DNA of 64,000 nucleotides from Escherichia phage vB_EcoM-pEB20. Each line of letters begins with the position of its first letter. Positions within the stretch are counted from its first letter, which is position 1. The stretch is taken from the sequence record OP114733. One strand, written 5' to 3'. Below, one piece after another: positions 1 through 64,000 of the stretch. The translations under genes were made by a program, and so were the position numbers. Under the pieces are notes generated by a model. It was not told the origin of the DNA and did not search any database. It saw only the letters and a program-made list of their open reading frames with translations.

Positions 1-1
1 G

Positions 2-238
2 TTAGGATTTATAGGGAACACTGGTGGATTCACAGACCAATGGCAGGACTTACGATATACTCAAGCCTTTGCATCCATTGCATCATTTTGTACTATAGTC
101 TATTTTTACTACGATTTTATAAACCATAACAAGAAAAATAAAAAGGTTTACGCTTCTCAAATGATTAGTTATAATGAACTCCTAGCTAGACGTGAAAATG
201 AAACAATCGAAAACTTTATTAAGGAATGTAGAAAATGA
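2..238 (+). CDS. 5'-truncated hydrophobic protein; C-terminus ENFIKECRK shared with ORF 2387..2692 (paralog)
   Basis: Open frame from window edge to TGA 236-238; ATGA overlap with next start; C-terminal motif match to 2387..2692. Confidence 0.4.
   Translation, partial: LGFIGNTGGFTDQWQDLRYTQAFASIASFCTIVYFYYDFINHNKKNKKVYASQMISYNELLARRENETIENFIKECRK
146..175 (+). promoter_or_regulatory. sigma70-type early promoter (GTTTAC -35, TATAAT -10) embedded in 3' end of upstream CDS
   Basis: GTTTAC at 146-151, 17-18 nt spacer, TATAAT about 170-175, upstream of ATG 235. Confidence 0.45.
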
Positions 239-540
239 GTAAGATTATTGAAATTAAAGTACCAGAGTTTAATGATGCCAAATCCGCTTCAGATGCAATT
301 TATAAACTTCTGAATCAAGCTGAACGTATCGAAGAAGAAGCAACAAAGATCGCAGACCAATATGCCGTATCATTTTCTGTAGGTGATTATGGTAGCGGTC
401 GTACTTATTATCCTAAGGGTGAAATCGTATCCCAGTGGATGAAAGATGAAATTGAAAATAATGGTGGCGATGTTAAGCGTGAAGGTAATGGTTACGTTAT
501 TACTGAAGGTGCTTGGGTTTCGTCTTCTGCGTTGTGCTAA
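235..540 (+). CDS. small acidic protein, member 1 of tandem paralog trio with conserved C-terminal GxWVxSSxxC
   Basis: ORF track; ends ...GAWVSSSALC; two paralogs immediately downstream. Confidence 0.6.
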   Translation: MSKIIEIKVPEFNDAKSASDAIYKLLNQAERIEEEATKIADQYAVSFSVGDYGSGRTYYPKGEIVSQWMKDEIENNGGDVKREGNGYVITEGAWVSSSALC

Positions 541-549
541 GGAATCATT

Positions 550-822
550 ATGTCTAAAGAACAAACCGAACTGGCTGAAGCTGTAGCAAAAATCTATGCA
601 GCTATTGAGGCTGCCAAAGAAATTGCTGATAAACAAAACACAACATTCGACTTGTACCCAGCTTATGGTATGGGTGGAACCTATCATTCACCCGGACATC
701 TTAAAGCCGATCTTGAACGTTGTACAAAAAACGGCTATGCTGAATGGGCTGACGTTTACCAATACGACTACAACCTGAGCCTTGAAGATGGCGGTTGGGT
801 TGCATCTTCTCACACTTGCTAA
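550..822 (+). CDS. paralog 2 of GxWVxSSxxC family
   Basis: ORF track; ends ...GGWVASSHTC. Confidence 0.6.
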   Translation: MSKEQTELAEAVAKIYAAIEAAKEIADKQNTTFDLYPAYGMGGTYHSPGHLKADLERCTKNGYAEWADVYQYDYNLSLEDGGWVASSHTC

Positions 823-831
823 GGAAACAAT

Positions 832-1029
832 ATGTCTCGTGAATTAGATTGTGCTGTACGTACGGCAGTAGCTGCTCTGGAAAACCTGTTCCAAATTGCA
901 ACAGAAGAACGCGAAGAAGTTACATTATGGATTGAAGATAACGCAGGTCTGAATCTCCAGGACGCGATCTCATTATCCCACAATAGTATCACTGTTCAAG
1001 GCTGGGTATCATCTAGTTATTCTTGCTAA
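832..1029 (+). CDS. paralog 3 of GxWVxSSxxC family
   Basis: ORF track; ends ...QGWVSSSYSC. Confidence 0.6.
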   Translation: MSRELDCAVRTAVAALENLFQIATEEREEVTLWIEDNAGLNLQDAISLSHNSITVQGWVSSSYSC

Positions 1030-1033
1030 AACA

Positions 1034-1063
1034 GTTTACAACAAGATAGGGCTATGTTATAGT
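1034..1063 (+). promoter_or_regulatory. early promoter inside imperfect inverted repeat (PeSL-like cassette)
   Basis: GTTTAC 1034-1039; -10 TATAGT near 1058; arms GATAGG/CCTATC flank the -10. Confidence 0.5.
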
Positions 1064-1091
1064 AGTCCTATCAAAACAAATGGAGTCCACA

Positions 1092-1331
1092 ATGATTTAT
1101 TACGAAAGTATCGGAACCAAAGTGGTTGGTAAAACCATTACTCGTGAAAAGTTTGCAAAGATATTCGATATGCGTTATAAAAAATCTGAACACAAAGGCA
1201 TCCGATTCGAAGATGCGCACTGTACAATTTGCCCTTATAATGAAGACATAAACGGTACAATCGTTCCATTGGTAGAGGCTTCACATGATGACCTCTGGGA
1301 TGAATATGATATCGCATGTCGTGAAATTTAA
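1092..1331 (+). CDS. hypothetical protein
   Basis: ORF 1080..1331; second in-frame ATG (M5) follows GGAG RBS in right arm of cassette. Confidence 0.5.
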   Translation: MIYYESIGTKVVGKTITREKFAKIFDMRYKKSEHKGIRFEDAHCTICPYNEDINGTIVPLVEASHDDLWDEYDIACREI

Positions 1332-1359
1332 GTTAATGAATTAATCCGAGGAAAATATT

Positions 1360-2316
1360 ATGATGTTGGTTATTGGTTCTCGTGCACTTCACTATCACGG
1401 TCTTATTGATTCTAGCGCTATTAAAAATAGTGATTGGGACTTTATTGCGGACCAATGTTCTTGGAATGCATTCAAAAATCAAATGATGGGTGTATATGTT
1501 CACCAAGATAACCCTGATGTCCAAGTTTTCAAATGCTTCCATAATGGACGCGAAACTCATTTTGAAGCATATATTGTTCCGGCAATCACTAATGTCCGTG
1601 AATTAGTCGGTGAACTCACTCCTGAAGATTTCACGTCTTCTTATGACCTTTTAAAATACGCCAAGAAAAATTTGACTAAAGACCGTTTGAACGGGTTTTA
1701 CTGGGCAACTCCTGAGATATGTCTTGCAATTAAGATGTCTCATCGTTTCAAGAAAAATAATCCATTCTTTTTAAAGACTATGAACCATATTCAGTATCTT
1801 CGTGGTAAAGGTGTTACACTGGACGATGAACTTACTGAAATTATGCTGAAACGCCAGAAAGAAACCTTGAATTATGCTCACCCAGTTCTTGACACTTCTA
1901 AAAGTGCGTTCTTTAAAGATGACATCTATACATATGACCATGATACTATTCATGAAGCCATTGCACTAACAGACCGTCCAGCGTATACATTTTACATGAA
2001 AGATGGTTCTGAAGTCATGACCTCACGCGAGAAGTTCGAATCATTACCAGAAATGGTCAAATTGGCTGGTGTATACGAAGAATCATGTGTACTAGCGTTA
2101 GAACGTTCTCAGATTCCTAATAACTTTGAAATCCATCCACGTGATAGTTTTATGATGGCTCTTGAAAAGGTCTGTACTTCAATCACATCAGGTTGGTTCC
2201 GTGAATACGCCTGGGAAAACCACAGCAAAGTAGTAAGTATGTACCAAAGCTTAGGACATGACGATTACGTCAAACGTTTCAAACAAAATTTCCATATGGT
2301 AAAACCTTTCAAATAA
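1360..2316 (+). CDS. nucleotidyltransferase-fold protein (GS-x13-DxD motif near N-terminus)
   Basis: IGSRALHYHGLIDSSAIKNSDWDF resembles Pol-beta superfamily hG[GS]x9-13Dh[DE]h motif. Confidence 0.55.
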   Translation: MMLVIGSRALHYHGLIDSSAIKNSDWDFIADQCSWNAFKNQMMGVYVHQDNPDVQVFKCFHNGRETHFEAYIVPAITNVRELVGELTPEDFTSSYDLLKYAKKNLTKDRLNGFYWATPEICLAIKMSHRFKKNNPFFLKTMNHIQYLRGKGVTLDDELTEIMLKRQKETLNYAHPVLDTSKSAFFKDDIYTYDHDTIHEAIALTDRPAYTFYMKDGSEVMTSREKFESLPEMVKLAGVYEESCVLALERSQIPNNFEIHPRDSFMMALEKVCTSITSGWFREYAWENHSKVVSMYQSLGHDDYVKRFKQNFHMVKPFK

Positions 2317-2328
2317 TTTCGCAAAACT

Positions 2329-2366
2329 GTTTACATCTTGATAGGACTATGTTATAGTAGTCCTAT
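2329..2366 (+). promoter_or_regulatory. early promoter in perfect 9-bp inverted repeat (PeSL-like)
   Basis: GTTTAC 2329-2334; arms ATAGGACTA 2341-2349 and TAGTCCTAT 2358-2366 flank -10. Confidence 0.55.
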
Positions 2367-2386
2367 TAAAACATGAGGAGAATATT

Positions 2387-2692
2387 ATGAAATTAGGCGA
2401 AACCAACCGAATTGGTCTTTTAACAATATTTGTATCACTTTTTTACGCAGCTCTTTCTGTTGCAGTATTACAAAAGGCTTACAGTATGGATGGTGTTCCT
2501 GGTTTTGTATTCTTATCGCCGTTTTTGCTATTCGTTGGAGCATTGTTATTATATGCCACGACTAGTTTCGACCATAATGTCTGGGTCAATTATAAATGTA
2601 AATTGTCTGAAGAAGAACACGCAGAAGCTCGTAAAAAAGCTATTGAATCTACCAATCTAGAAAATTTCATTAAAGAATGTCGAGGAAAATAA
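2387..2692 (+). CDS. small membrane protein (2 predicted TM helices)
   Basis: ORF track; hydrophobic N-terminal half; C-terminus ENFIKECRGK. Confidence 0.6.
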   Translation: MKLGETNRIGLLTIFVSLFYAALSVAVLQKAYSMDGVPGFVFLSPFLLFVGALLLYATTSFDHNVWVNYKCKLSEEEHAEARKKAIESTNLENFIKECRGK

Positions 2693-2693
2693 T

Positions 2694-3380
2694 ATGAATA
2701 GTTCTAAAGTGTTTAATAGTCAAGCTCGTGCAGTAGGTGGTTTTGCTCATGCGATTAAAAATGACCAGATTAAAAACGAGCCTATGTTCTTTAACTGCGA
2801 TTTGAATTTTGCTTTTGATAATGGCGGCCCAATTACTCGTAGCTTTATCCAAAATCTTCCTGACGATTGGAAAGACTCGGATGTAGTATTTGATTCACGA
2901 GTCCACATGTTGATGCCTGGTTGGTATCCTGCTATCCCAGGTTATCACCATGACGATGTACCACGCCCGGATATTCCGGTTGGTCAACATTTTATTACTG
3001 CAGGACAACCTGACTATGACAACCCTCGTTACCATTCTGAACATATTCTTGGTCTTGTTAACGCTGATGTGTGTCCTACTCATTTTGCAACAGGAACTGC
3101 AGAGTTCAGTCAGATTCCTGATGGCGAACTTATCTATCGCCAGTGGCACAAAGAAGTCCTCGAAAAAATTGAAAAAGGTGAACTAGAGAAATGGGAAGCT
3201 CCAGACCGTACTCTTCTTCAGTTTGATTGGCAAACATGGCACACTGGCTCTCATGCAATTAGTAATGGATGGCGTTGGTTCGGACGTGTATCTCGTAATA
3301 CAGACCGAGTTAAAAAGATTACCAATGAAATTCGTGTCAATGCTCAAGTTTATCTGGAATTCCCTATGGAAGGCTGGTAA
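2694..3380 (+). CDS. hypothetical protein, His-rich (possible metal-dependent enzyme)
   Basis: ORF track; motifs YHHDD, HFATG, WHTGSH. Confidence 0.55.
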   Translation: MNSSKVFNSQARAVGGFAHAIKNDQIKNEPMFFNCDLNFAFDNGGPITRSFIQNLPDDWKDSDVVFDSRVHMLMPGWYPAIPGYHHDDVPRPDIPVGQHFITAGQPDYDNPRYHSEHILGLVNADVCPTHFATGTAEFSQIPDGELIYRQWHKEVLEKIEKGELEKWEAPDRTLLQFDWQTWHTGSHAISNGWRWFGRVSRNTDRVKKITNEIRVNAQVYLEFPMEGW

Positions 3381-3871
3381 TGATTAACAAAACATATTGG
3401 TCTAATATTGACGACGGCAATGAAGGTATTTCGTACTATTCAGTGGATTGGACAGGATGTCCATCCTACTTAGTGAAACATATTTGCCAAGAATTTAAAA
3501 TCGACCAGCCAGCAGGTATTATTGTGAACAGATACATTAATGGATATCAACCTATCGATGAAGTAATACGAACAACTCAAGCTGAGCTTGAAAAGTTTTT
3601 CAATAAGTGCCAATGGATAACAGGATGGATTATATTTGTACCGTCGGTATGGTTTTTTAGTACTAAGGTGAGTTCTTTCGGTTTTGTTGATATTACTGCT
3701 ATCTTATTAGCATCTAGTATCATAAGTGTTGTTGGTGGCATCATTGGCGGCGGTGCCGCCGCTATCATTATTAATCTTATTAAAAGTAGTTTACAAGAAC
3801 GTAAAGACAAGATAAAAGCCAAGAATAATGAAGTTGAACGTTTTATTACCGAATGCAGGAATTTGAGATGA
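3380..3871 (+). CDS. membrane protein with Gly-rich TM segment
   Basis: ORF track; IISVVGGIIGGGAAAIIINLI hydrophobic stretch. Confidence 0.55.
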   Translation: MINKTYWSNIDDGNEGISYYSVDWTGCPSYLVKHICQEFKIDQPAGIIVNRYINGYQPIDEVIRTTQAELEKFFNKCQWITGWIIFVPSVWFFSTKVSSFGFVDITAILLASSIISVVGGIIGGGAAAIIINLIKSSLQERKDKIKAKNNEVERFITECRNLR

Positions 3872-4104
3872 GTATAGCAATTTACATTAAATCAGAATCA
3901 TGTGATAGTTATCTGTACACATACGATAAAGATGTGTCAGAAGAAAAAATCAAAGACGACCTTAATATGGACCTTGATATGTTCTGTCCTATTGCAGATT
4001 ACAAACTTGCGGTCTCTAATAGTGAAAGTCCATCTAAAGAAACGCGCATTGAAGAATTTATGTCCGAATTAATGGCCAAATCATGGGACCGAGATGATGA
4101 GTAA
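3868..4104 (+). CDS. hypothetical acidic protein
   Basis: ORF 3853..4104; M6 start gives ATGA overlap with upstream stop. Confidence 0.5.
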   Translation: MSIAIYIKSESCDSYLYTYDKDVSEEKIKDDLNMDLDMFCPIADYKLAVSNSESPSKETRIEEFMSELMAKSWDRDDE

Positions 4105-4552
4105 GAAAAATAAAGTGAAAGAACTATCAGCCGGTATTATTTTCCTTACCGAAGATAAAGAATTATTCATGGGGCGTGTAACTGGTTCTCGTCCTAAAGG
4201 TTCTTTAGCTCATCGGTGGGATATTCCTAAAGGACGTGTCGAGCCCGGTGAATCTCCTATTGAAGCCGCTATTCGCGAATGCGAAGAAGAAACTGGGTTT
4301 ACACAATATGACCCTGCCTTCCTGAAAGACCTAGGTGAACATCATTACTCAGACAATAAGAATATTCATCTGTTCCTATATACCATCCCTGTAGAGCACG
4401 AGCAATTCAGAAACAGTGTTTGTAATTCCTATCATACATTCCCAGACGGACGACAGATTCCTGAATTTGATGCATTCGCTTTAATTAAACCTTCTCAATG
4501 GGAATATGTAATGGGCAAATCATTATATAGGGTGCTCACTACCCTCCTATAA
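4094..4552 (+). CDS. nudE: Nudix hydrolase (T4 e.1/NudE-like)
   Basis: Nudix box GRVEPGESPIEAAIRECEEETG; sits immediately upstream of lysozyme as in T4. Confidence 0.85.
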   Translation: MMSKKNKVKELSAGIIFLTEDKELFMGRVTGSRPKGSLAHRWDIPKGRVEPGESPIEAAIRECEEETGFTQYDPAFLKDLGEHHYSDNKNIHLFLYTIPVEHEQFRNSVCNSYHTFPDGRQIPEFDAFALIKPSQWEYVMGKSLYRVLTTLL

Positions 4553-4553
4553 G

Positions 4554-4562
4554 TAATAAATA
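4554..4562 (+). promoter_or_regulatory. candidate late promoter (TAATAAATA, one mismatch to T4 late TATAAATA)
   Basis: Sequence at 4554-4562 just upstream of hairpin and e start codon. Confidence 0.4.
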
Positions 4563-4584
4563 CCTCCTATAAACATGGGAGGTA
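4561..4584 (+). promoter_or_regulatory. RBS-sequestering hairpin of lysozyme gene
   Basis: TACCTCC 4561-4567 pairs with GGAGGTA 4578-4584, which contains the SD GGGAGG. Confidence 0.55.
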
Positions 4585-4586
4585 TT

Positions 4587-5075
4587 ATGAATATATTTGA
4601 AATGCTTCGTAATGACGAAGGTCTTAGACTGACTTTATACAAAGACACTGAAGGCTTTTGGACGATTGGCATCGGCCATTTAGTAACAAAGAACCCGTCT
4701 TTAGCCGTAGCTAAAGCTGAACTTGACAGAATGATCGGTCGTAAATGCAACGGTACAATTACCCTTGATGAGGCTGAAAAGCTATTTAATGAAGACGTTG
4801 ATAAAGCCGTCCGCGGAATCTTGGGTAATGCTAAACTTAAACCGGTATATGATTCTTTAGATGCGGTTCGTCGATGCGCATTGGTTAATATGGTCTTCCA
4901 AATGGGTGTATCAGGCGTCGCCGGTTTTACTAATTCTCTTCGTATGCTTCAACAGAAACGTTGGGATGAAGCGGCAGTAAATCTAGCCCAATCTAAATGG
5001 TATCGTCAGACACCTAATCGTGCGAAACGCGTAATCTCAACATTTAAAACAGGAACTTGGAAAGCGTATATATGA
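4587..5075 (+). CDS. e: endolysin, T4 lysozyme (gp e)
   Basis: [31 protein letters not shown] nearly identical to T4 lysozyme as recalled; 162 aa. Confidence 0.95.
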
Positions 5076-5353
5076 AAACATATAGTGAATTTTTATCAGA
5101 ATCTATTCTTAACGAAGCTACTGACACATTTGCAACTAAGCTAGGTGCAGCTTTGGTTGAAGCTGAAAGTCTATTAGCACGTATTTCTGAACTTGCTAGT
5201 AAGATAGATACTCGCAAATTTGAACGTACCAGCGATATCGCTAAGCTTGAAGCCTTGTTACGTATGTGCGATAAACCGGAAGAAATCGCTAAGAACGGCT
5301 CGCTAATGAAACAACGTCTTGAAAAATATATTTCAGGCGCTTCGGAAAAATAG
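5072..5353 (+). CDS. internal-protein-like with capsid targeting sequence [10 protein letters not shown]
   Basis: N-terminal CTS-like decapeptide typical of T4 IPI/IPII/IPIII; ATGA overlap with e. Confidence 0.6.
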
Positions 5354-5411
5354 TGTTTACTTCCTCCAAGGACTTTGATACTATACATTCATCAACTACT
5401 TGGAGGAAATT

Positions 5412-5825
5412 ATGACCCGTATCAATTTAACACTTGTTTCTGAACTGTCCGACCAACATCTTATGGCTGAGTATCGTGAATTACCACGCGTATTTGGTGC
5501 AGTCCGTAAACATGTTCAAAACGGTAAACGTGTAAAGGATTTTAAAATCTCTCCAACATTTATCTTAGGCACAGGTCACGTAACATTCTTTTACGACAAA
5601 CTCGAATTTTTACGTTTACGACAAATCGAGCTAATCGCTGAATGCTTGAAACGTGGTTTCAAAATCAAGGACACGACTGTCCAGGATATTTCCGACATCC
5701 CTGCCGAATTTCGTAATAATTATGTCCCGTCCGAAGCGTCCATTGCGATAAGTCAAGCACGCTTAGATGAAAAAATTGCTCAACGTCCGACTTGGTACAA
5801 ATACTATGGTAAATCAATTTACTAA
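5412..5825 (+). CDS. denV: endonuclease V, pyrimidine-dimer DNA glycosylase
   Basis: [24 protein letters not shown].. near-identical to T4 EndoV as recalled. Confidence 0.9.
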
Positions 5826-5832
5826 GGAAAAA

Positions 5833-6093
5833 ATGAAAATGTATCAAGAATTTATCACTGAAGCAGATGCCAAAGGTCCTAAATTTAAAGTTAAAGCTTT
5901 CATTGGTGATGCGGAAGACTTTGGCTCATTAAAACGTAATGGGTATTCTTTCTTAGGTGGCAATGGTAAAGAAATCAACACCTATGCAAAACGTAGTGAA
6001 ATTGCTTATGTTGTAGCAAGCCCTAAAGTAGATGTTGACGATATTGGATACGATTTTAACAACTTCGGAATTATTTCTGGCGGTAAAGATTAA
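5833..6093 (+). CDS. internal-protein-like with CTS MKMYQEFITE
   Basis: Start taken at M23 of ORF 5767 (after denV stop, AAGGAAA RBS). Confidence 0.6.
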   Translation: MKMYQEFITEADAKGPKFKVKAFIGDAEDFGSLKRNGYSFLGGNGKEINTYAKRSEIAYVVASPKVDVDDIGYDFNNFGIISGGKD

Positions 6094-6157
6094 ATTGTTT
6101 ACGCTTAAGTATTAATATGGTATAATTACTCTATCAAAACAAACAAGGAAACAAAAA

Positions 6158-6472
6158 ATGAAAACGTATAAAGAATTTATTGCAGAATCCGCCAACCAAC
6201 GCGTTGAAGGTGGTTATATTTGGATTGAACAAGTTGAGCCACCGAGCCGCACTTCTACAGGTAAATGGAAAATTACTGTTGACGGTCCTGGCGGTAAACG
6301 TAGGACTCTTAAAGAAATTAACGGGTACTATGAAGAAGCTCTTTCGGATGCAGGAACTTACATGATGCAAATCATGATTAAAAACCCTGAAAACCGTTTT
6401 GCAGCTAAAGTCTTCCGCCGTATTGGTAATAAACTTTATGATGCATACTCTAAAAACTTCCCTAAAGAATAA
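6158..6472 (+). CDS. internal-protein-like with CTS MKTYKEFIAE
   Basis: ORF track; CTS-like N-terminus. Confidence 0.65.
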   Translation: MKTYKEFIAESANQRVEGGYIWIEQVEPPSRTSTGKWKITVDGPGGKRRTLKEINGYYEEALSDAGTYMMQIMIKNPENRFAAKVFRRIGNKLYDAYSKNFPKE

Positions 6473-6497
6473 CATAAATTAAAACAATAGGAACAAA

Positions 6498-6827
6498 ATG
6501 AAAACATATCAGGAGTTTATCACTGAAGTTACATTATCTGCGGAACAGAAAGCTGCTATCGAAGAAGGTAAAAATCCCAAAGTAACATATAAAGTAAATA
6601 GTAAAGGCGTTTTTGATGGCTTGGTTCAAGACCCTGAATTGAAAAAAGCTCTTTCTAAAACTAATGCGTACTTTGCTCCTAAATTTAACACAGCCGGTGT
6701 ACTTATTGGATTGGATGTATTCAACTCTAAAGGTGTTCTATCTAATGCCTTTGGTTATGCCGCTAACAAAATTACCAAAGCCGCATGGGAATCCAATACC
6801 AAACAAGCTCAAAAGCCTAGAGTATAA
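6498..6827 (+). CDS. internal-protein-like with CTS MKTYQEFITE
   Basis: ORF track; CTS-like N-terminus. Confidence 0.65.
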   Translation: MKTYQEFITEVTLSAEQKAAIEEGKNPKVTYKVNSKGVFDGLVQDPELKKALSKTNAYFAPKFNTAGVLIGLDVFNSKGVLSNAFGYAANKITKAAWESNTKQAQKPRV

Positions 6828-6999
6828 TTCTTGCCTAATAAATGGAAACGCAACCTCTCCTCATGAACGTCGAGTCCTCTGAGTGATGTACCTTTTCCAA
6901 CCTGTAATAAGGTCGAGCGCAATGCGGTAATGGGTTTACATAGCGAGTCGAAGGACCTAACATGTGCCACGGAATGGCCCAAACCTTAAGAGAAATAAT

Positions 7000-7539
7000 A
7001 TGAGAACATTTTTAACTGGACCTTATCTATCCCTGATGAATGCTTTTACACACCATTCTGATGCTAGAGTAGAAGAAATTTGTAAGAACGGTTATGTCCC
7101 GCCATTTGAAGACGTACTCAAGCAGTACTGCACACTTCGTTTAGACGGCGGCCGACAATCAGGTAAATCAATTGCTGTGACTAACTTTGCTGCTAATTGG
7201 CTGTATGATGGTGGAACAGTTATTGTTCTTTCTAATACTTCAGCTTATGCTAAAATTTCTGCTGGCAACATTAAAAAAGAATTTTCTCGTTATTCTAGCG
7301 ATGATATTCGATTCCGTTTATTTACTGATTCTGTTCGTAGTTTTATTGGCAATGAAGGTTCTAAATTCCGTGGATTAACGCTTTCTCGTATTCTGTATAT
7401 AATTGACGAGCCTATTAAAGCTCCTGATATGGATAAGATTTACAATGTACATATTAAAACAGTCCAACACTGTTGCAAAAGCAAATATTGCATCGGCGGT
7501 AATGCTCGTCCTCAATTTTTTGTGATTGGAATGCAATGA
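7000..7539 (+). CDS. hypothetical protein with Walker-A-like GGRQSGKS
   Basis: Start at M13 of ORF 6964 after AGAGAAATAAT; P-loop-like motif. Confidence 0.5.
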   Translation: MRTFLTGPYLSLMNAFTHHSDARVEEICKNGYVPPFEDVLKQYCTLRLDGGRQSGKSIAVTNFAANWLYDGGTVIVLSNTSAYAKISAGNIKKEFSRYSSDDIRFRLFTDSVRSFIGNEGSKFRGLTLSRILYIIDEPIKAPDMDKIYNVHIKTVQHCCKSKYCIGGNARPQFFVIGMQ

Positions 7540-7844
7540 TGACAACTATTGAAGTTTTTGAGTATTGTTATAACAGCCCAGTATGCAATAAAAGGGCTCT
7601 TGTAGAAAATTACGAGATTTACCATTTTAAACCTAAACGATACCGTTTGACTAAAGGTCCGTTCGCAGGGCAGCAGGTTCTTTGTACTGCTCCTAATGCA
7701 CGGTTGATGACTAGTATTCCGCATTTCAAAATGGAATTTATTGACGGGCCATTTAAGGGATTAATCACTCAAAGTTTAATGGCGTTTAATTCCGACCCAT
7801 TTTTGATTAAAGAAAAAACTTGGATAAATTTATTTTCTAATTGA
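7536..7844 (+). CDS. hypothetical protein
   Basis: ORF track; overlaps upstream stop. Confidence 0.5.
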   Translation: MMTTIEVFEYCYNSPVCNKRALVENYEIYHFKPKRYRLTKGPFAGQQVLCTAPNARLMTSIPHFKMEFIDGPFKGLITQSLMAFNSDPFLIKEKTWINLFSN

Positions 7845-7850
7845 GGTTAT

Positions 7851-8213
7851 ATGAAAGCATATCAAATTCTTGAAGGTACACATAAAGGCACTATTTATTT
7901 TGAAGATGGTACTCAAGCCCGGATTATTGTCTCTAAAACTTTTAAAGAAGACGCTATTGTAGACCCAGAAATTTTCTACGGTTTGCATGCCCGTGAAATT
8001 GAAATTGAACATCAACCTAAAGTTAAAATTGAAGGTGGTCAACATCTGAATGTTAACGTTCTGCGTCGTGAAACTCTAGAAGATGCAGTTAAGCATCCGG
8101 AAAAATATCCGCAGCTGACCATCCGTGTATCCGGTTATGCAGTTCGCTTTAACTCTCTGACTCCGGAACAGCAGCGCGACGTTATCGCTCGCACCTTTAC
8201 TGAGAGTCTATAA
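7851..8213 (+). CDS. autonomous glycyl-radical cofactor (GrcA/YfiD-like; T4 Y06I-type)
   Basis: C-terminal [29 protein letters not shown] glycyl radical motif, near identical to E. coli GrcA as recalled. Confidence 0.85.
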
Positions 8214-8437
8214 TGGCTAAATTGATTATAGAAGGGTCTGAAGATGTTTTAAAATGTTTTGCCGCCTGGTTTAGTTGCTCAGGCGAGCAATCATTCACTG
8301 AAGCATTTAGAACGGGTGATATTACTGGAAAATATCCGACAACCGATATCACTGTACGTGGATATGGTATTAATGAGCCTATCCAATTGGTCGAATATGA
8401 CCTTGCCACCGATGAGGAAATTCCTTATGTCGATTGA
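8213..8437 (+). CDS. hypothetical protein
   Basis: ORF track. Confidence 0.5.
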   Translation: MAKLIIEGSEDVLKCFAAWFSCSGEQSFTEAFRTGDITGKYPTTDITVRGYGINEPIQLVEYDLATDEEIPYVD

Positions 8438-8693
8438 AGACATCAAAGGCTACAAGCCGCATACCGATGATAAAATCGGTAAAGTGAACGCTATTAAAGA
8501 TGCAGAAGTCCGTCTTGGATTGTTGTTTGATGCTCTGATTGAAGAAGCATATATCTTGAAAGAAAATGAAACAGAGCAACAAACCAAAGAAGATATGGAT
8601 GCAGTGCAGGCTCTTAAGTATGCTAAGCAACATCTAAAAGAAGCCAGCATGTGGGCGTGTCGTGCAGTATTTCGACCTGAGGAAAAATACTAA
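8427..8693 (+). CDS. hypothetical protein
   Basis: Start at M57 of ORF 8259, GAGGAAA RBS 6 nt upstream. Confidence 0.5.
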   Translation: MSIEDIKGYKPHTDDKIGKVNAIKDAEVRLGLLFDALIEEAYILKENETEQQTKEDMDAVQALKYAKQHLKEASMWACRAVFRPEEKY

Positions 8694-8908
8694 TGGCTTC
8701 TACTATTACTGGGTTATTGGACTTTCAAGAAAAGGTCAACAAAATTTGTAGTGAATACTTAAAGTATCTTGAAGAAGACCTTGAAGATTGTAAGGAAGAA
8801 GGCGAAGAAGACTATGCTGACCAGCGTCGACGCCAAATCGAAGAGATGAGGCATTTCGCCAATATAGTATCTAAAGAATCTTGGGCTTTAACTCCATTTT
8901 ATCAATAA
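8693..8908 (+). CDS. hypothetical acidic protein
   Basis: ORF track. Confidence 0.5.
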   Translation: MASTITGLLDFQEKVNKICSEYLKYLEEDLEDCKEEGEEDYADQRRRQIEEMRHFANIVSKESWALTPFYQ

Positions 8909-8912
8909 AGTA

Positions 8913-8960
8913 GTTTACTTCTCCTCTAGTTGTGTTACTATAGACCTGTCAACTAGAGGA
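8913..8960 (+). promoter_or_regulatory. early promoter within 11-bp perfect inverted repeat (PeSL-like); right arm carries SD
   Basis: GTTTAC 8913-8918; arms TCCTCTAGTTG 8922-8932 and CAACTAGAGGA 8950-8960. Confidence 0.6.
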
Positions 8961-8969
8961 GAAATCAAA

Positions 8970-9428
8970 ATGACTATCAATTCAGACGTTTTTATCCGCC
9001 GTAATAAACTCCGTCGAATCTTTGAAACGGAGTTCCGCAAAATAAATGCCGGTATAAAAGATGCTGCAAAGTCTCTTGGACTACCAGGCTTTCATATCAA
9101 GTATTCTCAACATCTCTTAGATCGTGCCATCCAGAGAGAAATAGATGAGAATTACGTTTTTGAATTATTTCATAAAGTAAAAAATCACGTTAAAGAAGTT
9201 GCAGAATTTTTGTCAATGCCGGCACGTCCAGATGTTGATGAAGATTTTGTCGAAGGTGTCGAGTATCGTCCAGGCCGTTTAGAAATAACTGACGGAAATC
9301 TTTGGTTAGGACTTACAGTTTGTCGCGAAAATCCGGCATTCAAAATGAAGACTCTTCAATGCAGAATGGCTATTATTAACAGTAAACGACTACCAGGAAA
9401 AGCTTCTAAAGCAGTGATTAAAATCTAG
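8970..9428 (+). CDS. regB: RegB endoribonuclease (cleaves GGAG in early mRNAs)
   Basis: MTINSDVFIRRNKLRR..YSQHLLDRAIQREIDE..RLPGKASKAVIK resembles T4 RegB as recalled; 152 aa; synteny. Confidence 0.7.
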   Translation: MTINSDVFIRRNKLRRIFETEFRKINAGIKDAAKSLGLPGFHIKYSQHLLDRAIQREIDENYVFELFHKVKNHVKEVAEFLSMPARPDVDEDFVEGVEYRPGRLEITDGNLWLGLTVCRENPAFKMKTLQCRMAIINSKRLPGKASKAVIKI

Positions 9429-9436
9429 AGGTAAAC

Positions 9437-9979
9437 ATGAGAAAAGCACTACTCGCTGGTCTATTTGCTCTTTCATTATCAGCACATAGCTCCGAGCATA
9501 CTTTTAGTAATGTCCAACTCGATAACTTGAATTATGCTTATCAGTTTGGGGAACAGTTTTCTAAGGACGGAAAATTTAAAACGCATGAAAATATGCATAA
9601 GAAAGGACTTGGATACATAATGGCCGCAATACTATGGCAGGAATCATCCGCCGGTATTAATCTTAAAGATAAGAAAGGTCACCATGCGTATGGAATGTTC
9701 CAAAATTATCTACCAACAATGAGGGCAAGAATTAACCAGCTTGGTTATAATATGACTGATGCCCAAATTAAGAAAATGCTATCTAAGCGGTCTAATTCAG
9801 CCAGATGGGCTTATATCGAATTTTCTTATTGGTTAAATATACATAACGGGGATATAAGAAAAGCTATATCCTCATATAATGCGGGATGGAAGACAAGTGC
9901 TGGAAGTAAATATGCTTCTGAAGTCCTAGAAAAGGCTAATTACCTTAAATCAAATAAACTACTGGAAATAAAAGAATGA
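9437..9979 (+). CDS. secreted lytic-transglycosylase-like protein (SLT motif ES...AYGMFQ) with signal peptide
   Basis: N-terminal signal peptide MRKALLAGLFALSLSAHS; QESSAG..AYGMFQ matches SLT catalytic pattern. Confidence 0.6.
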   Translation: MRKALLAGLFALSLSAHSSEHTFSNVQLDNLNYAYQFGEQFSKDGKFKTHENMHKKGLGYIMAAILWQESSAGINLKDKKGHHAYGMFQNYLPTMRARINQLGYNMTDAQIKKMLSKRSNSARWAYIEFSYWLNIHNGDIRKAISSYNAGWKTSAGSKYASEVLEKANYLKSNKLLEIKE

Positions 9980-10323
9980 CCAAAATGTTGGCTTTAATAG
10001 TTGGCTTGGTTTCATTTAACGCTCTTGCTAATACTACATATACTGATGTAACGGAGTATACAAACAGAACGGCGTCTGATTATTGCGGTAAAAGTCAAGA
10101 GTGTAAAGTAGATTTTTCACAAAAATTGTTATATGCGTATAAAGACGGAGAAAAAGATGGGGCGTCTAGTAGGTTCAAGGCGTCTACCTTAATTAAAAGA
10201 TACTATAAAAAATGGCAAATATTAGAATGCTCGGTGGCGGAACCTAAAGATAAGGCAGCATGCAATTCTATGGTGGACCGTCTAGTTGACTCTTATAATA
10301 GAGGACTTGCAGCAAGTGATTAA
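9976..10323 (+). CDS. small secreted protein (signal peptide, 4 Cys)
   Basis: MTKMLALIVGLVSFNALA signal peptide; 115 aa. Confidence 0.55.
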   Translation: MTKMLALIVGLVSFNALANTTYTDVTEYTNRTASDYCGKSQECKVDFSQKLLYAYKDGEKDGASSRFKASTLIKRYYKKWQILECSVAEPKDKAACNSMVDRLVDSYNRGLAASD

Positions 10324-10783
10324 AAACTATATCAAGGGCGATATTGTCGCCCTGTTTTCTAAAGGTAATAATATTGCTCACGGGTGTAATTGTTTTCATA
10401 CAATGGGCGCCGGTGTAGCAGGCCAATTAGCAAAGGCTTATCCAAAAATTTTAGAAGCCGATAAACTTCAAACCGAATTCGGAGACGAGTCTAAACTCGG
10501 GACTTATTCGGTTTATGAAAAATATTTTAAGACCCATAAAGCTTATTGCTTTAATCTTTATACACAGTTTGAGCCGGGACCTAATTTTGAGTACTCTGCT
10601 TTAATGAATTGTATAATAGAATTAAATGAATTCGGAAAGAATAAGATAACAAAGCCTGTAATTTATATGCCAAGAATTGGTGCAGGTATTGGTGGTGGAA
10701 ACTGGGATGTCATCGAAGAGATTTTAGATACGTATTCCACTAAACTAGAAATTGTGATTGTTGATTGGGAACCGTTATTATGA
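10286..10783 (+). CDS. macro-domain protein (ADP-ribose binding/processing, Macro_2-like)
   Basis: AHGCNCFHTMGAGVAGQLAKAYP and PRIGAGIGGGNW motifs; start is non-ATG (TTG 10286 or GTG 10316). Confidence 0.65.
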   Translation: MTLIIEDLQQVIKNYIKGDIVALFSKGNNIAHGCNCFHTMGAGVAGQLAKAYPKILEADKLQTEFGDESKLGTYSVYEKYFKTHKAYCFNLYTQFEPGPNFEYSALMNCIIELNEFGKNKITKPVIYMPRIGAGIGGGNWDVIEEILDTYSTKLEIVIVDWEPLL

Positions 10784-10992
10784 ATATACATTATCCACAT
10801 CCATATGATCCAAAGAATAAGGCAGTAATTATTCGTCAATGGGAACGCATTTGTCGTACTAAATGTCCAATTAATAGTCCACATGATGTAGATAAAGACT
10901 ACATCGGAACATTCGTTGAATATACCTTTATTGATAAGAAAGGCCGTAAACAACATGTAGAAGAATATTGCTTAAAGGTGACATGGCTATGA
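10780..10992 (+). CDS. hypothetical protein
   Basis: M6 of ORF 10765; ATGA overlap. Confidence 0.45.
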   Translation: MNIHYPHPYDPKNKAVIIRQWERICRTKCPINSPHDVDKDYIGTFVEYTFIDKKGRKQHVEEYCLKVTWL

Positions 10993-11195
10993 GTCAAACA
11001 AAAATTCTTACAGGTGCTAAATGCGAAAAATGCGAATGGCCTGTAGTTTTTGCTTTATGCAATGACGAAATGGCTTGTGATTTTGATTATTGGTGTTACT
11101 GTTCGAACAAAGGTTGTAGCAATCATAAAGGTGAAGGGTTTTACTCAGGATTTTACCCTTACCCAGATTTCGTTAAAGAAGGTGAACCTAAATGA
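10989..11195 (+). CDS. Cys-rich small protein (putative zinc binding)
   Basis: CEKCEW..CNDEMACDFDYWCYCSNKGC; ATGA overlap. Confidence 0.5.
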   Translation: MSQTKILTGAKCEKCEWPVVFALCNDEMACDFDYWCYCSNKGCSNHKGEGFYSGFYPYPDFVKEGEPK

Positions 11196-11374
11196 AATTG
11201 ACTAAAGAAGAGAAAGCTAAACTGTTCGAACTTATCCATGACCTATTGGATGAGCAAGCAGCCACCAATGCGTACGATGAATATGCTCCTTTAACAGATG
11301 AAGAATATAATGCATTGATGGAATCATTTGACAGGAAAGAACAAGAACTCATTGACTACGTGAATTCACTATAA
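11192..11374 (+). CDS. hypothetical acidic protein
   Basis: ORF track. Confidence 0.5.
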   Translation: MKLTKEEKAKLFELIHDLLDEQAATNAYDEYAPLTDEEYNALMESFDRKEQELIDYVNSL

Positions 11375-11383
11375 AGGACTCTT

Positions 11384-11965
11384 ATGGCTAGTTTAATTTT
11401 TACCTATGCCGCTATGAACGCTGGTAAGTCTGCTTCATTACTTACTGCCGCACATAACTATAAAGAACGTGGCATGGGTGTATTAGTTCTTAAACCGGCT
11501 ATTGATACTCGCGATTCAAAAGGTGAAATAGTCTCTCGTATTGGTATTCGTCAGGATGCCAATATAATTACAAAAGACATGGATATCTTTGAATTCTATA
11601 AATGGGCTGCAGCACAAAAGGATATTCACTGTGTATTTGTTGACGAAGCTCAGTTCTTAACTACTGAAAAGGTGTATCAACTTAGTCGTATTGTTGACGT
11701 ATACAATGTGCCGGTAATGGCATATGGACTACGAACAGATTTTAAAGGTAATCTATTTGAAGGTTCTCAAGCATTAATGGCTATTGCCGATAAGCTTGTT
11801 GAACTTAAAGGTGTCTGTCATTGTGGTAAAAAGGCCACAATGGTAGCTAGAGTCACGGAAGACGGACTTCCAATTACAGATGGCAGTCAAATTGAAATTG
11901 GTGATACAGATAGATACGTGTCATTATGCCGGAAGCATTGGAACGATTTGACAGGGTTGTTATAA
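11384..11965 (+). CDS. tk: thymidine kinase
   Basis: MASLIFTYAAMNAGKSASLL P-loop; 193 aa as T4 Tk. Confidence 0.9.
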   Translation: MASLIFTYAAMNAGKSASLLTAAHNYKERGMGVLVLKPAIDTRDSKGEIVSRIGIRQDANIITKDMDIFEFYKWAAAQKDIHCVFVDEAQFLTTEKVYQLSRIVDVYNVPVMAYGLRTDFKGNLFEGSQALMAIADKLVELKGVCHCGKKATMVARVTEDGLPITDGSQIEIGDTDRYVSLCRKHWNDLTGLL

Positions 11966-11992
11966 ATACTAATATCTAACCAAGAGGTATAT

Positions 11993-12205
11993 ATGCAGCA
12001 ATTAAACGAAAGACAACTTCGTAATCTTACTGTAACCCAATTGGATGAAATCCGAAGAGAATTAGGACATTCTATTTCTCATTTAAACGAGGATATCCGT
12101 CAAACTGGTTCTAAAGCTGATTATACACGCAAGCGCAAGCTGGAAAAATACCTCACAGATGTTAAGGCCGTCCAAAGGCGAAAAATAAATACTGGCCAAA
12201 ATTAA
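11993..12205 (+). CDS. hypothetical basic protein
   Basis: ORF track. Confidence 0.5.
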
Positions 12206-12217
12206 CAGGAGGCCTAT

Positions 12218-12520
12218 ATGGCCTTAAGAGCGATAGCTGTCATGGCGATGCTGGGGTTTTTTGCAGCAACAACTCCTATCGTTGGTACTGCATATATCGA
12301 CCCATATTTTGATAACTTTATGGAATCAGGGATTAAAAACGTATATACTTTGTTTGAAATTCAAAATGTCGAGAATTCTGAAAAATTCTATAAGTATATG
12401 GCAAAGCATTACAAAAATAGCCCCTGTGATGATGCATTTGAATGTCATGAACAAGGCATAAAAACTGCCAGACAATTTGCTGAGTTCATGAAAATAAAAT
12501 TAGAGCCTACATCTATCTAA
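12218..12520 (+). CDS. rI: lysis-inhibition protein RI (antiholin)
   Basis: MALRAIAVMAMLGFF..DPYFDNFMESGIKNVY resembles T4 RI as recalled; signal-anchor; adjacent to tk. Confidence 0.75.
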   Translation: MALRAIAVMAMLGFFAATTPIVGTAYIDPYFDNFMESGIKNVYTLFEIQNVENSEKFYKYMAKHYKNSPCDDAFECHEQGIKTARQFAEFMKIKLEPTSI

Positions 12521-12526
12521 TTTACT

Positions 12527-12555
12527 AGCCCCTTCCTTATGGTTGGGGCTTTTTG
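12527..12555 (+). terminator. rho-independent terminator after rI
   Basis: AGCCCCTTCC/GGTTGGGGCT stem followed by TTTTT. Confidence 0.6.
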
Positions 12556-12565
12556 GCATCTATCA

Positions 12566-12616
12566 GTTTACTTCTCCTCAGGTTGTGTTATAGTAGTCCT
12601 TACTTACTAGAGGAGA
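12566..12616 (+). promoter_or_regulatory. early promoter in inverted repeat (PeSL-like)
   Basis: GTTTAC 12566-12571; arms TCTCCTC/GAGGAGA. Confidence 0.5.
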
Positions 12617-12621
12617 ACGTT

Positions 12622-12801
12622 ATGACACGTAAAGAAAAGATTTCTAAGTTAATGTTTTTGATTGAAGAGTACGCTAATGCGGTATCTGATTGGGAAAATG
12701 CCCATGGTTGCGAAGATGGAGACATCGACATTAACAGAGCTATGAAAAAGATGGCCGAAGCCCACACCGAATTGCAAATGTATGTTAACGAGATTATGTG
12801 A
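12622..12801 (+). CDS. hypothetical protein
   Basis: M24 of ORF 12553 (upstream part of ORF lies in promoter). Confidence 0.5.
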   Translation: MTRKEKISKLMFLIEEYANAVSDWENAHGCEDGDIDINRAMKKMAEAHTELQMYVNEIM

Positions 12802-12808
12802 GGATATT

Positions 12809-13015
12809 ATGCTTTACGATTATACTGGAAAATCTGAAGACGGTGTACTTGAACTTTTACCTGAAAGCGCTGAAGATGATGATATGGTGGTGATGTTTTG
12901 TAAAAATGGTCCTGGGGATAAGGGATGGATTTATCTTCGCCAAGAAAATGACCTAATTGTTTTGGACCCTAAACAAGTTGAAGAACTTTATCAACATTTA
13001 AAACATAATCGGTAG
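12809..13015 (+). CDS. hypothetical acidic protein
   Basis: M10 of ORF 12782. Confidence 0.5.
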   Translation: MLYDYTGKSEDGVLELLPESAEDDDMVVMFCKNGPGDKGWIYLRQENDLIVLDPKQVEELYQHLKHNR

Positions 13016-13052
13016 TTTACATGCTAATAGGACTATGATATAGTAGTCCTAT
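13015..13052 (+). promoter_or_regulatory. early promoter in inverted repeat (PeSL-like)
   Basis: GTTTAC 13015-13020; AGGACTA/TAGTCCT arms. Confidence 0.5.
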
Positions 13053-13072
13053 CAAATCAATTGGAGAACAAA

Positions 13073-13183
13073 ATGAAACTTTTGCTTATCGCTTATGTTG
13101 TAGTACAATACAATTATCCGATGTTTACTTATAACATGGTAAACGGCATAGTGAATCTTATTGAAACGAGTATGGTAAAATGA
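13073..13183 (+). CDS. possible 36-aa hydrophobic peptide (below ORF-track cutoff)
   Basis: ATG after GGAGAAC RBS of cassette; MKLLLIAYVVVQYNYPMF... Confidence 0.3.
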   Translation: MKLLLIAYVVVQYNYPMFTYNMVNGIVNLIETSMVK

Positions 13184-13295
13184 CCCGTGAACAAGCTAAT
13201 AAATTGATGGACCTTATTTAATTTTTATAGAAATCAGGTTGATGCTCGTCAGAATGATTTGGTGAATTTTGTTGAAACTTTAATTGGTGAATAAT

Positions 13296-13826
13296 ATGAA
13301 AACTGTAATTGAAACGACTGAGTTGTTTGGTGATTTATGTATCGAAAAACGTGGTTATGCGTACGTTCTGACGCAAGAAGATGATGTTGTTACTATTCTT
13401 CCTATGGAACTAGACAAGATTTTGAAACTCAATCCACCCGGCCATGCATCTGTAATTAACATTGATGAAGACCTTCAAGTTCGTTTTTATCACAGTCTTT
13501 ATAGTGGGGTTAATATCGAAACAGAAGATGAATGCCTTTCTATCAATAATTGGAAAACATTCGTCACTAAGGTGAAAGAATTCATAGAATCTGAAACAGC
13601 CAAAAAGGCCAAACTTCAATGGGCTAAATGCCGTAATGCTTTTATTACAAATCAGGACCGCCCTGACTATACAACAGTCCTAGGCGTTAATCCTTCTTAT
13701 GAAGACGGTGATGTCGTAGTTATTCGCCAAATTGATGACCTTCGTCAGCATATCATTACATTAGACAAAGATGAAGCAGTTGCTCTTAAAGCTTATCTCG
13801 ATTCTATTATCCCGACTTTGAAATAA
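13296..13826 (+). CDS. hypothetical protein
   Basis: M5 of ORF 13284. Confidence 0.55.
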   Translation: MKTVIETTELFGDLCIEKRGYAYVLTQEDDVVTILPMELDKILKLNPPGHASVINIDEDLQVRFYHSLYSGVNIETEDECLSINNWKTFVTKVKEFIESETAKKAKLQWAKCRNAFITNQDRPDYTTVLGVNPSYEDGDVVVIRQIDDLRQHIITLDKDEAVALKAYLDSIIPTLK

Positions 13827-13835
13827 GGAATTATT

Positions 13836-14309
13836 ATGATTATCAATGAAAACTCTTGGCATTTTAAAATTTATGCCGCGTTCAATAGTACATGGAATCG
13901 CCCGAAAACGTTGTGTGCTTATTTTTGGAAAACGTTAATCCCAGTATTGGCTGTTTCAATTATTGGATTTGCGATTTTAGCAGCAGTCACAATCATTGGC
14001 CATGAAATTTTAACTAAATTCTTTGTTTTTAGCAGTCTATGGACATTAGTTCCAGCCTCAATTGGTGTAGGCATTTTATTGGTAGCAGTCATGGCTTTTA
14101 TTTCTACCGGGTTGGTAATTGGTCCGTCTTGGTTGTTAGACAAATATAACGACAGAAAATATTATAAAGAAATTGAGCTCATTGCACAAAACCAAGAACG
14201 AATTAAAAATGGACTTGAGCCTATTGAACGTAAGAAATCATTAATAGGCGAATACCTTAAAGCTCGTAAAGAAAAAGTCTGTCCTACTCTTGAATATAAG
14301 GCTAAATGA
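13836..14309 (+). CDS. membrane protein (3-4 TM helices)
   Basis: ORF track; long hydrophobic segments. Confidence 0.55.
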   Translation: MIINENSWHFKIYAAFNSTWNRPKTLCAYFWKTLIPVLAVSIIGFAILAAVTIIGHEILTKFFVFSSLWTLVPASIGVGILLVAVMAFISTGLVIGPSWLLDKYNDRKYYKEIELIAQNQERIKNGLEPIERKKSLIGEYLKARKEKVCPTLEYKAK

Positions 14310-15295
14310 TGAAAACAATTATGAAAGGCTACTTTGGTAGCCACCTTTATGGAACGTCTACCCCAGAATCTGACGTTGATTTTAAAGAAATTTATGTCCC
14401 TCATGCTCGTGATATCTTGACCGGTAACGTTAAAGAACATATGAGCAAGAACACGAATAACACATCTTCTAAGAACACAAAAGACGACGTGGACCATGAG
14501 TTATATAGTCTCAAATATTTCTTTAAACTAGCTGCGGATGGTGAAACTGTCGCATTAGATATGCTTCACACTCCACCAAGTCTAGTAGTTAAATCTGATT
14601 TGCCTGATGTATGGAAGTATATTCAAGATAACAGGTCTCGTTTCTATACCACTAACATGAAATCTTATTTAGGGTATGTCCGTAAGCAAGCTTCTAAATA
14701 TGGTGTCAAGGGTTCTCGACTGGCTGTTCTTCGTCAAGCCCTTAAACGTTCTAATGAATGGGGACAATACTTTGATAACGGTGCAGTAATTCGTTTATCA
14801 CATATGAAGAATGTTCTGCCTGTAGGTGAATTTGCTTCATGGGTTGAAATCGAAAACGAGAAAACAGGTAAGCAAACATTCTATAATCTGTTAGACCGTA
14901 AATTCCAAGACACGTTAACCAATAAAGAGTTCAATGCCATCCTGGTTAAACTGGAAGAGAACTATGGTGAACGTGCTCGTAAGGCAGAAGCTAACGAAGG
15001 TATTGACTGGAAAGCATTGAGTCATGCATGTCGTGGTGGACTTCAATTATTGGAAATTTACAAAACCGGCGACCTGGTTTACCCACTTCAGGATGCTCCA
15101 TTTATTCTCGATGTTAAGCTTGGTAAACATACGTTTAAAACTGTACAAGAATTCCTAGAAGATATCGTTGACCAAGTTGAACATGCGTCAGAACAAGCTG
15201 CCAAGAATGGTATGCAACAAAAAGTAGATATGAGTTTCTGGGATGATTTCCTTGAGCAGGTCTATCTCGAAAATCATAATTCTTACTATAAATAA
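14306..15295 (+). CDS. nucleotidyltransferase-fold protein (YFGSHLYGTSTPESDVDF)
   Basis: Classic GS...DxD minimal NTase motif near N-terminus. Confidence 0.6.
   Translation: MMKTIMKGYFGSHLYGTSTPESDVDFKEIYVPHARDILTGNVKEHMSKNTNNTSSKNTKDDVDHELYSLKYFFKLAADGETVALDMLHTPPSLVVKSDLPDVWKYIQDNRSRFYTTNMKSYLGYVRKQASKYGVKGSRLAVLRQALKRSNEWGQYFDNGAVIRLSHMKNVLPVGEFASWVEIENEKTGKQTFYNLLDRKFQDTLTNKEFNAILVKLEENYGERARKAEANEGIDWKALSHACRGGLQLLEIYKTGDLVYPLQDAPFILDVKLGKHTFKTVQEFLEDIVDQVEHASEQAAKNGMQQKVDMSFWDDFLEQVYLENHNSYYK
15287..15294 (+). promoter_or_regulatory. candidate late promoter TATAAATA
   Basis: Exact TATAAATA 33 nt upstream of ATG 15327. Confidence 0.4.
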
Positions 15296-15326
15296 ATAGA
15301 TAAATAACCATTAACTTGAGGTAAAT

Positions 15327-15608
15327 ATGAAAAAATTAGTAATTGGTTTATTCGCAGTAATGATGGCATTCTCTGTTGGTGCTACCACGGGTTCAGCCAG
15401 CGGTAGTGCAGGAACTGGTGGTAACCAGTCTTCTGGGCCTTCCAACGGTTCGGTAAATGCATCACATTCTCAGGGTATTGAGAATATCAAATCAAGCTAT
15501 ATTAATAGCACGGCCGGACAAGCAACTGAAGCATGGTCAAAGGGTCGAGTAGTTACACGCTCCGTATTCTGTGATATGCCTAATTATGTTGCTAAGTGCG
15601 ATAAGTAA
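15327..15608 (+). CDS. secreted Gly/Ser-rich small protein with signal peptide
   Basis: MKKLVIGLFAVMMAFSVGA signal peptide; GSASGSAGTGG low complexity. Confidence 0.55.
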   Translation: MKKLVIGLFAVMMAFSVGATTGSASGSAGTGGNQSSGPSNGSVNASHSQGIENIKSSYINSTAGQATEAWSKGRVVTRSVFCDMPNYVAKCDK

Positions 15609-15612
15609 ATGT

Positions 15613-15633
15613 GGGGACCTTCGGGTCCCTTTA
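15613..15633 (+). terminator. stem-loop terminator with UUCG tetraloop
   Basis: GGGACC-TTCG-GGTCCC then T-rich. Confidence 0.5.
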
Positions 15634-15726
15634 GGGGGTTAAAATATTTTTAAAAAGTGGTGTACATGCTTTTAGGATATGTTATTATAGACCTATCGAA
15701 ACGAAATGAGTAAATTGGAGAATAAA

Positions 15727-16707
15727 ATGTTCAACGTTCAAATCAAAAAAGGTATCTATCGTAATAACGAAATCTCTGGTTCTTATGTTGCCACAAAGAC
15801 CTGGTTCCCGGCAAAGCTTAATCCTGAATGTTCCCACTTAGGTGATGGTAAAATTTTCGTTATGATTGATGGTTCTGAACGTGGAGTATGGGTCTTCAAA
15901 TCAGACATCGTAATGGAAGGAGTTGAGACGTCACCGGTTGCAGTTGTTGAAAGCACTGAAGATATGAAAACTCGTATCAACAAACGCTTTAAAGTAATGA
16001 ACATGATGACGAATGGTATTATCGATGGCAAAATTCGTTCACTCATTATTTCAGGTGCAGCCGGTATCGGTAAGACGTATTCTCTGGATAAAGCACTTAA
16101 TAGTGCTAATGATAACGGTTTCATCAAATACAAAAGCATTAATGGTAAAATCTCTGGTATTGGCCTTTACGAACAACTTTGGCTCAACCGTGATGCAGAC
16201 AGCGTTCTCTTAATCGACGACGTTGATGTATTCTCAGATATGGATATCTTGAACCTTCTTAAAGCAGCATTAGATACCGGTGATAAACGCAAAGTTTGTT
16301 GGAGCACTGCGTCATCTTATCTTGATGATAAGGGTATTGATAAAGAATTTGAGTTTGAAGGTACTATCGTTTTCATTACAAACGTTGATATTGATAAAGA
16401 GTTAGAACGCGGTTCGAAACTTGCTCCGCACCTTCAAGCTTTAGTATCTCGTTCAGTGTATCTCGACCTTGGAGTACACTCTAATGAAGAGATTATGGTT
16501 CGAGTTGAAGATGTAATATTATCTACTGACATGATGCAGAAACGTGGCTTGACTGATGCTGAAACGTACAAAGCATTGTCCTGGATGAAGGCTAACGTAT
16601 CTCGTCTTCGCAATGTATCATTACGTACGGCTCTTTATGTAGCAGATTTTATTTCAACTGATAAAGATGGTTGGGAGGAAATCTCTGAAGTAACTTTACT
16701 GAAATAA
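15727..16707 (+). CDS. AAA+/P-loop ATPase (Walker A GAAGIGKT, Walker B LLIDDVD)
   Basis: M8 of ORF 15706 after GGAGAAT RBS; Walker motifs. Confidence 0.6.
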   Translation: MFNVQIKKGIYRNNEISGSYVATKTWFPAKLNPECSHLGDGKIFVMIDGSERGVWVFKSDIVMEGVETSPVAVVESTEDMKTRINKRFKVMNMMTNGIIDGKIRSLIISGAAGIGKTYSLDKALNSANDNGFIKYKSINGKISGIGLYEQLWLNRDADSVLLIDDVDVFSDMDILNLLKAALDTGDKRKVCWSTASSYLDDKGIDKEFEFEGTIVFITNVDIDKELERGSKLAPHLQALVSRSVYLDLGVHSNEEIMVRVEDVILSTDMMQKRGLTDAETYKALSWMKANVSRLRNVSLRTALYVADFISTDKDGWEEISEVTLLK

Positions 16708-16845
16708 GCTTATAGGAAGTTCTGAGGTAACAAAAGCCATAAAGATGAATAATCATATGGCTTACCTCAAAGAAGGACACCAGGAACCTACTGAGGGCAT
16801 AGAAATATTTAAAAATAATGATGTACAAATCAAAGAGGATATGTT

Positions 16846-17133
16846 ATGGATTTTATGCAAAAAATTAAAGCCGCAGTCGAACTGTATGCTCATCGTATGG
16901 TTAGTTCTACAATGCAATATAGCGAGGAGGTTCGCCAGGACTCTTCCTTGAAAGGAAAAACTAAAGCCTTAATTACCTTAGATCGTTTGCAAAAGAATGC
17001 CATAGAGATGCTCCAGTACGACAAGGGTGTATATAAGAAAGAACAGGAAGAGAAACTTAAATCTGAAAAATTACAAAAAATCCCGAAGTCTGTTTGGTTC
17101 AGTGGAAAAAATACCGAAAAAAGTTTCTTTTAG
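16846..17133 (+). CDS. hypothetical protein
   Basis: ORF track; AAAGAGGA RBS 6 nt upstream. Confidence 0.5.
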   Translation: MDFMQKIKAAVELYAHRMVSSTMQYSEEVRQDSSLKGKTKALITLDRLQKNAIEMLQYDKGVYKKEQEEKLKSEKLQKIPKSVWFSGKNTEKSFF

Positions 17134-17135
17134 TT

Positions 17136-17170
17136 GTTTACAAGGTCTATGGTTATGTTATTATAGACCT
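17136..17170 (+). promoter_or_regulatory. early promoter in inverted repeat (PeSL-like)
   Basis: GTTTAC 17136-17141; AGGTCTAT/ATAGACCT arms. Confidence 0.5.
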
Positions 17171-17191
17171 ATCAACTACTGGAGGTAAAAC

Positions 17192-17719
17192 ATGAACGCT
17201 AAAGATATTTTCAACCTGGTAAATTATAACGACGGTAAATTTAAATCTGAAGCACAAAGCAAGTTCTTTAATGACGTTGCTTATGGTAACGAGATTACCG
17301 TGGACGGAGGTCAGATTTTCAAATCTCGCTGGAATTGGATTGTTATCATCGATTCAGTTGGAATTGTGGAAGTCTACAAAAACACTAACAAAAAACGTAC
17401 ATTATTCTGGTCTCGTGAAACTAACGAGCAGTACAAAAAGGATAAAGCATCTCGTTTATCCAAAGTAACCCAGGAAGATATCGAGTTTATCAAGAAAGAT
17501 ATCGAGATGTACGAAAATTTAATCGCTGAAGACCAGGCAGTACTCGATAAGTTTGATGAAATTAAAGCTTCTCGTGAAATCCCTGACTTCATGAAAGAAT
17601 CAGTAAACGAACGATACGCTCTCACTTCAGAACGTATTGCAAACTATACAAAACAGAAAGCAGAACGTATTAGTACTCTTCGGAAATTTGAAGAACGTTT
17701 AAAGACGGTTCACGCATAA
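17192..17719 (+). CDS. hypothetical protein
   Basis: ORF track. Confidence 0.55.
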   Translation: MNAKDIFNLVNYNDGKFKSEAQSKFFNDVAYGNEITVDGGQIFKSRWNWIVIIDSVGIVEVYKNTNKKRTLFWSRETNEQYKKDKASRLSKVTQEDIEFIKKDIEMYENLIAEDQAVLDKFDEIKASREIPDFMKESVNERYALTSERIANYTKQKAERISTLRKFEERLKTVHA

Positions 17720-17781
17720 ACGCTTTACCCAAGGACGGGTTATAATGGTTCTGAGTTCCAATTCAATCTGAGGAAATAGTT

Positions 17782-18777
17782 ATGAGCATTACATCTGATG
17801 CGGTAAAACATGAAATTAACGGTTTATGTGCTTCACAGATTAAAGTGTGGTTTAAAGACCATAATGATCGCAGAGCACTTAATTATGAACAAATTGCTAT
17901 CCAAGTTCATCAATTACTGGTTAGTAAATTTGATTTTCATATGCCGTCTGAAATCTATACTAATCTGCCGCGAGCACTTATTAAAGCGTGTAAAGGTTAT
18001 GGAAAATCAATGGCTGATGGAATCTTCAGCGCGCTGAATAAACTTAACGTTCTGTCGATGATTAACTCTAACAACATCCTTCGTAATCTAGGACGTACTG
18101 ATTTGTTCGGTCGTGAACAGGGTAAAATGCCTTTGAAATGGATTGTTGCTCATCTTAACGAGAACCAAACACGTTTTATGGCCGTAACAGCACGCTTACA
18201 AATGGGCCTAGATCGTCAGATGAACTTTAAAACTCATCCACGTTATTCAGGTTCAACTGACTTTTATAAATGTGAGCTTCAAAAGGTTGCAGGTAAAACT
18301 GTCTTAGTAGTTCGTGTAACGTTTGAAGGACGACGTCAAGGATATTTTGACATAATCGGCTCCGGGCTTAAACATTGTGGATTTATCGACGAAGTTGATA
18401 TCAAGCGAGACGGCATTGGATACCGTATTGGATATGTTTGTACTCTTAAAGAAGAGATTTCAGGACCAGCACCAGGACTAAAAGACGTTAGATATAAAGA
18501 CGAGCTCATTGAAGAAATAAAAGAAGTTGAATATGATATCAACCAAGAAGATGCTCTTAAAGACCTTATTGACGAACTAAACCAAGACTTTATTCCGGTT
18601 CAGAAATTTGAATCAAAACATGCTGAGCAAATCAAATACTTTGAAGCTTTGATTAACGAACTTAATGTAACTATTCAACAGACCGACGATGAAATCTCAC
18701 GATTAGCAGGCTTAAATGGTAAAAATAAAACAGAACGAGCTAATCTTATTCAAGTAGTAAAACTTCTTAAGGAATGA
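17782..18777 (+). CDS. hypothetical protein with C-terminal coiled coil
   Basis: ORF track; own promoter. Confidence 0.55.
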   Translation: MSITSDAVKHEINGLCASQIKVWFKDHNDRRALNYEQIAIQVHQLLVSKFDFHMPSEIYTNLPRALIKACKGYGKSMADGIFSALNKLNVLSMINSNNILRNLGRTDLFGREQGKMPLKWIVAHLNENQTRFMAVTARLQMGLDRQMNFKTHPRYSGSTDFYKCELQKVAGKTVLVVRVTFEGRRQGYFDIIGSGLKHCGFIDEVDIKRDGIGYRIGYVCTLKEEISGPAPGLKDVRYKDELIEEIKEVEYDINQEDALKDLIDELNQDFIPVQKFESKHAEQIKYFEALINELNVTIQQTDDEISRLAGLNGKNKTERANLIQVVKLLKE

Positions 18778-18832
18778 TGTACAACCAAGGAAGGTTGGAG
18801 TATAATAAATTTTTCAACATGAGGAATATAAA

Positions 18833-19768
18833 ATGGCTTCTATTACACGTAGAGAACTTATCAAAGAATTTACCTCGAACGCATATACCCCAGGACCTAA
18901 TCCTATCCGTATGCCTGTAAAGACTCCTGAAGAGATTGAGGAAATCTGTTCATATTATGGGATTAATTCTCGTAAGTTTACTCAATTTGAATGCGTTACT
19001 AACACACCCGTTAAAGAGTTCATTAAAAATGGTGAGTTCAGCCGTTTATTAGCCAAACAGAAACTTCGTAATTTTTGTATCGGCGGTTACGGACAATATT
19101 TCGCTAAGCAGTTCCGGAATAACCTTAACAATCTGATGGCCATTGCTTCTCGTATTCGTCCTCAAGCAATTAACATGAAACATTTGAAATATACTTACGA
19201 TAAGTTGGAAATCATGGTTATCAGTGAGAATGAGTTCACTCTCACGTATAAACCTAAGAATGATAACGTTGCTCGTGTATTCCACCAAGCGTTGGAAGTG
19301 TTAGGTGATAATATTCACCAGATTAAAGCAATTTATTCTCGTGAGCTTAATATTATCAACCCTATCAAGAATAAGGGCCATATCGCTATCCAGGCTCGTG
19401 TATCTATTGGTAAAAAGGTTCCTGCGCCATGGTGGCACAAAGACTCTGAATACTATCAAAATCTTAAAAAGGAAAATGCAACGTTCGAAGCGTCAATTAC
19501 TGCAACACCAATTGGCCATGCTGAAGTTCTAGGTGCATATTCTACTGCTCCATCTATACACATTTCACCGTCGACTAAACTGGAAATCTCTAACGGTCTT
19601 CTTCCTGCCGAAGATTACCATTATAATCAAATCAAGGCCACTGTAGACCAACTATCCGTTGAACTTGACAAAGCACAAGCTAAGCTTCGTGATGCTCAAC
19701 AAGTAGTTACCAAGCTCCAGTTGCAGTACTCTAAACTTTTTAACGCAATGAATGCGTTAAAATCATAA
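18833..19768 (+). CDS. hypothetical protein with C-terminal coiled coil
   Basis: ORF track; own promoter. Confidence 0.55.
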   Translation: MASITRRELIKEFTSNAYTPGPNPIRMPVKTPEEIEEICSYYGINSRKFTQFECVTNTPVKEFIKNGEFSRLLAKQKLRNFCIGGYGQYFAKQFRNNLNNLMAIASRIRPQAINMKHLKYTYDKLEIMVISENEFTLTYKPKNDNVARVFHQALEVLGDNIHQIKAIYSRELNIINPIKNKGHIAIQARVSIGKKVPAPWWHKDSEYYQNLKKENATFEASITATPIGHAEVLGAYSTAPSIHISPSTKLEISNGLLPAEDYHYNQIKATVDQLSVELDKAQAKLRDAQQVVTKLQLQYSKLFNAMNALKS

Positions 19769-19772
19769 ATCA

Positions 19773-19802
19773 GTTTACAACCAAGGATGGTTGGAGTATA
19801 AT
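19773..19802 (+). promoter_or_regulatory. early promoter with spacer hairpin CAACCA-AGGA-TGGTTG
   Basis: GTTTAC 19773-19778; 6-bp stem in spacer; TATAAT 19797-19802. Confidence 0.55.
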
Positions 19803-19830
19803 GAATTTATCTTAACGAGAGGAAAATATT

Positions 19831-20781
19831 ATGACACGTTCACATTACATTGAATACTTTGCAGGTCTTATCGCTAACGTTCATGCCCAACGTGCTTCTG
19901 GTGCACTAGGATTTGATGTTCCACACCGAGATGTAGTAAGTGGTATTCTTCGCGATTTTGGTACATACACAGGCCAAGAAAATCATATCTGTAAAGATAC
20001 TCAGAATGCGTATTCTCATTCATTAGGGACGCTGCTTCAATGGTTCAAACGTTCTCGTTTATTATCTTCTACTGTAGCTCGCGATAACATTAAAAACTTT
20101 ATGAAACCGAGCTTTATTAAATCTGTGACATCTAAAACTGATTTGGTTGAATTCACTATTGTTAATGATGTTAAAAAGACTCATTTGGCTGATTGGTTAT
20201 CTACCATTCCTGAAACTAAATTTGCTGATAAATTTGCTTGTGAATTCAATAAACAAGTGAATATGCTTTTTAAACATTCTCGTAAATTATTCACTGGCGG
20301 TGATGGCCGTACAAATAAAGTTCATGTTAAAGATTGGGTTACTGCAGTATTCAAACCAACTGGTAATGGTAACGCATCATTATCAATTGATATCCAGGTT
20401 CCTTATTACTACTCACGTAATCTCGGTACCATGAAAGCCGAAGAAATTAATAAGCACAACAAAACTATTCGTTCGTTGTCTTATAAACTTATTACATTGT
20501 TAGAGACTATGGATGTTGTTGAAACGTTCGACGAATCCGAAGATAACGGTTCAATGTTATATAGTTCTCGTACCCGAATTAAGTTGAAGAACCCTAACGA
20601 GTATAAACTTAAGACTATTAAAGAACCTAAAGTAGAAAAGGTTGATATCATGGCTGAAGAACGTGAATATCTCAAATCTCGTCTGAAAGAAGTCGAAGCC
20701 CAGATTGCAGAACAAACTAAATCGTTAAAAGCTCTGAATGCGAAAGCGGATGGTTTACGAAATGCCATTGAGGTGTTATAA
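19831..20781 (+). CDS. hypothetical protein with C-terminal coiled coil
   Basis: ORF track. Confidence 0.55.
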   Translation: MTRSHYIEYFAGLIANVHAQRASGALGFDVPHRDVVSGILRDFGTYTGQENHICKDTQNAYSHSLGTLLQWFKRSRLLSSTVARDNIKNFMKPSFIKSVTSKTDLVEFTIVNDVKKTHLADWLSTIPETKFADKFACEFNKQVNMLFKHSRKLFTGGDGRTNKVHVKDWVTAVFKPTGNGNASLSIDIQVPYYYSRNLGTMKAEEINKHNKTIRSLSYKLITLLETMDVVETFDESEDNGSMLYSSRTRIKLKNPNEYKLKTIKEPKVEKVDIMAEEREYLKSRLKEVEAQIAEQTKSLKALNAKADGLRNAIEVL

Positions 20782-21086
20782 TGAGCCTACGTCTTTTAGA
20801 GGATATTGATATGAGCACTAATCATGACTTGGTTAAGTTTATTGACGATAGTTCAAAGATTGAATTTGTTCAGCGAGATAAAATCCACGGTGAAGAAGAG
20901 TTCGTTCCTCCGGCATGGAACGAAATAATGAAAATGGTTGAACGACGTGAAAATGCTGCCAAATCGGCAGCAAAACATCCATGCCCGGAATGTGGAACTA
21001 TCCAAGTCCAACTGGTTAACTGGACCACTGATAACTTGAAATTGAAATGCCGTAAATGCTTCCACAAATTTGAGAGAACATTATAA
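20781..21086 (+). CDS. zinc-ribbon protein
   Basis: CPECG...CRKC pair. Confidence 0.5.
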   Translation: MSLRLLEDIDMSTNHDLVKFIDDSSKIEFVQRDKIHGEEEFVPPAWNEIMKMVERRENAAKSAAKHPCPECGTIQVQLVNWTTDNLKLKCRKCFHKFERTL

Positions 21087-21499
21087 TGAGATATAGCCTT
21101 CGTTGTTTTATCGCAGCTTTAGTTTTTGCTATTATTCCATTCATTTGGAACAGCCAGAATACTTACATGGAAACTAAAGTAATTCCTGTGGAGGTAGTGG
21201 AATTAATCTCAGGCCAATCTACAGGAAAATATTCTAAATTAGAATTTATTGCAGTCTATAAAGATGAGCAAGGACGAGTTTTTGACAGGCGTGTATCACC
21301 GTCGTTTTATACGCTTCTGAATAAAGGTGATACGATAGCTATAGAAATTCGTGAGATGGATATCAAACAAACTACTAAAGATAACTTGATTTGGTTCTTT
21401 GGTACGGTGTTGTTGGTTTCTATCTGTATCACAGGTTTTATTACATGTATTGTATTTGGCATTGCATATTTAATCGATGAAAGGAAAAATAATGTTTAA
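21086..21499 (+). CDS. membrane protein (N- and C-terminal TM helices)
   Basis: ORF track. Confidence 0.5.
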   Translation: MRYSLRCFIAALVFAIIPFIWNSQNTYMETKVIPVEVVELISGQSTGKYSKLEFIAVYKDEQGRVFDRRVSPSFYTLLNKGDTIAIEIREMDIKQTTKDNLIWFFGTVLLVSICITGFITCIVFGIAYLIDERKNNV

Positions 21500-21755
21500 A
21501 GTGTACGGGTATGACTCTACTATTCATAAATGCATTTATTGTGATAATGCGAAACGATTGCTGACTGTTAAGAAACAGCCGTTCGAATTCATTAACGTGA
21601 TGCCAGAAAAAGGTGTTTTTGATGATGAGAAAATTGCTGAGCTTCTGGTTAAGCTTGGACGTGAATCACAAGTCGGATTGACTATGCCTCAAGTGTTTGC
21701 TCCTGACGGAAGTCACATTGGTGGATTTGATCAACTGCGAGAATATTTTAAATGA
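21492..21755 (+). CDS. nrdC: phage thioredoxin/glutaredoxin NrdC
   Basis: MFKVYGYDSTIHKCIYCDNAKRLL...GGFDQLREYFK resembles T4 NrdC as recalled. Confidence 0.9.
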   Translation: MFKVYGYDSTIHKCIYCDNAKRLLTVKKQPFEFINVMPEKGVFDDEKIAELLVKLGRESQVGLTMPQVFAPDGSHIGGFDQLREYFK

Positions 21756-21967
21756 TGCTTGAAGGAACTGATTATATCCATGACTACCGCGGAAGCGCGG
21801 TATATGTAGGTGATGAAGTTGCAGTTTATTATGGGTATGGAACTTTGATGACAGCCAAGGTTATTCAAATTAAAAATAATCGTGCTAAACTCGAAGTTTA
21901 TTATTCTAATGGCGAAAAGTCTATTTCTAAATGGAAATACGGCGATTGCATGGTCAAACTGGGGTAA
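21752..21967 (+). CDS. hypothetical protein
   Basis: ORF track; ATGA overlap. Confidence 0.5.
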   Translation: MMLEGTDYIHDYRGSAVYVGDEVAVYYGYGTLMTAKVIQIKNNRAKLEVYYSNGEKSISKWKYGDCMVKLG

Positions 21968-21969
21968 AT

Positions 21970-22140
21970 ATGATTTACGATATTAGTGCAGCAAGAGCTC
22001 CATCAATGGTTACTATTCCTGTTGAAGAATTAGATCGTCTTCAGAAAATTGAAGAGCTTCTTTGGGAAATTGAATCTGATTTGCCATCTGGGCTAGAATC
22101 CTGGATTGATTATGAAGAACTTAATAAGCTCCGCGGTTAA
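21970..22140 (+). CDS. hypothetical protein
   Basis: M14 of ORF 21931. Confidence 0.45.
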   Translation: MIYDISAARAPSMVTIPVEELDRLQKIEELLWEIESDLPSGLESWIDYEELNKLRG

Positions 22141-22268
22141 ACCATGGTATTCGGCTCGATGGGAGACGGTCGAGCCAGACGTCGAAACAGTTTACAACGA
22201 CGAAGAAACGTGTTATGATGAACCTTCAATAAATGAATTAATTGATATGGAAATGGGAAGAGATTATT

Positions 22269-22439
22269 ATGCAAGTTAAATTATTGTACCGTTTATTAAA
22301 AAATGGCAAGCATGATTGGTATTTGCTTATTAAAACCGATCCGAATTTTTTCTCTGGACAACCATTTACAGTTCGTCCTACTAAACGTCAGCTTCGCAAA
22401 GCTAAACGTTCTCATCGTAACTTTTATAGAGAATATTGA
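22269..22439 (+). CDS. small basic protein
   Basis: M10 of ORF 22242 after GGGAAGAG. Confidence 0.45.
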   Translation: MQVKLLYRLLKNGKHDWYLLIKTDPNFFSGQPFTVRPTKRQLRKAKRSHRNFYREY

Positions 22440-22440
22440 T

Positions 22441-22866
22441 ATGAATATTTCTGAAACTCGCGGTAAATGGTTCAAGATTGTTAAAGAAGATGAAGAACTA
22501 CAAGTCAAGTTTCCTGAATTAAAGAAAGGAACAATCATCAAGGTAATTGGTACTACGACCGAAGATGGTTATGGCGACCATGGCATTATTGAAGTGATGT
22601 TGAACACTGGTGAGAAACTTTGCATCTATGACCGTGATACTTCTCTTTGGTGCTTCTGGGAATCACATTCAATAGATGAACTCGAAGAAATTGATTCGGC
22701 TGATATTGCGGATGTGCTAGGTAGTAAACTTGGCGAATTCGAAGGTGAACGTATTTCTTATGCATTAGCTAAATTAGCCGGACAAGAAAATAACGACGGC
22801 TATGAAGGTAACCTGATGCAAGCAGCCGCAGAATACATTGAATATTTAGAAAGACGTTTAAGTTAA
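22441..22866 (+). CDS. hypothetical acidic protein
   Basis: M47 of ORF 22303. Confidence 0.5.
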   Translation: MNISETRGKWFKIVKEDEELQVKFPELKKGTIIKVIGTTTEDGYGDHGIIEVMLNTGEKLCIYDRDTSLWCFWESHSIDELEEIDSADIADVLGSKLGEFEGERISYALAKLAGQENNDGYEGNLMQAAAEYIEYLERRLS

Positions 22867-22872
22867 TAAATA
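22864..22872 (+). promoter_or_regulatory. candidate late promoter TAATAAATA upstream of gene 49
   Basis: Same motif as upstream of e. Confidence 0.4.
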
Positions 22873-22896
22873 CCCTTATCTATTTAAGGTAAGGGT
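22872..22896 (+). promoter_or_regulatory. RBS-sequestering hairpin of gene 49
   Basis: ACCCTTA 22872-22878 pairs with TAAGGGT 22890-22896, which contains the SD. Confidence 0.5.
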
Positions 22897-22901
22897 TTAT
22901 C

Positions 22902-23375
22902 ATGTTATTATCAGGCGCAAAATATAAAGAAGAAAAACAAAAATTTTATGATGCACAGAACGGTAAGTGTCCTATTTGCCACCGTGAATTAGACCCTGAT
23001 GTTCAAGGTAACCATCTTGACCACGACCACGAATTAAACGGGCCAAAAGCAGGTAGAGTTCGTGGGTTACTCTGTTCTCTGTGCAACGCAGCAGAAGGTC
23101 AAATGAAGCATAAGTTCAACCGTTCCGGTCTTAAAGGTCGTGATGTCAACTACCTAGAATGGCTTGAAGCTCTTCTTGCTTATTTGAAACAAGATTATTC
23201 TGATAATAATATCCATCCTAATTTTGTTCCAGACAAAACTAAAGAGTTCTCAAGACTAGGTAAAGAGGAAATGATGGCCGAGATGCTTCAAAGAGGATTT
23301 GAATATAATGAATCTGATACTAAAACACAATTAATAGCTTCATTCAAAAAGCAGCTTAGAAAGAGTTTAAAATGA
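22902..23375 (+). CDS. 49: endonuclease VII (Holliday junction resolvase)
   Basis: MLLSGAKYKEEKQKFYDAQNGKCPICHRELDPDVQGNHLDHDHE... resembles T4 gp49 as recalled; 157 aa. Confidence 0.9.
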   Translation: MLLSGAKYKEEKQKFYDAQNGKCPICHRELDPDVQGNHLDHDHELNGPKAGRVRGLLCSLCNAAEGQMKHKFNRSGLKGRDVNYLEWLEALLAYLKQDYSDNNIHPNFVPDKTKEFSRLGKEEMMAEMLQRGFEYNESDTKTQLIASFKKQLRKSLK

Positions 23376-25189
23376 AAATTGAAAAAGAAATTGAAGGATT
23401 AATTCATAAAACTAATAAAGATCTTTTGAACGAGAACGCTAATAAAGATTCTCGTGTTTTTCCAACTCAACGGGACCTTATGGCTGGTATTGTGTCTAAG
23501 CACATTGCCAAAAATATGGTCCCGTCTTTTATTATGAATGCGCATGAAAGCGGAATCATTCACATGCATGATATTGATTATTCTCCTGCTCTTCCGTTTA
23601 CCAATTGCTGTTTAGTCGATTTAAAGGGGATGCTTGAGAATGGATTTAAATTAGGCAATGCTCAAATTGAAACGCCTAAATCTATTGGTGTTGCTACTGC
23701 AATTATGGCACAAATTACTGCACAAGTTGCTTCACACCAGTATGGCGGAACTACATTTGCGAATGTCGATAAAGTTCTTTCTCCTTATGTTAAACGCACA
23801 TACGCTAAACATGTTGAAGATGCAGAAAAATGGCAAATCGCTGATGCGTTGAATTATGCTCAATCCAAAACAGAAAAAGATGTCTATGACGCGTTCCAAG
23901 CTTATGAATATGAAGTAAATACTCTCTTTAGTTCAAACGGACAAACGCCTTTTGTAACAATTACATTTGGTATGGGAACTGACTGGACTGAACGAATGAT
24001 TCAGAAGGCAATTCTTAAAAACCGCATTAAAGGTCTTGGTCGTGATGGAATAACTCCTATTTTTCCTAAACTTGTTATGTTTGTTGAAGAAGGTGTTAAT
24101 CTTTATAAAGATGATCCAAACTATGATATTAAACAACTTGCGTTAGAATGTGCAAGCAAAAGAATGTATCCTGACATTATTTCGGTTAAGAATAATAAAG
24201 CTATTACCGGTTCTTCAGTTCCAGTTTCTCCAATGGGTTGCCGTAGTTTCTTGAGCGTATGGAAAGATTCGACTGGTAATGAAATTCTTGATGGACGTAA
24301 TAATCTTGGTGTTGTAACACTGAATCTTCCTCGTATCGCATTAGATTCTTATATTGGAACACAGTTCAATGAACAGAAATTTATCGAATTGTTTAATGAA
24401 CGAATGGATCTGTGTTTTGAAGCTTTGATGTGTAGAATTAGTTCCTTAAAAGGAGTTAAAGCGACTGTTGCTCCTATTCTTTACCAAGAAGGTGCATTCG
24501 GGGTTCGTCTTAAACCTGATGACGATATAATTGAGTTATTTAAAAACGGTAGAAGTTCAGTGTCTTTGGGATACATTGGTATTCACGAATTGAATATTCT
24601 TGTCGGTCGTGATATTGGACAAGAAATTTTAACTAAAATGAATGCTCATCTTAAACAGTGGACTGAAAGAACTGGTTTTGCTTTTAGTTTATATTCTACT
24701 CCTGCTGAAAACCTTTGTTATCGCTTCTGTAAACTCGATACAGAAAAATATGGAAGTGTAAAGGATGTTACCGATAAAGGCTGGTACACTAATAGTTTCC
24801 ATGTTTCAGTAGAAGAAAATATTACTCCGTTTGAAAAGATTTCTCGTGAAGCGCCATATCATTTCATTGCGACAGGTGGTCACATTTCTTATGTTGAACT
24901 TCCAGATATGAAAAACAATTTAAAGGGACTTGAGGCTGTCTGGGATTATGCTGCACAACATTTAGATTATTTTGGTGTTAATATGCCAGTGGATAAATGT
25001 TTTACATGCGGAAGTACTCATGAAATGACTCCCACTGAAAACGGATTTGTTTGTTCAGTTTGTGGAGAAACTGATCCTAAAAAGATGAACACAATAAGAA
25101 GAACATGTGGTTATTTGGGAAATCCGAACGAACGCGGATTTAATCTCGGTAAAAATAAAGAAATCATGCATAGGGTTAAACACCAATGA
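23372..25189 (+). CDS. nrdD: anaerobic ribonucleoside-triphosphate reductase
   Basis: 605 aa; C-terminal glycyl radical site RTCGYLG; Cys cluster CFTCG...CSVCG; uninterrupted ORF. Confidence 0.9.
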   Translation: MKIEKEIEGLIHKTNKDLLNENANKDSRVFPTQRDLMAGIVSKHIAKNMVPSFIMNAHESGIIHMHDIDYSPALPFTNCCLVDLKGMLENGFKLGNAQIETPKSIGVATAIMAQITAQVASHQYGGTTFANVDKVLSPYVKRTYAKHVEDAEKWQIADALNYAQSKTEKDVYDAFQAYEYEVNTLFSSNGQTPFVTITFGMGTDWTERMIQKAILKNRIKGLGRDGITPIFPKLVMFVEEGVNLYKDDPNYDIKQLALECASKRMYPDIISVKNNKAITGSSVPVSPMGCRSFLSVWKDSTGNEILDGRNNLGVVTLNLPRIALDSYIGTQFNEQKFIELFNERMDLCFEALMCRISSLKGVKATVAPILYQEGAFGVRLKPDDDIIELFKNGRSSVSLGYIGIHELNILVGRDIGQEILTKMNAHLKQWTERTGFAFSLYSTPAENLCYRFCKLDTEKYGSVKDVTDKGWYTNSFHVSVEENITPFEKISREAPYHFIATGGHISYVELPDMKNNLKGLEAVWDYAAQHLDYFGVNMPVDKCFTCGSTHEMTPTENGFVCSVCGETDPKKMNTIRRTCGYLGNPNERGFNLGKNKEIMHRVKHQ

Positions 25190-25656
25190 ATTATGATAGA
25201 TTTTATCCTTGCGATTTTGTGAATGGCCCTGGCTGCAGGGTCGTTCTTTTCGTTACAGGTTGTTTGCATAAATGCGAAGGGTGTTATAATAAATCAACAT
25301 GGAATGCTAGAAATGGTATTCCATTCACTGGAGAGACACTAGAACAATTGATTGAATGTTTGAATAATGATTATATAGAAGGATTAACTATAACCGGAGG
25401 AGACCCTCTCTATCCTGATAATCGAGATGTTATTCATTGCATTGTTCAAACAGTAAAACATCTTTATCCCAATAAAAGCATTTGGTTGTGGACAGGATAT
25501 AAGTTTGAAGATATTAAACAACTAGAAATGCTTAAATATGTTGATGTTATTATTGATGGGAAGTATGAGAAAAATCTTCCGACTAAAAAGCTGTGGCGAG
25601 GATCAGATAATCAGCGACTTTGGTCAAATACCGATGGGGTGTGGAAACATGATTAA
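25186..25656 (+). CDS. nrdG: anaerobic RNR activating enzyme (radical SAM)
   Basis: GCLHKCEGC CxxxCxxC motif; follows nrdD. Confidence 0.85.
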   Translation: MNYDRFYPCDFVNGPGCRVVLFVTGCLHKCEGCYNKSTWNARNGIPFTGETLEQLIECLNNDYIEGLTITGGDPLYPDNRDVIHCIVQTVKHLYPNKSIWLWTGYKFEDIKQLEMLKYVDVIIDGKYEKNLPTKKLWRGSDNQRLWSNTDGVWKHD

Positions 25657-25766
25657 ATTGAATTACATTATGGATACTATAAATGATATGATTTTTCGTT
25701 TTGGTCCAGAATTTTATTCGCAATATAGTTTAGTGCTTATCAATGCTTAGTTAATTAAGGGCAAAT

Positions 25767-25982
25767 ATGTATAAATTTCGTAAAGGTTTAGCTGATTTTC
25801 TTACAACTGTAACGTTCTTTTTGTTTATGGCAGTTGGAGCTATTTTTCTTATTCCTTTTACTGTTGTATTTTTCGTGATTAGTTTAATTTCTCCGGAAAA
25901 GGGTTTATCCTCCAGCGAATTCAATGAACGTTTGGACAAAATTACTAATAAACTGAATTCTGTTCTTGATAAAAAGGCTTAA
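25767..25982 (+). CDS. small membrane protein
   Basis: ORF track; hydrophobic core. Confidence 0.5.
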   Translation: MYKFRKGLADFLTTVTFFLFMAVGAIFLIPFTVVFFVISLISPEKGLSSSEFNERLDKITNKLNSVLDKKA

Positions 25983-25984
25983 TT

Positions 25985-26302
25985 ATGATTAGTTTTGAGC
26001 GGTATGTAGTAGAGAGTTGGAATGGTTTTGATATGTTCGGTAATGACTATTATTTCTATGAATGTAGTCTGAACCCAAGCTTCTGGGCTGGACGTGAACA
26101 AGACCTCGAAGAAATCAACGCTCGTGCCGATTTGTTAGGTGAACTGCCTACGGTTTATTTTACCTTTGATGAATCCGGCTTCGTTATCCAGGTTTATTTT
26201 CCTGAAGAAAACTCTGGTGAGGATTCTGTTAATCCTCCTTATTGGGCTTACCAAGGAATTATTTCTCGTGGAACAAAACTCGAACTTAAAGAACAAGATT
26301 GA
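25985..26302 (+). CDS. hypothetical protein
   Basis: ORF track. Confidence 0.5.
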   Translation: MISFERYVVESWNGFDMFGNDYYFYECSLNPSFWAGREQDLEEINARADLLGELPTVYFTFDESGFVIQVYFPEENSGEDSVNPPYWAYQGIISRGTKLELKEQD

Positions 26303-26591
26303 AATTTATGGCATCCCTGAAGAAGTTGGACGTTGTCCAGGATGTTATACTGTTACAAAACTTTTAAAGGAGCTCAATGCTCCTTATACATTTTATAAAG
26401 TCCTCACTAATAATGGTAAGATTGAATATGACCGTCCTTTAATCGTATCTCTTGCTAAACGTGCAGGATTCACTTCACTTAATATTCGTTATCCTGTCAT
26501 ATTTTTAAATGATAAGAAACAAAAGAATATTGCAGAGTTTAAAAAGTCCTTGATTTCATTAGGATATGACTCTGATATCATAGAAGATTGA
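26298..26591 (+). CDS. glutaredoxin-like protein (CPGC active site); no in-frame ATG start
   Basis: IEIYGIPEEVGRCPGCYTVTKLL redoxin fold pattern; start uncertain (ATT 26298 or frameshift from upstream ORF). Confidence 0.4.
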   Translation: MEIYGIPEEVGRCPGCYTVTKLLKELNAPYTFYKVLTNNGKIEYDRPLIVSLAKRAGFTSLNIRYPVIFLNDKKQKNIAEFKKSLISLGYDSDIIED

Positions 26592-26616
26592 CCAGGTGCC
26601 GCCTGGTCTTCTTTAT
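26590..26616 (+). terminator. rho-independent terminator
   Basis: GACCAGG-TGCCG-CCTGGTC then T-rich. Confidence 0.55.
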
Positions 26617-26757
26617 CTCATTTCTAATATAATCCATTGGAATCTTCACTTCACTATCTCCTTGTGCCCCTCTCAAATCAAAAATATTTCATAAAACCAG
26701 TTTACATCCTCGATAGATATGTTAAGATTAACACCATCTACTATAGAGGAAAATAAA

Positions 26758-27006
26758 ATGATTAGTTTAGATTCAAAGAAAGTTGTTCTAACCCTTAAAG
26801 TTAATGACGAGCGTCTGGTATTCGTTACCATTTCCGATTTGCATGTTGAAATTGCTAATGGCGTTCGTACTTATCAAGCAAATAAAACTCATTGGGATTA
26901 TATCCCAATGTTGACGCTTACTCAGCGTTTAGAATCAATCGGTCTTAAAGACCTTTCAGTAAGTGAAGTGAATTTTATCAAACGCGTTGTATCAATCAAC
27001 CTCTGA
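26758..27006 (+). CDS. hypothetical protein
   Basis: M14 of ORF 26719 after AGAGGAAAATAAA. Confidence 0.5.
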   Translation: MISLDSKKVVLTLKVNDERLVFVTISDLHVEIANGVRTYQANKTHWDYIPMLTLTQRLESIGLKDLSVSEVNFIKRVVSINL

Positions 27007-27013
27007 GGTACTT

Positions 27014-27307
27014 ATGGGTAAAACATATCGTCGTAAAGATTTGAAAGTTCGCGATTACGACTATTTTGGTAAGCGTAAAGCTCCTGACGGTGTTAGCCAC
27101 AAAGACATGGTTGAAAACATTTTCCGCTCAGATAAATGGAAACGTATGAAAGGCGTTGATTCTGAAGTCAAGAACGAAATGAATCGACAACTCCGCAAAG
27201 AAGTTCGTAAGTTGAAAAAAGATGTTTACAGTAAAGAAGATTATGATTATAATACTTCTCATACTGAAGCCAAACGTAAAGCTAACGAATGTTATCGTTA
27301 CAGTTGA
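27014..27307 (+). CDS. hypothetical basic protein
   Basis: M10 of ORF 26987. Confidence 0.5.
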   Translation: MGKTYRRKDLKVRDYDYFGKRKAPDGVSHKDMVENIFRSDKWKRMKGVDSEVKNEMNRQLRKEVRKLKKDVYSKEDYDYNTSHTEAKRKANECYRYS

Positions 27308-27314
27308 GGAAATT

Positions 27315-27449
27315 ATGAATATCAAACGAATGCTTTTTAAGCAGGGATTATATACTTTAAATGTTAATCCAAAGGGTGATACAACTAAATGGTCTGTAAA
27401 TGACTGGATTAAGTTCATCGATGAAAATGGGGCCTGGAACACAAAATGA
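27315..27449 (+). CDS. hypothetical small protein
   Basis: M32 of ORF 27222. Confidence 0.4.
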   Translation: MNIKRMLFKQGLYTLNVNPKGDTTKWSVNDWIKFIDENGAWNTK

Positions 27450-27646
27450 ATCCTGAATCTATGTTATCGCAAAAGCTTCGTGAAGAACGTGCCGAATTCT
27501 TTGCCAATATGAAACTCAACGGCGTTGAGGATGAAGACTTCTTACGCTGGTTCTGGATTTACAAATACAAAGAATGCCAACATGCCGTGCTATTGACTTG
27601 CGCAGTTATGTACGAAGGCTGGAAAGGCGCTAAAAAGTTCGGTTAA
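27446..27646 (+). CDS. hypothetical protein
   Basis: ORF track. Confidence 0.5.
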   Translation: MNPESMLSQKLREERAEFFANMKLNGVEDEDFLRWFWIYKYKECQHAVLLTCAVMYEGWKGAKKFG

Positions 27647-27709
27647 TAATGTACAACGATAGGAAGATAATAACATGACTTCCTATCGTCTTAAAATGAG
27701 GAAAATATC

Positions 27710-27949
27710 ATGGCCCAAGAATTAGATTTTATCAAATTCAAAAAACACCTCGACGTTAAAATTGGGGATTCAATTGTTAGGATTGAGTATGACATTTTAA
27801 CAGATGCTATTACTGTTAGTTGTGATGGAAATAGTTTCAGCTTCGATACAACCGAAAACAAATACCCAATCTATAAAGGCATCTTTGATATGGGTGTTGA
27901 TATTACTCCACGTGATACAAATTACTTACTTTTCATGCTTAAAAAATAA
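27710..27949 (+). CDS. hypothetical protein
   Basis: ORF track. Confidence 0.5.
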   Translation: MAQELDFIKFKKHLDVKIGDSIVRIEYDILTDAITVSCDGNSFSFDTTENKYPIYKGIFDMGVDITPRDTNYLLFMLKK

Positions 27950-28015
27950 TATACAAACTCTTGAGAGATGAGTATAATGCTCTCGTTGGATAATAAAATA
28001 ACCGAGGAAAATAAT

Positions 28016-28348
28016 ATGTCTACTAAAATCAAAAACGTAGTTAATTCTTTCGCTTTCGATAAAGTTGTTGCTCTTCTGGAATCCGGCAATATTGTTACTC
28101 CTCAAGTTCTTGACGCGTGGGAATTCCGTCTTTATGAAATCATGCAAAAACACGACCAGAAAATTGGACGTAATTCTATTCGTGAAATTCTAGTACAATA
28201 TATTCTTTCTGAATTTGGCGTTGCTGCATTTGGTGTTGAATCTAAAGCTTATCAGAAACATGAAATCTCTGAAAAGACTATCCGTCGTATGAAAAATCAA
28301 CGTAAGAAAAAATTCGTTGACCTGAAAATTGTTAAGGCGGCAAAATGA
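28016..28348 (+). CDS. hypothetical protein
   Basis: M17 of ORF 27968. Confidence 0.5.
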   Translation: MSTKIKNVVNSFAFDKVVALLESGNIVTPQVLDAWEFRLYEIMQKHDQKIGRNSIREILVQYILSEFGVAAFGVESKAYQKHEISEKTIRRMKNQRKKKFVDLKIVKAAK

Positions 28349-28572
28349 GCGTATTAACAGAAACTTTGATTAATGACCTGCGTCTAGCTGGTTACGAAGT
28401 TGGTACAAATAGCCTAGGTCTTCCTCAGATTGAAGGTCCTGGATTTATTCTAGAATATGAATTCAAACAATGGTGGTTATATGCTACGGTTGATGATGCG
28501 ATGAATATTGATTTCGTCGACCAATTTGATTCGCTGGATGCTGCTCTTGAAGCAGCAAAGGAACTAGAATGA
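28345..28572 (+). CDS. hypothetical acidic protein
   Basis: ORF track. Confidence 0.5.
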   Translation: MSVLTETLINDLRLAGYEVGTNSLGLPQIEGPGFILEYEFKQWWLYATVDDAMNIDFVDQFDSLDAALEAAKELE

Positions 28573-28838
28573 AATTAACTCGAATCAGTATAACTGAAGA
28601 AAAGCTGGGCGAATTTTATGTTGACGAATACATGAAAGTTACGTATTTTCCATTCGTTAAAGGTGTTGGTTTTTGGGAAACTCATGTATCTCAATTAAAC
28701 GAAGGCGACTATAACGAAACACATGAGAACTTTTTAGATTTTCTTTATAATGCCGGTCTTACTGAGCTTTATATCGATATCCATGAGTTCAAACGTTTAA
28801 TGGAAAAAGTGTTTCAGGCTTATTGTTTGCTCCGATAG
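28569..28838 (+). CDS. hypothetical protein
   Basis: ORF track. Confidence 0.5.
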   Translation: MKLTRISITEEKLGEFYVDEYMKVTYFPFVKGVGFWETHVSQLNEGDYNETHENFLDFLYNAGLTELYIDIHEFKRLMEKVFQAYCLLR

Positions 28839-28910
28839 TATCTCGTGCTTTAAGATAGGTCTCTAAATATTATGATATAATAGACCTATGAATTGAGCCA
28901 AGAGGTACTT

Positions 28911-29468
28911 ATGACTGAACAAAAACCTAAAAATAACTATGTGAATAATAAAGAGCTTCTCGCCGCTATAATCGAGTGGAAAAAGGAGCTCTTAAATAAT
29001 AAAGACCCAAACAAAATTATTCGTCAGAATGATACCATCGGTTTAGCAATTATGCTTATCGCCGAAGGCCTGTCCAAACGTTTCAACTTTTCAGGATATA
29101 CCCAGTCTTGGAAGCAGGAGATGATTGCAGATGGGATTGAAGCCTCTATTAAGGGACTTCATAATTTCGACGAAACTAAGTACAATAACCCACATGCATA
29201 CATAACTCGAGCTTGTTTTAATGCTTTTGTCCAACGTATCAAAAAAGAACGTAAGGAAGTTGCAAAGAAATACAGTTACTTCGTTCATAATGTCTACGAC
29301 AGTCATGACGATGATATGGTAGCGTTGGTAGATGAAACGTTTATTCAAGACATCTACGATAAAATGACGCATTATGAAGAATCCGCTTATAAAGCTCCTG
29401 GGGCTGAAAAGAAGGAAGTTGTTAGCGATTCGCCTAGTTTGGATTTTTTATATGAGGATGACAATTGA
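28911..29468 (+). CDS. 55: late-transcription sigma factor gp55
   Basis: [50 protein letters not shown] resembles T4 gp55 as recalled; 185 aa. Confidence 0.9.
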
Positions 29469-29667
29469 CATCTCTAACTACTTAGAAGAACCTTTTGACG
29501 AAGCAATCCCTTATTTGGTAAAACTGTTGGGTCGGGAATTTAAAATTAATTTTGACATCGACCCTTTGAACCCACATGACGTGTCATTTTCGATAAATGG
29601 GACTCCGGTTGAGTATGAGTTCTGTATTGAAGAGGATGGACGTTTTTATTTTAATTTAATGAGATAA
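29452..29667 (+). CDS. hypothetical protein
   Basis: M27 of ORF 29374. Confidence 0.45.
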
Positions 29668-29668
29668 T

Positions 29669-29992
29669 ATGACTACCGAGATTATTGAAAATAAAGAAGC
29701 AGAAGATGCAGTAGCTAAAATGCTACAAGAAATCCAAAAGAAAAATGAAGCTGAAGCACGTAAAAAATCCGAAAAGATTCTTAAAAAGAATCGTTTTGAA
29801 CTAAACCGTCTTTATGCTCATGCTCAAGAAGCAGCAATTCAAAACAACTTCGAAGCTTACGAATATGCTATTAAGAAATCTCGGGATATTCTACGACAAC
29901 CATATAATGACAAGTTAATTAAAATCCAGTGGGTTACTACTCGTCAGGCTATTGAGGACATCATTAATGGCGCTAGTTCAAACAAAGTTTAA
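29669..29992 (+). CDS. hypothetical protein
   Basis: ORF track. Confidence 0.5.
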   Translation: MTTEIIENKEAEDAVAKMLQEIQKKNEAEARKKSEKILKKNRFELNRLYAHAQEAAIQNNFEAYEYAIKKSRDILRQPYNDKLIKIQWVTTRQAIEDIINGASSNKV

Positions 29993-30173
29993 ACGTCTGA
30001 AGCTGAACGCAGGGTTCACCCTTAAATTGGGAGGTCCTCTTTGTGTTAAAATTTCTGAAAAGGAATATCACGATGGTTCTATTACAGAAATTTGTCCGCC
30101 TATTGTAAAGGCAGACCCAAAACAACTTGTGTGGGTTGATTCATTTCAAGTTAAGAAATGGTGGAAACGATGA
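29967..30173 (+). CDS. hypothetical protein
   Basis: M6 of ORF 29952. Confidence 0.45.
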   Translation: MALVQTKFKRLKLNAGFTLKLGGPLCVKISEKEYHDGSITEICPPIVKADPKQLVWVDSFQVKKWWKR

Positions 30174-30212
30174 GAGAAATTGATTTAGGCATTTTCTGAG
30201 AGGTGCTTATGC

Positions 30213-30386
30213 ATGACGAACATCCCGACTTCTGAAAATTTCGATAAAATCCGTAAAGGCAAAGCAGAAAGAATGAGACGTTTTAAAGAGTCTTATGATA
30301 AAGCTAAAGCCGAAGGAACTATTACGTACAAGCCCATTCGATTTAAAAGTTCAAATGAGCCTCTGTACGGTGTACTATGTGGATAG
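30213..30386 (+). CDS. 57-aa basic protein at the position of T4 alpha-gt (below ORF-track cutoff)
   Basis: ATG after GAGAGGTG RBS; followed immediately by terminator. Confidence 0.4.
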   Translation: MTNIPTSENFDKIRKGKAERMRRFKESYDKAKAEGTITYKPIRFKSSNEPLYGVLCG

Positions 30387-30409
30387 GAACTCTTCGGAGT
30401 TCCTTTTTT
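30386..30409 (+). terminator. rho-independent terminator (UUCG tetraloop)
   Basis: GGAACTC-TTCG-GAGTTCC-TTTTTT. Confidence 0.7.
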
Positions 30410-30432
30410 GCTTTATAAACGGATGATAGAAT
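30409..30432 (+). promoter_or_regulatory. candidate MotA-type middle promoter for gene 47
   Basis: TGCTTTA box 30409-30415, about 11 nt, then TAGAAT. Confidence 0.3.
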
Positions 30433-30455
30433 GAATTAACTAATGAGGAAATAAT

Positions 30456-31475
30456 ATGAAAATTTTGCACTTAGGCGACTTCCATATCGGAGTCAAACAA
30501 GACGACCCATGGGTTCAAGATATTCAACGTGATGGTATTCGTCAAGCAATTGAATACTCTAAGAAACACGGGATTAAAACTTGGATTCAGTACGGTGATT
30601 GGTTTGACGTCCGTAAAGCAATAACACATCGTACAATGGAATTCAATCGTGAAATCGTTGATATGATTTCTAAAGCAGACATTCACGTTCATGTCACGAT
30701 AGGAAACCATGACATGGCGTTTAAGAATACAATAACACCTAACACTGTTTCTGAATTGTTAACTCAATTTGAAAACTTTACTATTTACGAGCATCCGACT
30801 ACTGTAGATTTTGATGGATGTCTGATTGATATCGTTCCATGGATGTGTGAAGAAAATACAGGTGAAATCTTAGAGCACATCAAGACTTCTTCTGCCGCAT
30901 ATTGTGTTGGTCACTGGGAATTAAATGGCTTCTATTTCTATAAAGGAATGAAGTCTCATGGGCTTGAACCTGATTTCTTAAAGACCTATAAACAAGTCTG
31001 GTCCGGCCACTTCCACACAATCTCTGAAGCTGCTAACGTCAAATATATTGGGACACCATGGACCCTTACTGCAGGCGATGAGAACGACCCACGCGGATTC
31101 TGGGTATTTGACACTGATGTTGAACATATGGAATTTATTCCTAATGAAACAACATGGCATCGACGAATCACTTATCCGTTTAAAGGCAAAATTAATTATT
31201 CTGATTATACTAATCTAGCCGTACGTGTTATAGTATCAGAAATTGATTCAGAGTTGACTAAGTTTGAATCTGAACTTGAAAAAGTAGTTCACTCTCTTCG
31301 TATGGTTTCTAAAGTTGATAACAGTGTTGAATCTGATGATGACCAGGAAATCGAGATTAAATCACTTCAAGATATCATTAAAGAATATATTGACGCGATT
31401 CCAGATATCTCAGACGAAGACAGAGAAGCGCTGGTCAAATATTCCAACGAACTTTATATTGAGGCAACACAATGA
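30456..31475 (+). CDS. 47: recombination nuclease subunit gp47 (Mre11-like)
   Basis: HLGDFH and GNHD phosphoesterase motifs; 339 aa; synteny with 46. Confidence 0.9.
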   Translation: MKILHLGDFHIGVKQDDPWVQDIQRDGIRQAIEYSKKHGIKTWIQYGDWFDVRKAITHRTMEFNREIVDMISKADIHVHVTIGNHDMAFKNTITPNTVSELLTQFENFTIYEHPTTVDFDGCLIDIVPWMCEENTGEILEHIKTSSAAYCVGHWELNGFYFYKGMKSHGLEPDFLKTYKQVWSGHFHTISEAANVKYIGTPWTLTAGDENDPRGFWVFDTDVEHMEFIPNETTWHRRITYPFKGKINYSDYTNLAVRVIVSEIDSELTKFESELEKVVHSLRMVSKVDNSVESDDDQEIEIKSLQDIIKEYIDAIPDISDEDREALVKYSNELYIEATQ

Positions 31476-31729
31476 CTTTAGATGAATTTAACAATGCTGG
31501 GCTCGGGCTTGAAGTTGAAATGGACGTTAAAGATGATGATGGATTCGAGAACACTATCAAGTATTGGATTGAACCATTACGTGTTGAAGGCAATGAAGTT
31601 AAAGCAGTTCATGTTTGTACCGACTGGGCTATTGAATTTAGCTTTAATATAATGGACAATGATACTCCTGGCTCTATTCTTAAAATGGCTGAAGCGTGTA
31701 TCGAGGATGCGTATAATGACGAAGACTGA
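31472..31729 (+). CDS. hypothetical acidic protein
   Basis: ORF track. Confidence 0.5.
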   Translation: MTLDEFNNAGLGLEVEMDVKDDDGFENTIKYWIEPLRVEGNEVKAVHVCTDWAIEFSFNIMDNDTPGSILKMAEACIEDAYNDED

Positions 31730-31955
31730 TTATGAAATCCATCGTCATGAATTTAGTATTGGTGACGGTTATATTGGTATTGTTGAATGGACTGAGAATT
31801 ACGAGGAATCAACTCCTCGTTTCTTTGGAACAATGTATGTTACCTGTGAGTATGCACCAGGTGTTGTTATGTATGCAGAACTAGATGAGTATTTTGCTGA
31901 TAGAGATGACATGTTAAAATATGTAGAGGACTTCATTCGAAGAGAATACATATGA
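31716..31955 (+). CDS. hypothetical protein
   Basis: M20 of ORF 31659 after GAGGA RBS. Confidence 0.45.
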   Translation: MTKTDYEIHRHEFSIGDGYIGIVEWTENYEESTPRFFGTMYVTCEYAPGVVMYAELDEYFADRDDMLKYVEDFIRREYI

Positions 31956-33640
31956 AATCATTTAAATTAAATCGTGTTCGTTATCAAAACATCATGTCGG
32001 TAGGTGGGAATCCTATTGATATCCAATTAGATAAAGTCCAAAAGACATTAATCACTGGTAAAAATGGCGGTGGTAAATCTACGATGTTAGAAGCCATTAC
32101 TTTCGGACTTTTCGGTAAACCATTTCGTGATGTTAAGAAAGGACAAATCATTAATAGCACGAACAAGAAAGAGCTCTTAGTTGAGCTTTGGATGGAATTC
32201 GATGATAAAAAATACTTCATTAAACGTGGCCAAAAGCCCAATATTTTCGAAATCTCCGTTGACGGTGTTCGTCTTGATGAATCTGCCAGCAGTCGTGACT
32301 TCCAAGAAGAATTTGAACGTAGCATCGGAATGTCATACGCGTCTTTTAAACAAATCGTTGTGCTTGGGACGGCAGGGTATACCCCTTTCATGGCTCTTAG
32401 CACCCCTGCTCGTAGAAAACTTGTCGAAGACCTTTTAGAAGTAGGCACACTCGCTGAAATGGATAAAATCAATAAGTCTCAAGTTCGAGAACTTAATTCC
32501 CAGGGACAAGTTCTCGATGCCAAGAAAGATGGTGTTATCCAACAAATTAAGATTTATAATGAGAATATCGAACGTCAAAAGAAATTATCTGGTGATAATG
32601 TAGCGCGTCTACAGAATATGTATGACGACCTAGCCAAAGAAGCTCGTTCATTAAAAGCAGAAATCGAAGAAGCTAATGAGCGACTACTTAATATCGTTCT
32701 TGATGAAGACCCTACTGAGGCATTCAACAAGATAGGACAAGAAGCATTCTTGATTAAATCTAAAATCGACTCATATAACAAAGTTATTAAGATGTATCAT
32801 GATGGCGGTACATGTCCTACTTGTGCATCACAGTTGCACCAGGGTGATCCTATTGTCTCTAAGATTACCGATAAGCTTCATGAATGTAATCACTCATTCG
32901 AGCAACTTACCTGTCACAGAGATAATCTGAGTGTCCTAGTGGACGAATATAGAGCTAATGTTAAGACTAAACAGGACCTTGCATCTGATATTCGTACCAA
33001 GAAACAAGCAATGATTGCCACTATTGATAAAGCTAAGAAAGTTAAAGCTGCAATAGAACAAGCCTCAGCAGAATTTATCGACCATGCCGATGAGATAGCT
33101 TTGCTTCAAAAAGAACTTGATAAAATCATTAAAACAAAATCGGATATCGTTCTTGAAAAATACCATCGTGGTATTATCACAGATATGTTAAAAGATTCTG
33201 GTATTAAAGGTGCTATCATTAAAAAATATGTGCCTCTGTTTAATAAGCAGATTAACCATTATCTTAAAATCATGGAAGCTGATTACGTGTTTTCTATTGA
33301 TGAAGAATTCAATGAATCTATAAAATCACGTGGTCGTGAAGAGTTCAGTTATGCTTCATTTAGTCAAGGTGAAAAAGCACGTATCGATATTGCACTGTTG
33401 TTTACATGGCGAGATATTGCTGAAAAGGTCTCTGGTGTTAGAATCAATACATTAATTATGGACGAAGTCATGGATTCCGCGACTGATTCTGAAGGTATTA
33501 AAGCTATTTCAACAATTCTTAACTCTCTAACCGATGCAAACGTGTTTATAATTAGTCACAGAGACCATGACCCACAAGCTTATGGACAACATCTTCAAAT
33601 GAGCAAAGTTGGACGATTTACTGTAATGACTGTTTCATAA
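31952..33640 (+). CDS. 46: recombination ATPase gp46 (Rad50/SbcC-like)
   Basis: Walker A GKNGGGKST, central coiled coil with CPTC zinc hook, C-terminal Walker B LIMDE; 562 aa. Confidence 0.9.
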   Translation: MKSFKLNRVRYQNIMSVGGNPIDIQLDKVQKTLITGKNGGGKSTMLEAITFGLFGKPFRDVKKGQIINSTNKKELLVELWMEFDDKKYFIKRGQKPNIFEISVDGVRLDESASSRDFQEEFERSIGMSYASFKQIVVLGTAGYTPFMALSTPARRKLVEDLLEVGTLAEMDKINKSQVRELNSQGQVLDAKKDGVIQQIKIYNENIERQKKLSGDNVARLQNMYDDLAKEARSLKAEIEEANERLLNIVLDEDPTEAFNKIGQEAFLIKSKIDSYNKVIKMYHDGGTCPTCASQLHQGDPIVSKITDKLHECNHSFEQLTCHRDNLSVLVDEYRANVKTKQDLASDIRTKKQAMIATIDKAKKVKAAIEQASAEFIDHADEIALLQKELDKIIKTKSDIVLEKYHRGIITDMLKDSGIKGAIIKKYVPLFNKQINHYLKIMEADYVFSIDEEFNESIKSRGREEFSYASFSQGEKARIDIALLFTWRDIAEKVSGVRINTLIMDEVMDSATDSEGIKAISTILNSLTDANVFIISHRDHDPQAYGQHLQMSKVGRFTVMTVS

Positions 33641-33694
33641 ACGCTTTAACACGATGTGGTTATAATGACCACATCAAATTAAATGGAGAACAAC

Positions 33695-33883
33695 ATGGAG
33701 TATTCAACCGGACAACATCTTCTTGTTGTCCCTGAAATTAAAAAATATGTTTTGACCAATACGTTTTCAGGTGAAGAACATATTGTTACTGAACAAATGC
33801 TCAAATCTGCTTTTAAAGATGAGTATAATAAAATAATGTCTAATCGCAATTCCGCATGGACAGTTACCGACTTCTACGAATAA
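33695..33883 (+). CDS. hypothetical protein (T4 45.2 position)
   Basis: M5 of ORF 33683. Confidence 0.5.
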   Translation: MEYSTGQHLLVVPEIKKYVLTNTFSGEEHIVTEQMLKSAFKDEYNKIMSNRNSAWTVTDFYE

Positions 33884-33895
33884 GAGAGAAATAAT

Positions 33896-34312
33896 ATGTT
33901 TACTACTGCTAAAGGTTTCACTGCTGCTGATCTGAAAGTTACTTCTATCCGTACTGACGCTAACCCACATAACCATAATCGTGTTCGTAAAGCATGGGTC
34001 CTGCATTGTGATGACGCAAGTGCTAAAAAGCTTCAATCTCTTCCACAAGAAACTCGTTTCATGATTTATGGCTTTATTGATAACGATGTGTCTGATATGT
34101 GGATTCATTTGATGCGTAAGCACTATAAAGATTCTATCGAAGCAGGTGCTAAAATCGTTCTTGATAAAGACGGTTCTGAACGCCTTGAAGATTTTTACTG
34201 TGTTGATGCCGACGAACAACTAATTGCAGCTGGCGAAATTGTTGCTTCTAAAATTCCAGAATATATTGAATCACTGCCTGAAGCTATTAAAAAGCAGATG
34301 GTTGCTGCATAA
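33896..34312 (+). CDS. rpbA: RNA polymerase binding protein RpbA-like
   Basis: Position between 46 and 45 as in T4; size; weak sequence recall. Confidence 0.55.
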   Translation: MFTTAKGFTAADLKVTSIRTDANPHNHNRVRKAWVLHCDDASAKKLQSLPQETRFMIYGFIDNDVSDMWIHLMRKHYKDSIEAGAKIVLDKDGSERLEDFYCVDADEQLIAAGEIVASKIPEYIESLPEAIKKQMVAA

Positions 34313-34354
34313 TAAATTTGTTATAAACTTTGAATTGTCTTGAAAGGAAATAAA

Positions 34355-35041
34355 ATGAAACTGTCTAAAGATACTATCGCTATTCTGAAAAACTTCGCTT
34401 CTATTAACTCTGGCATCCTGCTGAGTCAAGGTAAATTTATTATGACTCGTGCAGTTAATGGCACCACTTACGCAGAAGCAAATATCTCTGATGAAATTGA
34501 TTTTGACGTAGCACTTTATGATTTGAATAGCTTCTTAAGCATTTTGAGTCTAGTGTCTGATGATGCTGAAATTTCAATGCACACCGATGGCAATATTAAA
34601 ATTGCAGATACACGTTCTACTGTTTATTGGCCTGCCGCAGACAAGAGCACTATCGTGTTCCCGAATAAGCCAATTCAGTTCCCAGTAGCTTCCGTTATTA
34701 CTGAAATTAAAGCTGAAGACCTCCAACAATTGCTCCGAGTTTCACGTGGACTGCAGATTGATACAATTGCTATTACAAATAAAGATGGTAAAATTGTTAT
34801 CAATGGCTATAATAAAGTTGAAGATTCTGGACTAACTCGTCCTAAGTATTCTTTGACTCTTACCGATTATGATGGTTCTAACAACTTTAACTTCGTAATC
34901 AATATGGCTAATATGAAAATCCAGCCAGGTAACTATAAAGTAATGTTGTGGGGAGCTGGTGATAAAGTTGCAGCCAAGTTTGAAAGCTCTCAAGTAAGTT
35001 ATGTTATTGCGATGGAAGCCGATTCTACTCACGACTTCTAA
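34355..35041 (+). CDS. 45: sliding clamp gp45
   Basis: 228 aa from M6 of ORF 34340; MKLSKDTIAILKNFASINSGILL as T4/RB69 gp45. Confidence 0.9.
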   Translation: MKLSKDTIAILKNFASINSGILLSQGKFIMTRAVNGTTYAEANISDEIDFDVALYDLNSFLSILSLVSDDAEISMHTDGNIKIADTRSTVYWPAADKSTIVFPNKPIQFPVASVITEIKAEDLQQLLRVSRGLQIDTIAITNKDGKIVINGYNKVEDSGLTRPKYSLTLTDYDGSNNFNFVINMANMKIQPGNYKVMLWGAGDKVAAKFESSQVSYVIAMEADSTHDF

Positions 35042-35116
35042 GTCAAAGCTTTACGTTTATTGTGATACGATTATGGAGGAGAAATCCTCCAGTTTAATGA
35101 TAATGAGGAAAATTAC

Positions 35117-36079
35117 ATGATTACTATCAATTCCAAAGAACACATTCTAGAACAGAAATATCGTCCTTCTTCCATTGACGAATGTATTCTGCCTGCGTAT
35201 GACCATGAAACATTCAAGTCTTTAGTATCTAAAGGAAAACTTCCTCATATTATTTTACACTCTCCATCTCCTGGTACCGGTAAAACAACCGTGGCAAAAG
35301 CATTATGTAACGATATCAACGCTGAAATGATGTTCGTCAACGGTTCTGATTGTAAAATTGATTTTGTACGTGGTCCGTTAACTGCATTCGCTCGTTCAGT
35401 CTCAATGGAAGGCAAGCCGAAAGTTATCGTTATCGATGAATTTGACCGTAGTGGCCTTGCTGAATCACAACGGCACCTTCGTACGTTTATGGAAGAATTC
35501 TCTAGTAACTGTTCTATTATTATTACTGCCAACAACATCGATGGAATTATCGAACCGTTACGTAGTCGTTGTCGAGTTATCGAATTCGGACGTCCAACCG
35601 AAGAAGATAAAATCTCAATGATGAAGAAAATGATTCATCGCATGGTTGAAATCTGTAAGAACGAAAATATCGAAATCGCTGATATGAAAGTTGTTGCAGC
35701 TCTGGTTAAAAAGAACTTCCCAGACTTTCGTCGTACAATTGGCCAATTAGACCAGTACTCGTCTAAAGGTGTTCTTGATGCGGGTATTTTGTCGATTGTA
35801 ACCAATGATCGTGGCACGGTAGATGATGTCATAGAAGCAATGAAAAATAAAGATATCAAACAGCTTCGTGCATTAGCTCCAAAATATGCCGCTGATTATT
35901 CATGGTTCATCGATAAATTAGTTTCTGAGTGTTATGACAAAGTTGCACCGGGTAAAAGTATTATTTCGCTTTACGAAATTGCAGGCGAAAATAATAAGTT
36001 TCATGGGCTAGCTAGTAATATTGAATTACATGTTATGTATATGCTTCTTCAATTGACTTGTGAATTGACTTGGAAATAA
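35117..36079 (+). CDS. 44: clamp loader large subunit gp44 (AAA+)
   Basis: Walker [11 protein letters not shown]; 320 aa; synteny. Confidence 0.9.
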
Positions 36080-36080
36080 T

Positions 36081-36644
36081 ATGAACTTATTTGATGATGA
36101 CGTCCAACTTAACGAGCACCAAATCGCATGGAAGTCTAATGACGCTGATGCGATTCAAAAATGTGCTGATATGTTTAAAGAAAAACCTGAGAATGAATTC
36201 TTTAAAATCATTAATGCTATTAATGAAAAGAAATCTATGTCAATTGCTCAGGTTGACTACTCAAAATTTATGGTTGAGAACTCATTATCCCAGTTCCCGG
36301 AATGTATGCCTGCAGTTTACATGATGAACTTGGTCGGCTCTGAATTAAGCGATGAAGCACACTTCAACTACATGATGGCCGCCATTCCGCGTGGTCGTCG
36401 ATTCTCTAAATGGGCTAAACTAGTTGAAGACACTTCAGAGTTACTAGTTATCAAACTGTTGATGAAACATTACATAATCAACATGAATGATGCCACCGAG
36501 TATAAGCGGCTCCTTGAAAAAAATAACAAGTTGCCAATAGTCCTTAAAGAACTGAAGGCCATGGTCACTGATGAGTTTCTCAAAGAAGTTACAAAAAATG
36601 TGAAAGAACAAAAACAATTTAAAAAATTAGCATTGGAATGGTAA
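36081..36644 (+). CDS. 62: clamp loader small subunit gp62
   Basis: 187 aa; between 44 and regA. Confidence 0.85.
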
Positions 36645-36646
36645 AA

Positions 36647-37015
36647 ATGATTGAAATTAAATTGAAGAACCCTGAAGATTTTCTGAAAGTCAAAGAGACT
36701 TTGACCCGTATGGGCATCGCTAATAACAAGGATAAAGTCCTTTATCAGTCCTGTCATATCCTCCAAAAGCAAGGTAAATATTACATCGTCCACTTTAAAG
36801 AAATGCTGCGAATGGACGGACGTCAGGTTGATATTGATGGTGAAGACTATCAGCGACGTGATTCGATTGCTCAGTTGCTTGAAGACTGGGGATTGATTGT
36901 TATTGAAGACTCTGCTCGTGAAGATCTGTTTGGCCTGACTAATAACTTCCGTGTTATCTCTTTTAAACAGAAAGATGACTGGACTTTGAAAGCAAAATAT
37001 ACAATTGGTAATTAA
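36647..37015 (+). CDS. regA: translational repressor RegA
   Basis: MIEIKLKNPEDFLKVKETLTRMGIANNKDKVLYQSCHILQK resembles T4 RegA as recalled. Confidence 0.9.
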   Translation: MIEIKLKNPEDFLKVKETLTRMGIANNKDKVLYQSCHILQKQGKYYIVHFKEMLRMDGRQVDIDGEDYQRRDSIAQLLEDWGLIVIEDSAREDLFGLTNNFRVISFKQKDDWTLKAKYTIGN

Positions 37016-37018
37016 AGC

Positions 37019-37038
37019 AATGGGACTTCGGTCCCATT
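37019..37038 (+). promoter_or_regulatory. 8-bp stem / UUCG-loop hairpin between regA and gene 43 (terminator or part of gp43 operator)
   Basis: AATGGGAC-TTCG-GTCCCATT, no U-run; 59 nt upstream of gp43 ATG. Confidence 0.4.
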
Positions 37039-37096
37039 TGGAGTATAATAAGTTCATCAACAAACAAAAGACAATAACTCGTCTAAAGGAAATTAA

Positions 37097-39808
37097 ATGA
37101 AAGAATTTTACTTAACGGTTGAACAGATTGGTGATTCAATTTTTGAACGTTACATCGATTCTAATGGCCGTGAACGTACTCGTGAAGTAGAATATAAACC
37201 ATCACTGTTTGCTCATTGTCCAGAAAGTCAGGCTACAAAATATTTCGATATCTACGGTAAGCCGTGTACTCGTAAGTTGTTCGCTAATATGCGTGATGCC
37301 TCCCAATGGATTAAACGCATGGAAGATATCGGACTTGAAGCACTTGGCATGGACGATTTCAAATTGGCGTATTTGTCTGACACTTATAACTATGAAATCA
37401 AATACGACCATACAAAAATTCGTGTGGCTAACTTCGACATCGAAGTAACATCTCCGGACGGGTTCCCTGAGCCGTCACAAGCAAAACATCCGATTGATGC
37501 TATCACCCATTATGACTCAATTGACGACAGGTTCTACGTATTTGATCTATTGAATTCTCCATATGGTAATGTAGAAGAATGGTCTATTGAAATCGCTGCT
37601 AAGCTTCAAGAACAAGGTGGTGATGAAGTTCCATCTGAAATTATCGATAAAATCATTTATATGCCGTTCGATAGCGAAAAAGAATTGTTGATGGAATATC
37701 TCAACTTCTGGCAACAGAAAACTCCTGTCATTTTGACTGGATGGAACGTTGAGTCATTTGATATTCCATATGTGTATAACCGAATCAAGAATATTTTTGG
37801 CGAATCTACTGCGAAACGTTTATCACCACATCGTAAAACTCGTGTTAAAGTTATCGAAAACATGTATGGTTCTCGTGAAATCATTACATTGTTCGGTATC
37901 TCTGTTCTTGATTACATTGACCTTTACAAAAAATTCTCTTTTACCAATCAACCGTCGTATTCTCTGGATTACATTTCAGAATTTGAATTGAACGTTGGTA
38001 AACTGAAATATGACGGCCCTATTTCTAAGCTTCGTGAAAGCAATCACCAACGATATATTTCTTATAACATTATCGACGTGTATCGTGTATTGCAAATTGA
38101 TGCTAAGCGTCAGTTCATCAACTTGAGCTTGGACATGGGTTATTATGCTAAGATACAGATTCAATCTGTGTTCAGCCCAATTAAAACATGGGATGCCATT
38201 ATTTTTAATAGCCTTAAAGAGCAGAACAAGGTGATTCCACAAGGTCGTTCTCACCCGGTTCAACCTTATCCTGGCGCTTTTGTTAAGGAACCTATTCCAA
38301 ATCGATACAAATATGTAATGAGTTTCGACCTTACATCTCTGTATCCAAGTATTATTCGCCAAGTGAATATTAGCCCGGAAACAATAGCAGGAACGTTTAA
38401 AGTAGCTCCACTGCATGATTATATTAACGCTGTTGCTGAACGTCCTTCAGATGTGTACAGTTGTTCTCCTAACGGCATGATGTATTATAAAGACCGTGAT
38501 GGTGTAGTTCCAACTGAAATCACTAAGGTCTTTAATCAACGTAAAGAACATAAAGGTTACATGCTTGCAGCTCAACGTAATGGTGAAATAATTAAAGAGG
38601 CATTGCATAATCCTAATCTTTCTGTTGACGAACCATTAGATGTTGATTATCGTTTCGACTTCAGCGATGAGATTAAAGAAAAGATTAAAAAGTTGTCTGC
38701 TAAATCTCTTAATGAAATGTTGTTTAGAGCTCAACGTACTGAAGTTGCAGGTATGACTGCACAAATTAACCGTAAATTGCTCATCAACTCACTTTATGGT
38801 GCACTTGGAAACGTTTGGTTCCGTTATTATGATTTGCGTAATGCTACTGCAATCACAACATTCGGGCAAATGGCTTTACAGTGGATTGAACGTAAAGTTA
38901 ATGAATATCTGAATGAGGTTTGTGGTACAGAAGGCGAAGCTTTCGTTCTATATGGTGATACAGACTCCATTTACGTATCTGCAGATAAAATTATTGATAA
39001 GGTTGGTGAATCTAAATTCCGTGATACCAACCATTGGGTAGACTTCTTAGATAAGTTCGCTCGTGAACGTATGGAACCAGCTATTGATAGAGGTTTCCGT
39101 GAAATGTGTGAATACATGAACAATAAACAACACTTAATGTTCATGGACCGAGAAGCTATCGCTGGGCCTCCGCTCGGTTCTAAAGGTATTGGTGGATTCT
39201 GGACTGGTAAGAAACGTTATGCATTAAACGTGTGGGATATGGAAGGTACTCGTTACGCTGAGCCTAAACTCAAAATCATGGGTCTCGAAACACAGAAATC
39301 TTCGACTCCTAAAGCAGTACAGAAAGCTCTTAAGGAATGTATTCGTCGTATGCTTCAAGAAGGTGAAGAATCATTACAAGAATATTTTAAAGAGTTTGAA
39401 AAAGAATTCCGTCAATTGAATTATATTAGCATCGCGTCGGTATCTTCTGCGAATAACATTGCTAAATATGACGTCGGTGGATTCCCTGGCCCCAAATGTC
39501 CGTTCCATATTCGTGGAATTCTGACATATAACCGGGCTATCAAAGGTAATATTGATGCTCCACAAGTTGTAGAAGGTGAAAAAGTATATGTTCTGCCTTT
39601 ACGTGAAGGAAACCCATTCGGTGATAAATGTATCGCATGGCCTTCTGGTACTGAAATCACAGATTTAATTAAAGACGACGTACTTCATTGGATGGACTAC
39701 ACTGTTCTCCTTGAGAAGACATTTATTAAACCACTTGAAGGATTCACATCAGCAGCGAAACTCGATTACGAGAAGAAAGCATCTCTGTTCGATATGTTCG
39801 ATTTTTGA
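37097..39808 (+). CDS. 43: DNA polymerase gp43 (family B)
   Basis: 903 aa; exo motifs FDIEV and YGDTDS; matches RB69 gp43 as recalled. Confidence 0.97.
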   Translation: MKEFYLTVEQIGDSIFERYIDSNGRERTREVEYKPSLFAHCPESQATKYFDIYGKPCTRKLFANMRDASQWIKRMEDIGLEALGMDDFKLAYLSDTYNYEIKYDHTKIRVANFDIEVTSPDGFPEPSQAKHPIDAITHYDSIDDRFYVFDLLNSPYGNVEEWSIEIAAKLQEQGGDEVPSEIIDKIIYMPFDSEKELLMEYLNFWQQKTPVILTGWNVESFDIPYVYNRIKNIFGESTAKRLSPHRKTRVKVIENMYGSREIITLFGISVLDYIDLYKKFSFTNQPSYSLDYISEFELNVGKLKYDGPISKLRESNHQRYISYNIIDVYRVLQIDAKRQFINLSLDMGYYAKIQIQSVFSPIKTWDAIIFNSLKEQNKVIPQGRSHPVQPYPGAFVKEPIPNRYKYVMSFDLTSLYPSIIRQVNISPETIAGTFKVAPLHDYINAVAERPSDVYSCSPNGMMYYKDRDGVVPTEITKVFNQRKEHKGYMLAAQRNGEIIKEALHNPNLSVDEPLDVDYRFDFSDEIKEKIKKLSAKSLNEMLFRAQRTEVAGMTAQINRKLLINSLYGALGNVWFRYYDLRNATAITTFGQMALQWIERKVNEYLNEVCGTEGEAFVLYGDTDSIYVSADKIIDKVGESKFRDTNHWVDFLDKFARERMEPAIDRGFREMCEYMNNKQHLMFMDREAIAGPPLGSKGIGGFWTGKKRYALNVWDMEGTRYAEPKLKIMGLETQKSSTPKAVQKALKECIRRMLQEGEESLQEYFKEFEKEFRQLNYISIASVSSANNIAKYDVGGFPGPKCPFHIRGILTYNRAIKGNIDAPQVVEGEKVYVLPLREGNPFGDKCIAWPSGTEITDLIKDDVLHWMDYTVLLEKTFIKPLEGFTSAAKLDYEKKASLFDMFDF

Positions 39809-39848
39809 TATAATGTCATGGACGGTAAACTAATTAAATGAGAGAAAT

Positions 39849-40484
39849 ATGAAAACTACTCCTATTACTATCGCTATTGACGCAATTATAAAACAAGCTT
39901 CTTCTTTGGCCGCTATGGCCAAAGTAATTAGTCAAAACCCTGCTCGTTATAATGCTATTCTAGAAACTCTTCGACGCCCTGGACTTAGTAATTATGAAAG
40001 CCGGGTAATTATTACAGGTGTTGGTAAGAATGCTAATATCGCAACTAAAGCTTCCGAGACTTTTGCTTCACTCGGTATCCCGAGTATGTACTTGAACACT
40101 GGGCATTATTCTCACGGTGATGCAGGATTCATTGCGCCTAATGATGTGTTGATTCATATTAGTCGTTCTGGTAAAACTGAAGAAATGATAGGCGTGGCTA
40201 AGCATCTTAAAATGATTCGTCCGAATGTCAAACAGATTCTGTTGCATTGTAACCCAGACATTCCACAAGAAAATGAAGCCCTTTTTGATTACTCTTTCTG
40301 TACAGGCATCGCGGTAGAGGTTGATGAGAATTCTCTGGCTCCGACTATGTCCACTACATTGTTGTTAGCGCTTATCGATACGTTTGCTATCAACCTTTCG
40401 TCTGAGCGTGGATTTACCTCTAATGACTTCCTTAAGTTCCATCCAGGCGGTGCACTAGGTGCCATGTTACGAGGCGAACAATGA
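39849..40484 (+). CDS. SIS-domain sugar-phosphate isomerase (KdsD/GutQ-like arabinose-5-phosphate isomerase core, no CBS domains)
   Basis: VIITGVGKNANIATK, HGDAGF, LAPTMSTT, FHPGGALGAML match KdsD SIS domain pattern. Confidence 0.7.
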   Translation: MKTTPITIAIDAIIKQASSLAAMAKVISQNPARYNAILETLRRPGLSNYESRVIITGVGKNANIATKASETFASLGIPSMYLNTGHYSHGDAGFIAPNDVLIHISRSGKTEEMIGVAKHLKMIRPNVKQILLHCNPDIPQENEALFDYSFCTGIAVEVDENSLAPTMSTTLLLALIDTFAINLSSERGFTSNDFLKFHPGGALGAMLRGEQ

Positions 40485-40624
40485 AAGCAATAACAATAGG
40501 ACTTTTACTATTGATGCTTGTCATGACTATCTACTGGAGCTTAACGGCTCCAGTAATGATTCCAACACTTGTAATTGGATGGATTATGATTGGACTACAA
40601 GCAAAGTATGAATGCTTTAACTAG
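40481..40624 (+). CDS. 47-aa two-TM membrane peptide (below ORF-track cutoff)
   Basis: ATGA overlap with SIS gene stop. Confidence 0.35.
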   Translation: MKAITIGLLLLMLVMTIYWSLTAPVMIPTLVIGWIMIGLQAKYECFN

Positions 40625-40665
40625 AATAGTGTACAATACTCCTACTTACCAATGAGGACTTCAAC

Positions 40666-42351
40666 ATGAAAAAAGCTGTTATTCTTGGTGCTGGACTGGC
40701 AACTCGTTTGTATCCAATAACGCACCATATTCCTAAGGTGCTTGTTAACTATAAACAAGACACTATTCTAAGCAATTTGTATACAATTTATTCTGACCTT
40801 GGCGCAGATGAAATTATTGTAGTAGTTCATTCAAAATTTGCTGAAACTGTTCGAGCTTATTGTGAGCAAGAAGGGTTCAATGTGACTATTCGTACAGTTG
40901 ATGAAGCGTATGGTTCTGCTTATGCTCTTGCTAAATTACACAAAGATTTAGACGGCCATAATGTAATTGTTAACTGGTGTGATATTATTCCTGATTTTGG
41001 TTCATGGTCTTGGAATGTTAACGCAATCTATGTTAAGGGTGACGAATGTCGATATAATTTCGACGGTGAAAATATCACTAACGTAGGTTCAACAGGTGGT
41101 AATGTTGTAGGAATTTATCAGTTCAAAGACTGGGAATTCTATATGGGTTCTACTGATGAGGAAATTCATGAATACTGCAAAGGACGTGATTTCGTAGAAT
41201 TCCTTTACGGCAGCGCATTCAATAAATCAGAGCTTATGAATCTAATTGATTTAGGTGATATGCCTAAACTTGAAAAAGCTCATGAAGTTCGTGAACTTAA
41301 TCGTAGTTTTAATGCAGTTGAAATTGGTGAAGAAACTGTAACTAAATTCGCATTAACCGAACAGGGTCGAGCTCTTCAGAAAGATGAGATTTCATGGTAT
41401 CTTAAAGTGAAATCAGATTCAGTTCCTCAGTTAGTTTCGGTAAATGAAAATAATTTTGAAATGGAACGTATTAAAGGTAAGCCGGCATTTGAATATATTA
41501 AATCCAAATCAAGTCTTGCTCGTCCACAAATTGTTGATGCAATTTTAGATGCACTGAAATTCAGCACAGACACTTATTTTGTAAGTCCTGAAACTGTTCG
41601 TCGTGATTTCACTAAAGAGTTCTATACGAAAGTTATTGATCGTTGTGAAAGCATTCAACCATTGATTGATTCATTTGGTAAAATCACACATGTGAACTAC
41701 ACTAAGATTGGACGTCTGAAGCCAATGCTGAAACAAGCTTTAGAACACCTTATTCGTTATCATAACCGTTCTCAGGGACAGTACTCTGTTATTCATGGTG
41801 ACCCGAACTTCAGTAATACTATGATTACTGATAACGGCGAAGTCAAGTTTATAGACCCTCGTGGATATTTTGGCGAAACCAAGATTTATGGGCCAAAATT
41901 GTATGATGAAGCTAAAGTGCTTTATGCTGTTTCAGGATATGATGAATTCAATGCTAATCCGACCTGGGGACAGTTTACTATTGATGAAACAACTTGTAAT
42001 GTGACTATTAACATCAATCCATTAGTTTACAAATATGGAAAGATGAGTTCGTTTAACGAGTATCATCATTTGGCTGTAGCAATTATCTGGATTGCATTAG
42101 GTGGTTATTTCAAGAATAATCCACTTAAAGCGGTAGCCGCATATTATAAAGGTATGGAACTTCTGACTAAGCAATTACGTAACATGGGCCGTGTACTTCA
42201 GGACGGCTCTATTAGTTATGACGTAGCAGAACCTGTAACGGCTACTCTGATTACAAAAAATCCTGGTAAATGGGTACTAACTGATAAAGAAACCGGTGTT
42301 TCCTATCGTCCAATCGGTGGCGATATCACTCATCAATGGGAACGAATTTAA
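40666..42351 (+). CDS. bifunctional sugar-1-phosphate nucleotidyltransferase (N) / sugar kinase of APH-ChoK fold (C)
   Basis: N-terminal GAGLATRLYPIT (RmlA-like); C-terminal HGDPNFSN...IDPRG (Brenner motif plus metal-binding Asp). Confidence 0.7.
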   Translation: MKKAVILGAGLATRLYPITHHIPKVLVNYKQDTILSNLYTIYSDLGADEIIVVVHSKFAETVRAYCEQEGFNVTIRTVDEAYGSAYALAKLHKDLDGHNVIVNWCDIIPDFGSWSWNVNAIYVKGDECRYNFDGENITNVGSTGGNVVGIYQFKDWEFYMGSTDEEIHEYCKGRDFVEFLYGSAFNKSELMNLIDLGDMPKLEKAHEVRELNRSFNAVEIGEETVTKFALTEQGRALQKDEISWYLKVKSDSVPQLVSVNENNFEMERIKGKPAFEYIKSKSSLARPQIVDAILDALKFSTDTYFVSPETVRRDFTKEFYTKVIDRCESIQPLIDSFGKITHVNYTKIGRLKPMLKQALEHLIRYHNRSQGQYSVIHGDPNFSNTMITDNGEVKFIDPRGYFGETKIYGPKLYDEAKVLYAVSGYDEFNANPTWGQFTIDETTCNVTININPLVYKYGKMSSFNEYHHLAVAIIWIALGGYFKNNPLKAVAAYYKGMELLTKQLRNMGRVLQDGSISYDVAEPVTATLITKNPGKWVLTDKETGVSYRPIGGDITHQWERI

Positions 42352-42716
42352 TGCAACTATGCTTCGATGTCGATGATTGTATAACCGAATGGAATAACAA
42401 TCGTGATTACGCTAATTTTAAACCGGACCTAGAAATGGTGGCAGCCATTAATGCCTTGTATGACGCAGGGCATACCATCACGCTTTACACTGCTCGTGGT
42501 ATGAAGTCTGTAGGTCCTGGACGTATTGCTGTAGATATCCTACCAGGTCTGTTACAGAACTTAGCTAACATTGGTTTGAAGTATCATAATTTGCTAACAC
42601 ATAAACCAGTATATGATTGGATTATCGACGACAAAGCTATGCGTCCTGACGAATTCAAAGCTCTTATGAATAAAGGCGAATTCGAAACATTTAAATCATA
42701 TAAACCAAATCTATAA
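42351..42716 (+). CDS. small HAD-superfamily phosphatase
   Basis: N-terminal FDVDDCIT (DxD motif I), ITLYTARG, WIIDDKAM; TAATG coupling to upstream gene. Confidence 0.6.
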   Translation: MQLCFDVDDCITEWNNNRDYANFKPDLEMVAAINALYDAGHTITLYTARGMKSVGPGRIAVDILPGLLQNLANIGLKYHNLLTHKPVYDWIIDDKAMRPDEFKALMNKGEFETFKSYKPNL

Positions 42717-42762
42717 TAATTTAAGTAAGACCTGCAAAAACCGTCGCATCAATTAACGCGAG

Positions 42763-43932
42763 ATGCAAAAAATGAATACTTTTAAAATTGGAACGAATTT
42801 CGATTTAGCTCTTCTTGATAAAATCGTAGAGCTCAATAAAACTTATCCTAATAGCTTGATAAATGAAGTATACGGCTCTACAAGAGAAATGGCTTTTGTA
42901 GCAGCCAGACCTGATTTTAGGCTTCCTGACGTTGACAAAAAGATGTTAGAAGACTACGTTAAACGTTGTAACGAATTAGGTATTTGCTTTAACTATACAC
43001 TCAACACGATAAATCCTGGTTCAAAAAGAGAACTAGTTGAGTGGAAGAAGAAAGCTATTCAGGATTATGTTCAGTATCTTTGGTCAATAGGCGTATGGCG
43101 TATTACTATCGCTAACCCTGTTGTTATGGAAATTGTTCGTGAAGTCAATAAAGACATTGAGATTGAAGTTTCAACAATTCTACATGTCGATGCTGTAACT
43201 CAAATCAAATACTTGCATGACCAGTATAATATCAAAAAGGTCTGCTGTGGAATTCATAAGAACCGTTCAGTTTCTTTCCTGAAGCGTGCAGCAGAGTTTT
43301 GCAATAAGAACAATATAATATTTGAAGTTCTTGTAAATGAGTTCTGTTCTAATGCTGGTAAAGGGTATACAACACATTGTAGCTATCGTGACTCTTGCTA
43401 TATTTTCCATAGTACTGATGTTACAGCTGATGATGCTAAATCCTTAAACGGATATCCTATGCAGCACTGTATTAAAGCTCGTGATACAGACCCATTTAAC
43501 TGGTTGAGAACTCGTTTTGTTCGTCCTCAAGATTTGAAACTTTATAATGATATTGGTATCACTCAATTTAAAGTTTCAGGACGTACAGGTAGCACAGACT
43601 ACATTTTGAAAGTTCTTGAAGCATACGCTTCTGAAAAGTTTGAAGGTAATTTGTTAGAACTGTGGAAGCCTTTAGAGACTATTTTCACTCTTGAAAACGA
43701 AACTGAGTTTTCACATACGGTAAATATTGAAACCTCTTTGTTAGACGGCTTTTTAGAAAAAAGGTGGTTCAGACATCCAGATTTCGATTGTGCTAATGAA
43801 ATCTGCGGGACGACGTGTACATATTGTGAAAGATATTATAAACGTCAGTTATCTAAAAATGGGTTATCAGAAAACTCTATATCTATTATTGATATAACTA
43901 ACTCTGATGACGCTTTGAGGTACCCGGAATGA
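42763..43932 (+). CDS. Cys-rich enzyme of unknown function (C-terminal CX4CX3CX2C); candidate Fe-S protein or transferase
   Basis: ORF track; CANEICGTTCTYC near C-terminus. Confidence 0.55.
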   Translation: MQKMNTFKIGTNFDLALLDKIVELNKTYPNSLINEVYGSTREMAFVAARPDFRLPDVDKKMLEDYVKRCNELGICFNYTLNTINPGSKRELVEWKKKAIQDYVQYLWSIGVWRITIANPVVMEIVREVNKDIEIEVSTILHVDAVTQIKYLHDQYNIKKVCCGIHKNRSVSFLKRAAEFCNKNNIIFEVLVNEFCSNAGKGYTTHCSYRDSCYIFHSTDVTADDAKSLNGYPMQHCIKARDTDPFNWLRTRFVRPQDLKLYNDIGITQFKVSGRTGSTDYILKVLEAYASEKFEGNLLELWKPLETIFTLENETEFSHTVNIETSLLDGFLEKRWFRHPDFDCANEICGTTCTYCERYYKRQLSKNGLSENSISIIDITNSDDALRYPE

Positions 43933-44168
43933 TTTCTAGAAAAACTTTTAACCACCAACTTAATGAAGAGATTTTGACTATAAAACTGAACACTAACGAA
44001 CAAATTCTTAAAAAGGCCCTGATGGGCCTGTTTGAAACTAAAGCGGCTAAAGTGATTAAAGAACCTGTTCAATTGGAATACTACGCTGATGCATTTCTTC
44101 ATAGTGTTCTTGGAAGTATCGATGCTGAAGCTTTACGTTATATCAACATTGTCAAGAAATTCAAATAA
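43929..44168 (+). CDS. hypothetical protein
   Basis: ORF track. Confidence 0.5.
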   Translation: MISRKTFNHQLNEEILTIKLNTNEQILKKALMGLFETKAAKVIKEPVQLEYYADAFLHSVLGSIDAEALRYINIVKKFK

Positions 44169-44210
44169 GCTTTACGAATTGAGTATATAATAAATTGTAT
44201 TGAGGTAAAC

Positions 44211-44927
44211 ATGGGAAAACATAACACAATGAAATATATCAAAGCCGCAGATTTTCAAACCGCATTTAAAGCAGTCAATCGTGAAATTTTAGAAAACCCG
44301 GAATTCGTAACTGATTCTCGTATTGGACGTTGTAATGAAATTGGGTCTATGACAGTAGTTGTTGACACTCCATCATCATTCAAAATGACCGACCCACGTA
44401 TTAACCGCATCTCTTATGAATATGCCGAAGACTTCTGGAAGTTTATGATTTCTGGTGGTACCAACGCAGAAGAAGCGTTTAAGGCATATCCTAATGTCGC
44501 TAAATTTATTTCTAAACCAAAATCAGATGTTTTGCCGGCGAACTTCAACACTTTCTATGGTCCTCGCATTGCGGCCCAATTACCAGCTCTTCTAAAAGAA
44601 CTTAAAGAGAAGCCTAACTCTCGAAGAGTTGTGTTCCAAATTCTAGAAAGTTCTGATCAGGCTTTGCTTGATTCAGACGAAACGCTTGAATATCCATGTA
44701 CTGACTCAGTGACTTATTATATTCGTGATGGTAAGCTTTATACCCACTGTCATATGCGTTCTCAGAACTGTGCTGTTGTTATGCAGTTGGATTTTTATCT
44801 CCAAGGAAAATTACTTCATTATATCGCTAACGAATGCGGTGTAGAAGTTGGTGATTATACTCATACCATGGTAAGTGCCCATGTGTTTGAACGTGATTTT
44901 GATTATGTTAAAGGATTCCTTGACTAA
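44211..44927 (+). CDS. 42: thymidylate-synthase-fold pyrimidine hydroxymethylase (gp42-like dCMP hydroxymethylase)
   Basis: NSRR..PCTDSVTYYIRDGKL..HMRSQN pattern parallels T4 gp42 active-site region as recalled; position between 43 and uvsX. Confidence 0.6.
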   Translation: MGKHNTMKYIKAADFQTAFKAVNREILENPEFVTDSRIGRCNEIGSMTVVVDTPSSFKMTDPRINRISYEYAEDFWKFMISGGTNAEEAFKAYPNVAKFISKPKSDVLPANFNTFYGPRIAAQLPALLKELKEKPNSRRVVFQILESSDQALLDSDETLEYPCTDSVTYYIRDGKLYTHCHMRSQNCAVVMQLDFYLQGKLLHYIANECGVEVGDYTHTMVSAHVFERDFDYVKGFLD

Positions 44928-45826
44928 TGGCTATTTTCCGCGTACCTATCTTGAGTATGCGGTCTTATGAAACTGGACAGTATGCTATCCTTAAGGATGG
45001 CAACTTCCAACTTCATTTGCACCGTGCTAATCCGGGTGATGTGATTACATATCCACGTAATGCATCTGATATTAAAGAATGCGAACGTCTTTTCCCAGAA
45101 TTTAAGTTTGTTCCGTTATGGTATAAAGATAACGCATATAATACTCGTAAATATTTCTGGTCTGAAAATGAATTTGTAGTTGATTCGTTGATTGCTTATT
45201 ATGATTGTGATTTTCTCATCACGGATATCACTGGATATGATGGTGCTTTTGACGTAGAATTCAATTTCAATATCACTGCAGACCCTAATAAACCACGTTT
45301 TTATATTGACGAATTCTTAAAAACTGATATGTTGTCGGTTAATCGTTCACTTCAAACTACTGTGTTGAATGAACGTCAAAAAGAAGTGCTGGTTAACGCA
45401 GGTGCAGATGGTAATAAGATTATCGTAACGCAGAAAGTTATACGTCCTTCCATCATGCAGCGTCTTGTAGGTGATTTGGCTCCTATTCATCTAGATGGTA
45501 TTTTTCATCCATTTCGAATTAGTGACCCGTGCTATCGTTTTGAACAAGTGGTTGAATGTGCAATTCAATTAGGCCAACCGCTTTATATAACCGATCCAAA
45601 TAATAGCTTCGACAGAAATAAGTATCCTGAAGAAGCACTGATTCGAATTTTTAAACCAACTAAAACTGAGTACTATCAAATTCTTAAAGGACGTCCGAAG
45701 ATTCAATATTTCGAAAATCCTGAAGAAGTATTCCATCCAGGTCTTGGTGAGTTCATCTACTTTAACGCTTTAATTTCTTCGCCGTATAATATACCTAAAT
45801 ATGAAGATGTCGTAATCGAGGAATAA
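44927..45826 (+). CDS. hypothetical 299-aa protein at beta-gt position; candidate DNA glycosyltransferase
   Basis: ORF track; no motif recognised; synteny only. Confidence 0.5.
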   Translation: MAIFRVPILSMRSYETGQYAILKDGNFQLHLHRANPGDVITYPRNASDIKECERLFPEFKFVPLWYKDNAYNTRKYFWSENEFVVDSLIAYYDCDFLITDITGYDGAFDVEFNFNITADPNKPRFYIDEFLKTDMLSVNRSLQTTVLNERQKEVLVNAGADGNKIIVTQKVIRPSIMQRLVGDLAPIHLDGIFHPFRISDPCYRFEQVVECAIQLGQPLYITDPNNSFDRNKYPEEALIRIFKPTKTEYYQILKGRPKIQYFENPEEVFHPGLGEFIYFNALISSPYNIPKYEDVVIEE

Positions 45827-45827
45827 A

Positions 45828-46376
45828 ATGGCTAAAATTATTTTAGTAGATGGCCCGGATAATGCTGGTAAAACAACTTTCATTAATGACATAATGGAAA
45901 TTAGTGAAAGATATGTAAAGATTGATTTCCCTAAACGAACAGTTGATGGGCGTTTCGATGTTAAGTCTCGAAATGAAGTTGGCTGTTTCGAAACGATGTT
46001 GAATTATTTAGACCCTACTAAGATTTATCTGTTAGACCGTGGATATATTAGTAACTGGGTTTATGGACGTATTCGACAAGATGCGGACTCGATTCTTGAC
46101 GTTTATGAACAGGACTATGTTCGTCTTTGCCAAAACCATGATGTGTTCACAATTATTTTAACACGTAACGAAATGACTGAAAGTTTTGAAGACGACCTTA
46201 TTACTTTGTCTTCACTCAGTTTCAATACAGTCATTTCACATTTTGAAGAGTTTGCAATTCATAACAAAATCCAAACGTATCAATTACTTAATCATGATGG
46301 TGCTAACAAAGTTATAGGATTTAATGCAAGCGAACGTAATTATTTGATTACAGAAATTATCAAATGGGCTCGTTAA
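45828..46376 (+). CDS. P-loop (deoxy)nucleotide/nucleoside kinase-like
   Basis: Walker A GPDNAGKTT; LLDRGYISNWVYG resembles dNK/TMPK DR motif. Confidence 0.6.
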   Translation: MAKIILVDGPDNAGKTTFINDIMEISERYVKIDFPKRTVDGRFDVKSRNEVGCFETMLNYLDPTKIYLLDRGYISNWVYGRIRQDADSILDVYEQDYVRLCQNHDVFTIILTRNEMTESFEDDLITLSSLSFNTVISHFEEFAIHNKIQTYQLLNHDGANKVIGFNASERNYLITEIIKWAR

Positions 46377-46474
46377 GAGCCATTTAAAGTTTTAAATGCT
46401 GTATAACCCTTAGTATATAATCATCTTATCTTTTAAACATGAGTAAAATATAATGATGCCTATGGAAAAATACA

Positions 46475-47647
46475 ATGTCTGATTTAAAATCTCGTCTGAT
46501 TAAAGCTTCTACTTCTAAAATGACTGCGGACTTGACTAAGTCTAAGCTGTTTAATAATCGCGATGAAGTCCCTACTCGTATTCCGATGTTGAATATTGCA
46601 TTAGGCGGTGCACTGAATGCCGGGTTGCAATCAGGCTTAACTATTTTTGCTGCTCCTTCTAAACACTTTAAAACGTTGTTTGGACTGACCATGGTTGCAG
46701 CGTATATGAAGAAATATAAAGATGCAATCTGTTTGTTTTATGACTCAGAATTCGGTGCTTCAGAATCTTATTTTCGTTCAATGGGTGTTGATTTAGACCG
46801 TGTAGTTCATACTCCTATTCAATCTGTCGAACAACTTAAAGTTGATATGACTAATCAGCTAGATGCAATCGAACGTGGCGAGAAAGTTATTATCTTTATT
46901 GACTCAATCGGTAACACTGCATCTAAGAAAGAAACCGAAGATGCTTTGAACGAGAAAGTTGTAGGCGATATGTCTCGTGCTAAGGCACTTAAATCTTTAT
47001 TTCGTATCGTAACGCCTTATCTGACTATTAAAGATATTCCGTGCGTTGCAATTAACCACACTGCTATGGAAATTGGTGGATTATATCCTAAAGAGATTAT
47101 GGGTGGTGGTACAGGTATTCTTTATTCAGCCAACACCGTATTCTTTATCTCTAAACGTCAGGTTAAAGAAGGTACAGAATTGACCGGTTATGACTTCACG
47201 TTGAAAGCAGAAAAATCTCGTACAGTTAAAGAGAAATCTACTTTCCCAATCACGGTTAATTTTGATGGCGGTATTGACCCATTCAGTGGCTTGTTAGAAA
47301 TGGCAACTGAAATTGGTTTTGTAGTTAAGCCTAAAGCCGGTTGGTATGCTCGTGAATTCCTTGACGAAGAAACAGGTGAAATGATTCGTGAAGAGAAATC
47401 GTGGCGTGCTAAAGCTACTGATTGTGTAGAATTCTGGGGACCTTTGTTTAAACATAAGCCTTTCCGTGACGCAATTGAAATGAAATATAAGCTAGGCGCT
47501 ATCTCGTCTATTAAAGAAGTTGATGACGCTGTTAACGACCTTATTAATTGCAAAGCAACAACTAAAGTTCCGGTTAAAGCTTCTGATGCTCCATCTGCAG
47601 CAGATATTGAAAACGACCTGGACGAAATGGAAAATTTTGATGAATAA
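46475..47647 (+). CDS. uvsX: recombinase UvsX (RecA-like)
   Basis: MSDLKSRLIKASTSKMTA...; 390 aa; resembles T4 UvsX as recalled. Confidence 0.95.
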   Translation: MSDLKSRLIKASTSKMTADLTKSKLFNNRDEVPTRIPMLNIALGGALNAGLQSGLTIFAAPSKHFKTLFGLTMVAAYMKKYKDAICLFYDSEFGASESYFRSMGVDLDRVVHTPIQSVEQLKVDMTNQLDAIERGEKVIIFIDSIGNTASKKETEDALNEKVVGDMSRAKALKSLFRIVTPYLTIKDIPCVAINHTAMEIGGLYPKEIMGGGTGILYSANTVFFISKRQVKEGTELTGYDFTLKAEKSRTVKEKSTFPITVNFDGGIDPFSGLLEMATEIGFVVKPKAGWYAREFLDEETGEMIREEKSWRAKATDCVEFWGPLFKHKPFRDAIEMKYKLGAISSIKEVDDAVNDLINCKATTKVPVKASDAPSAADIENDLDEMENFDE

Positions 47648-47981
47648 TCTCGATGATTTAAATCTAGAAATCGTTGATGAATCCCCTTCTTCGGAAGGGG
47701 AAGACATTCGCAAAGAACGAGTGTTTAATGAATCTCTTAAAATTGTCCGTTCAGCAATGGAAAATGTCATTCAAGAGATTCTGATTACACTTGAAGACGG
47801 TTCCCATCATATAGTCTATATTACAAAACTAGACTGGGTTGATGGTAAAATCGTAATGGACTTTGCAGTTCTTGACCAGGACAGAAAAGCAGAACTTGCA
47901 CCACACGTTGAAAAATGTGTTACAATGCAAGTACAACAAGCTTTTAATGAACGGACCAAGAAAAAATTTAAATTCTTTTAA
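47640..47981 (+). CDS. gp40-like protein (by synteny)
   Basis: M41 of ORF 47520; 113 aa between uvsX and 41. Confidence 0.5.
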   Translation: MNNLDDLNLEIVDESPSSEGEDIRKERVFNESLKIVRSAMENVIQEILITLEDGSHHIVYITKLDWVDGKIVMDFAVLDQDRKAELAPHVEKCVTMQVQQAFNERTKKKFKFF

Positions 47982-47990
47982 GGAGTTATC

Positions 47991-49433
47991 GTGGTAGAAA
48001 TTATTTTGTCTCATCTAGTATATGACCAGGCTTATTTTTCTAAGGTCTGGCCTTATATGGATTCTGAGTATTTTGAGCGTGGACCGGCAAAAAATGTCTT
48101 TAAAATTATAAAGAGCCACGTTAACGAATATAATGCAATGCCATCTATCAATGCGTTAAAGGTGGCTTTAGATAACAGTTCTTTAACTGAAGCCGAATAT
48201 AAAGGAACTTCAGACCTAATTGAAAAATTGGCTGATACTCCTGAAGACCACGAATGGTTGGTTAAAGAAACCGAGAAATATGTCCAGCAAAAAGCGATGT
48301 ATAATGCTACGTCCAAAATCATTGAGATTCAGTCTAATGCTGAACTACCTCCAGAACAACGTAACAAGAAAATGCCTGACGTAGGAGCTATTCCTGATAT
48401 TATGCGTCAAGCACTTTCAATTTCGTTCGATAGTTATGTTGGACATGACTGGATGGAAGACTACGAAGCACGCTGGCTTTCTTATCTAAATAAAGCACGT
48501 AAGGTCCCGTTCAAATTAAACATTTTGAATAAAATCACTAAAGGTGGTGCTGAAACCGGTACACTGAATGTTTTAATGGCCGGTGTTAACGTTGGTAAAT
48601 CTTTAGGCCTTTGTTCACTTGCTGCAGATTATCTTCAAACAGGTCATAACGTTCTTTATATTTCTATGGAAATGGCTGAAGAAGTTTGTGCTAAGCGTAT
48701 CGATGCAAACATGCTTGACGTATCACTTGATGATATTGATGATGGTAACGTATCTTATGCTGAATATAAAGCCAAGATGGAAAAATGGCGTTCAAAATCC
48801 ACATTAGGACGTTTAGTAGTTAAACAGTATCCTACTGGTGGAGCTAATGCTAATACATTTCGTGCATTGCTTAATGAGTTAAAACTTAAGAAGAACTTTG
48901 TACCATCTGTAATCATGGTTGATTACTTAGGTATTTGTGGGTCTTGTCGTATCAGAGTTTACACTGAAAATAGCTACACATTAGTTAAAGCTATCGCAGA
49001 AGAACTTCGTGCATTAGCAGTAGAATCTGAAACAGTTCTATGGACTGCAGCTCAAGTAGGACGTGCAGCATGGGATGCTTCAGACATGAACATGAGTGAT
49101 ATCGCAGAATCAGCAGGTTTACCAGCAACGGCAGATTTCATGTTGGCCGTAATTGAAACCGAAGAACTTGCACAAGCTGAACAACAACTTATCAAACAAA
49201 TCAAATCACGATATGGCGATAAGAATAAGTGGAATAAATTCCTGATGGGTGTACGTAAAGGCAACCAGAAATGGGTTGAGATTGAGCAAGAAGGCATGAA
49301 CACACCTAACACAGTAAATGAAAACGCAGGTGCTCAGATGCGTCAGGCAGAGGTGAATCGTACGGAACGCGTAGGTAAAGCCAAAGCAACACGTGCTGAC
49401 CTAGATAGCTTAGCCAATGAGTTAAAATTTTAA
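47991..49433 (+). CDS. 41: replicative DNA helicase gp41 (DnaB-like)
   Basis: Walker A GVNVGKS; 480 aa; start in ORF track is GTG after AAGGAG. Confidence 0.9.
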   Translation: MVEIILSHLVYDQAYFSKVWPYMDSEYFERGPAKNVFKIIKSHVNEYNAMPSINALKVALDNSSLTEAEYKGTSDLIEKLADTPEDHEWLVKETEKYVQQKAMYNATSKIIEIQSNAELPPEQRNKKMPDVGAIPDIMRQALSISFDSYVGHDWMEDYEARWLSYLNKARKVPFKLNILNKITKGGAETGTLNVLMAGVNVGKSLGLCSLAADYLQTGHNVLYISMEMAEEVCAKRIDANMLDVSLDDIDDGNVSYAEYKAKMEKWRSKSTLGRLVVKQYPTGGANANTFRALLNELKLKKNFVPSVIMVDYLGICGSCRIRVYTENSYTLVKAIAEELRALAVESETVLWTAAQVGRAAWDASDMNMSDIAESAGLPATADFMLAVIETEELAQAEQQLIKQIKSRYGDKNKWNKFLMGVRKGNQKWVEIEQEGMNTPNTVNENAGAQMRQAEVNRTERVGKAKATRADLDSLANELKF

Positions 49434-49436
49434 TAA

Positions 49437-49458
49437 AAAGGAGACTTCGGTCTCCTTT
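49437..49458 (+). terminator. rho-independent terminator (UUCG tetraloop)
   Basis: AAAGGAGAC-TTCG-GTCTCCTTT. Confidence 0.6.
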
Positions 49459-49521
49459 CGGGGTTTACATCTTCCTCTAGGCATGATATGATGAACTTAC
49501 ACCAACCAAGAGGAAAACATT

Positions 49522-49896
49522 ATGAATATGTCTCAAGCAATTTTTACTGCAATCACCGAAAACACAACTGTTGAAGTAGTTTCTCCGCTGGCAACCTACG
49601 TTATTCTTGCTCCTAAAACTATTGTATCTCGTATGGAAAACATGGGCAAACGTATCGTACAAATTGTTGGAGCCGGAAATCAAAAACTTGATTATCTGCG
49701 AACCATCAAAGCTTATGAACATTTCCAACTCGAAAAAGGTTCTCCTATCCAGGTAGAACTCGTAAATGGTGATATCGTTCGAGCAATGTTCCATCATTTC
49801 TATGCATTGAATGACCCATCTAAAGCAGTTCGTTTAATTGCATACGACGCAAACCAAAACGAAATCAACGCGGATATATCTAAATTACGTTTTTAA
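49522..49896 (+). CDS. hypothetical protein
   Basis: ORF track. Confidence 0.55.
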   Translation: MNMSQAIFTAITENTTVEVVSPLATYVILAPKTIVSRMENMGKRIVQIVGAGNQKLDYLRTIKAYEHFQLEKGSPIQVELVNGDIVRAMFHHFYALNDPSKAVRLIAYDANQNEINADISKLRF

Positions 49897-49945
49897 GTTT
49901 ACTTCTCCAGTAGTTGTGTTATTATAGACCTATCAACTACTGGAG
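49897..49945 (+). promoter_or_regulatory. early promoter in 12-bp perfect inverted repeat (PeSL-like)
   Basis: GTTTAC 49897-49902; arms CTCCAGTAGTTG 49905-49916 and CAACTACTGGAG 49934-49945. Confidence 0.6.
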
Positions 49946-49951
49946 AACAAA

Positions 49952-50269
49952 ATGAAAACCATCGATTGTAAAGCAGAATTTAAGATTTTTTATCACGGTT
50001 CAAGTAGTTCAGCTAACATCGAAAACATGCTTTGTCCTCCTGAAGAAACAGGAGTTCTGTCTGAAACTGGACGTAAGAAAAACTTGGATCGTGTATTCTT
50101 TACTGAAGATATCGGTTTAGCAAAGATTTATGCAGGACGAGCAGCCCGCTCTTATGGAGGTGAACCACGTCTCTATCGAGTAATTTCTCCGGTAGATGTA
50201 GTTCAAATGAATGATACTAAAGGCGCTACAGTTTATCACGCTGAATGGGCCTTCTGTGAGGAAATATGA
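49952..50269 (+). CDS. hypothetical protein
   Basis: ORF track. Confidence 0.55.
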   Translation: MKTIDCKAEFKIFYHGSSSSANIENMLCPPEETGVLSETGRKKNLDRVFFTEDIGLAKIYAGRAARSYGGEPRLYRVISPVDVVQMNDTKGATVYHAEWAFCEEI

Positions 50270-50454
50270 GCAAATTAACTAAAGTTACTTTTATCGGTTG
50301 GTTTAAAAGCGGTGAGATGTTCACTAAAGATATCATGTTATCAGGTGATCGCGAAGAAATCGAGTGGGTTGCGGTACAACTTGCTGAAGTGAACAAAGCA
50401 TTAGTTAAAGCATTTGTTAATGACGAGAAAGTTTTCGAAGCAGATTTTCGATAA
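50266..50454 (+). CDS. dmd: Dmd antitoxin (inhibitor of RnlA/LsoA toxins)
   Basis: VTFIGWFKSGEMFTKDI..AEVNKALVKAF resembles T4 Dmd as recalled; about 60 aa. Confidence 0.8.
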   Translation: MSKLTKVTFIGWFKSGEMFTKDIMLSGDREEIEWVAVQLAEVNKALVKAFVNDEKVFEADFR

Positions 50455-50525
50455 TTTTAAAATAACTGTTTACAAGCCCCACATACTGTGTTACTATCTT
50501 TCTATCAACTACAGAGGAAATTGAA

Positions 50526-50894
50526 ATGAAAAAATTAATCGCTTTAGCAATGGTATTTGGATTAACCGGATGTGGTGCCCATGGCTTTATCCCTAATAAC
50601 GTTGGCCAACTGATTTACAATCCGAATGTTAAACAGTACGACCACCCTAAAGTTGAAGTGGAAGACCCGGTTACTGTAGGTAATCGAATGATTCAAGCTG
50701 ATGCCCATGCTCAACGTTATCGTGACTCTGATACTGTAGCATTGTCAAAAGAACAACGCGTTAAAGAACATTGCTTACAGGCTACTGAAATCGCATTCAT
50801 TCGCTATGTTGAAACAACTGGTAAAGAGCCTACCCAGAAACAAATCGCGAATAACTACGTACAGTGTATTGAACGTTTAAACAAATTTAATTAA
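50526..50894 (+). CDS. predicted lipoprotein
   Basis: Signal peptide with lipobox LTGC. Confidence 0.55.
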   Translation: MKKLIALAMVFGLTGCGAHGFIPNNVGQLIYNPNVKQYDHPKVEVEDPVTVGNRMIQADAHAQRYRDSDTVALSKEQRVKEHCLQATEIAFIRYVETTGKEPTQKQIANNYVQCIERLNKFN

Positions 50895-50955
50895 TTGGTT
50901 TACACCAAAGTTAAAATAAGATACTATAAACATAACAAATCAAGAGGAAATTAAC

Positions 50956-51204
50956 ATGGAATTATTCGTAGCTAGTTCAGTAGCAGTTTTAATCGCAGGT
51001 ATTGGTTCAATCATCATTTACATGTTGCCTTGGGTAATCGCACTTATTCGTGGTACAAAAAGCACAACAGCAATCTTCTTTGTATCTTTACTCTTTAACT
51101 GGACGATGATTGGTTGGATTGGAACTTTAATTTGGTCTATCGTTGCCGAAAAGAAATCTGCTCAGCAGCCTCAACAAGTAATTATTATTCGCGAAAAAGA
51201 ATAA
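50956..51204 (+). CDS. superinfection-immunity-family small membrane protein
   Basis: MLPWVIALIRGTKSTTAIFFVSLLFNWTMIGWIGTLIWSIV resembles Imm_superinfect family pattern. Confidence 0.55.
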   Translation: MELFVASSVAVLIAGIGSIIIYMLPWVIALIRGTKSTTAIFFVSLLFNWTMIGWIGTLIWSIVAEKKSAQQPQQVIIIREKE

Positions 51205-51208
51205 ACTT

Positions 51209-51243
51209 GTTTACATTATAGATGGACTATAGTATAGTAGTCC
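51209..51243 (+). promoter_or_regulatory. early promoter in inverted repeat (PeSL-like)
   Basis: GTTTAC 51209-51214; GGACTA/TAGTCC arms. Confidence 0.5.
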
Positions 51244-51267
51244 TATCAAATCAACTAAGGAGTTAAA

Positions 51268-51561
51268 ATGAAAAAGTTATCATTGGCAGCAATCTTACTT
51301 GCAGTATCATGTGCACCAGCTCCAGTTACGGCAGGTTATGATAAAGACCTCTGTGAGTGGTCAATGACTGCAAATCAAGAAGATGTTGAACAACAAATCT
51401 TCTCTGATATCATGAACATCACTAAAAGAGACCGTCCTAATATGGTTAATAAAGTTGTTGAACAACTTAAGTCTGGCGGTATCATGCAGTACAACTATGT
51501 TTTGTATTGTGACCCTAATTTCGATAACAAAGATATCGTAACCGAAATCACAGGTGAATAA
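51268..51561 (+). CDS. sp: spackle periplasmic protein (inhibitor of gp5 lysozyme)
   Basis: Signal peptide; GYDKDLCEWSMTA and MQYNYVLYCD resemble T4 Sp as recalled; 97 aa. Confidence 0.8.
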   Translation: MKKLSLAAILLAVSCAPAPVTAGYDKDLCEWSMTANQEDVEQQIFSDIMNITKRDRPNMVNKVVEQLKSGGIMQYNYVLYCDPNFDNKDIVTEITGE

Positions 51562-51562
51562 T

Positions 51563-52213
51563 ATGATTTATTATATGCACAAAAACGCGCCATTTAAATA
51601 TGGTAAATTTCCTAATGCACAATGTTATAATATAACGCCGAATGAAAATAATAATGGATACCATATTGGTGTAATTTTTGTAATTGTTAAAGATAATGAA
51701 ATCGTTGCCTGGGCAGATTTTAAAGGTACAACATATGATGTTAATCCGGTGCCTTTCACATATTACAATATAATGGATTTGGCATATGATTATAATTGGT
51801 TTAATCATGACACGTTGGCTCATATTGAAGGTGTAGGATTTGACATCTCTTATTCTAGCTATTCATTATGTCCTATGAGCCGAGCTCACGGTAAAGATGC
51901 ATCATATCTTTCAATTCGGAAACGTGTAAACTTCAAACGTAGTACAGAGTATGTTGGTGGACTCTTTGTTAAAGATAATAAAATAACCCGTATTAGTTAT
52001 CCTTTAAGTGTAGGTCAAAAAGATGTTGATGTTGATTTGGACTTAACTGAAAATAACATTAATCGCATTGCTTCTGTATATTTTGATATCGATGAAAAAA
52101 TTGTAGTGTGTGGATACGAATTACCACCTGAAGAAAAGGCTGAAGCAATTGAAGTCGAATTAGAAATTTCTGTTGATGACCAAATATTTAATGCATTTAT
52201 GAATCGAGGTTAA
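51563..52213 (+). CDS. hypothetical protein
   Basis: M4 of ORF 51554. Confidence 0.5.
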   Translation: MIYYMHKNAPFKYGKFPNAQCYNITPNENNNGYHIGVIFVIVKDNEIVAWADFKGTTYDVNPVPFTYYNIMDLAYDYNWFNHDTLAHIEGVGFDISYSSYSLCPMSRAHGKDASYLSIRKRVNFKRSTEYVGGLFVKDNKITRISYPLSVGQKDVDVDLDLTENNINRIASVYFDIDEKIVVCGYELPPEEKAEAIEVELEISVDDQIFNAFMNRG

Positions 52214-52214
52214 A

Positions 52215-52412
52215 ATGACTACTGCAATTTGCACTGGTTCTAAAATTAGTGTTTTTACAAGTTTTGAAGATTATGAAGTTGTTTCAAAACACCAATGCCA
52301 TATTAGCGTAAAAGCTAATGATGGTGTAATTTGGAATATTCCACAGTATGAAGGCACTACATATGAAGTCACAGATATAAATGGTGATAAAGCGATCTTT
52401 GTGATTGATTAA
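52215..52412 (+). CDS. hypothetical protein
   Basis: ORF track. Confidence 0.5.
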   Translation: MTTAICTGSKISVFTSFEDYEVVSKHQCHISVKANDGVIWNIPQYEGTTYEVTDINGDKAIFVID

Positions 52413-52431
52413 ATATACTCAGGAGGTACCT

Positions 52432-52899
52432 ATGGGTATTATTAACACTGCAATAGATTCTGTTTATGCATATAAGTTTATTCGACTAATGCAAAAACCT
52501 TTTACTGAATGGAAAGCATACGAAGCCAAAATCATCGATGAACGTGGAAGTGTTCTTAAACGTCCTTCCACTCCTGAAGAGAAAGCGGCTTATACACCTT
52601 TTCATGCTTCAGTTCGTTCAATGAAGCGAATGATGAGCACTGTTCCAGGTCTTAATGGAATGGCCTCAATGATGTCTGCTTGGAGTGCTGTAGCTTCACG
52701 CTATAACATTACGGAAGAACAACAGAAAGAAATATTTAAAGAACTCCCTTTATTTGAGGATATGGTTGCTGGCGATTCAGGTGGCAGCCCTCAAGCTATT
52801 GCATCAGGAACAACTACAGGTGCAGTCGTAAATAAAGGTCCAGAACAAATTCCTTCCAAGAAAAGAAAGCGAATTAAAGTAAATATTAACAAGTTGTGA
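52432..52899 (+). CDS. hypothetical protein
   Basis: M10 of ORF 52405 after CAGGAGG RBS. Confidence 0.5.
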   Translation: MGIINTAIDSVYAYKFIRLMQKPFTEWKAYEAKIIDERGSVLKRPSTPEEKAAYTPFHASVRSMKRMMSTVPGLNGMASMMSAWSAVASRYNITEEQQKEIFKELPLFEDMVAGDSGGSPQAIASGTTTGAVVNKGPEQIPSKKRKRIKVNINKL

Positions 52900-52938
52900 T
52901 ATGATGGCCTTATTAATTTAAGGCCTCTGGAGAATACT

Positions 52939-53961
52939 ATGGCTGAATGGATAGATAATGAATTTGCTTATCGTGCGTTTTCTCACCTACCTCGTTTTAG
53001 ACAAATCAATAATTCAAGCACATTTAAATTAACGTTTCGTTGTCCAGTTTGTGGCGACTCTCAGACAGATGCAATGAAAGCCCGCGGATGGTATTATGGC
53101 GGTACTCCTGGTAATGTACATTGCTATAACTGCCAATACCACAATACAATTTCCGGATACTTAAAAGAGTATGATGAAGAGCTTTATCGCGAATATCTAA
53201 TGGAAGTTCGTAAAGAAAAGGCTAGAATGGAACCAAAGATTGAAAAGGTTCCTGAACATAAACCAGAACCGGAGAAAAAGACTATAAATTCTTTGCCGTC
53301 TTGTTCTCGTCTAGACAAGTTGCCTGAAGAGCATCCTATTGTGAAATATGTTAAGTCTCGGTGTATTCCTAAAGAATCGTGGAACAGATTATGGTTCACA
53401 TTGGAATGGCCTAAATTGGTCAACAAGATTCAACCTGGCACATATAAGAAAGAGATTCCCGAACCACGTTTAGTTATTCCTATTTTTAATAAAGATGGGA
53501 AGGCCGAGTCATTCCAAGGACGTGCACTTCGTAAAGATGCTCCTCAGAAATATATCACTATTAAAGCGTTTGAGTCTGCAACAAAAATTTATGGTGTTGA
53601 ACGTGTTAAGGAAGGAGACGTCTGGGTAATGGAAGGCCCTATTGATAGTTTATTCATACCAAACGCAATCGCTATTACAGGCGGCTCAATAGATTTAGAT
53701 GTGGTACCATTTAAAGAACGTCGGGTATGGGTAATGGATAATGAACCTAGGCATCCAGATACTATAGCTCGCATGAAGCGATTAGTTGATGCAGGCGAAC
53801 GTGTCATGTTCTGGGACCGAGCTCCGTGGAGTTCAAAGGATGTGAATGATATGGTAATGAAAGAAAATGCAACACCACAAGAAATTTTAGAATATATGAA
53901 ACAGAATATTTCAAGTGGGTTGCATGCTAAAATGAGATTATCTCGTTATTCGAAGATTTAA
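52939..53961 (+). CDS. 61: DNA primase gp61
   Basis: Zinc ribbon CPVCGDS...CYNC, Toprim-like core; 340 aa; synteny. Confidence 0.9.
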   Translation: MAEWIDNEFAYRAFSHLPRFRQINNSSTFKLTFRCPVCGDSQTDAMKARGWYYGGTPGNVHCYNCQYHNTISGYLKEYDEELYREYLMEVRKEKARMEPKIEKVPEHKPEPEKKTINSLPSCSRLDKLPEEHPIVKYVKSRCIPKESWNRLWFTLEWPKLVNKIQPGTYKKEIPEPRLVIPIFNKDGKAESFQGRALRKDAPQKYITIKAFESATKIYGVERVKEGDVWVMEGPIDSLFIPNAIAITGGSIDLDVVPFKERRVWVMDNEPRHPDTIARMKRLVDAGERVMFWDRAPWSSKDVNDMVMKENATPQEILEYMKQNISSGLHAKMRLSRYSKI

Positions 53962-54155
53962 ACCAGTCCTACAATAGCAAAGGCCAAATCAACTACAGTA
54001 TCCAATGGAACAGAAGGAACTATAATACCATGGGCAACTAACAATGGTGCAATCCCGAAGTTCCATGAAATAATGCCACCTACAACTATTGCAGCGATAG
54101 CAGTTTTCTTTTTATTGCCTTTAATAGCGTTGATTAACGATGGAAGTTTAAACAT
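53958..54155 (-). CDS. small membrane protein on minus strand (convergent with primase); probable late gene
   Basis: Only minus-strand ORF lying in a + strand gap; AAGGAG RBS 7 nt upstream on minus strand; TAATAAATA-like motif upstream. Confidence 0.6.
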   Translation of the reverse strand: MFKLPSLINAIKGNKKKTAIAAIVVGGIISWNFGIAPLLVAHGIIVPSVPLDTVVDLAFAIVGLV

Positions 54156-54245
54156 AATAATCTCCTTAGTTACCTATTATTTATTACGCTTTATAAAATT
54201 AATGTTAGAATTAAACTCTCTTATACTGAATTGAAAGGAAAAATA

Positions 54246-54767
54246 ATGGCGCACTTTAACGAATGTTCACAACTTATTTCTGGTGTTGATAAAGCAGAAG
54301 AAGCTTATTTTAATGCTCTGATTCACGAAGATAAAGACCCACTGCAGGTAATGCTTGATATGCAGAAATCTTTACAGGTTCGTCTGGCAAATGACAAGCC
54401 TGAACATAACAAACATCCTGATGAATTGGCTACTGCTGGTGATGTTGTTGATTGGCTGCGTAATCAGAAAGATTATATTGATGACGAATTCCGTGAACTA
54501 CTGACTTCACTTGGTGGTATGTCCAATGGTGAAAAAGCCGCTAGCTCTGTGTGGAAGCCATGGAAAGCACAACATGCCGAATATCGTAATCGTCGTATCG
54601 ATGAACTGTCTCCTGAAGACCAGCTTGAAATTAAATTTGAGATGATTGATATCCTCCACTTTGTTCTGAATATGTTCCAAGGTCTGGGTCTTTCTGCTGA
54701 AGAAATCTTTAAACTTTACTACTTGAAAAACCAACACAACTTTGAACGCCAGAATAATGGTTACTGA
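54246..54767 (+). CDS. 56: dCTP pyrophosphatase (dCTPase/dUTPase) gp56
   Basis: MAHFNEC...DPLQVMLDMQ...LEIKFE..DILHFVLNMF resembles T4 gp56 as recalled. Confidence 0.9.
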   Translation: MAHFNECSQLISGVDKAEEAYFNALIHEDKDPLQVMLDMQKSLQVRLANDKPEHNKHPDELATAGDVVDWLRNQKDYIDDEFRELLTSLGGMSNGEKAASSVWKPWKAQHAEYRNRRIDELSPEDQLEIKFEMIDILHFVLNMFQGLGLSAEEIFKLYYLKNQHNFERQNNGY

Positions 54768-54773
54768 TTAAGT

Positions 54774-54781
54774 TATAAATA
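54774..54781 (+). promoter_or_regulatory. late promoter TATAAATA upstream of soc
   Basis: Exact TATAAATA 32 nt upstream of soc ATG. Confidence 0.6.
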
Positions 54782-54812
54782 CACCTGTAATTAAACAACA
54801 AAGGAGTTAATT

Positions 54813-55049
54813 ATGGGTGGTTATGTAAACATCAAAACCTTTACGCATCCTGCGGGTGAAGGTAAAGAAGTTAAAGGTATGGAAGTTTCTGTACCGTTTG
54901 AGATTTATTCAAACGAACATCGGATTGCAGATTCTCATTACCAAATCTTTCCATCAGAAAAGGCAGCTTATTCTACTGTAGTTTCTGATGCAGCTGACTG
55001 GAAAACTAAGAACGCTGCAATGTTTACCCCTACACCAGTAAGTGGTTAA
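54813..55049 (+). CDS. soc: small outer capsid protein Soc
   Basis: GYVNIKTF and HYQIFPSEKAAYSTV resemble T4 Soc as recalled; 78 aa. Confidence 0.85.
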   Translation: MGGYVNIKTFTHPAGEGKEVKGMEVSVPFEIYSNEHRIADSHYQIFPSEKAAYSTVVSDAADWKTKNAAMFTPTPVSG

Positions 55050-55056
55050 ATAATTT

Positions 55057-55086
55057 AAGGAATCCTTCGGGATTCCTTTTTTTTTT
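55057..55086 (+). terminator. rho-independent terminator (UUCG tetraloop, long U-run)
   Basis: AAGGAATCC-TTCG-GGATTCCTT then run of T. Confidence 0.8.
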
Positions 55087-55153
55087 GTTTCTACAGTTTA
55101 CAACCACTAAAAACTGTGTTAAGATATTCTTACTTACTCAAGAGGAGAACAAT

Positions 55154-55381
55154 ATGTTAAATCGTTGGATTAAACCTAATAACACATTAGGTGCTTTGAT
55201 TGCTCAAGAAGTTTCGTTGAAATACGGTCTTGGATATTACGATGATGTAGTCGTACACTCATTCATGATGGATGTTGAAGACGTCAAATTTAATGCCGAA
55301 ATCCGCTGGGATGATGGTGGTGTTCGTTTTGTTCGAGGAACAATTAATGCTTACGATACTGAAGAAGTTGTTTGCTGTTAA
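55154..55381 (+). CDS. hypothetical protein
   Basis: M24 of ORF 55085 after AGAGGAGAAC. Confidence 0.5.
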   Translation: MLNRWIKPNNTLGALIAQEVSLKYGLGYYDDVVVHSFMMDVEDVKFNAEIRWDDGGVRFVRGTINAYDTEEVVCC

Positions 55382-55394
55382 ACCAGGCGAAGGT

Positions 55395-55595
55395 ATGATG
55401 CCTATTCCTGATACACACGAAAAAAGTTGGGAATATATCGGTGACGGAATGATGGAAGAAGTTGTTCGTCCAAAAACAAAACAGGTTAATGCTTCAAGCT
55501 CTTCAAGTTATAATCATTCATACGTATCGTCTTGGCCTGGTGATTCCGGGTCAAGTTATTCTGATTGTGGTTCAAGCTCAGGGAGCTGCGAATGA
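55395..55595 (+). CDS. hypothetical Ser-rich protein
   Basis: M42 of ORF 55272. Confidence 0.45.
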   Translation: MMPIPDTHEKSWEYIGDGMMEEVVRPKTKQVNASSSSSYNHSYVSSWPGDSGSSYSDCGSSSGSCE

Positions 55596-55771
55596 ACAAG
55601 ATAGTTAAATGGTTTAAAAGCTGGGACGATGGTGTCGGTCCAGAAGATTGGCTGGATGTTCTTGAAGAGAATATGGCTAAAGAATTCCAGAAACATGAAG
55701 AAAAGCTCGTCGAAGATGAAGGCGAACGTATTGTAAAACTTTATATGGGTGAACCATCGAGGAAATTATAA
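55592..55771 (+). CDS. hypothetical protein
   Basis: M10 of ORF 55565. Confidence 0.45.
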   Translation: MNKIVKWFKSWDDGVGPEDWLDVLEENMAKEFQKHEEKLVEDEGERIVKLYMGEPSRKL

Positions 55772-56235
55772 TGGATGCTATGCTATTTAAAATGTATTTG
55801 CTTGAAGCCAAGTCATTTAAACATATACCAGTGGAAGATAAGACTCCACTAGAAATAGCTATTCTCATTAACAAAAGTCTAAATAATCCGCAATATATCG
55901 TAGAAGAATTCTGCAAATTGCAGATTCCTAAAGGTTACAAAATTCGTGTAGAGCGAGTTGGAGCTATTACTCGTTCTAAAAATTCTCCGTTTAGTCTTGA
56001 AGAAGGCATAAAGGACTTAGGTTACGAATCTACGGAAAATGCCGTTTATGTGAATCCTGAAAAGCGTTTAGACTTGTTTGAAAAGCGAGACCATAAGTAT
56101 TTTGCCAAAAAATACTTTATTACATCATTAGCAGATTTAATCCATTTGCAACGAGCTATTTGGAAATTTTTTAAGACAAAAGGTGTAGCGCTAGAAACAT
56201 TCTCCGAGCAGCCTAGTTTTTATTTAGGTGAATAA
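55771..56235 (+). CDS. hypothetical protein
   Basis: ORF track. Confidence 0.5.
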   Translation: MDAMLFKMYLLEAKSFKHIPVEDKTPLEIAILINKSLNNPQYIVEEFCKLQIPKGYKIRVERVGAITRSKNSPFSLEEGIKDLGYESTENAVYVNPEKRLDLFEKRDHKYFAKKYFITSLADLIHLQRAIWKFFKTKGVALETFSEQPSFYLGE

Positions 56236-56236
56236 T

Positions 56237-56416
56237 ATGGACCTTATGAGTATGTTTGACGAGCCTGAAGTTGAGGCTCCTAAAGTGCATCGTAGTGAAC
56301 TTGTTGATGAACTAGATAGTATTATACAACGACACGGCTTTAGTTTACCTGTTGAAGTCCTGAAAGACCTCGCCTCTTATTATGACGACCCTCCACCATG
56401 GAGTCCTTGGAAATGA
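56237..56416 (+). CDS. hypothetical acidic protein
   Basis: M4 of ORF 56228. Confidence 0.45.
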   Translation: MDLMSMFDEPEVEAPKVHRSELVDELDSIIQRHGFSLPVEVLKDLASYYDDPPPWSPWK

Positions 56417-56577
56417 AAGAGAAATTGAAAGAGAAATTCTTACTAGAAATCAAGGAAAAAGACTTTGAGACATGGTATCGAATGGTGAAAGGGTTGACAT
56501 TGCTTTTTAAAGCATCTTTATTCATGTTAGAACAACCTGGTCCTGATGGACCTTTAGTAGGAAAGCTTAAAAAGTAG
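56413..56577 (+). CDS. 54-aa ORF (below cutoff) with tandem 12-nt repeat at 5' end
   Basis: ATGA overlap with upstream stop; stop codon overlaps next -35. Confidence 0.35.
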   Translation: MKEKLKEKFLLEIKEKDFETWYRMVKGLTLLFKASLFMLEQPGPDGPLVGKLKK

Positions 56578-56632
56578 TTTACATTCCCTCCTCTCGTGTT
56601 ATGATAGGCTTATCTTTAAATGGAGGTCTATC

Positions 56633-57214
56633 ATGACATGTCAATCTGAACTTCAAGAACGTGAATACCTAACAAATCTGATTGATAGCAAATTCACCCG
56701 CCAAGAACAAAACATTCTCTGGGCTTGCACCGATTCTAAGGAAGACCCGGATTTCCACTATGAATTAGACCATCTTGTTCGTAAGCATATGACTTCTACA
56801 GTACCAGTAGAACTCTACCGTGGTGTAACTCCAGAAGAAGTAGAACGTCTTTCACTTCTTTCTGTTGGATGCCATTGGTCTCCTGGACGAGTAACATCGT
56901 TCACAACTGATTTCAGTACAGCTCGTCAATTCTCCGGGAGATGGGAATACCAGACGTACACTATTCTTAGTCTCAGGAATGCTCCATTCATTTTTGATTA
57001 CTACCAAAACATGGTTAACATTGTACTCGCCGGAAAGAACCCTAAGCATGTTATGGAAGAAACGCGTGTTGATGTCCTAGATATGATTGAATCTGAACAA
57101 GAGTACATGGTCTCAGGTATCTCTAGATTTGAGATTGTGGAAATTGAAGACTTAGAATATGACCCTTTATCTCGATTATACAAAATCATTCATTTGAAAA
57201 TGTTGAATTTTTAG
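56633..57214 (+). CDS. mono-ADP-ribosyltransferase, ModA/ModB family (first paralog)
   Basis: R-S-E triad: LYRGV, FTTDFST, SEQEYMVSG; about 193 aa. Confidence 0.7.
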   Translation: MTCQSELQEREYLTNLIDSKFTRQEQNILWACTDSKEDPDFHYELDHLVRKHMTSTVPVELYRGVTPEEVERLSLLSVGCHWSPGRVTSFTTDFSTARQFSGRWEYQTYTILSLRNAPFIFDYYQNMVNIVLAGKNPKHVMEETRVDVLDMIESEQEYMVSGISRFEIVEIEDLEYDPLSRLYKIIHLKMLNF

Positions 57215-57271
57215 TGTACAAACTCTTCCGATGATGATACTATACCTTTATCAACCACAGGAGAAACCTAA

Positions 57272-57880
57272 ATGTTTATGCCGTATAACGAGTGTGAAAT
57301 TGAAGAAATGGTTCGTCGTGCTCAAAACCCCGAATATCAAGATGTATTGCAGTACGAAATTGATAGTCAATTCAGCGACATTGAACAAAGTGTACTGTGG
57401 CAGTGTATGGAAAACAAGCCAGACTGTATTCAACAGGAGTTAAGTTCAATCGTTCGTAGAAATTGGACGTCTTCTGTTCCTGAGACAATGTATCGTGGAA
57501 TCTCTAAGAAAACTATGGCCGCACTCGATGATAAAGGCGTTGGTAGTATTATTAAATTTGACAGAGTAATGAGCTTCAGCCCAGTGTTCGGTGTAGCACG
57601 TAACTTTGCTTCGTATAATTTTTACGGAACATTTAATATGTTCTGCATCAAAGATGCACCATTTGCTTTCAACTTCCGTGAACATATGCTTAACATGATT
57701 CTGGCTGCGCCATCTTGTGAGTTCAATGGAGCTTTCCCTGAAGCGACAAGACGGTCTAATGCTAGACTTATATCCGACGAATGTGAATTTATGCTCCCTA
57801 TAGGGACTACACTGCGTGTAGATTCTATTATTCAAGATGGACATTATACAATCTGGAATCTGTCTATTGTCAGTTACTGA
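57272..57880 (+). CDS. mono-ADP-ribosyltransferase, ModA/ModB family (second paralog)
   Basis: MYRGI, SFSPVFG, DECEFMLP; about 202 aa. Confidence 0.7.
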   Translation: MFMPYNECEIEEMVRRAQNPEYQDVLQYEIDSQFSDIEQSVLWQCMENKPDCIQQELSSIVRRNWTSSVPETMYRGISKKTMAALDDKGVGSIIKFDRVMSFSPVFGVARNFASYNFYGTFNMFCIKDAPFAFNFREHMLNMILAAPSCEFNGAFPEATRRSNARLISDECEFMLPIGTTLRVDSIIQDGHYTIWNLSIVSY

Positions 57881-58033
57881 CTGAATTGGAATAACCGGAT
57901 GGAACTCAGAACCATTATAACACATAAAAAATTAAAGCATTTTACGAAAAAAGAGTGTACACTACCTGAGGGCATGATATTATAAGCTTATCAGCTAAAT
58001 GGCCTTAACGTCCGTAAGACAGAGGAAAATATT

Positions 58034-58780
58034 ATGTTATCAAATAATAAAATTAACAAAATCAATCGTCGTCTTGACCACACCAGAGCTTCTGCGAAGA
58101 GACGCTCTAAGGATTTTAACTTAGACTTTAATTACCTTAAAAACATTCTTGATCAAAAGGTCTGCGCTTACTCAGGTGAATCTTTTAATAACTCTGTTGA
58201 AGGTGAGAAATTATCCTTAGAACGTTTTAATAATGATATAGGCTACATTAAAGGTAATGTTATCCCAGTTAAGAAAAAATATAACACGGCTCGTTCTGAT
58301 TTAACACTAGAAGAACTTATTGAGAAACGTGACGCTGTTGCAAGACGTATTGCTAATCCTTCTGCCCGTAAAGTAGATAAACTTAATCTCGACGAGAAGA
58401 AATGGGCCCAAATTAAAAATGTTTATGGTACTATTTTAAAAATCCGAGCAAAACGTGAAAATCGTGTTAAGCATATGGCGAACATGATGAAAAATCAACC
58501 TTTATCTAACGAATCTAAACTTAGAATTGTTGCTTTGAAAGCACGCATTAATGGCTCACATCAAGCAGAAGGCCATGAACTTACTAAACTCAACGTTCTT
58601 CTTAAAGGCTCTGACTGGAAAACTAAAACTAAATTAACTGACGCTGAATCGCTTTTCGATACATATGATAAAGTTATCCAAGGTCTGCAACGTTTTGAAA
58701 AGATTGGTTTCATCGGTAAATTAAAATTGAAACGTGGCTTACCACTTAGCGCATCATTATTCCAACTGATTAAAGGTTAA
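58034..58780 (+). CDS. Srd-like protein (by synteny between mod genes and dda)
   Basis: 248 aa basic protein; position matches T4 srd. Confidence 0.45.
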   Translation: MLSNNKINKINRRLDHTRASAKRRSKDFNLDFNYLKNILDQKVCAYSGESFNNSVEGEKLSLERFNNDIGYIKGNVIPVKKKYNTARSDLTLEELIEKRDAVARRIANPSARKVDKLNLDEKKWAQIKNVYGTILKIRAKRENRVKHMANMMKNQPLSNESKLRIVALKARINGSHQAEGHELTKLNVLLKGSDWKTKTKLTDAESLFDTYDKVIQGLQRFEKIGFIGKLKLKRGLPLSASLFQLIKG

Positions 58781-58782
58781 TT

Positions 58783-59094
58783 ATGGTTTATGTATATGCA
58801 ATAGTTTATCGAGATATGGAAGGATTTACTGTCCCGGTTCCACTTGATGAGCATCGTCCTGCGGTATTTTTTAGAAAGGATATTGCAGATAAAGTTTTCG
58901 ATACTTTGAAAACACAATATAAAACAGATTTAAAAATGGGAGTTCTAAGAATGGTCGAAACTCCGCGTAAGTTCTGGTTTAATAAGCTTGAAATGAAACA
59001 CGTTAAACTAGATGCGGAGACGCAAAGATTGTATCAACGAATTCTGGACACAGGCCGTATTGTTAGTATTCCAATTGCAGGGACTTTACGATGA
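58783..59094 (+). CDS. hypothetical protein
   Basis: ORF track. Confidence 0.5.
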   Translation: MVYVYAIVYRDMEGFTVPVPLDEHRPAVFFRKDIADKVFDTLKTQYKTDLKMGVLRMVETPRKFWFNKLEMKHVKLDAETQRLYQRILDTGRIVSIPIAGTLR

Positions 59095-60404
59095 CATTTG
59101 ATGATTTGACTGAAGGCCAGAAAAACGCCTTCAACGTTGTTATGAACGCTATTAAAGAAAAGAAACATCATGTAACTATTAACGGTCCCGCTGGTACAGG
59201 TAAAACAACCCTTACTAGATTCATCGTTGAAGCTCTTATTTCTGCCGGAGAATCAGGTATTATTTTAGCAGCACCAACACATGCTGCTAAAAAGGTTCTA
59301 AGCAAACTTGCGGGTCAAGAAGCATCGACTATTCATAGTATTCTTAAAATCAACCCGATAACGTATGAAGAAAACGTATTGTTTGAACAGAAAAAGGTTC
59401 CCGACTTAGCCTTGTGTCGTGTACTGTTATTTGATGAAGCGTCAATGTGCGACCGTTCTCTGTTTAAAATAATGTTAGCTAGTATCCCTAAATGGTGTAC
59501 AGTAATTGGAATCGGCGACCGATGCCAGATTCGTCCGGTAGACCCAGGCGAATCAACTGCGTATCTAAGTCCTTTCTTCACTCACAAAGACTTTGTGCAA
59601 TGCAACCTTACAGAAGTTAAACGTAGCAATGCACCAATTATTGATGTTGCGACTGATATTCGTAATGGCAAATGGATTTACGATAAAGTAGTTGATGGGC
59701 ACGGTGTTCATGGATATACAGACCTTAAATCGTATATGATGAACTATTTTAACGTTGTTAAAACTCCTGAAGACCTTTTCGAAAATCGAATGATGGCATT
59801 CACAAATAAGTCGGTGGACAAGTTAAATTCAATTATTCGCCGAAAACTTCTTGAAACAGAAAAACCATTTATTAAAGACGAAGTCATTGTTCTACAAGAG
59901 CCATTTACTAAGACATATAAGCTAGATGGTAAAAATATGACCGAAATGCTTTTCAATAATGGGCAATTCGTTCGTATTCGAGATGCTGTAGAAACGTCTA
60001 CATTCGTTAAAGCACGTGGTGTTTCGGGCGAATATATGATACGATACTGGAATCTTACAGTAGAAACATATGGGGATGATGAAGAATACATCCGCGAAGA
60101 TATAAAGGTTATTTCTTCTGAAGAAGAGCTTTATAAATTCAATTTGTTTTTGGCTAAGACCGCAGAAACATACAAATTCTGGAATAAAGGTGGTAAAGCT
60201 CCATGGAGTGAATTCTGGGATGCTAAACGTATGTTCACTAAGGTGAAGGCACTACCAGTATCAACCTTCCATAAGGCCCAGGGTATGTCTGTTGACACGG
60301 CCTTTGTTTATACACCGTGTATCCATTATGCCGATTCAGAATTAGCTAAACAGTTATTGTATGTCGGCACAACTCGTGGTCGTTTTGACGTCCATTTTAT
60401 TTGA
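59091..60404 (+). CDS. dda: Dda SF1B DNA helicase
   Basis: Walker A GPAGTGKTT; 437 aa; synteny. Confidence 0.85.
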   Translation: MTFDDLTEGQKNAFNVVMNAIKEKKHHVTINGPAGTGKTTLTRFIVEALISAGESGIILAAPTHAAKKVLSKLAGQEASTIHSILKINPITYEENVLFEQKKVPDLALCRVLLFDEASMCDRSLFKIMLASIPKWCTVIGIGDRCQIRPVDPGESTAYLSPFFTHKDFVQCNLTEVKRSNAPIIDVATDIRNGKWIYDKVVDGHGVHGYTDLKSYMMNYFNVVKTPEDLFENRMMAFTNKSVDKLNSIIRRKLLETEKPFIKDEVIVLQEPFTKTYKLDGKNMTEMLFNNGQFVRIRDAVETSTFVKARGVSGEYMIRYWNLTVETYGDDEEYIREDIKVISSEEELYKFNLFLAKTAETYKFWNKGGKAPWSEFWDAKRMFTKVKALPVSTFHKAQGMSVDTAFVYTPCIHYADSELAKQLLYVGTTRGRFDVHFI

Positions 60405-60413
60405 GAGAAAATT

Positions 60414-61091
60414 ATGAGCACTGATGTTATTATAGATTTTGAAACATTCGGCAATACATCAAAAGCGGCTGTTATTGACCTTGCGGTTATTGCATATAAT
60501 TCCGACCCTGAAGTTGTTGAATCATTTGAAGAACTTGTTCAACGAGGTAAGCGAATTAAATTTAATTTAGCTTCTCAGAAAGGGAAGCGAGTTTTCGCTA
60601 AATCCACTATGAAATGGTGGAAAGAACAATCAGCAGAAGCACGTAAAAACCTGGCTCCGTCTGAAGACGATGTCACTACGCTTGAAGGCATTAAAATCTT
60701 TTTAGATTATTGTCGAGCTAATAAAGTTGACCAATGGAAATCACAGATGTGGTGCCGTGGTATGAGCTTTGACTTCCCGATCTTGGTCGATTTGATTCGT
60801 GACCTCTATCGTGATGAAGGTGTTCTTGAACCAGATATTGATACTGATAAATTAGAACCTGTTAAATTCTGGGCTCAACGTGATATTCGTACGGCAATCG
60901 AAGCTTACTCGTTGACACGAGGATTAAGTATGTGTCCATTACCGATGGGTACGCTAAAAGGATTCGTTGCCCATGATAGTATTCATGATTGTGCTAAAGA
61001 TATTTTGATGTTAAAATATGCTCAGCGTTATGCGCTTGGCCTTGAAGATGTCCCTGAGAATCCTGACCCGTTAAGTGTAAAACAGCGATAA
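60414..61091 (+). CDS. dexA: exonuclease A (DEDD-type)
   Basis: IIDFETFG..AVIDLAVIAY..CRGMSFDFPILVDLIRD resembles T4 DexA as recalled. Confidence 0.85.
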   Translation: MSTDVIIDFETFGNTSKAAVIDLAVIAYNSDPEVVESFEELVQRGKRIKFNLASQKGKRVFAKSTMKWWKEQSAEARKNLAPSEDDVTTLEGIKIFLDYCRANKVDQWKSQMWCRGMSFDFPILVDLIRDLYRDEGVLEPDIDTDKLEPVKFWAQRDIRTAIEAYSLTRGLSMCPLPMGTLKGFVAHDSIHDCAKDILMLKYAQRYALGLEDVPENPDPLSVKQR

Positions 61092-61096
61092 AAACA

Positions 61097-61126
61097 GTTT
61101 ACAACCAAGGATGGTTGGAGTATAAT
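61097..61126 (+). promoter_or_regulatory. early promoter with spacer hairpin CAACCA-AGGA-TGGTTG
   Basis: GTTTAC 61097-61102; stem 61102-61107/61112-61117; TATAAT 61121-61126. Confidence 0.55.
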
Positions 61127-61157
61127 TTTTCTATCTTAACCAAACAGGAAAAACATT

Positions 61158-61652
61158 ATGAATATCAATACCATGGCCACTTACATCCTGAAAGACGAAA
61201 AACAAATCAACTGGTACAGTGCTTCAGTGCGAGCTTATGAAAAGTTTTGTGAAATTTTAGGTGCCACTCAAGGTAATAGTTTCACTATTGTTAACTTCAT
61301 CAAACAAGCTGAAGGCCCTTGGTTATTCTTAGAAATTAAAAATTCATACGGTACAATTTCTACTACCGCCCTTCCAAGCACCGACTTTGAACTGTTGATT
61401 GAAGAAGTAGAACCCGTTAAAGACCTCTGTATTGATATGGATATCGCTTGTATGTACGGTACTCTGATTAAGCCTATTGAGCCTACTGATTTGTTGTGTA
61501 AAGCTGTTTCAATTCGACGTCCGTTCGCAGGTCCAGTGAGTGGATGGGTAACTGATCAGTGGATTGAAGATGGTGTTGAACTTCTGAACGTTGTTCACGC
61601 AGGTGATTTTAGTGTAGTTCCACGTAGTGCTGTAGTTAATATCCTTAATTAA
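61158..61652 (+). CDS. paralog family B member 1 (C-terminal DQW[IV]EDG motif)
   Basis: C-terminus ...GWVTDQWIEDGVELLNVVHAGDFSVV. Confidence 0.55.
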   Translation: MNINTMATYILKDEKQINWYSASVRAYEKFCEILGATQGNSFTIVNFIKQAEGPWLFLEIKNSYGTISTTALPSTDFELLIEEVEPVKDLCIDMDIACMYGTLIKPIEPTDLLCKAVSIRRPFAGPVSGWVTDQWIEDGVELLNVVHAGDFSVVPRSAVVNILN

Positions 61653-61712
61653 TGTTGTACATCCAAGGATGGATGGAGTATAATGAATTCAACTTAAACA
61701 AAGAGAGAAATT

Positions 61713-62177
61713 ATGATTACTATTGGTGAAATTAAACGTGTATCGACAGTGTCTCGTTCTAAAGCTGCAGGAAAGCTGGTTGAAGTAGTAGGACTTCGTA
61801 CTAATGGCATGGGCCGTATTAAAGAAGTTAAAGTTCGAATCATTCCTAGTTCTGGAAAAACTGAAACTCAGTTCGCCTATGTAAGTCCTAAATTCTTGGA
61901 AACTCCTGTGAGCGCTCATTTTGCTTCAAGCGATATCGTTGAGCCTACTACACAGTTCAAATGGGCCTTGTGTAAAGGTGTTGAATTCCAGACTGATAAA
62001 GAATTTGACTTCATCGATGAATACGGTTATCCAAGCAAAACTGATACTATGTGTGGCTTCATTAGTGACCAATGGGTAGAAGATGGTAAAAAGCTATACA
62101 ATATTGTATTCTTAGGTGACTTCCGAGTTGTTGAAGAATCTGAAATCACTCGCTATGTGTCTCCTCGTAAAGCTTAA
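61713..62177 (+). CDS. paralog family B member 2
   Basis: ...GFISDQWVEDGKKLYNIVFLGDFRVV; homologous over full length to next ORF. Confidence 0.6.
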   Translation: MITIGEIKRVSTVSRSKAAGKLVEVVGLRTNGMGRIKEVKVRIIPSSGKTETQFAYVSPKFLETPVSAHFASSDIVEPTTQFKWALCKGVEFQTDKEFDFIDEYGYPSKTDTMCGFISDQWVEDGKKLYNIVFLGDFRVVEESEITRYVSPRKA

Positions 62178-62186
62178 GGAATTATT

Positions 62187-62606
62187 ATGAATATTGCAAA
62201 TCTCTCTATTGGTGATTATGTACATGTATCGGATGCTTCTCGCTCTAAAGTTGCTGGGAAGTTGGTTGAAGTTCTTTCTGTGAGTGATCCGGTTTTTGGA
62301 CGTAACGAAGTTAAAGTTCGTGACGCCGATGGTAACATTGGTTACGTTAAAAGCCAGTTCATTGAGCCAGAAGAACGTACGTTCAAATGGAAACTGTGCA
62401 GGTCTGTTTTAGTTGTAAAAGACCATGAATTTACTATTGCTGCTGCAACTGACGGGTCTCCATGGACAACGAATCAAGTTGCTGGTTTTATTTCGGACCA
62501 ATGGGTAGAAGATGGTGTTAAGCTTTATAACATCGTTTTCGCTGGACAGTTCATGGTAGTTCCTGAGTTCCAAATCAAAAAATATTGTCCAGCATCTTTT
62601 GCATAA
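62187..62606 (+). CDS. paralog family B member 3
   Basis: ...GFISDQWVEDGVKLYNIVFAGQFMVV. Confidence 0.6.
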   Translation: MNIANLSIGDYVHVSDASRSKVAGKLVEVLSVSDPVFGRNEVKVRDADGNIGYVKSQFIEPEERTFKWKLCRSVLVVKDHEFTIAAATDGSPWTTNQVAGFISDQWVEDGVKLYNIVFAGQFMVVPEFQIKKYCPASFA

Positions 62607-62610
62607 AGTT

Positions 62611-62660
62611 GTTTACTTCTCCTCTGGTTTTGATATTATAACCGTATCAACCAGAGGAGA
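62611..62660 (+). promoter_or_regulatory. early promoter in 12-bp perfect inverted repeat (PeSL-like)
   Basis: GTTTAC 62611-62616; arms TCTCCTCTGGTT and AACCAGAGGAGA. Confidence 0.6.
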
Positions 62661-62665
62661 ATAAT

Positions 62666-63190
62666 ATGTTAGTTTACCGCGTAGAACGTAGTTTTTGTAC
62701 TCAACGTGAATCATTACCCGGAATTGCTATCGAAGACGGTAAAGCCGTCAGAATTTGGGAAACCTCTTGGAATAAAGAACCTCGCTCGCCATACGGTTGG
62801 TCGGGCACCGACAACTCTGAAGAAACATGGGAGTTCCTTGATAAGCATGGAATACTCTCAGGTAACTTCTACCATCACGGCGACAACTATAATGTCCCTA
62901 ATCGTCCTACAGTAAATGAAGACAAACTCCTTGAACAAAATATCTTAAGATACTATAGAATTGAGCACACATTTGAATTGAACGAAGATTGGGCTCAAGG
63001 GTTCTATTTTGGATTTGAAAGTGTTGATGCGGTTTATGCATGGTTTGACGACCAGGTGGATGTTGAACTCTTGAAAGCTAAAGGATACTATATCGCGGTC
63101 TATGAAGCACCTGATTTCATCCTCGGAAGTTGTCAATTAATGTTTAGACGTTCATTGGCAGAACAAGTTGATTTTATTTTGCTAAAATGA
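62666..63190 (+). CDS. hypothetical protein
   Basis: ORF track. Confidence 0.55.
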   Translation: MLVYRVERSFCTQRESLPGIAIEDGKAVRIWETSWNKEPRSPYGWSGTDNSEETWEFLDKHGILSGNFYHHGDNYNVPNRPTVNEDKLLEQNILRYYRIEHTFELNEDWAQGFYFGFESVDAVYAWFDDQVDVELLKAKGYYIAVYEAPDFILGSCQLMFRRSLAEQVDFILLK

Positions 63191-63247
63191 TGTACAATAA
63201 CTATAGTCTATGATACTATAAACCTATCAAAACAAGAGGAGAATATT

Positions 63248-63475
63248 ATGAAACGTCAAATCATTAAAAACGTAACTACTGATTCAAACATCGATGAGTT
63301 TGAAGATGTTCTGTTTAATCCTGATTTAGTTGTTGTACAGAAAAGCTGGACTGAATTTTTATGCTACACTGAAGTGGTTTACGTTTACGAAAAACTCGGT
63401 GACGAAATGCCTATCTATGGCATCTTCCGTGAAATCACTGAAAACGGTACAACTTATTGGAAGGAAACTTACTAA
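63248..63475 (+). CDS. hypothetical acidic protein
   Basis: ORF track. Confidence 0.5.
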
Positions 63476-63888
63476 TGGCTAATAAATTCCGCGTTAACTC
63501 ATGGTACCAATTTAAAGATAAACGTGCCCAAGAAGAGTTTATTAAAGACCACACCGATAATGGGATTTATGCACGACGTCTTGGCATGGAACCATTTAAA
63601 GTATTAGATGTTGACCATCTTGGTCGTCCTACTAAAATTGTGACATCTACTGGCATGGTTGGATACGCAACAGGCGGTGATATCCTTGATGAAAACTTTA
63701 TCTGGCTCTCCACGAATGAAGCAGAGTTCTTTGTCGAAGTTGGAAATCCGTATCAAGCGTCCGAAGAGCAAGATTCTGGTGAACTTGACGAATTGTCTGA
63801 ATTTCCGGTGATGACGATTACTATCGAAAATAACGACCAGGCGTGGTCTTTGTATAAAATGTTGAAAGCTCACTTTAAGGAACAATAA
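63475..63888 (+). CDS. hypothetical protein
   Basis: M7 of ORF 63457; TAATG coupling. Confidence 0.5.
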
Positions 63889-64000
63889 TGCCGTTATACG
63901 ACTATAAATGCCAATCTGAAGATTGTGGTCATGAATATGAAAAAATTAAAAGAATTTCTGAACGAGAAAACGATGTTTGCCCTGAATGTCATCGTCTGTC
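63888..64000 (+). CDS. 3'-truncated zinc-ribbon protein (CxxC...CxxC)
   Basis: ATG after AAGGAAC; [18 protein letters not shown]...VCPECHRL; runs off window. Confidence 0.45.
   Translation, partial: MPLYDYKCQSEDCGHEYEKIKRISERENDVCPECHRL

Follow-up and report, generated by a model that had tools for sequence, protein, structure and literature searches.

The founding example of RNA repair is that by the T4 enzymes Pnkp and Rnl1, which act against the anticodon nuclease PrrC. The nuclease RloC, commoner than PrrC, was proposed, reportedly in 2008, to defeat this repair by excising the wobble nucleotide too. A family of nucleotidyltransferases (NTases) was named RlaP by Burroughs and Aravind (2016) for its linkage to RNA ligases, as recounted in later papers (PMC7824862, PMC12776372). 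Iyer et al. report that no other NTase is as prevalent in jumbo phages as RlaP, whose distribution mirrors that of RNA ligases, and give as its predicted role the replacement, ahead of ligation, of nucleotides that nucleases such as RloC have removed; some phages also carry CCA-adding enzymes for tRNA repair (PMC7824862). The activity was described in a preprint of December 2025, in which two RlaPs of Pseudomonas, PfRlaP and PaRlaP, add 1-2 NMPs to an RNA 3'-OH, with little NTP specificity and best with Mn2+ or Co2+ (PMC12776372). The 3' end at an anticodon-loop nick is preferred over the acceptor end, and DNA and proteins are not substrates; full-length tRNAs can be labeled by PfRlaP too, as can single-stranded RNAs (PMC12776372). 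When a tRNA mimic missing one anticodon-loop nucleotide is treated with RlaP before ligation, aminoacylation is partly restored, the low-specificity, untemplated addition supplying the correct nucleotide in only a fraction of the molecules (PMC12776372).

In the similarity network of the same preprint, NrdC.11 of T4 sits in a separate cluster, where it is marked as an RlaP "of unknown function" (PMC12776372). Its prediction as an NTase dates from 2006 (COG3541; PMC1524935), and the literature searched reports no experiments on it. The protein family is already catalogued, and a role for it in phages is a published hypothesis of others. Here we analyze the counterpart of this protein in a 64,000-nucleotide (64-kb) stretch, called the window below, of Escherichia phage vB_EcoM-pEB20 (OP114733), together with its relatives in phages, bacteria and archaea.

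The NTase Locus of pEB20

The DNA of the window is 97-97.6% identical to that of Mosigvirus genomes (RB69-like, T4-type: APCEc01, ST0, JK36), and its + strand carries all of the long ORFs. By size and order these ORFs fit the early region of T4, which begins here with the nrdC cluster and extends past nrdD as far as DNA polymerase. The direct comparison of gene order with T4 covered the nrdC.11-to-nrdC.8 stretch only, and in it nrdC.10, nrdC.9 and nrdC.8 lie downstream of the NTase gene in the order that they have in T4. No tRNA genes were found within the 64-kb window. The features discussed in the text are collected in Table 1.

Table 1. Positions of the NTase gene of pEB20, its predicted parts and other genes of interest, counted from the first letter of the window.
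Feature	Position	Strand	Basis
Second NTase-fold protein, DUF7277 + DUF7275, 318 aa	1360..2316	+	translated ORF
157-aa predicted membrane protein, probably coupled to the NTase gene	13836..14309	+	start/stop overlap
NTase CDS, 329 aa, ATG start; T4 NrdC.11 ortholog, RlaP-family (PF10127) Polβ fold	14306..15295	+	translated ORF; 78% identity, Pfam, PHROG, AF2
N-terminal NTase catalytic domain, ~aa 1-135; sole part aligning to the RlaP profile	14306..14710	+	
F10-G11-S12, hG[GS] NTase motif	14333..14341	+	G11, S12 invariant in 77 relatives
D23-V24-D25, predicted DxD metal-binding carboxylates	14372..14380	+	D23, D25 invariant; align to DYD of canonical RlaP
D63, inferred third catalytic carboxylate	14492..14494	+	at least 90% kept; alignment to canonical RlaP; retention in T4
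Variable insert, ~aa 160-205, small three-stranded β subdomain	14783..14920	+	AF2 strands; T4 comparison
C-terminal helical domain, HEPN/KNTase_C-like, with long terminal helix aa 309-328	14921..15292	+	
Clade signature D234-W-K236-A-L-S-H240-A-C-R243 (DWKAx[SH]HAxR)	15005..15034	+	conserved in 77-sequence alignment
NrdC.10 ortholog, P-loop/AAA-like ATPase	15706..16707	+	T4 synteny; weak AAA_22, AAA_16 matches

The NTase protein begins with MMKTIMKGYFGSHLYGTSTPESDVDF. The ATG that opens its gene shares bases with the stop codon of the 157-aa gene upstream, in the sequence ATGATG (TGA at 14307-14309; junction AAATGATGAAA), so that translational coupling of the NTase gene is probable. In the checked translation, S12 and D23 are spaced by ten residues, which fits the Polβ pattern hG[GS]-x9-13-Dh[DE]h. 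The first-pass annotation of the window had read an NTase-fold protein with a minimal NTase motif at this position, and the ORF, the motif and the family assignment agree with it. It had added that lack of conservation of the motif residues would count against the reading; G11, S12, D23 and D25 proved to be invariant in 77 relatives.

Membership in the RlaP Family

The protein matches PF10127 (RlaP) in Pfam with 49.1 bits against a gathering cut-off of 23 (E 7.7e-13), the match being limited to aa 7-136, or profile positions 23-143 of 249. PHROG 388 ("nucleotidyltransferase") is matched from end to end (E 4e-126). An initial search for homologs gave only sequences at least 98% identical, and the diversity of the alignment comes from representatives clustered at 50% identity: an exhaustive HMMER search of 1.84 billion of these matched 3214 at E<=1e-3, of which 743 also passed E<=1e-30, and most of the matched proteins are full-length, with 300-350 aa. 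Conservation was read from an alignment of 77 relatives that are 34-53% identical to the pEB20 protein, 76 of which match PF10127 independently. Profile-profile comparison with twelve full-length canonical RlaPs (hhalign) gave a probability of 94.9% and an E of 4.5e-8 over the N-terminal 118 columns. Judged from these matches, the NrdC.11-like clade is a divergent subfamily of RlaP (PF10127).

The residues invariant in the 77-sequence alignment are G11, S12, G16, S22, D23, D25, Y132, K236, R243 and G273. D61, D63, D85, K27, N57, Q128, K131, D234, W235, A237, H240 and A241 are, with others, kept in at least 90% of the relatives. In the profile-profile comparison D63 aligns with the invariant Asp of the canonical RlaP sequence "LDxNGWD". 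Because of this alignment, and because T4 NrdC.11 keeps D63 while it has N at position 61 in place of the D61 of pEB20, we infer that D23, D25 and D63 form the catalytic triad. The GS / DxD / third-Asp core is common to the pEB20 protein and the Pseudomonas RlaPs, PfRlaP and PaRlaP. The pEB20 NTase is apparently intact and catalytically competent, and we regard it as very likely that it belongs to the RlaP family as an active Polβ NTase.

The C-terminal half, which presumably binds the substrate, aligns less well. Against canonical RlaP it gives an hhalign E of 0.11, which is not significant, and the shared register K-x3-[HY]-x2-R is suggestive; in that alignment DWKAxSHAxR falls opposite VKxKxYxYALR. 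The DWKAx[SH]HAxR motif alone retrieved 156 relatives from bacterial and archaeal genomes, and the signature at residues 234-243 probably makes substrate or phosphate contacts. Canonical RlaPs are ~255 aa in length versus 329 aa for the pEB20 protein, whose ~75 additional residues include an extra loop at aa 40-60 and a β subdomain at aa ~175-201. Since the C-terminal half has no significant alignment and the extra residues are present, substrate specificity could differ from that of RlaP.

Relation to T4 NrdC.11

Of 50,697 phage records searched with tblastn, 1542 contain relatives, mainly in phages of Escherichia, Klebsiella, Shigella, Aeromonas, Acinetobacter and Vibrio. In T4 the match is to nrdC.11 (AAD42629.1), labeled "conserved hypothetical protein", at 78% identity over the full length. 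From this match and the gene order, the pEB20 gene is the RB69-group (Mosigvirus) ortholog of T4 nrdC.11. The first-pass annotation had recognized no characterized T4 counterpart, which holds in that the T4 gene is uncharacterized but, given the 78% match, needs qualifying, since the gene has a name.

The two proteins have all the catalytic and signature residues in common. T4 NrdC.11, which its record describes as "uncharacterised 38.9 kDa protein in the nrdC-mobD region", has 336 aa against 329 in pEB20, and the proteins diverge at ~aa 145-215, with substitutions and gaps concentrated around the insert at aa 160-205. The surroundings also differ: the upstream gene is the homing endonuclease mobD in T4 but the probably coupled 157-aa membrane-protein gene in pEB20, and in pEB20, but not in T4, nrdC.11 and nrdC.10 are separated by an extra 93-aa ORF with a signal-peptide-like start.

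Public databases already hold a protein identical to that of pEB20, under the labels nucleotidyltransferase, "RNA repair pathway DNA polymerase beta" and "thioredoxin". The last of these stands on many phage records of NrdC.11 orthologs and in one UniRef name; the protein has no thioredoxin features, and the label apparently derives from the nrdC.x naming of the locus. The block from nrdC.11 to mobD.3 has reportedly been published as deletable. There are also records in which nrdC.11 is shortened or split: just its final 39 codons are left in a 159.7-kb T4 record, and the match breaks into two pieces, which cover 67% of the protein, in KFS-EC and PHB13, both phages of Escherichia (records OL964745.1, NC_055757.1 and MK573636.1). 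The gene is therefore dispensable in the laboratory.

Predicted Fold and Other Nucleotidyltransferases

The AF2 model of the pEB20 NTase has a pLDDT of 93.5. An NTase domain (aa 1-~135) is followed in it by helices at 206-300 and a terminal helix at 309-328, and in its order of secondary structure this is consistent with the plan described for the PfRlaP crystal structure (NTase domain, helical domain, and a terminal helix that packs back onto the NTase domain). D63 starts the strand 62-68, and the insert strands are at 177-184, 188-195 and 198-201. A search of PDB sequences, with the single protein or the 77-sequence profile, gave no meaningful match. The structural neighbors of the model include KNTase/ANT(4'), LinB and an MNT-HEPN complex, and its C-terminal domain resembles HEPN/KNTase_C domains.

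Other NTases were compared in turn. Kanamycin nucleotidyltransferase ANT(4') and the NTase-like protein 3c18 are 8-9% identical to the pEB20 protein, with a TM-score of ~0.3 and no sequence-family match; the known substrates of ANT(4') enzymes are aminoglycosides. HalB of the Hailong defense system (9dbh) is 16% identical, with the likeness confined to the NTase core. It is a tyrosine-primed poly-dA synthase of 217 aa that is paired with the HalA channel, whereas the pEB20 locus has no such partner. Class II CCA-adding enzymes and poly(A) polymerases (PF01743) also have the Polβ fold and add nucleotides untemplated to an RNA 3' end. This class was rejected: the PF01743 head domain is unmatched at E<=1, and the poly(A)/U polymerase fold has a probability of at most 0.1. 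CD-NTases (CBASS) were rejected as well, there being neither a profile match nor a cGAS-like fold as best structural neighbor. So was the MntA antitoxin: the NCBIfam match scores 12.9 bits where 60 are required, and a recurrent HEPN-toxin neighbor is absent from the neighbor clusters. The first-pass annotation had proposed a comparison with CD-NTase, MNT, CCA-adding and poly(A) polymerase families; its reading as an NTase is correct, and the family matched is RlaP and none of those named. NCBIfam and PADLOC gave no usable matches for either NTase of the window or for NrdC.10.

The other NTase of the window had been pointed out earlier for its IGSRAL...SDWDF sequence. Its ORF is real, and all of 51 relatives share its G6, S7, D25 and D27. 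The two NTases were considered as paralogs and the relation was rejected, the hhalign probability being 0.9%. The best structural neighbors of this second protein are tRNA-modifying toxins of the MenT/AbiEii type and ANT(2''). Its C-terminal DUF7275 part is conserved to a very high degree; the invariant residues there are H128, D193-H194-D195, H198, E240-E241, E248-R249 and S277-G278-x-F-R-E, and the HD-like motif among them is only a hint to function. DUF7275 without the N-terminal domain is found in Streptomyces, Gordonia and Vibrio phages.

Local Gene Neighbors

In 30 of 80 viral loci a homolog of the 157-aa membrane protein, which has no Pfam match, lies no more than 10 kb from the NTase gene, in most cases on its upstream side. 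The NTases of all 30 loci are at least 43% identical to that of pEB20, and the membrane protein is sometimes missing. Upstream of it in pEB20 is a MobD.1 ortholog (13284-13826, +) with the N- and C-terminal T4_y05I domains of Pfam ("putative transcription factor").

NrdC.10 is linked in 24 of the 80 viral loci, every one with an NTase at least 49% identical to that of pEB20. A conserved functional module of NrdC.11 and NrdC.10 was considered and rejected, as NrdC.10 occurs only near the closer T4-type NTases and is absent from some of their loci too, for example L015, L017, L021 and L022. The Pfam matches of NrdC.10 are all sub-threshold, with a weak HTH_37 match in the C-terminal region. Between the two genes in pEB20 there is a GGGACC-TTCG-GGTCCC hairpin followed by T residues (~15614-15640) and then a promoter-like site before nrdC.10 (15661-15688; TGTACA, a 16-nt spacer and TATTAT, with TG), suggesting that the two genes are transcribed separately in this phage. 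The same interval contains the 93-aa ORF (15327-15608, +), which has a signal-peptide-like N-terminus, a Gly/Ser-rich region and a weak YbgS-like Pfam match (E 0.007); it is present in 2 of the 80 related viral loci.

Linkage to RNA Repair Genes

No RNA repair genes were found within the 64-kb window of pEB20. In APCEc01, which is 97% identical, RNA ligase 1, polynucleotide kinase and RNA ligase 2 are ~55-85 kb from the NTase gene. Linkage was also studied across the clade. From 80 viral and 80 bacterial or archaeal loci that were fetched, neighbors within four genes were clustered and the recurrent clusters annotated with Pfam; scoring to six genes used the cluster representatives and T4-type repair proteins as markers. 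Counts are for 154 loci, grouped at 60% identity into 64 lineages.

RNA ligase, Pnkp or RtcB is within six genes of the NrdC.11-like gene in 17 of the 64 lineages. Repair genes lie within three genes in 8 of 33 cellular lineages, which by our own uncomputed estimate is far above chance for rare single-copy genes. Of the viral lineages 3 of 33 have such a gene, a share that, phage genomes being small, does not clearly exceed chance and by itself is weak evidence. Arrangements typical of the linked loci are RtcB, NrdC.11-like, RlaP (L168); Pnkp/ligase, NrdC.11-like, RlaP (L138); NrdC.11-like, RNA ligase, Pnkp (L073); Rnl1, NrdC.11-like (L085-L087); and Pnkp, NrdC.11-like (L057). An HD (PF01966) or HD_4 (PF13328) phosphohydrolase is near the NrdC.11-like gene, often adjoining it, in nine lineages, viral and cellular (loci L068, L072, L075, L076, L079, L096, L099, L139 and L160). 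These enzymes may be an alternative end-healing partner that clears a 3'-phosphate or cyclic phosphate before nucleotide addition.

In bacteria, a canonical, full-length RlaP can be encoded directly downstream of the NrdC.11-like gene. There are 18 such loci in 8 cellular lineages, the hosts being bacterial genomes and MAGs that include Desulfobacterales, Nitrospirota and Alphaproteobacteria. The downstream RlaP of L118, for example, matches PF10127 over positions 1-248 of 249 with an E of 1e-75. Several of the pairs have start/stop overlaps of 1-4 nt, and some are in RtcB or Pnkp/ligase operons. Among the loci with such pairs are L094, L098, L101, L108, L114, L118, L123, L137, L138, L144, L146, L152, L157, L162 and L168, and in most of the tandem loci the NrdC.11-like gene is at about 8001-8980. 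The tandem pair looks like a two-NTase module. As a separate gene beside canonical RlaP, the NrdC.11-like clade is a paralogous subfamily, and its presence alongside RlaP and not in place of it suggests a distinct, non-redundant role. No canonical RlaP was found within six genes on either side in any of the 80 viral loci.

Proposed Role and Alternatives

We propose, with a probability of roughly 0.6, that the NTase adds a nucleotide to broken RNA before the phage ligase reseals it, by analogy with the characterized RlaPs. In such a pathway D23, D25 and D63, with a divalent metal (Mn2+ in the characterized relatives), would transfer 1-2 NMPs from NTPs without a template. The acceptor would be the 3'-OH of a broken RNA, typically a 5' tRNA half left by cleavage in the anticodon loop. 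The 2',3'-cyclic phosphate would first be cleared by the polynucleotide kinase/phosphatase (Pnkp) of the phage, the NTase would then refill the missing nucleotide, and RNA ligase 1 would seal. Such gap filling would let the heal-and-seal pathway of T4 handle nucleotide-removing nucleases such as RloC. The proposal starts from an ORF, its orthology and family, the conserved catalytic residues, the NTase fold and the linkage of the clade to repair genes, all observed here, and it would extend to the phage clade the same activity, with tRNA halves as the substrate and a nucleotide-excising anticodon nuclease as the target. Several points count against it: the C-terminal half has no significant alignment and the protein is longer than canonical RlaPs; in T4-like enterobacterial phages the gene has no RNA repair gene beside it, its neighbors being a membrane protein and a P-loop ATPase; the linkage in viral loci is weak; and untemplated addition would give the correct nucleotide in only some molecules. 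The first-pass annotation had offered both anti-defense, nucleotide-modifying enzymes and RNA repair or tailing enzymes as possibilities; the RlaP family and the clade linkage favor repair, and anti-defense signal synthesis is less supported.

Four other roles were weighed, each of which is less supported than break repair, the signal from the gene neighborhoods being that of break repair. Repair or tailing at the tRNA acceptor end, in which the enzyme rebuilds the 3'-CCA or undoes the action of end-blocking toxins, would require identical chemistry, an NMP being added onto an RNA 3'-OH. Another protein of the window has a MenT-like NTase fold, and MenT toxins target tRNA acceptor ends. Phages with CCA-adding enzymes for such repair are known (PMC7824862), and PfRlaP labels full-length tRNAs and single-stranded RNAs too (PMC12776372). 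However, the head domain family of CCA-adding enzymes and poly(A) polymerases is unmatched, RlaP in vitro favors the 3' end of the anticodon nick (PMC12776372), and the ligases, Pnkp and RtcB that neighbor the clade serve internal breaks, not CCA repair, all of which makes a role at the acceptor end unlikely. We consider it quite improbable that the target is instead a protein or small molecule, with the enzyme either AMPylating a HEPN toxin in the manner of MntA/MNT or modifying a metabolite or antibiotic as KNTase/ANT does. The structural neighbors KNTase/ANT(4'), LinB and MNT-HEPN and the HEPN/KNTase_C-like C-terminus agree with this possibility, as does a faint NCBIfam match to MntA over the GS...D motif, and the nuclease domains of PrrC and RloC belong, by the account in PMC3710099, to the HEPN superfamily. 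But the MntA score is far below its cut-off, the characterized RlaPs ignored E. coli proteins (PMC12776372), and conserved linkage is to RNA end healing and sealing and not to HEPN toxins.

Least probable is the synthesis of an anti-defense signal or decoy, for example a HalB-like oligodeoxyadenylate that holds a Hailong-type effector off: the resemblance to HalB is in the NTase core alone, a PADLOC match is absent, the sequence family is RlaP and not HalB, the neighborhood of the clade indicates RNA repair, and RlaPs failed to extend DNA (PMC12776372). The tandem loci raise a different possibility, that the protein is half of a two-NTase machine, as a partner or specificity subunit which, alone in the phage, would use a host partner or have a reduced or different activity. 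The 18 loci in 8 lineages, several with overlapping genes, speak for such a machine. The absence of canonical RlaP within six genes in the viral loci speaks against it, yet more so as the phage proteins keep every catalytic residue, and no RlaP is known from E. coli K-12; we hold it to be rather improbable for the phage enzyme. In bacteria the tandem paralogs might differ in nucleotide or end specificity, like the split CC- and A-adding enzymes.

Implications

Break repair by the NTase admits a more specific version, which we put forward only tentatively and consider somewhat doubtful: that NrdC.11 is the missing third tRNA-repair enzyme of T4, refilling the RloC-excised nucleotide for Pnkp and Rnl1, and that its clade is a distinct RlaP paralog paired with canonical RlaP in RtcB/Pnkp operons. 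The value at present is in a corrected annotation, "thioredoxin" being wrong in many records, and in the paired RlaP arrangement observed in bacteria. If the specific version is true, NrdC.11 would be a counter-counter-defense that has been overlooked for 40 years, and T4-type phages would already hold the answer to RloC.

Follow-up and report, generated by a model that had tools for sequence, protein, structure and literature searches.

What are three adjoining genes of similar size doing in the nrdC region of Escherichia phage vB_EcoM-pEB20, and does their likeness go beyond an outline? A sequence-only reading had described them as three consecutive 311–331-aa proteins, non-homologous by eye, each with a strong promoter of its own and a C-terminal coiled coil, and had suggested a modular set of independently transcribed early effectors. 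We followed this up in a 64,000-nucleotide window of the genome (OP114733), which is that of a T4-like Mosigvirus (genus taken from the taxonomy of related matches, ESCO47) and keeps the T4 gene order from nrdC.11 to nrdD. Escherichia phage mogra matches the region at 98% identity. The three genes proved to be real open reading frames, consecutive on the + strand, each with a ribosome-binding site (GAGGA/GGAA) ahead of it and each kept in hundreds of T-even-type phages, with roughly 130–740 phage records per gene.

17782–18777, + strand: ORF1, 331 aa, assigned to the NrdC.6 family (PHROG 2257; precomputed PF26899)
18833–19768, + strand: ORF2, 311 aa, Pfam DUF7235 at full length (5.4e-115), the same family as T4 NrdC.5
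19831–20781, + strand: ORF3, 316 aa, assigned as the T4 NrdC.3 orthologue (PHROG 1435; precomputed PF26897)

End-to-end similarity (57% identity over 316 aligned columns, BLASTP E 2e-118) and a place directly upstream of nrdC.2 identify ORF3 as the orthologue of T4 NrdC.3; its stop codon shares 1 nt with the start of the nrdC.2-like gene, and T4 has the same arrangement. Judged by its profile match, ORF2 is a member of the NrdC.5 family (DUF7235): residues 15–310 fall on profile positions 1–307 with 384.5 bits against a cut-off of 30, where T4 NrdC.5 scores 420.6 bits (5e-126, full length) and the dhaeg homologue 397.1 bits. ORF2 and T4 NrdC.5 are alike in size, in their C-terminal heptad helix and in lying within the early nrdC block with a NrdC.6-family gene directly ahead. 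They differ in that ORF2 is longer at the N-terminus by roughly 30 residues in the multiple alignment, and in that an early promoter stands before ORF2 but not before T4 nrdC.5, which adjoins nrdC.6. Because the two are only 23% identical (BLASTP E 1e-8), the target of ORF2 may not be that of T4 NrdC.5. Significant similarity over most of its length places ORF1 in the NrdC.6 family, with 29% identity to T4 NrdC.6 over 269 columns (BLASTP E 2e-18), 29–33% to the family, a tblastn alignment of residues 27–330 to Tequatrovirus (E about 1e-26) and a PHROG 2257 match of 1.6e-126. ORF1 adjoins nrdC.8 directly, since the nrdC.7-like gene is placed further downstream, and NrdC.4 is absent from vB_EcoM-pEB20. 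ORF2 alone had a Pfam match, and NCBIfam returned none for any of the three. A search of 1.84 billion proteins with the ORF1 profile yielded only 6 representatives of the NrdC.6 family, all NrdC.6-type proteins or fragments, with no bridge to other families, and IMG/VR held only 7 ORF3 loci, all T-even-like.

Each protein starts with an alpha/beta region of 220–250 aa, passes through a hypervariable linker and ends in a conserved C-terminal heptad helix of 40–60 aa, and T4 NrdC.3, NrdC.4 and NrdC.6 share both this layout and the size.

18598–18774, + strand: C-terminal helical module of ORF1, aa 273–331, a heptad helix broken by GLNGKNK and followed by a second helix
19619–19765, + strand: C-terminal heptad helix of ORF2, aa 263–311
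20653–20778, + strand: C-terminal heptad helix of ORF3, aa 275–316, a single helix at 275–315 in AlphaFold2 (low confidence)

The coiled coils seen by eye were borne out as predicted heptad helices in all three proteins, the call combining a custom heptad score (criterion at least 4 heptads) with low-confidence predicted helices. Scores reached z 3.4–5.4, equalled in 0/300 shuffles, and ranked ORF3 2nd, ORF2 3rd and ORF1 6th among 78 ORFs. The parts of the proteins evolve at different rates. Compared with T4-type orthologues, identity is 8–36% in the linker, 23–56% in the N-domain and 41–74% in the C-terminal helix, so the linker diverges fastest, the globular N-domain fast and the helix least. 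In ORF1 the C-terminal module is the best-conserved part relative to Tequatrovirus NrdC.6 (58%, against 30% for the N-domain), and in ORF3 the helix is 74% and the N-domain 56% identical to T4 NrdC.3. Among eight neighbouring genes compared, six are 48–92% identical; NrdC.9 and NrdC.7 stand at 33% and 36%. We present the divergence of N-domain and linker, with the varying copy number and the narrow distribution, as a signature of an arms race. The proteins contain no conserved residue pattern suggestive of catalysis, which is not proof that they are binders.

Pairwise comparison agrees with the judgement that the three proteins are non-homologous: BLASTP among them gives no match (best E 2.4), and shallow family alignments (Neff 1.1–1.8) give no hhalign signal. 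The latter null reflects profile depth that was too low and not a want of homology, and signal was regained once the alignments took in sequences of T4 and Dhakavirus and the single-copy proteins of other genera. In profile–profile tests of the NrdC.3, NrdC.4, NrdC.5 and NrdC.6 families (C3, C4, C5 and C6), C3 matched C4 with an hhalign probability of 97–98%, and C4 matched C5 at 73% (E 3e-5) with the C-terminal helix cut off. When families were left out in turn, C5 matched the remaining ones at 96–99%, and C3 matched C5, C6 and the others, C4 being omitted, at 88–98%. Against a profile of C3, C4, C5 and five single-copy members of other genera, C6 gave 96–98% at full length; trimming the last 55 aa from every sequence left 73%. 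Overall, probabilities ran at 95–99% for full-length proteins and 73–96% for N-terminal regions only, and C3, C4 and C5 have collinear motifs in common. Negative controls (a neighbouring 262-aa family, NrdC.10 and NrdC.11) scored no more than 0.4% against the superfamily profile. The weakest link is that of C6 to C3, C4 and C5 alone, at 21–73%; it is strong only with the single-copy proteins of other genera in the profile, several of which were joined by weak pairwise links. From these limited alignments we infer that ORF1, ORF2 and ORF3 are remote paralogues in one NrdC.3/.4/.5/.6 superfamily. Non-homology thus holds for pairwise BLAST and is refuted by the profile–profile tests with their leave-family-out runs and controls, while the common architecture stands as that of remote paralogues, not of unrelated proteins that converged. 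The control family of 262 aa, whose gene precedes the single-copy gene in other genera, had itself been considered for membership and was rejected at no more than 0.4% against the superfamily and 2.1% against individual families.

The AlphaFold2 models are poor, with pLDDT 48.8 for ORF3 (30 sequences) and 47.2 for ORF1 (5 sequences), so that they yield neither homology at the level of the fold nor a structural clue to function, and Foldseek comparisons with BFVD and PDB are only suggestive. In these low-confidence models the order of secondary-structure elements is near-superimposable between ORF1 and ORF3 in two independent runs, and both match BFVD entry E5EYP0 (2e-4 and 5e-5, with TM-scores of 0.19–0.26). 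The same low-pLDDT models found nothing below E 0.04 in a Foldseek search of PDB, and sequence profile searches of PDB produced coiled-coil noise only (prefoldin, troponin T). Scattered Foldseek matches to protein-kinase N-lobes were dismissed as noise.

Four elements bear on how the genes may be expressed.

17136–17164, + strand: T4-type early promoter before the nrdC.8-like gene, GTTTAC-17-TATTAT, the nearest properly spaced one upstream of ORF1
17725–17746, + strand: compressed PeSL-like element upstream of ORF1, with TTTACC, hairpin ACCC-AAGGAC-GGGT (17727–17740) and TATAAT
18778–18806, + strand: early promoter of ORF2, TGTACA-17-TATAAT, with spacer hairpin CAACC-AAGGAA-GGTTG (18782–18797), then GGAG
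19773–19802, + strand: early promoter of ORF3, GTTTAC-18-TATAAT, no mismatches to the pattern, with spacer hairpin CAACC-AAGGAT-GGTTG (19778–19793)

A strong promoter of its own can be granted to ORF2 and ORF3, which have near-consensus early promoters of T4 type, but not to ORF1, whose element has a spacer of only 11 nt and so is not a canonical sigma-70 promoter. Neither promoter scan calls a promoter at 17725–17746, and the upstream sequence offers no alternative -35 box that would give ORF1 a spacer of 16–18 nt. The compressed element also lies downstream of nrdC.8 in T4 and dhaeg. The ORF3 promoter, with 11/12 matches, heads a 10-kb scan, and its 30-mer recurs identically at 61097–61126. 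Exact CAACCAAGG occurs only three times in the 64 kb, at 18782, 19778 and 61102, and ORF1 therefore lacks it. About 15 GTTTAC-N17-19-TATAAT-like sites on the + strand sit directly ahead of a visible ribosome-binding site and start codon, so an early promoter of one's own is not special to these three genes.

A hairpin is present in each of the elements upstream of the three ORFs; its AAGGAN loop is conserved and its stems covary. Over 10 distinct elements, pairing holds in 86% of cells, compared with 61.5% after shuffling, and both partners have changed in four of five pairs. Covariation scores 0.50, where shuffles give 0.13 and 0/500 reach the observed value; slid controls stay at no more than 0.17. 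The window holds 6 such sites where 0.6 are expected, with free energies from -4.9 to -9.8 kcal/mol. A terminator scan of the + strand found nothing from 17.7 to 20.8 kb, and no T-run follows the hairpins, which makes a terminator function doubtful. With no terminator-like site between the ORFs on this strand, read-through from upstream is likely and independent transcription at best partial. Of the proposed set of modular, independently transcribed early effectors, what stands is the separate cassettes, their varying number and their place in the early block. The GGAG downstream of the hairpin in elements of the ORF2/ORF3 type may be a site of RegB processing.

The ORF2 and ORF3 elements, proper early promoters with a conserved stem-loop, resemble in sequence the promoter-early stem-loop (PeSL) cassettes described in T4-type phages (Arbiol 2010, PMC2839356; Comeau 2014, PMC4122927). 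The two have in common a TTTACW-N17-TAYWAT-type early promoter joined to a short stem-loop, repetition within a hyperplastic region whose flanking genes are present or absent among close relatives, and degraded, wrongly spaced copies, the published case being the PST/T4 pair at about 43–51 kb. They differ in that the stem-loop here lies inside the promoter spacer and has an AAGGAN loop with variable stems (CAACC/GGTTG and others), unlike the published AGNA-loop-TCNT consensus for PST/T4.

Gene content varies around these cassettes. T4 has four paralogues, vB_EcoM-pEB20 and dhaeg three and ESCO47 two, while ACG-C40 keeps one and a fused remnant left by the loss of NrdC.5 to NrdC.3. Gain and loss among close relatives accompany PeSL-type cassettes, as in ESCO47, from which ORF2 is missing, and ACG-C40. 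The superfamily has 1–4 copies in T-even coliphages and a single copy in the other Straboviridae genera sampled. We found no relative with the three fused into one full-length gene, and the single gene outside the T-even coliphages is of the same size and no fusion.

One family member has a known function. T4 nrdC.5 restores infection on dsr1+ cells and counters the Sir2-type defence Dsr1 (Srikant et al. 2022, eLife, PMC9391042), an experimental result that supports the suggested effector role for this one member. Other T4/T6 genes nearby encode NrdC.1, an anti-Septu protein (bioRxiv 10.1101/2025.11.20.689424), and Gp49.2, an anti-OLD protein (PMC13096335), and T4 nrdC.3,.4,.5 and.6 all scored as non-essential in transposon saturation, with insertion tolerated at 96–100% of scored sites in a laboratory host. 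Dsr1 counteraction, the company of anti-Septu and anti-OLD genes and non-essentiality together make an anti-defence array the best reading. We therefore infer, with a probability of about 0.6, that the array consists of diverged Straboviridae paralogues acting as diversifying early anti-defence proteins.

The most serious competitor, which we consider unlikely without setting it aside, keeps the paralogy and the early timing but directs the proteins at housekeeping host machinery (transcription, the nucleoid, proteolysis or metabolism) and not at immunity. Early, non-essential genes are common among T4 takeover functions, and the gene for Pin, a Lon inhibitor, lies in the same block; rapid divergence, copy turnover and a very narrow host-clade range nevertheless fit strain-specific immune targets better than conserved housekeeping ones, and where the role of an adjacent accessory gene is known, it is mostly the direct inhibition of a defence. 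Under this explanation NrdC.5 would counter Dsr1 indirectly, perhaps by changing NAD metabolism or the time at which capsid protein is exposed. We give little credence to a role within the phage's own programme, in which the proteins would, for example, form an oligomeric scaffold or regulate early replication or transcription, tethered to a phage complex by the coiled coil. A conserved partner in the phage could explain why the C-terminal helix is the best-kept part, and distant Straboviridae genera keep one copy at the same locus, but the T4 copies tolerate insertion, copies are lost in natural phages and phage core proteins evolve far more slowly than the N-domains. Equally improbable is convergence, in which unrelated early effectors with strong promoters of their own came independently to the same size and C-terminal coiled coil. 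Pfam and PHROGs do divide the three ORFs into separate families, in line with the negative pairwise BLASTP and shallow hhalign comparisons; profile–profile homology that survives diverse members, leave-family-out runs, helix trimming and negative controls argues the other way, as do the agreeing secondary-structure orders of the low-confidence models and the improperly spaced promoter of ORF1.

How diversifying anti-defence paralogues might work can be sketched with the help of DSAD1, an SPbeta-like phage protein that inhibits DSR2 (PMC10973363, PMC10981675, PMC11087589). The analogy is functional only, that of a phage protein set against a defence-associated sirtuin; host clade and target (DSR2, not Dsr1) are different, and no search run on the three ORFs showed similarity to DSAD1. 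DSAD1 reportedly works by binding the sensor region of DSR2. By analogy, the target of the ORF2 family might be the Dsr1 sensor. ORF1, ORF2 and ORF3 would be made early in infection, their C-terminal helices would join them into dimers or higher oligomers, and the fast-evolving N-domain would bind and block a host immune protein. Duplication and divergence could then have directed the paralogues to different targets, or to different alleles of a target, and recombination at the repeated promoter/hairpin cassettes could add or remove copies. A step further, to see NrdC.3,.4,.5 and.6 as one growing family of oligomers that block sensors, with a different immune protein for each paralogue and with the covarying hairpin promoters as recombination handles, is speculative and unlikely. 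It would make of each protein a constant coiled-coil stalk with a variable head, the anti-Dsr1 activity of NrdC.5 being one instance of an evolvable scaffold. Possible targets of such blockers would be different members of the large set of defence proteins that share the capsid-sensing sensor of Avs7/Dsr1 type (PMC13581612).

The anti-Dsr1 role of T4 NrdC.5, which is one of a handful of proteins known to overcome a defence-associated sirtuin, was already established; the paralogy claim is our own. We found no literature on these Pfam family identifiers, and papers naming nrdC genes appear silent on paralogy. If the paralogy is true, NrdC.3, NrdC.4 and NrdC.6 are candidates for an anti-defence role and share one build, in which our analysis tells the constant part, the C-terminal helix, from the fast-evolving N-domain and linker. 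The misleading 'thioredoxin' labels that these genes carry in many records can be replaced.

The three consecutive genes of 311-331 aa described by the sequence-only reading are present, each with a good ribosome-binding site:

17782-18777, + strand, ORF1, 331 aa, NrdC.6 family
18833-19768, + strand, ORF2, 311 aa, NrdC.5 family
19831-20781, + strand, ORF3, 316 aa, NrdC.3 family

Across 17700-20800 the sequence shares 98% identity with Escherichia phage mogra and 95-97% with many other phages, the class of related matches being Mosigvirus (Straboviridae, Tevenvirinae; for example, ESCO47). The flanking + strand genes recapitulate the nrdC.11-nrdD early block of T4, in the order nucleotidyltransferase, AAA protein NrdC.10, NrdC.9, NrdC.8, ORF1, ORF2, ORF3, NrdC.2, NrdC.7-like membrane protein, NrdC, gp49 and NrdD. 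The NrdC.7-like gene (21086-21499), whose product is 41% identical to T4 NrdC.7, lies between the nrdC.2-like gene and nrdC, and T4 NrdC.7 between nrdC.8 and nrdC.6; this local rearrangement places ORF1 directly after nrdC.8. A 93-aa ORF (15327-15608) with a signal-peptide-like N-terminus and a Gly/Ser-rich region sits between the nrdC.11-like and nrdC.10-like genes, a position at which T4 has no gene.

The three genes are already-known hypothetical proteins of the T4 family. By BLASTP, ORF3 matches T4 NrdC.3 (57% identity, 2e-118), ORF1 matches NrdC.6 (29%, 2e-18) and ORF2 matches NrdC.5 (23%, 1e-8). ORF2 alone has a Pfam match, DUF7235, which T4 NrdC.5 and the dhaeg homologue likewise carry at full length. 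ORF1 and ORF3 belong to PHROGs 2257 and 1435, both listed as of unknown function, and their close homologues carry the precomputed Pfam labels PF26899 and PF26897; our literature search found no paper mentioning the Pfam identifiers. Solved structures and NCBIfam returned no match for the three proteins. All three families (741, 132 and 653 phage records for ORF1, ORF2 and ORF3) were found only in T-even-type phages of enterobacteria, and a search of 1.84 billion proteins yielded only 6 representatives of the NrdC.6 family. In many GenBank entries these genes, like most other nrdC.x genes, bear the name 'thioredoxin'. Searches including Pfam and NCBIfam gave that label no support for ORF1-ORF3, so it looks like annotation carry-over from neighbouring nrdC. 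The annotated T4 nrdC.6 product has 275 aa in NC_000866 (locus L001, 10067-10894), against 295-296 aa both in other Tequatroviruses and in the T4 re-annotation used for the HIDEN-SEQ study (124741-125631); RefSeq probably places the start codon too far downstream.

The proteins had been taken as non-homologous, and pairwise BLAST and shallow-profile comparison among them indeed revealed no relationship. Deeper profiles with controls overturned this view. We assembled a syntenic sample of T4, four Mosigvirus-type loci, five further Tequatrovirus-type loci, one Dhakavirus and five other genera anchored on NrdC.10 (Moonvirus CF1, Klebsiella phage Roth77, Karamvirus EnA02, Acinetobacter phage Konradin and Gelderlandvirus NP4). 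NrdC.10-anchored Aeromonas and Cronobacter loci had no superfamily member within the stretch covered. Clustering gave four families, C3 to C6, named after T4 NrdC.3 to NrdC.6, and each of the five other genera has exactly one 324-352 aa protein at the equivalent position, with a heptad helix at its C-terminal end. Homology between C3 and C4 is clear (97-98%; collinear BLAST matches down to 2e-8), C4 and C5 align with the C-terminal helix removed (73% probability, E 3e-5), and motifs in collinear order can be followed by eye through C3, C4 and C5. Against a profile including the five single-copy proteins, full-length C6 scored 96-98% (E 2e-9 to 2e-11), and 73% with the last 55 residues cut from all sequences; three control families (NrdC.10, NrdC.11 and a neighbouring 262-aa family) reached at most 0.4%. 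Leaving families out gave 96-99% for C5 and 88-98% for C3 without C4, the weakest link being C6 against C3, C4 and C5 alone (21-73%). Two independent AlphaFold2 runs, on ORF1 and ORF3, agree on the succession of structural elements. About seven helices reach to residue 150, followed by a beta hairpin (~162-181), one helix, another hairpin, a disordered linker and the C-terminal helices. Both models are poor, so their shared match to BFVD protein E5EYP0 counts solely as supporting evidence. We conclude that ORF1, ORF2 and ORF3 are remote paralogues. Papers naming these genes appear not to address paralogy, and a single NrdC.3/.4/.5/.6 superfamily built of variable head, linker and constant helix may be new.

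Superfamily copy number varies. Moonvirus, Karamvirus, Gelderlandvirus and the Klebsiella and Acinetobacter phages have a single copy, T4 and most Tequatrovirus four, vB_EcoM-pEB20 and dhaeg three each (in differing subsets), ESCO47 two, and ACG-C40 one plus a 71-aa NrdC.5/NrdC.3 fusion remnant. That remnant (locus L012, 6805-7213), annotated NrdC.5-like, is 78% identical in its downstream part to ORF3 residues 245-316; it is a deletion scar joining the nrdC.5 start to the nrdC.3 end, with nrdC.4 lost. In a Tequatrovirus-like IMG/VR contig (L006, 6910-7942), NrdC.4 is split into 193-aa and 158-aa ORFs and is thus a frameshift pseudogene, unless the split reflects a sequencing error. Identity to T4-type orthologues is 23-56% in N-domains, 8-36% in linkers and 41-74% in C-terminal helices; six of eight neighbouring genes compared are 48-92% identical, the others being NrdC.9 (33%) and NrdC.7 (36%). 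A constant, putative oligomerisation end, a fast-evolving head and frequent gain and loss are what one would anticipate for genes whose products interact with variable host factors.

Each ORF had also been credited with its own strong promoter of the CAACCAAGG type. This held for two of the three:

18778-18806, + strand, ORF2 early promoter, TGTACA-17-TATAAT
19773-19802, + strand, ORF3 early promoter, GTTTAC-18-TATAAT, top sigma-70 match in a 10-kb scan

Upstream of ORF1, a mere 11 nt separate TTTACC from TATAAT, neither of two promoter scans called a promoter, and the nearest properly spaced one on the upstream side is at 17136, in front of nrdC.8. A + strand scan between the genes found no terminator-like site. 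Transcription of ORF1 therefore probably continues from nrdC.8, and read-through is likely to reach ORF2 and ORF3 as well. Own early promoters are common in the window, with ~15 such + strand sites just 5' of a visible ribosome-binding site and start codon. A further zero-mismatch GTTTAC-18-TATAAT (20753-20782) lies within the final 30 nt of ORF3, with a -10 box that overlaps both the stop codon of ORF3 and the nrdC.2-like start codon (ttATAATGagc). A transcript from there would lack that start; the match may be chance or may serve a downstream start.

The exact 9-mer CAACCAAGG occurs three times in the 64-kb window (18782, 19778 and 61102) and forms the 5' arm and loop of a small promoter-spacer hairpin (CAACC-AAGGAT-GGTTG). 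AAGGAN-loop hairpins with at least 4 stem pairs number six against 0.6 expected, five of them intergenic (three at the ORF1-ORF3 locus, plus 61107 and 61665). In vB_EcoM-pEB20, T4, dhaeg, Mizar and ESCO47, differing stems (CAACC/GGTTG, CATCC/GGATG, CCAC/GTGG, AGCC/GGCT, ACCC/GGGT and TTATACC/GGTATAA) enclose one invariant loop. Among 10 distinct elements, 86% of cells pair versus 61.5% in shuffles, four of five stem pairs show changes in both arms, and covariation scores 0.50 versus 0.13, a value reached by 0/500 shuffles (slid controls, at most 0.17). The hairpins are predicted to be modestly stable (-4.9 to -9.8 kcal/mol). T4 and dhaeg likewise have, after nrdC.8, the compressed form seen upstream of ORF1; it is therefore maintained, though not as a canonical promoter. 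GGAG, the target of the T4 RegB endoribonuclease, stands directly 3' of the hairpin and 5' of the -10 box at 18797-18800 and 19793-19796, and also upstream of T4 nrdC.3; read-through transcripts might be processed there. These promoters match the published concept of PeSLs, composite early-promoter/stem-loop cassettes that recur in the hyperplastic regions of T4-type genomes. PeSLs have been linked to gene shuffling, and some are known as degraded copies with wrongly spaced boxes (PMC4122927). The covarying AAGGAN hairpin within promoters of NrdC.3/.4/.5/.6-type genes may be new.

T4 nrdC.3,.4,.5 and.6 are all non-essential on a laboratory host (96-100% of sites hit). T4 nrdC.5 restored the plating of a deletion mutant on cells with dsr1 from ECOR17 (PMC9391042), and Dsr1 recognises the phage major capsid protein through an Avs7-type sensor (PMC13581612). 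The same block encodes NrdC.1, a Septu inhibitor (bioRxiv 10.1101/2025.11.20.689424), and Gp49.2, an OLD inhibitor (PMC13096335); pin is annotated as a host Lon protease inhibitor. The inferred, most likely mechanism makes the three proteins early oligomeric blockers of immune proteins: made early, they would oligomerise via the C-terminal helix while their N-domains bind and block host immune proteins, ORF2 perhaps acting on Dsr1-like proteins and ORF1 and ORF3 on other targets. The chief competing explanation is that they serve host takeover and not immunity, in which case the Dsr1 effect would be indirect. As paralogues of nrdC.5, three T4 genes of uncharacterised product (nrdC.3,.4 and.6) would become anti-defence candidates that can be put to the test.

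A second tandem paralogue array (61097-62606) lies downstream of a dexA-like gene, its three ORFs related to each other:

61158-61652, ORF with an identical copy of the ORF3 promoter/hairpin 30-mer (61097-61126) in front of it
61713-62177, ORF preceded by a hairpin variant with a compensatory stem change, CATCC/GGATG (61660-61675)
62187-62606, ORF 44% identical to that at 61713-62177 (7e-31)

The first shares a C-terminal DQW[VI]EDG...VV motif with the other two (6e-11, 9e-10). A different promoter/stem-loop class, with promoter starts at 1034, 2329, 13015 and 51209, comprises early promoters that have a TATAGT -10 box and lie within the palindrome AGGACTAT..TATAGTAGTCCTAT, which resembles the published AGNA-loop-TCNT stem-loops of PST/T4 PeSLs.

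Follow-up and report, generated by a model that had tools for sequence, protein, structure and literature searches.

A promoter-overlapping leader hairpin at gene 49 of a Mosigvirus and its relatives among T4-type phages

Gene 49 leaders of T4 and of an RB69-like relative

The late promoter and the inhibitory leader hairpin of T4 gene 49 were reportedly described by Barth, Powell, Trupin and Mosig in 1988, and the translational control of T4 gene e (lysozyme) is said to have been described by McPheeters et al. in 1986. The e, soc, 49 and I-TevI genes of T4 are known cases in which the Shine-Dalgarno (SD) sequence and/or the AUG codon is sequestered in long early read-through RNA (PMC3014915). 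Transcripts that start at the adjacent upstream late promoter, in which the 5' portion of the structure is missing, are translated (PMC3014915, PMC2988022). PMC2988022 cites Barth et al. (1988) for the T4 inhibitory leader structures. T4 soc and I-TevI, as well as mobE of phage Aeh1, are late genes located in early transcription units, and their ribosome-binding regions are hidden in the read-through RNA (PMC2988022, PMC3014915). The late motif of T4, TATAAATA, is defined at positions -13 to -6, and position -13 is poorly conserved, A or T being common there (PMC1524935).

The window analysed here is the whole 64,000-nt stretch of the genome of Escherichia phage vB_EcoM-pEB20 (OP114733), a Mosigvirus, which is RB69-like and belongs to the T4 family. 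The region of gene 49 is 99% identical to those of vB_Eco_NicPhage and mar005P1 (Mosigvirus). The identity of the gene 49 product as endonuclease VII is based on the presence of both the catalytic Endonuclease_7 domain (PF02945, E=3.3e-19) and the T4 endonuclease VII dimerisation domain (PF09124, E=2.5e-32), with both matches over their cut-offs; the product also matches phrog_423 (E=2.8e-60) and is 88% identical to T4 gp49. The start codon is the ATG at 22902-22904, which confirms the assignment made in the initial annotation of this DNA, and the 157-aa reading frame runs to 23375. The start of nrdD overlaps the gene 49 stop codon (ATGA at 23372). At the upstream side, the stop codon of pin (TAA, 22864-22866) coincides with bases 1-3 of the 9-mer TAATAAATA, which the initial annotation had located, with exact coordinates, at 22864-22872. 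The T that precedes the octamer AATAAATA in this 9-mer thus belongs to pin, as the initial base of its stop codon.

The octamer AATAAATA (22865-22872) matches the T4 consensus at seven of the eight positions, and the sole mismatch is at the variable position -13. It is a putative T4-type late promoter, and by homology it would depend on gp55 in this phage. Because the published motif occupies positions -13 to -6 (PMC1524935), the late transcript would start at A22878. The late sigma factor gp55, whose ORF as listed begins with TTG, is expected to be the factor that recognises the motif. The genes of gp55 and of the gp45 clamp, two parts of the late-transcription machinery, both lie within the window. 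The gene 49 leader of RB69 carries TATAAATA, as do the leaders of two relatives with 96-97% identity. In RB69 a late promoter, Pl:47792 (47750-47792, minus strand), was predicted by Nolan et al. (2006), and its span includes the octamer that corresponds to the gene 49 site of the window. A late promoter at gene 49 is annotated in only one of the inspected records.

In RB69 (L050, 832-1061) and many relatives, pin and gene 49 are separated by an ORF of about 60 aa (RB69ORF087c), which is absent from the window. The junction of this indel is at position -13/-14 of the late promoter (window 22860-22866), where the T-to-A difference lies; the relatives with the small extra ORF carry TATAAATA.

The initial annotation had also likened the locus to the known regulation of T4 gene 49, and this likeness was borne out, as both the motif and the hairpin are identical to those of the T4 gene 49 leader (AATAATAAATACCCTTATCTATTTAAGGTAAGGGTTTATTATG). 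The identity covers 37 nt (22864-22900, TAATAAATACCCTTATCTATTTAAGGTAAGGGTTTAT), which in T4 are also located between pin and gene 49, and includes the same octamer AATAAATA (not TATAAATA), the stem, the loop and the SD. The two phages differ in the base that follows these 37 nt and precedes the AUG, which is C in the window and T in T4; in T4 the promoter bases can additionally pair with UUAUUAUG, and the C weakens this pairing. They also differ in the end of pin, which in the window is a TAA fused to the motif and in T4 is a TGA further upstream. Megablast similarity to Tequatrovirus genomes starts exactly at 22864, and pin is too diverged to align. Thus, the element has stayed with gene 49, next to a pin gene that has diverged. 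The late-promoter/hairpin arrangement at gene 49 is an already known T4 device, found here base for base in an RB69-like relative.

The coding sequences of gene 49 differ as well. In T4 the nested product gp49' starts at an internal GUG (codon 53, annotated in AF158101), whereas the window has GTT at the corresponding position (23058-23060). Codon 53 is GTG in only two of 36 distinct 157-aa gene 49 sequences; hence the nested product seems specific to the closest relatives of T4. The ATG of Met68 (window 23091-23110) is invariant in all 36 sequences. It is preceded by GAAGG, synonymous sites near it are unusually constant in the same set, and PHROG family 24351 (90 positions) matches gp49 residues 68-157 exactly. 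Met68 may be an alternative internal start, or the pattern may come from active-site and codon-bias effects.

Table 1. Features of the gene 49 locus and late-transcription genes in the window.
Feature	Position	Strand	Evidence
Two sigma-70-like promoter candidates upstream of pin	22191-22219 and 22242-22270	+	consensus scan only
pin (Lon protease inhibitor), CDS	22441..22866	+	Pfam PF10465, E=4.7e-49; annotated Pin in vB_Eco_NicPhage
Late-promoter-like octamer AATAAATA, positions -13 to -6	22865..22872	+	sequence, T4 identity, relatives
Hairpin 5' arm ACCCUUAUCU	22872..22881	+	folds, covariation
Late transcription start (A), inferred	22878	+	6 nt after octamer, within hairpin 5' arm
Hairpin loop AUUUA, 5 nt	22882..22886	+	fold
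Hairpin 3' arm AGGUAAGGGU	22887..22896	+	folds, sequence
Gene 49, recombination/packaging endonuclease VII, 157 aa	22902..23375	+	PF02945, PF09124, phrog_423
gp55, late sigma factor	28893..29468	+	phrog_234 'late sigma transcription factor', E=3.9e-68
gp45, sliding clamp, co-activator of T4-type late transcription	34340..35041	+	Pfam PF09116, PF02916

Folding of read-through and late-type RNAs

According to the initial annotation, ACCCTTA at 22872-22878 pairs with TAAGGGT at 22890-22896, which contains the SD. The coordinates are exact and the computed fold agrees, but the stem is longer than stated there and comprises 10 bp (22872-22881 with 22887-22896). The first base of its 5' arm is the last base of the promoter octamer. 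The SD (UAAGGGU/AAGGG, 22890-22896) lies wholly inside the 3' arm, 5 nt ahead of the AUG. The full leader folds with -12.9 kcal/mol (z = -2.2 to about -3), and two of 200 dinucleotide shuffles are as stable, so the fold of this single sequence is only moderately unusual. The start region of gene 49 is the most structured among the 93 plus-strand ORF starts in the window, and equally stable 33-nt segments make up 0.26% of all such segments on both strands.

The structure depends on where the RNA begins. By their positions, read-through pin transcripts would carry both arms of the hairpin. A start at the inferred +1 (22878) strips six of the ten bases from the 5' arm, and RNAs that start at 22878, 22879 or 22880 fold with only -1.5 kcal/mol and have an open centroid. 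The T4 record has an early promoter, P1, annotated ahead of pin. In the window, the two sigma-70-like candidates upstream of pin are possible, though weak, sources of early read-through RNA; the scanned region contains 21 sigma-70-like sites vs 20.3 in shuffles, and hence no excess over chance. No terminator-like sites were found on the plus strand from 19500 to 25221 by a scan requiring at least five T in eight bases.

The element is very probably orthologous to the translation-initiation switch of T4 gene 49. In the early phase of infection, transcripts started upstream and reading through pin would carry both arms of the 10-bp hairpin, which would pair the SD and keep ribosomes from starting on gene 49. 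After the onset of replication, polymerase with gp55 (plus gp33 and the gp45 clamp) would recognise AATAAATA and initiate at about 22878, inside the 5' arm. The resulting short late mRNA, without six of the ten arm bases, could not form the hairpin, and its SD would be free. Full-length endonuclease VII would then be made when branched DNA needs resolving for packaging. For this phage, homology is the basis for the late start site, for dependence on gp55 and for the effect on translation. The discovery value of the locus is small, as it would be textbook T4 gene 49 control in an exact copy. The leaders of T4 soc and I-TevI and of Aeh1 mobE are similar in that a late gene resides in an early unit with a hidden ribosome-binding region. 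The soc leader differs from that of gene 49, as its stem buries the AUG rather than the SD and the sequences are unrelated.

The same hairpin has been annotated in another way. In vB_EcoM_MM02 (L131, MK373784.1, 194-216; 97.7% identical here) it is labelled 'putative transcriptional terminator, -10.70', and other records also list a terminator under the same match. Accordingly, the hairpin could be an intrinsic terminator or attenuator that ends pin and other early transcripts before gene 49, with the motif being incidental or restarting transcription. It resembles a Rho-independent terminator in being a short stem-loop behind a stop codon. UUUAU comes after the stem here, and UAUUUUUGU does so in one distant relative (L111). 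Unlike such a terminator, it has an A/U-rich stem and a helix that covers the SD or AUG of the next gene, and the U-tract is absent: the tail in the window is UUUAUCAU, and the hairpin fails the simple scan for five T in eight bases. The stem of most relatives reaches up to the AUG or into it, which leaves no room for a U-tract. A terminator has no need of the two overlaps that are conserved, in which the 3' arm overlaps the SD or AUG and the 5' arm overlaps the promoter. Termination at this site would also affect nrdD, whose start overlaps the gene 49 stop codon. Past the hairpin there is only a weak 9-of-12 promoter match (23184-23212, inside gene 49); as no other candidate promoter is present beyond the hairpin, early nrdD expression would need read-through. 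We consider termination an unlikely function of the hairpin, and the label in vB_EcoM_MM02 is probably an automatic call that misses the role of the hairpin at the ribosome-binding site. For annotation, the lesson is that the record of at least one close relative labels the gene 49 leader hairpin as a terminator.

Conservation and covariation of the leader

Two scans of IMG/VR with gp49 recovered loci down to 41% protein identity; Aeh1 was confirmed among them, and the other distant loci come from genomes of 160-233 kb. Motif and folding analyses cover 59 distinct gene 49 leaders, and alignment and geometry the first 29 of these. A TAAATA-containing motif is located 17-33 nt ahead of the start codon in all 59 leaders, and in each of them it is accompanied by a hairpin over the SD or AUG. 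The mean free energy in this set is -15.2 kcal/mol for the read-through form vs -2.0 kcal/mol for RNA begun 6 nt after the motif. Over positions -13 to +3, the unpaired probability averages 0.23 in early-type RNA and 0.56 in late-type RNA. In 29 of 29 leaders the stem begins within the motif, 0-2 nt from its 3' end.

Covariation was scored on a plain MAFFT alignment (A1) of the 29 leaders. This alignment misaligns the 3' arm of about eight distant sequences, and thus the pairing is understated. A covariance-model alignment (A2, model R1) was left out of the pair counts, as minus-strand and unrelated weak hits were mixed in. In A1, 90.4% of the cells are paired, vs 36-49% when the 3' partner is slid, and the covariation score is 0.466 vs at most 0.133 with the same displacement. 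Both sides have changed at five pairs, four stem positions show two to four Watson-Crick pair types, and none of 500 shuffles attains the observed covariation values. Unguided RNAalifold returns the same helix. The stems are wholly different between clades, for example CCCUUAUCU/AGGUAAGGG, GGUUCAUCU/AGAGGUGAACC and CUCUUAUC/GAGGUAAGAG; further clade stems are GAGUCAU/AUGACUC and AUGACACC/GGUGUUAU. This strong comparative evidence argues that the leader helix is functional and is maintained by selection through compensatory changes. The set provides clean covariation support for a structure that is otherwise argued, in the cited sources, from the T4 sequence alone.

A U.G pair is retained in 25 of the 29 leaders. 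Because the corresponding bases of the opposite strand would not pair, the structure acts as plus-strand RNA. A DNA cruciform was considered and rejected, as the conserved U.G pair works in plus-strand RNA only.

At Aeh1-like loci the motif at gene 49 is CTAAATA, which is the published late consensus of Aeh1 (PMC1524935). On this comparison, the promoter motif tracks the late consensus of each phage. In the ATAAATA class of the 59 leaders, the base at -13 is A in 27, G in 10, T in nine and C in five, so gene 49 tolerates different bases at this late-promoter position. The rarity of T (9/59) might reflect selection for a weak promoter.

Several distant leaders have a modified geometry. In L107 the 5' arm is upstream of the promoter, which is thus in the loop. 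The stems of L109, L117 and L042 pair the AUG and the first codons and not the SD. The L111 leader has a T-run behind the hairpin and no clearly visible SD.

The hairpin could also act in RNA processing or stability, as an endonuclease target on early transcripts or as a 3' stabiliser of pin mRNA, with masking of the SD being secondary. The 1988 abstract of Barth et al. is said to propose that early gene 49 transcripts are sequestered and/or cleaved at the hairpin site, and pin mRNA that ends in a stable stem-loop could be protected. However, the pairing over the SD or AUG is kept in every lineage despite the different stems, which argues against a sequence-specific cleavage site. As the main function of the hairpin, processing or stabilisation seems improbable, slightly more so than termination, and it is compatible with the translation switch.

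The remaining alternative is a chance coincidence of an A/T-rich motif and a small inverted repeat in an A/T-rich spacer. The 9-mer TAATAAATA is not enriched in the window (three copies vs 2.4 expected), and the z-score of the single-sequence fold is only moderate, as given above. On the other hand, ATAAATA is about threefold depleted, with 10 copies on both strands vs 29.5 +/- 5.9 expected, and is nearly confined to gene starts: nine of the 10 copies are 12-32 nt upstream of an ORF start (from the motif end to the first ATG of an ORF of more than 40 aa). Moreover, all 59 distinct relatives have the arrangement, with compensatory changes, and 37 nt are identical to T4 beside a diverged pin. 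The comparative data, i.e. the covariation in relatives, exclude chance for practical purposes, and we give it hardly any credence.

A search of Rfam matched no curated family and gave just two far-sub-threshold chance hits. A new Rfam family could be set up for the gene 49 switch, which has none so far. We tentatively suggest, with somewhat more doubt than confidence, that the promoter-inside-hairpin switch at gene 49 is a very deeply conserved cis-regulatory RNA of T4-type phages. Its range, as judged from the leaders compared, would extend from Tequatrovirus to the Aeromonas phage Aeh1 and other distant T4-type phages, down to 41% gp49 identity. What this analysis modestly adds is broad covariation evidence and the finding that Rfam lacks such a family.

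Late-promoter motifs elsewhere in the window

The ORFs located behind the ATAAATA copies include e, rI.-1, rI, a 93-aa ORF, 49, soc and a 65-aa ORF on the minus strand. The exact T4 octamer TATAAATA occurs three times in the window vs 7.4 expected. The scarcity of ATAAATA and of TATAAATA is consistent with avoidance of stray late promoters in a mostly early region.

From its occurrence at both e and 49, the initial annotation had proposed TAATAAATA as the late-promoter consensus of this phage. This proposal did not hold. Exact TATAAATA is present at soc (54774), rI.-1 (11961) and a site at about 15287, and another site in the window has GATAAATA. Neither is the variant specific for this phage, since T4 has the same AATAAATA at gene 49, where RB69 has TATAAATA. 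Among the likely late promoters of the window, the base at -13 is A at four (e, rI, 49 and 54184 on the minus strand), T at three (rI.-1, about 15288 and soc) and G at one. The proposed consensus fails because position -13 varies, as already published (PMC1524935), and because the leading T at gene 49 belongs to the pin stop codon.

The same layout had been claimed for gene e, and here the initial annotation was right. The octamer AATAAATA is at 4555-4562 and a 12-bp stem covers GGAGG; the arrangement extends over 4555-4586, and the hairpin folds with -16 kcal/mol (z = -4.6). As in T4 gene e, the late promoter is within the 5' arm of an SD-burying hairpin. This differs from gene 49 of the window in that the gene is another one and the stem sequence is unrelated. 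T4 e has two exact TATAAATA octamers; in the window their places are taken by AATAAATA and a degenerate second copy (TATAAACA). Within the hairpin, at 4575, there is an in-frame ATG upstream of the T4-equivalent start at 4587.

Upstream of soc, an exact TATAAATA (54774-54781) is directly followed by a 13-bp stem (54782-54794 with 54807-54819; -12.4 kcal/mol, z = -3.1), which buries the AUG at 54813 and not the SD. This motif and the minus-strand motif (54145-54186) form a divergent late-promoter-like pair about 600 bp apart. On the minus strand, TAATAAATA precedes the 65-aa membrane-like ORF (phrog_2024), and folding of its leader gave no hairpin. Three overlapping octamers (TATAAATA, AATAAATA and GATAAATA) at 15287-15306 precede the 93-aa signal-peptide-like ORF (ATG at 15327, phrog_2243); a leader hairpin was looked for by folding at this ORF and is absent.

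The rI gene (antiholin family, ATG at 12218) has AATAAATA at 12184-12191. A 6-bp GGCC-containing stem spans from the end of its SD to the first codons (-12.1 kcal/mol, z = -2.05). Late RNA would still contain this stem, which is located downstream of the predicted start of that RNA.

Follow-up and report, generated by a model that had tools for sequence, protein, structure and literature searches.

Genes and regulatory signals between genes 55 and 47 of a Mosigvirus phage, at a locus without a-gt

Genes of the interval

The DNA examined here, referred to as the window, is a 64,000-nucleotide stretch of Escherichia phage vB_EcoM-pEB20 (record OP114733). It belongs to the genus Mosigvirus (the RB69 group) and shares 99% identity with the Mosigvirus phages NBG1 and mar005P1. 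The upstream anchor of the locus is gene 55 for the late sigma factor (28911-29468, plus strand, as are all genes and signals of the locus described here), identified by tblastn through 91% identity to residues 1-182 of T4 gp55 (E 3e-114), and the NBG1 annotation agrees. It is followed by orthologs of a-gt.5 (29458-29667, 69 aa; E 1e-14 with T4 a-gt.5 by tblastn; Pfam DUF5491, 49.5 bits; PHROG 1169), a-gt.4 (29669-29992, 107 aa; E 2e-32 with T4 a-gt.4 by tblastn; Pfam DUF2654, 96.6 bits) and a-gt.3 (29967-30173, 68 aa; 71% identity to T4 a-gt.3 by tblastn, E 2e-29; PHROG 1648), and then by a 57-aa ORF, a-gt.2 (30213-30386, from an ATG start to a TAG stop, included in these coordinates). The downstream anchor is gene 47 (30456-31475), which encodes an SbcD/Mre11-like nuclease subunit with 75% identity to T4 gp47 over 339 aa (PHROG 100; Pfam Metallophos); a Shine-Dalgarno sequence, GAGGA, can be read at 30445-30449, 6 nt ahead of its ATG at 30456. 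Since a-gt.5, a-gt.4 and a-gt.3 occupy 29458-30173, there are four ORFs between genes 55 and 47, and the original prediction of a single 57-aa ORF in this interval was wrong.

The gap between a-gt.2 and gene 47 consists of 69 bp of regulatory DNA, and nothing else lies at the a-gt position in the window. Relative to T4, the a-gt cassette and 47.1 are missing; tblastn searches with T4 47.1 and mobB found no match in the window or in NBG1, so these T4 neighbours of a-gt have left no remnant there. A scan of 29800-30800 against Rfam (E <= 1) returned no family. Two further ORFs, at 30295-30426 (plus strand, 43 aa) and 30375-30470 (minus strand, 31 aa), were rejected because of their overlap with the regulatory spacer and with the conserved reading frame of a-gt.2.

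The same gene order (55, a-gt.5, a-gt.4, a-gt.3, a-gt.2, 47) is found in RB69 (NC_004928, with the a-gt.2 to gene 47 interval at 39991-40234), where the 69-bp spacer differs from that of the window at one base, giving a -10 element of TAAAAT rather than TAGAAT. About 146 records of RB69-like phages contain 80% or more of the 2.8-kb locus as one uninterrupted match, and the window shows no difference of substance from them; it is one more member of the group. The locus was already known: the RB69 annotation names the ORF a-gt.2 and shows no a-gt, and the literature of 2018 and 2026 covers it. The finding therefore carries little weight as a discovery, and its value is practical, for annotation.

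The a-gt.2 product is a 6.6-kDa basic protein (pI 9.8; 13 K+R against 7 D+E), and a GAGG lies 9 nt 5' of its ATG. It shares 74-76% amino acid identity with T4 a-gt.2 (NP_049675; tblastn E 3e-24), is identical to the RB69 gene annotated under that name, and matches PHROG 2140 and Pfam DUF5486 (PF17588), the latter over residues 9-57 with 97.3 bits (E 4.5e-28), above the gathering threshold of 27. In T4, as in the window, the gene follows a-gt.3 and has a hairpin directly 3' of its stop codon. The two proteins have in common the C-terminal motif AEGTITYK-I-F-SSNEPLYGVLCG, and the N-terminus of the T4 protein is 6 residues longer. Downstream of a-gt.2, T4 has mobB and a-gt, whereas the window has gene 47.

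A dN/dS of 0.09-0.14 over 46 codons (window compared with T2, RB51 and T4) indicates purifying selection, and the residues invariant in the alignment include E34, G35, I37, Y39 and K40. Homologs formed 35 clusters among 5.8 billion proteins, all of them with PF17588, and the few with a named source came from T4-like phages or E. coli records. Thus a-gt.2 is a real gene under selection, and its family, DUF5486, is confined to T4-like phages. An AlphaFold2 model built on a 23-sequence alignment shows a helix (residues 6-34) and a beta-hairpin, with modest confidence (mean pLDDT 67, pTM 0.38). A literature search on the gene name a-gt.2 returned no papers. The protein may be a small early binder of nucleic acid or of a host protein.

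A novel ORF that had taken the place of a-gt, as the original prediction suggested, would be easy to suppose, as the 57-aa ORF directly precedes gene 47, in the place that a reader recalling only the order 55, a-gt, 47 would assign to a-gt. However, synteny refutes such a gene replacement. The position of a-gt.2, between a-gt.3 and the a-gt/47 region, is the same in T4, T2, RB51, RB69, JS10, VR7, PEi20 and Mineola; a-gt.2 coexists with a-gt, side by side, in T2, RB51, T4 and the Klebsiella phage Mineola, and the a-gt position itself holds only the 69 bp of regulatory DNA. Replacement is therefore almost certainly not what happened here. Comparison of the T4 and RB69 maps upholds the lack of a-gt relative to T4, but it identifies the ORF as a-gt.2, in the order seen in RB69. 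The proper label is a-gt.2 (DUF5486), and the ORF should not be treated as a stand-in for a-gt.

The terminator hairpin and the middle promoter

The spacer begins with an intrinsic terminator, identified by a terminator scan and by folding (30386-30409). Its hairpin, GGAACTC-TTCG-GAGTTCC (30386-30403), has a stem of 7-8 bp closed by a C(UUCG)G tetraloop, and the stem shares its first base with the end of the a-gt.2 stop codon; a T6 tract follows at 30404-30409. In a 51-nt context the hairpin folds at -13.9 kcal/mol (z = -3.2), and none of 200 shuffled sequences folded as well. Equivalent hairpins with different stem sequences are present at eight other sites, and the nine sites in all fold at -9.2 to -12.6 kcal/mol. 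The stems GGAACTC, GGAGC, GGAAGC, GGGAC, AAAGGGC and GGGCC are each perfectly paired with their own 3' arm, which amounts to compensatory conservation of the hairpin in relatives. Furthermore, a terminator is annotated at this position in the GenBank record of NBG1. The arrangement, a hairpin followed by six U at the a-gt.2 stop codon, suggests that the element terminates transcription in vivo, and it would end or attenuate transcription arriving from upstream.

The hairpin could instead act mainly as a stabiliser of the mRNA 3' end, or as a processing barrier, for the upstream message, with gene 47 depending for most of its expression on read-through from promoters further upstream. C(UUCG)G hairpins were reportedly first noted in intercistronic regions of T4, by Tuerk and colleagues in 1988, and are said to be unusually stable, which counts towards a stabilising role. 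So does the finding that the orthologous hairpin 3' of a-gt.2 is followed in T2 and T4 by UAUAUU, with no U run, and conservation of the hairpin therefore does not require termination. Against this stand the six U found directly after the hairpin in the window, RB69, JS10 and VR7, the canonical signature of an intrinsic terminator, together with the independent terminator annotation in NBG1 and the consensus middle promoter immediately 3' of the hairpin. A role confined mainly to stabilisation or processing is thus improbable, and termination is the reading adopted here.

The predicted middle promoter starts within the terminator. Its MotA box, TTTTGCTTTA (30406-30415), overlaps the T tract, and TGCTTTA (30409-30415) with the three T before it matches the MotA consensus, (a/t)(a/t)(a/t)TGCTTtA, at 10 of 10 positions, so that the U tract of the terminator would double as the A/T-rich 5' part of the box. 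A -10 element, TAGAAT, is read at 30427-30432; it matches TATAAT at 5 of 6 positions, and the 11-bp spacer that separates it from the MotA box agrees with the rule of 12 +/- 1 bp. The consensus, the spacing rule and the T4 promoter positions used here are those of Hinton 2010 (PMC2988021). JS10 and VR7, like RB69, have TAAAAT at the -10 position. Motifs of the form TGCTTTA-N10-13-TANNNT occur 10 times in the window, compared with 1.45 expected. The three features that were originally predicted, a basic 57-aa ORF, a UUCG terminator and TGCTTTA, were thus all confirmed by the isoelectric point, the fold and the full match to the MotA box.

The genes for MotA and AsiA lie outside the window, and both are found in NBG1 (MotA_activ 137 bits, along with MotCF; AsiA 111 bits). 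The MotA box of the window aligns with those of the mapped T4 promoters PmobB/Pa-gt.1 and P47. Counting from their -10 elements places the +1 of the right and left T4 modules at 36576 and 38681, respectively, and the mapped starts are 36576 for P47 and 38682 for PmobB (Pa-gt.1) (PMC2988021, Table 1). This orthology suggests that the promoter is active in the phage, where MotA and AsiA would redirect the host RNA polymerase to restart transcription near 30439, the predicted transcript start, for genes 47, 46.2, 46.1 and 46.

Glucosylation and arabinosylation of the DNA

With a-gt and b-gt of T4 and ba-gt of T2 as queries, tblastn found no homolog in the window (best E 1.3, 4.8 and 8.7). For the genome outside the window, the 99%-identical NBG1, the closest complete genome, was examined as a stand-in for the phage itself; its remaining ~105 kb also gave no match to a-gt, b-gt or ba-gt (best E 0.038, for a 69-aa stretch). 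The prediction that a-gt is absent from this locus is borne out, and a homolog elsewhere, which would have counted against the absence of glucosylation, was not found in the rest of NBG1. Homologs of a-gt occur in 657 phage records; among the matches listed, those with at least 90% identity are from T4-like coliphages and their relatives, and those at ~66% are from Klebsiella and Raoultella phages.

The DNA of RB69 contains arabinose and no glucose (PMC6024577; PMC13326640). Thomas et al. 2018 reported that RB69 is without homologs of a-gt, b-gt and ba-gt and carries arabinose in place of glucose, and Lee et al. 2026 refined the modified base to arabinosylated 5-hydroxycytosine. The RB69 arabinosylation cluster was located by tblastn in the window at 39849-46376, including a putative arabinosyltransferase gene at 44927-45826, and the RB69 transferase ORF003c is retained in NBG1 with 98.6% identity. 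With gene functions taken from PMC6024577 and PMC13326640, the pathway here would comprise a ThyA-like 5-hydroxy-dCMP synthase, UDP-arabinose synthesis and arabinosyltransferases, as opposed to the hydroxymethyl/glucose pathway of T4. Homologs of the arabinosylation genes gp48, gp47:46 and gp53:52 are present in JS10, and none was found in the first 31.7 kb of VR7. The missing a-gt and the arabinose-type cytosine chemistry of this phage are consistent with one another.

The original conclusion, that glucosylation is absent from this phage, holds in one sense, because neither the window nor the rest of NBG1 has a homolog of a-gt, b-gt or ba-gt. It fails if extended to glycosylation in general, because the window carries the RB69 arabinosylation cluster. 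In this respect, a lack of a-gt must not be taken to mean unmodified or unglycosylated DNA, a distinction that bears on the predicted sensitivity of Mosigvirus phage therapy candidates to restriction, CRISPR and type IV systems.

Along with the regulatory elements, these findings very probably identify the interval as the 3' end of the Mosigvirus string 55 - a-gt.5 - a-gt.4 - a-gt.3 - a-gt.2, with a terminator and the middle promoter of gene 47 behind it, in a phage that lacks a-gt and carries the RB69 pathway of arabinosylation. The gene identities, synteny, motif matches, folding and lack of glucosyltransferase homologs are the part of this reading that was computed directly.

The stem-loop/promoter module and the a-gt site

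The pairing of stem-loop and middle promoter recurs at this locus in other T4-like phages. Two modules bracket a-gt in T2, T4 and Mineola, and a single module is present at the empty site of the window, JS10, VR7 and PEi20; RB69, too, has this locus without a-gt. Aligned with the solo modules of JS10 and VR7, the window module is identical at 44 of 52 and 45 of 52 positions, respectively; the figures are 40 of 54 for the left module of T2 and 24 of 26 for the promoter core of the right T2 module. It is the single-copy form of an element of which Tequatrovirus and Jiaodavirus have one copy on each side of a-gt. As the module is doubled around a-gt in the glucosylating genera, the window represents the unoccupied form of the a-gt cassette site, a form that Dhakavirus, Gaprivervirus and Kanagawavirus share. 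The placement of a-gt between two paralogous terminator/middle-promoter modules, with one at empty sites, offers a small and tidy example of how accessory genes are packaged in T-even phages.

Recombination in or close to the modules apparently accounts for the presence or absence of a-gt, and it could have acted in either direction, as gain or as loss. Loss, which is plausible at somewhat below even chances, supposes that the Mosigvirus lineage once had a-gt between two modules as in T4 and Mineola, and that homologous recombination within or close to the repeats removed it together with 47.1, after or during a switch from 5-hydroxymethyl/glucose to 5-hydroxy/arabinose chemistry, leaving the solo module as a scar. 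The presence of a-gt at an identical locus in two genera supports this, with 67% amino acid identity between T4 and Mineola, close to that of the flanking core genes (71% for 47, 79% for 55), as vertical descent predicts. Moreover, in gene 55 and a-gt.2-.4, T4 is nearer to Mosigvirus than to Mineola, so that under vertical descent Mosigvirus would have to have lost a-gt. Both genera that carry a-gt possess the direct-repeat modules that such a deletion requires, and deletion with mini-circle formation has been demonstrated experimentally for PeSL cassettes (PMC2839356). However, about four independent losses would be needed (Mosigvirus, Dhakavirus/Gaprivervirus, Kanagawavirus and Karamvirus), and the 69-bp spacer is without any remnant of a-gt or 47.1. 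The solo modules also have a 5'UTR like that of the left T2 copy joined directly to the start codon of 47 or 47.1, a product that crossover between left and right promoter cores would not yield.

Gain is a serious candidate of similar standing, again a little short of an even chance. Here a single module without a-gt would be ancestral for the Tevenvirinae, and a-gt with a duplicated module would have been inserted in Tequatrovirus and Jiaodavirus by one gain followed by lateral transfer by way of the conserved flanks. Empty sites are more common than occupied ones (Mosigvirus, Dhakavirus, Gaprivervirus and Kanagawavirus), and the solo modules unite features that are split between the T2 copies, the right one alone keeping the CGGA spacer and the left one alone the AACCAA-SD 5'UTR. 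Recombination is active in the a-gt region, for example in the insertion of the T4 homing-endonuclease gene mobB beside a-gt, and a-gt is mosaic between T4 and T2 within flanks that are 97-100% identical. A replacement of the T4/T2 cassette bounded by the modules was considered and rejected, as the divergence is patchy within a-gt. Against gain, the identity of a-gt between T4 and Mineola does not exceed the values for the genes on either side, which makes any transfer an old one, and either the same site was used twice or the gene passed across phages of different hosts.

A more speculative proposal, which we regard as possible but doubtful, is that a-gt forms a self-contained expression cassette between two stem-loop/MotA-promoter modules (a 'PmSL' pair), with the single module of the window as its empty attachment site, and that the type of DNA sugar in the Tevenvirinae was switched by gain or loss of such cassettes through recombination at or near the modules. 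If true, the mini-circle mechanism of PeSL elements would reach as far as a middle-promoter module, and would involve a gene whose anti-restriction role is known. When the 64-kb window was scanned strictly for composites of a hairpin with a MotA promoter, only one was found on the coding strand, and no dispersed family of cassettes is claimed for this reason. A composite on the minus strand (37019-37038) proved coincidental; it is in reality a plus-strand UUCG hairpin upstream of gene 43. Compared with JS10 and T2, the boundaries of the indel appear to run from start codon to start codon and less from module to module, an imperfect fit to simple recombination between the two modules.

Among known systems, the module resembles the T4 promoters PmobB (Pa-gt.1) and P47, with which it shares a CUUCGG hairpin, (T)GCTTTA, a spacing of 11-12 bp and TAnAAT. 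The neighbours are also alike, with a-gt.2 upstream and 47 downstream, but T4 has two modules that enclose a-gt (and mobB) and the window has one, whose hairpin is longer in the stem and is followed by a complete U6 tract. T4 a-gt itself (PDB 1XV5; GT-B fold) shares only a genomic address with this site, the a-gt.2-to-47 interval that it occupies in T4, T2 and Mineola; in contrast, the glycosyltransferases of the RB69 group are arabinose-specific candidates at other loci (PMC6024577; PMC13326640). A further parallel is provided by the PeSL and PmSL cassettes of T4-type phages (Arbiol et al. 2010, PMC2839356; Comeau et al. 2014, PMC4122927), of which PmSL, the middle-promoter version, was described in vibriophage nt-1. 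The module differs from PeSL in that the strict scan of the window did not find many near-identical dispersed copies, and in that the indel boundaries do not neatly match the modules. Like PeSL and PmSL elements, it combines, within an intergenic spacer, a terminator stem-loop with a promoter immediately 3' of it, and it is linked to a gene-sized presence/absence polymorphism among related phages, in this case that of a-gt.

Gene content between genes 55 and 47

The original prediction described this interval, the site of the alpha-glucosyltransferase gene (a-gt) in T4, as an a-gt locus replaced by a single 57-aa ORF and a strong terminator. Comparison with the T4 and RB69 maps confirms that a-gt is absent relative to T4, as in RB69, but nothing has been replaced: the basic ORF at 30213-30386 (ATG start; coordinates are on the + strand unless stated) is the ortholog of a-gt.2, which coexists with a-gt in T4. 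Nor is it alone, as homology and the annotation of the complete relative vB_EcoM_NBG1 (NBG1) place orthologs of a-gt.5 (29458-29667), a-gt.4 (29669-29992), and a-gt.3 (29967-30173) before it. With T4 a-gt.2 as the query, tblastn matches 30225-30383 at 76% identity (E 3e-24), Pfam places the ORF in DUF5486 (97 bits; cutoff 27) and PHROGs in phrog_2140, and the identical gene in RB69 is annotated as a-gt.2. On these grounds, the ORF was rejected both as a novelty and as a replacement for a-gt.

The encoded protein (pI 9.8; 13 K + R versus 7 D + E) matched only 35 clusters among 5.8 billion proteins, all with PF17588, and the few of these with source names are T4-like phages or E. coli records. 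Its dN/dS of 0.09-0.14 (versus T2, RB51, and T4) indicates purifying selection. An AlphaFold2 model of modest confidence (23 homologs; pLDDT 67) contains a long helix (6-34) and a beta-hairpin, and we infer that the product may be a small protein of the early or middle period whose binding partner is nucleic acid or a host factor. Homologs in AP018814 (T6), MW239124 (CkP1), NC_048798 (Marfa), and Citrobacter phage CF1 are labelled 'prohead core protein protease' or 'head maturation protease', almost certainly a mis-annotation; the a-gt.2 core matches the 62-aa family PHROG 17354 (E 2e-14), from which the label appears to spread. The homolog in Klebsiella phage Mineola is extended at its N-terminus by a Cys-rich (CxxC...CxxC) stretch, which the coliphage versions lack.

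T2 and RB51 (Tequatrovirus) share the order 55, a-gt.5,.4,.3,.2, a-gt, 47.1, 47; T4, of the same genus, has this order too, except that mobB, a homing-endonuclease gene, separates a-gt.2 from a-gt. Mineola (Jiaodavirus) has an a-gt about 66-67% identical to that of T4 in the corresponding position. a-gt.2 directly adjoins 47 in RB69 and the window (Mosigvirus), VR7 (Gaprivervirus), and PEi20 (Kanagawavirus), and 47.1-47 in JS10 (Dhakavirus); CkP1 (Karamvirus) has an unrelated 110-aa ORF in the a-gt position. Compared with T2, ~1.4 kb is missing from the window, made up of a-gt, the regulatory spacer following it, and 47.1; gene 47 starts with ATG at 30456, downstream of GAGGA at 30445-49. Between 47 and 46 are two small overlapping ORFs, at 31472-31729 and about 31716-31955 in NBG1 annotation, the second appearing as 31659-31955 in the window ORF list. 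They correspond to 46.2 and 46.1 (annotated in T4 and RB69 as a DUF5487 family protein), in ordinary conserved synteny.

A 2.8-kb stretch around the locus matches NBG1 and mar005P1 (Mosigvirus, the RB69 group) over its full length at 99.0% identity, and at least 80% of it is covered in one piece by 146 phage records; a 25-kb stretch further along the window matches the same group at ~98% identity. The window is antiparallel to the NBG1 record, corresponding to roughly 6.1-70.1 kb. Annotations of RB69 and more than 100 relatives already cover the locus, and the DNA modification biology is already published.

Hairpin and middle promoter after a-gt.2

The ORF list, a terminator scan, and consensus matching recovered the basic ORF and the regulatory motifs exactly where they had been predicted. 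The hairpin GGAACTC-TTCG-GAGTTCC (30386-30403) is directly followed by a T6 tract (30404-30409), and a terminator is annotated at the corresponding place in the NBG1 GenBank record. In context, it folds at -13.9 kcal/mol (z = -3.2), with 0 of 200 shuffles as stable; an Rfam search of the locus region found no family. The TGCTTTA at 30409-30415, with its three preceding T, fully matches the 10-nt MotA-box consensus (a/t)(a/t)(a/t)TGCTTtA, for which a -10 element is expected 12 +/- 1 bp downstream (Hinton 2010, PMC2988021); TAGAAT (30427-32) lies 11 bp past it, inside this rule. Across the window, TGCTTTA-N10-13-TANNNT occurs 10 times against 1.45 expected. The MotA and AsiA genes lie outside the window and are found in NBG1 (Pfam 137 and 111 bits, respectively).

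From these motifs and from orthology, transcripts running from 55 through a-gt.5 to a-gt.2 would be terminated or attenuated at the C(UUCG)G hairpin and U6, and MotA and AsiA would restart transcription near 30439 into genes 47, 46.2, 46.1, and 46. A second C(UUCG)G hairpin, AATGGGAC-TTCG-GTCCCATT (37019-37038, + strand), occupies the regA-gene 43 spacer, immediately before the gene for DNA polymerase, and is adjoined by a minus-strand motif resembling a MotA box. This hairpin may act as a terminator or may belong to the translational operator region of gene 43.

Reading the spacers of the compared genomes side by side was the most informative step. In all of them, a-gt.2 is followed by a stable hairpin, whose loop is UUCG in most cases, and then by (T)GCTTTA, 11-12 bp, and TAnAAT; T2, T4, and Mineola have a second module of the same architecture after a-gt. 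Stem sequences vary between sites (for example GGAACTC/GAGTTCC, GGAGC/GCTCC, GGAAGC/GCTTCC, GGGAC/GTCCC, AAAGGGC/GCCCTTT, and GGGCC/GGCCC), pairing is perfect in each, and the folds at all nine sites range from -9.2 to -12.6 kcal/mol. The window module is closest to the single ('solo') modules at the a-gt-less sites of JS10 (44/52) and VR7 (45/52); it matches the T2 left copy at 40/54 and the T2 right promoter core at 24/26. Counted from sequence, the T4 -10 elements place +1 at 36576 (right module) and 38681 (left module), in agreement with the experimentally identified middle promoters P47 at 36576 and PmobB (Pa-gt.1) at 38682 (Hinton 2010, PMC2988021), and the window module is therefore the putative counterpart of mapped MotA-dependent T4 promoters. 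In Mineola (L017 2174-2515), a-gt is annotated from 2447, a start that takes in both the MotA box and the hairpin; its T4-like N-terminus, MKINILMARGLEGCGV, begins at 2501.

Predicted arabinosylation without glucosyltransferases

Glucosylation had been predicted to be absent, and tblastn with T4 a-gt, T4 b-gt, and T2 ba-gt found no homolog in the window (best E 1.3, 4.8, and 8.7) or in the NBG1 sequence beyond the window (~105 kb), used as a stand-in for the rest of the genome (best E 0.038 over 69 aa). The same is true of RB69, which has no homolog of these genes and whose DNA carries arabinose, not glucose (Thomas et al. 2018, PMC6024577). The original interpretation is partly supported: a-gt and glucosylation are missing, yet the gene content predicts DNA that is heavily glycosylated, arabinosylated and not bare.

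The complete RB69 cluster ORF045-055 is present at 39849-46376 (+ strand; 93-100% identity). By homology, it includes genes for an arabinose-5-phosphate isomerase (39849-40484), a 561-aa nucleotidyltransferase/kinase fusion (RB69 ORF53:52; 40666-42351), a ThyA-like (thymidylate-synthase-like) protein (44211-44927) that is 99% identical to RB69 ORF048c and only 25% to T4 gp42, and a 299-aa counterpart of RB69 gp46:47 (ORF47:46; 44927-45826), the proposed first arabinosyltransferase. The 561-aa and 299-aa ORFs are each uninterrupted, which supports the published view that sequencing errors account for their splits in the RB69 reference. RB69 ORF003c, the second candidate transferase, is located beyond the window and is 98.6% conserved in NBG1. 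Since the ThyA-like RB69 protein makes 5-hydroxy-dCMP, not 5-hydroxymethyl-dCMP (Lee et al. 2026, PMC13326640), the modified base of this phage group would differ from that of T4.

Cytosine chemistry and the state of the a-gt site go together, with the search covering one part each of JS10 and VR7. In JS10 (empty site; 1-33500), homologs of RB69 gp48, gp47:46, gp45, gp51, and gp53:52 were found, and ORF003c and the isomerase were not. Searching VR7 (empty site; 1-31700) yielded no homolog of gp42/gp48 and no transferase; between uvsX and gene 43 there is no gp42/gp48 homolog or glycosyltransferase, and the dCTPase gene 56 is kept.

History of the locus

Loss of a-gt from Mosigvirus and its acquisition by Tequatrovirus and Jiaodavirus are given equal weight. 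Loss is favoured by the T4-Mineola identity of a-gt (67%), comparable with the values for genes 47 (71%) and 55 (79%), and by most flanking genes of T4 being nearer to Mosigvirus than to Mineola. Acquisition draws on the empty site being the commoner state, and on the solo modules combining features that are partitioned between the two T2 copies. Between T4 and T2, the flanking 55, a-gt.5-.3, and 47 are 97-100% identical, and a-gt (T4 coordinates 36900-37700) has patches of just 68-87% identity, with mobB upstream in T4 alone; a-gt of these phages is a mosaic produced by recombination, in which homing-endonuclease activity may have had a part.

The modules can be compared with PeSL cassettes, in which a stem-loop directly before a promoter flanks genes that vary among related T4-type phages; those with a middle promoter are termed PmSL, and neighbouring copies have been shown to give rise to deletions and mini-circles (Arbiol et al. 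2010, PMC2839356; Comeau et al. 2014, PMC4122927). The fit is imperfect. A strict scan of the window coding strand found no further hairpin and MotA-promoter composite, the boundaries of the a-gt indel resemble start codon to start codon and not module to module, and the T4/T2 divergence is patchy within a-gt and not module-bounded. The likeness lies in a-gt being bracketed by two modules, with one module at empty sites, and this packaging of a-gt between paired modules is the sole mildly new angle on the locus.
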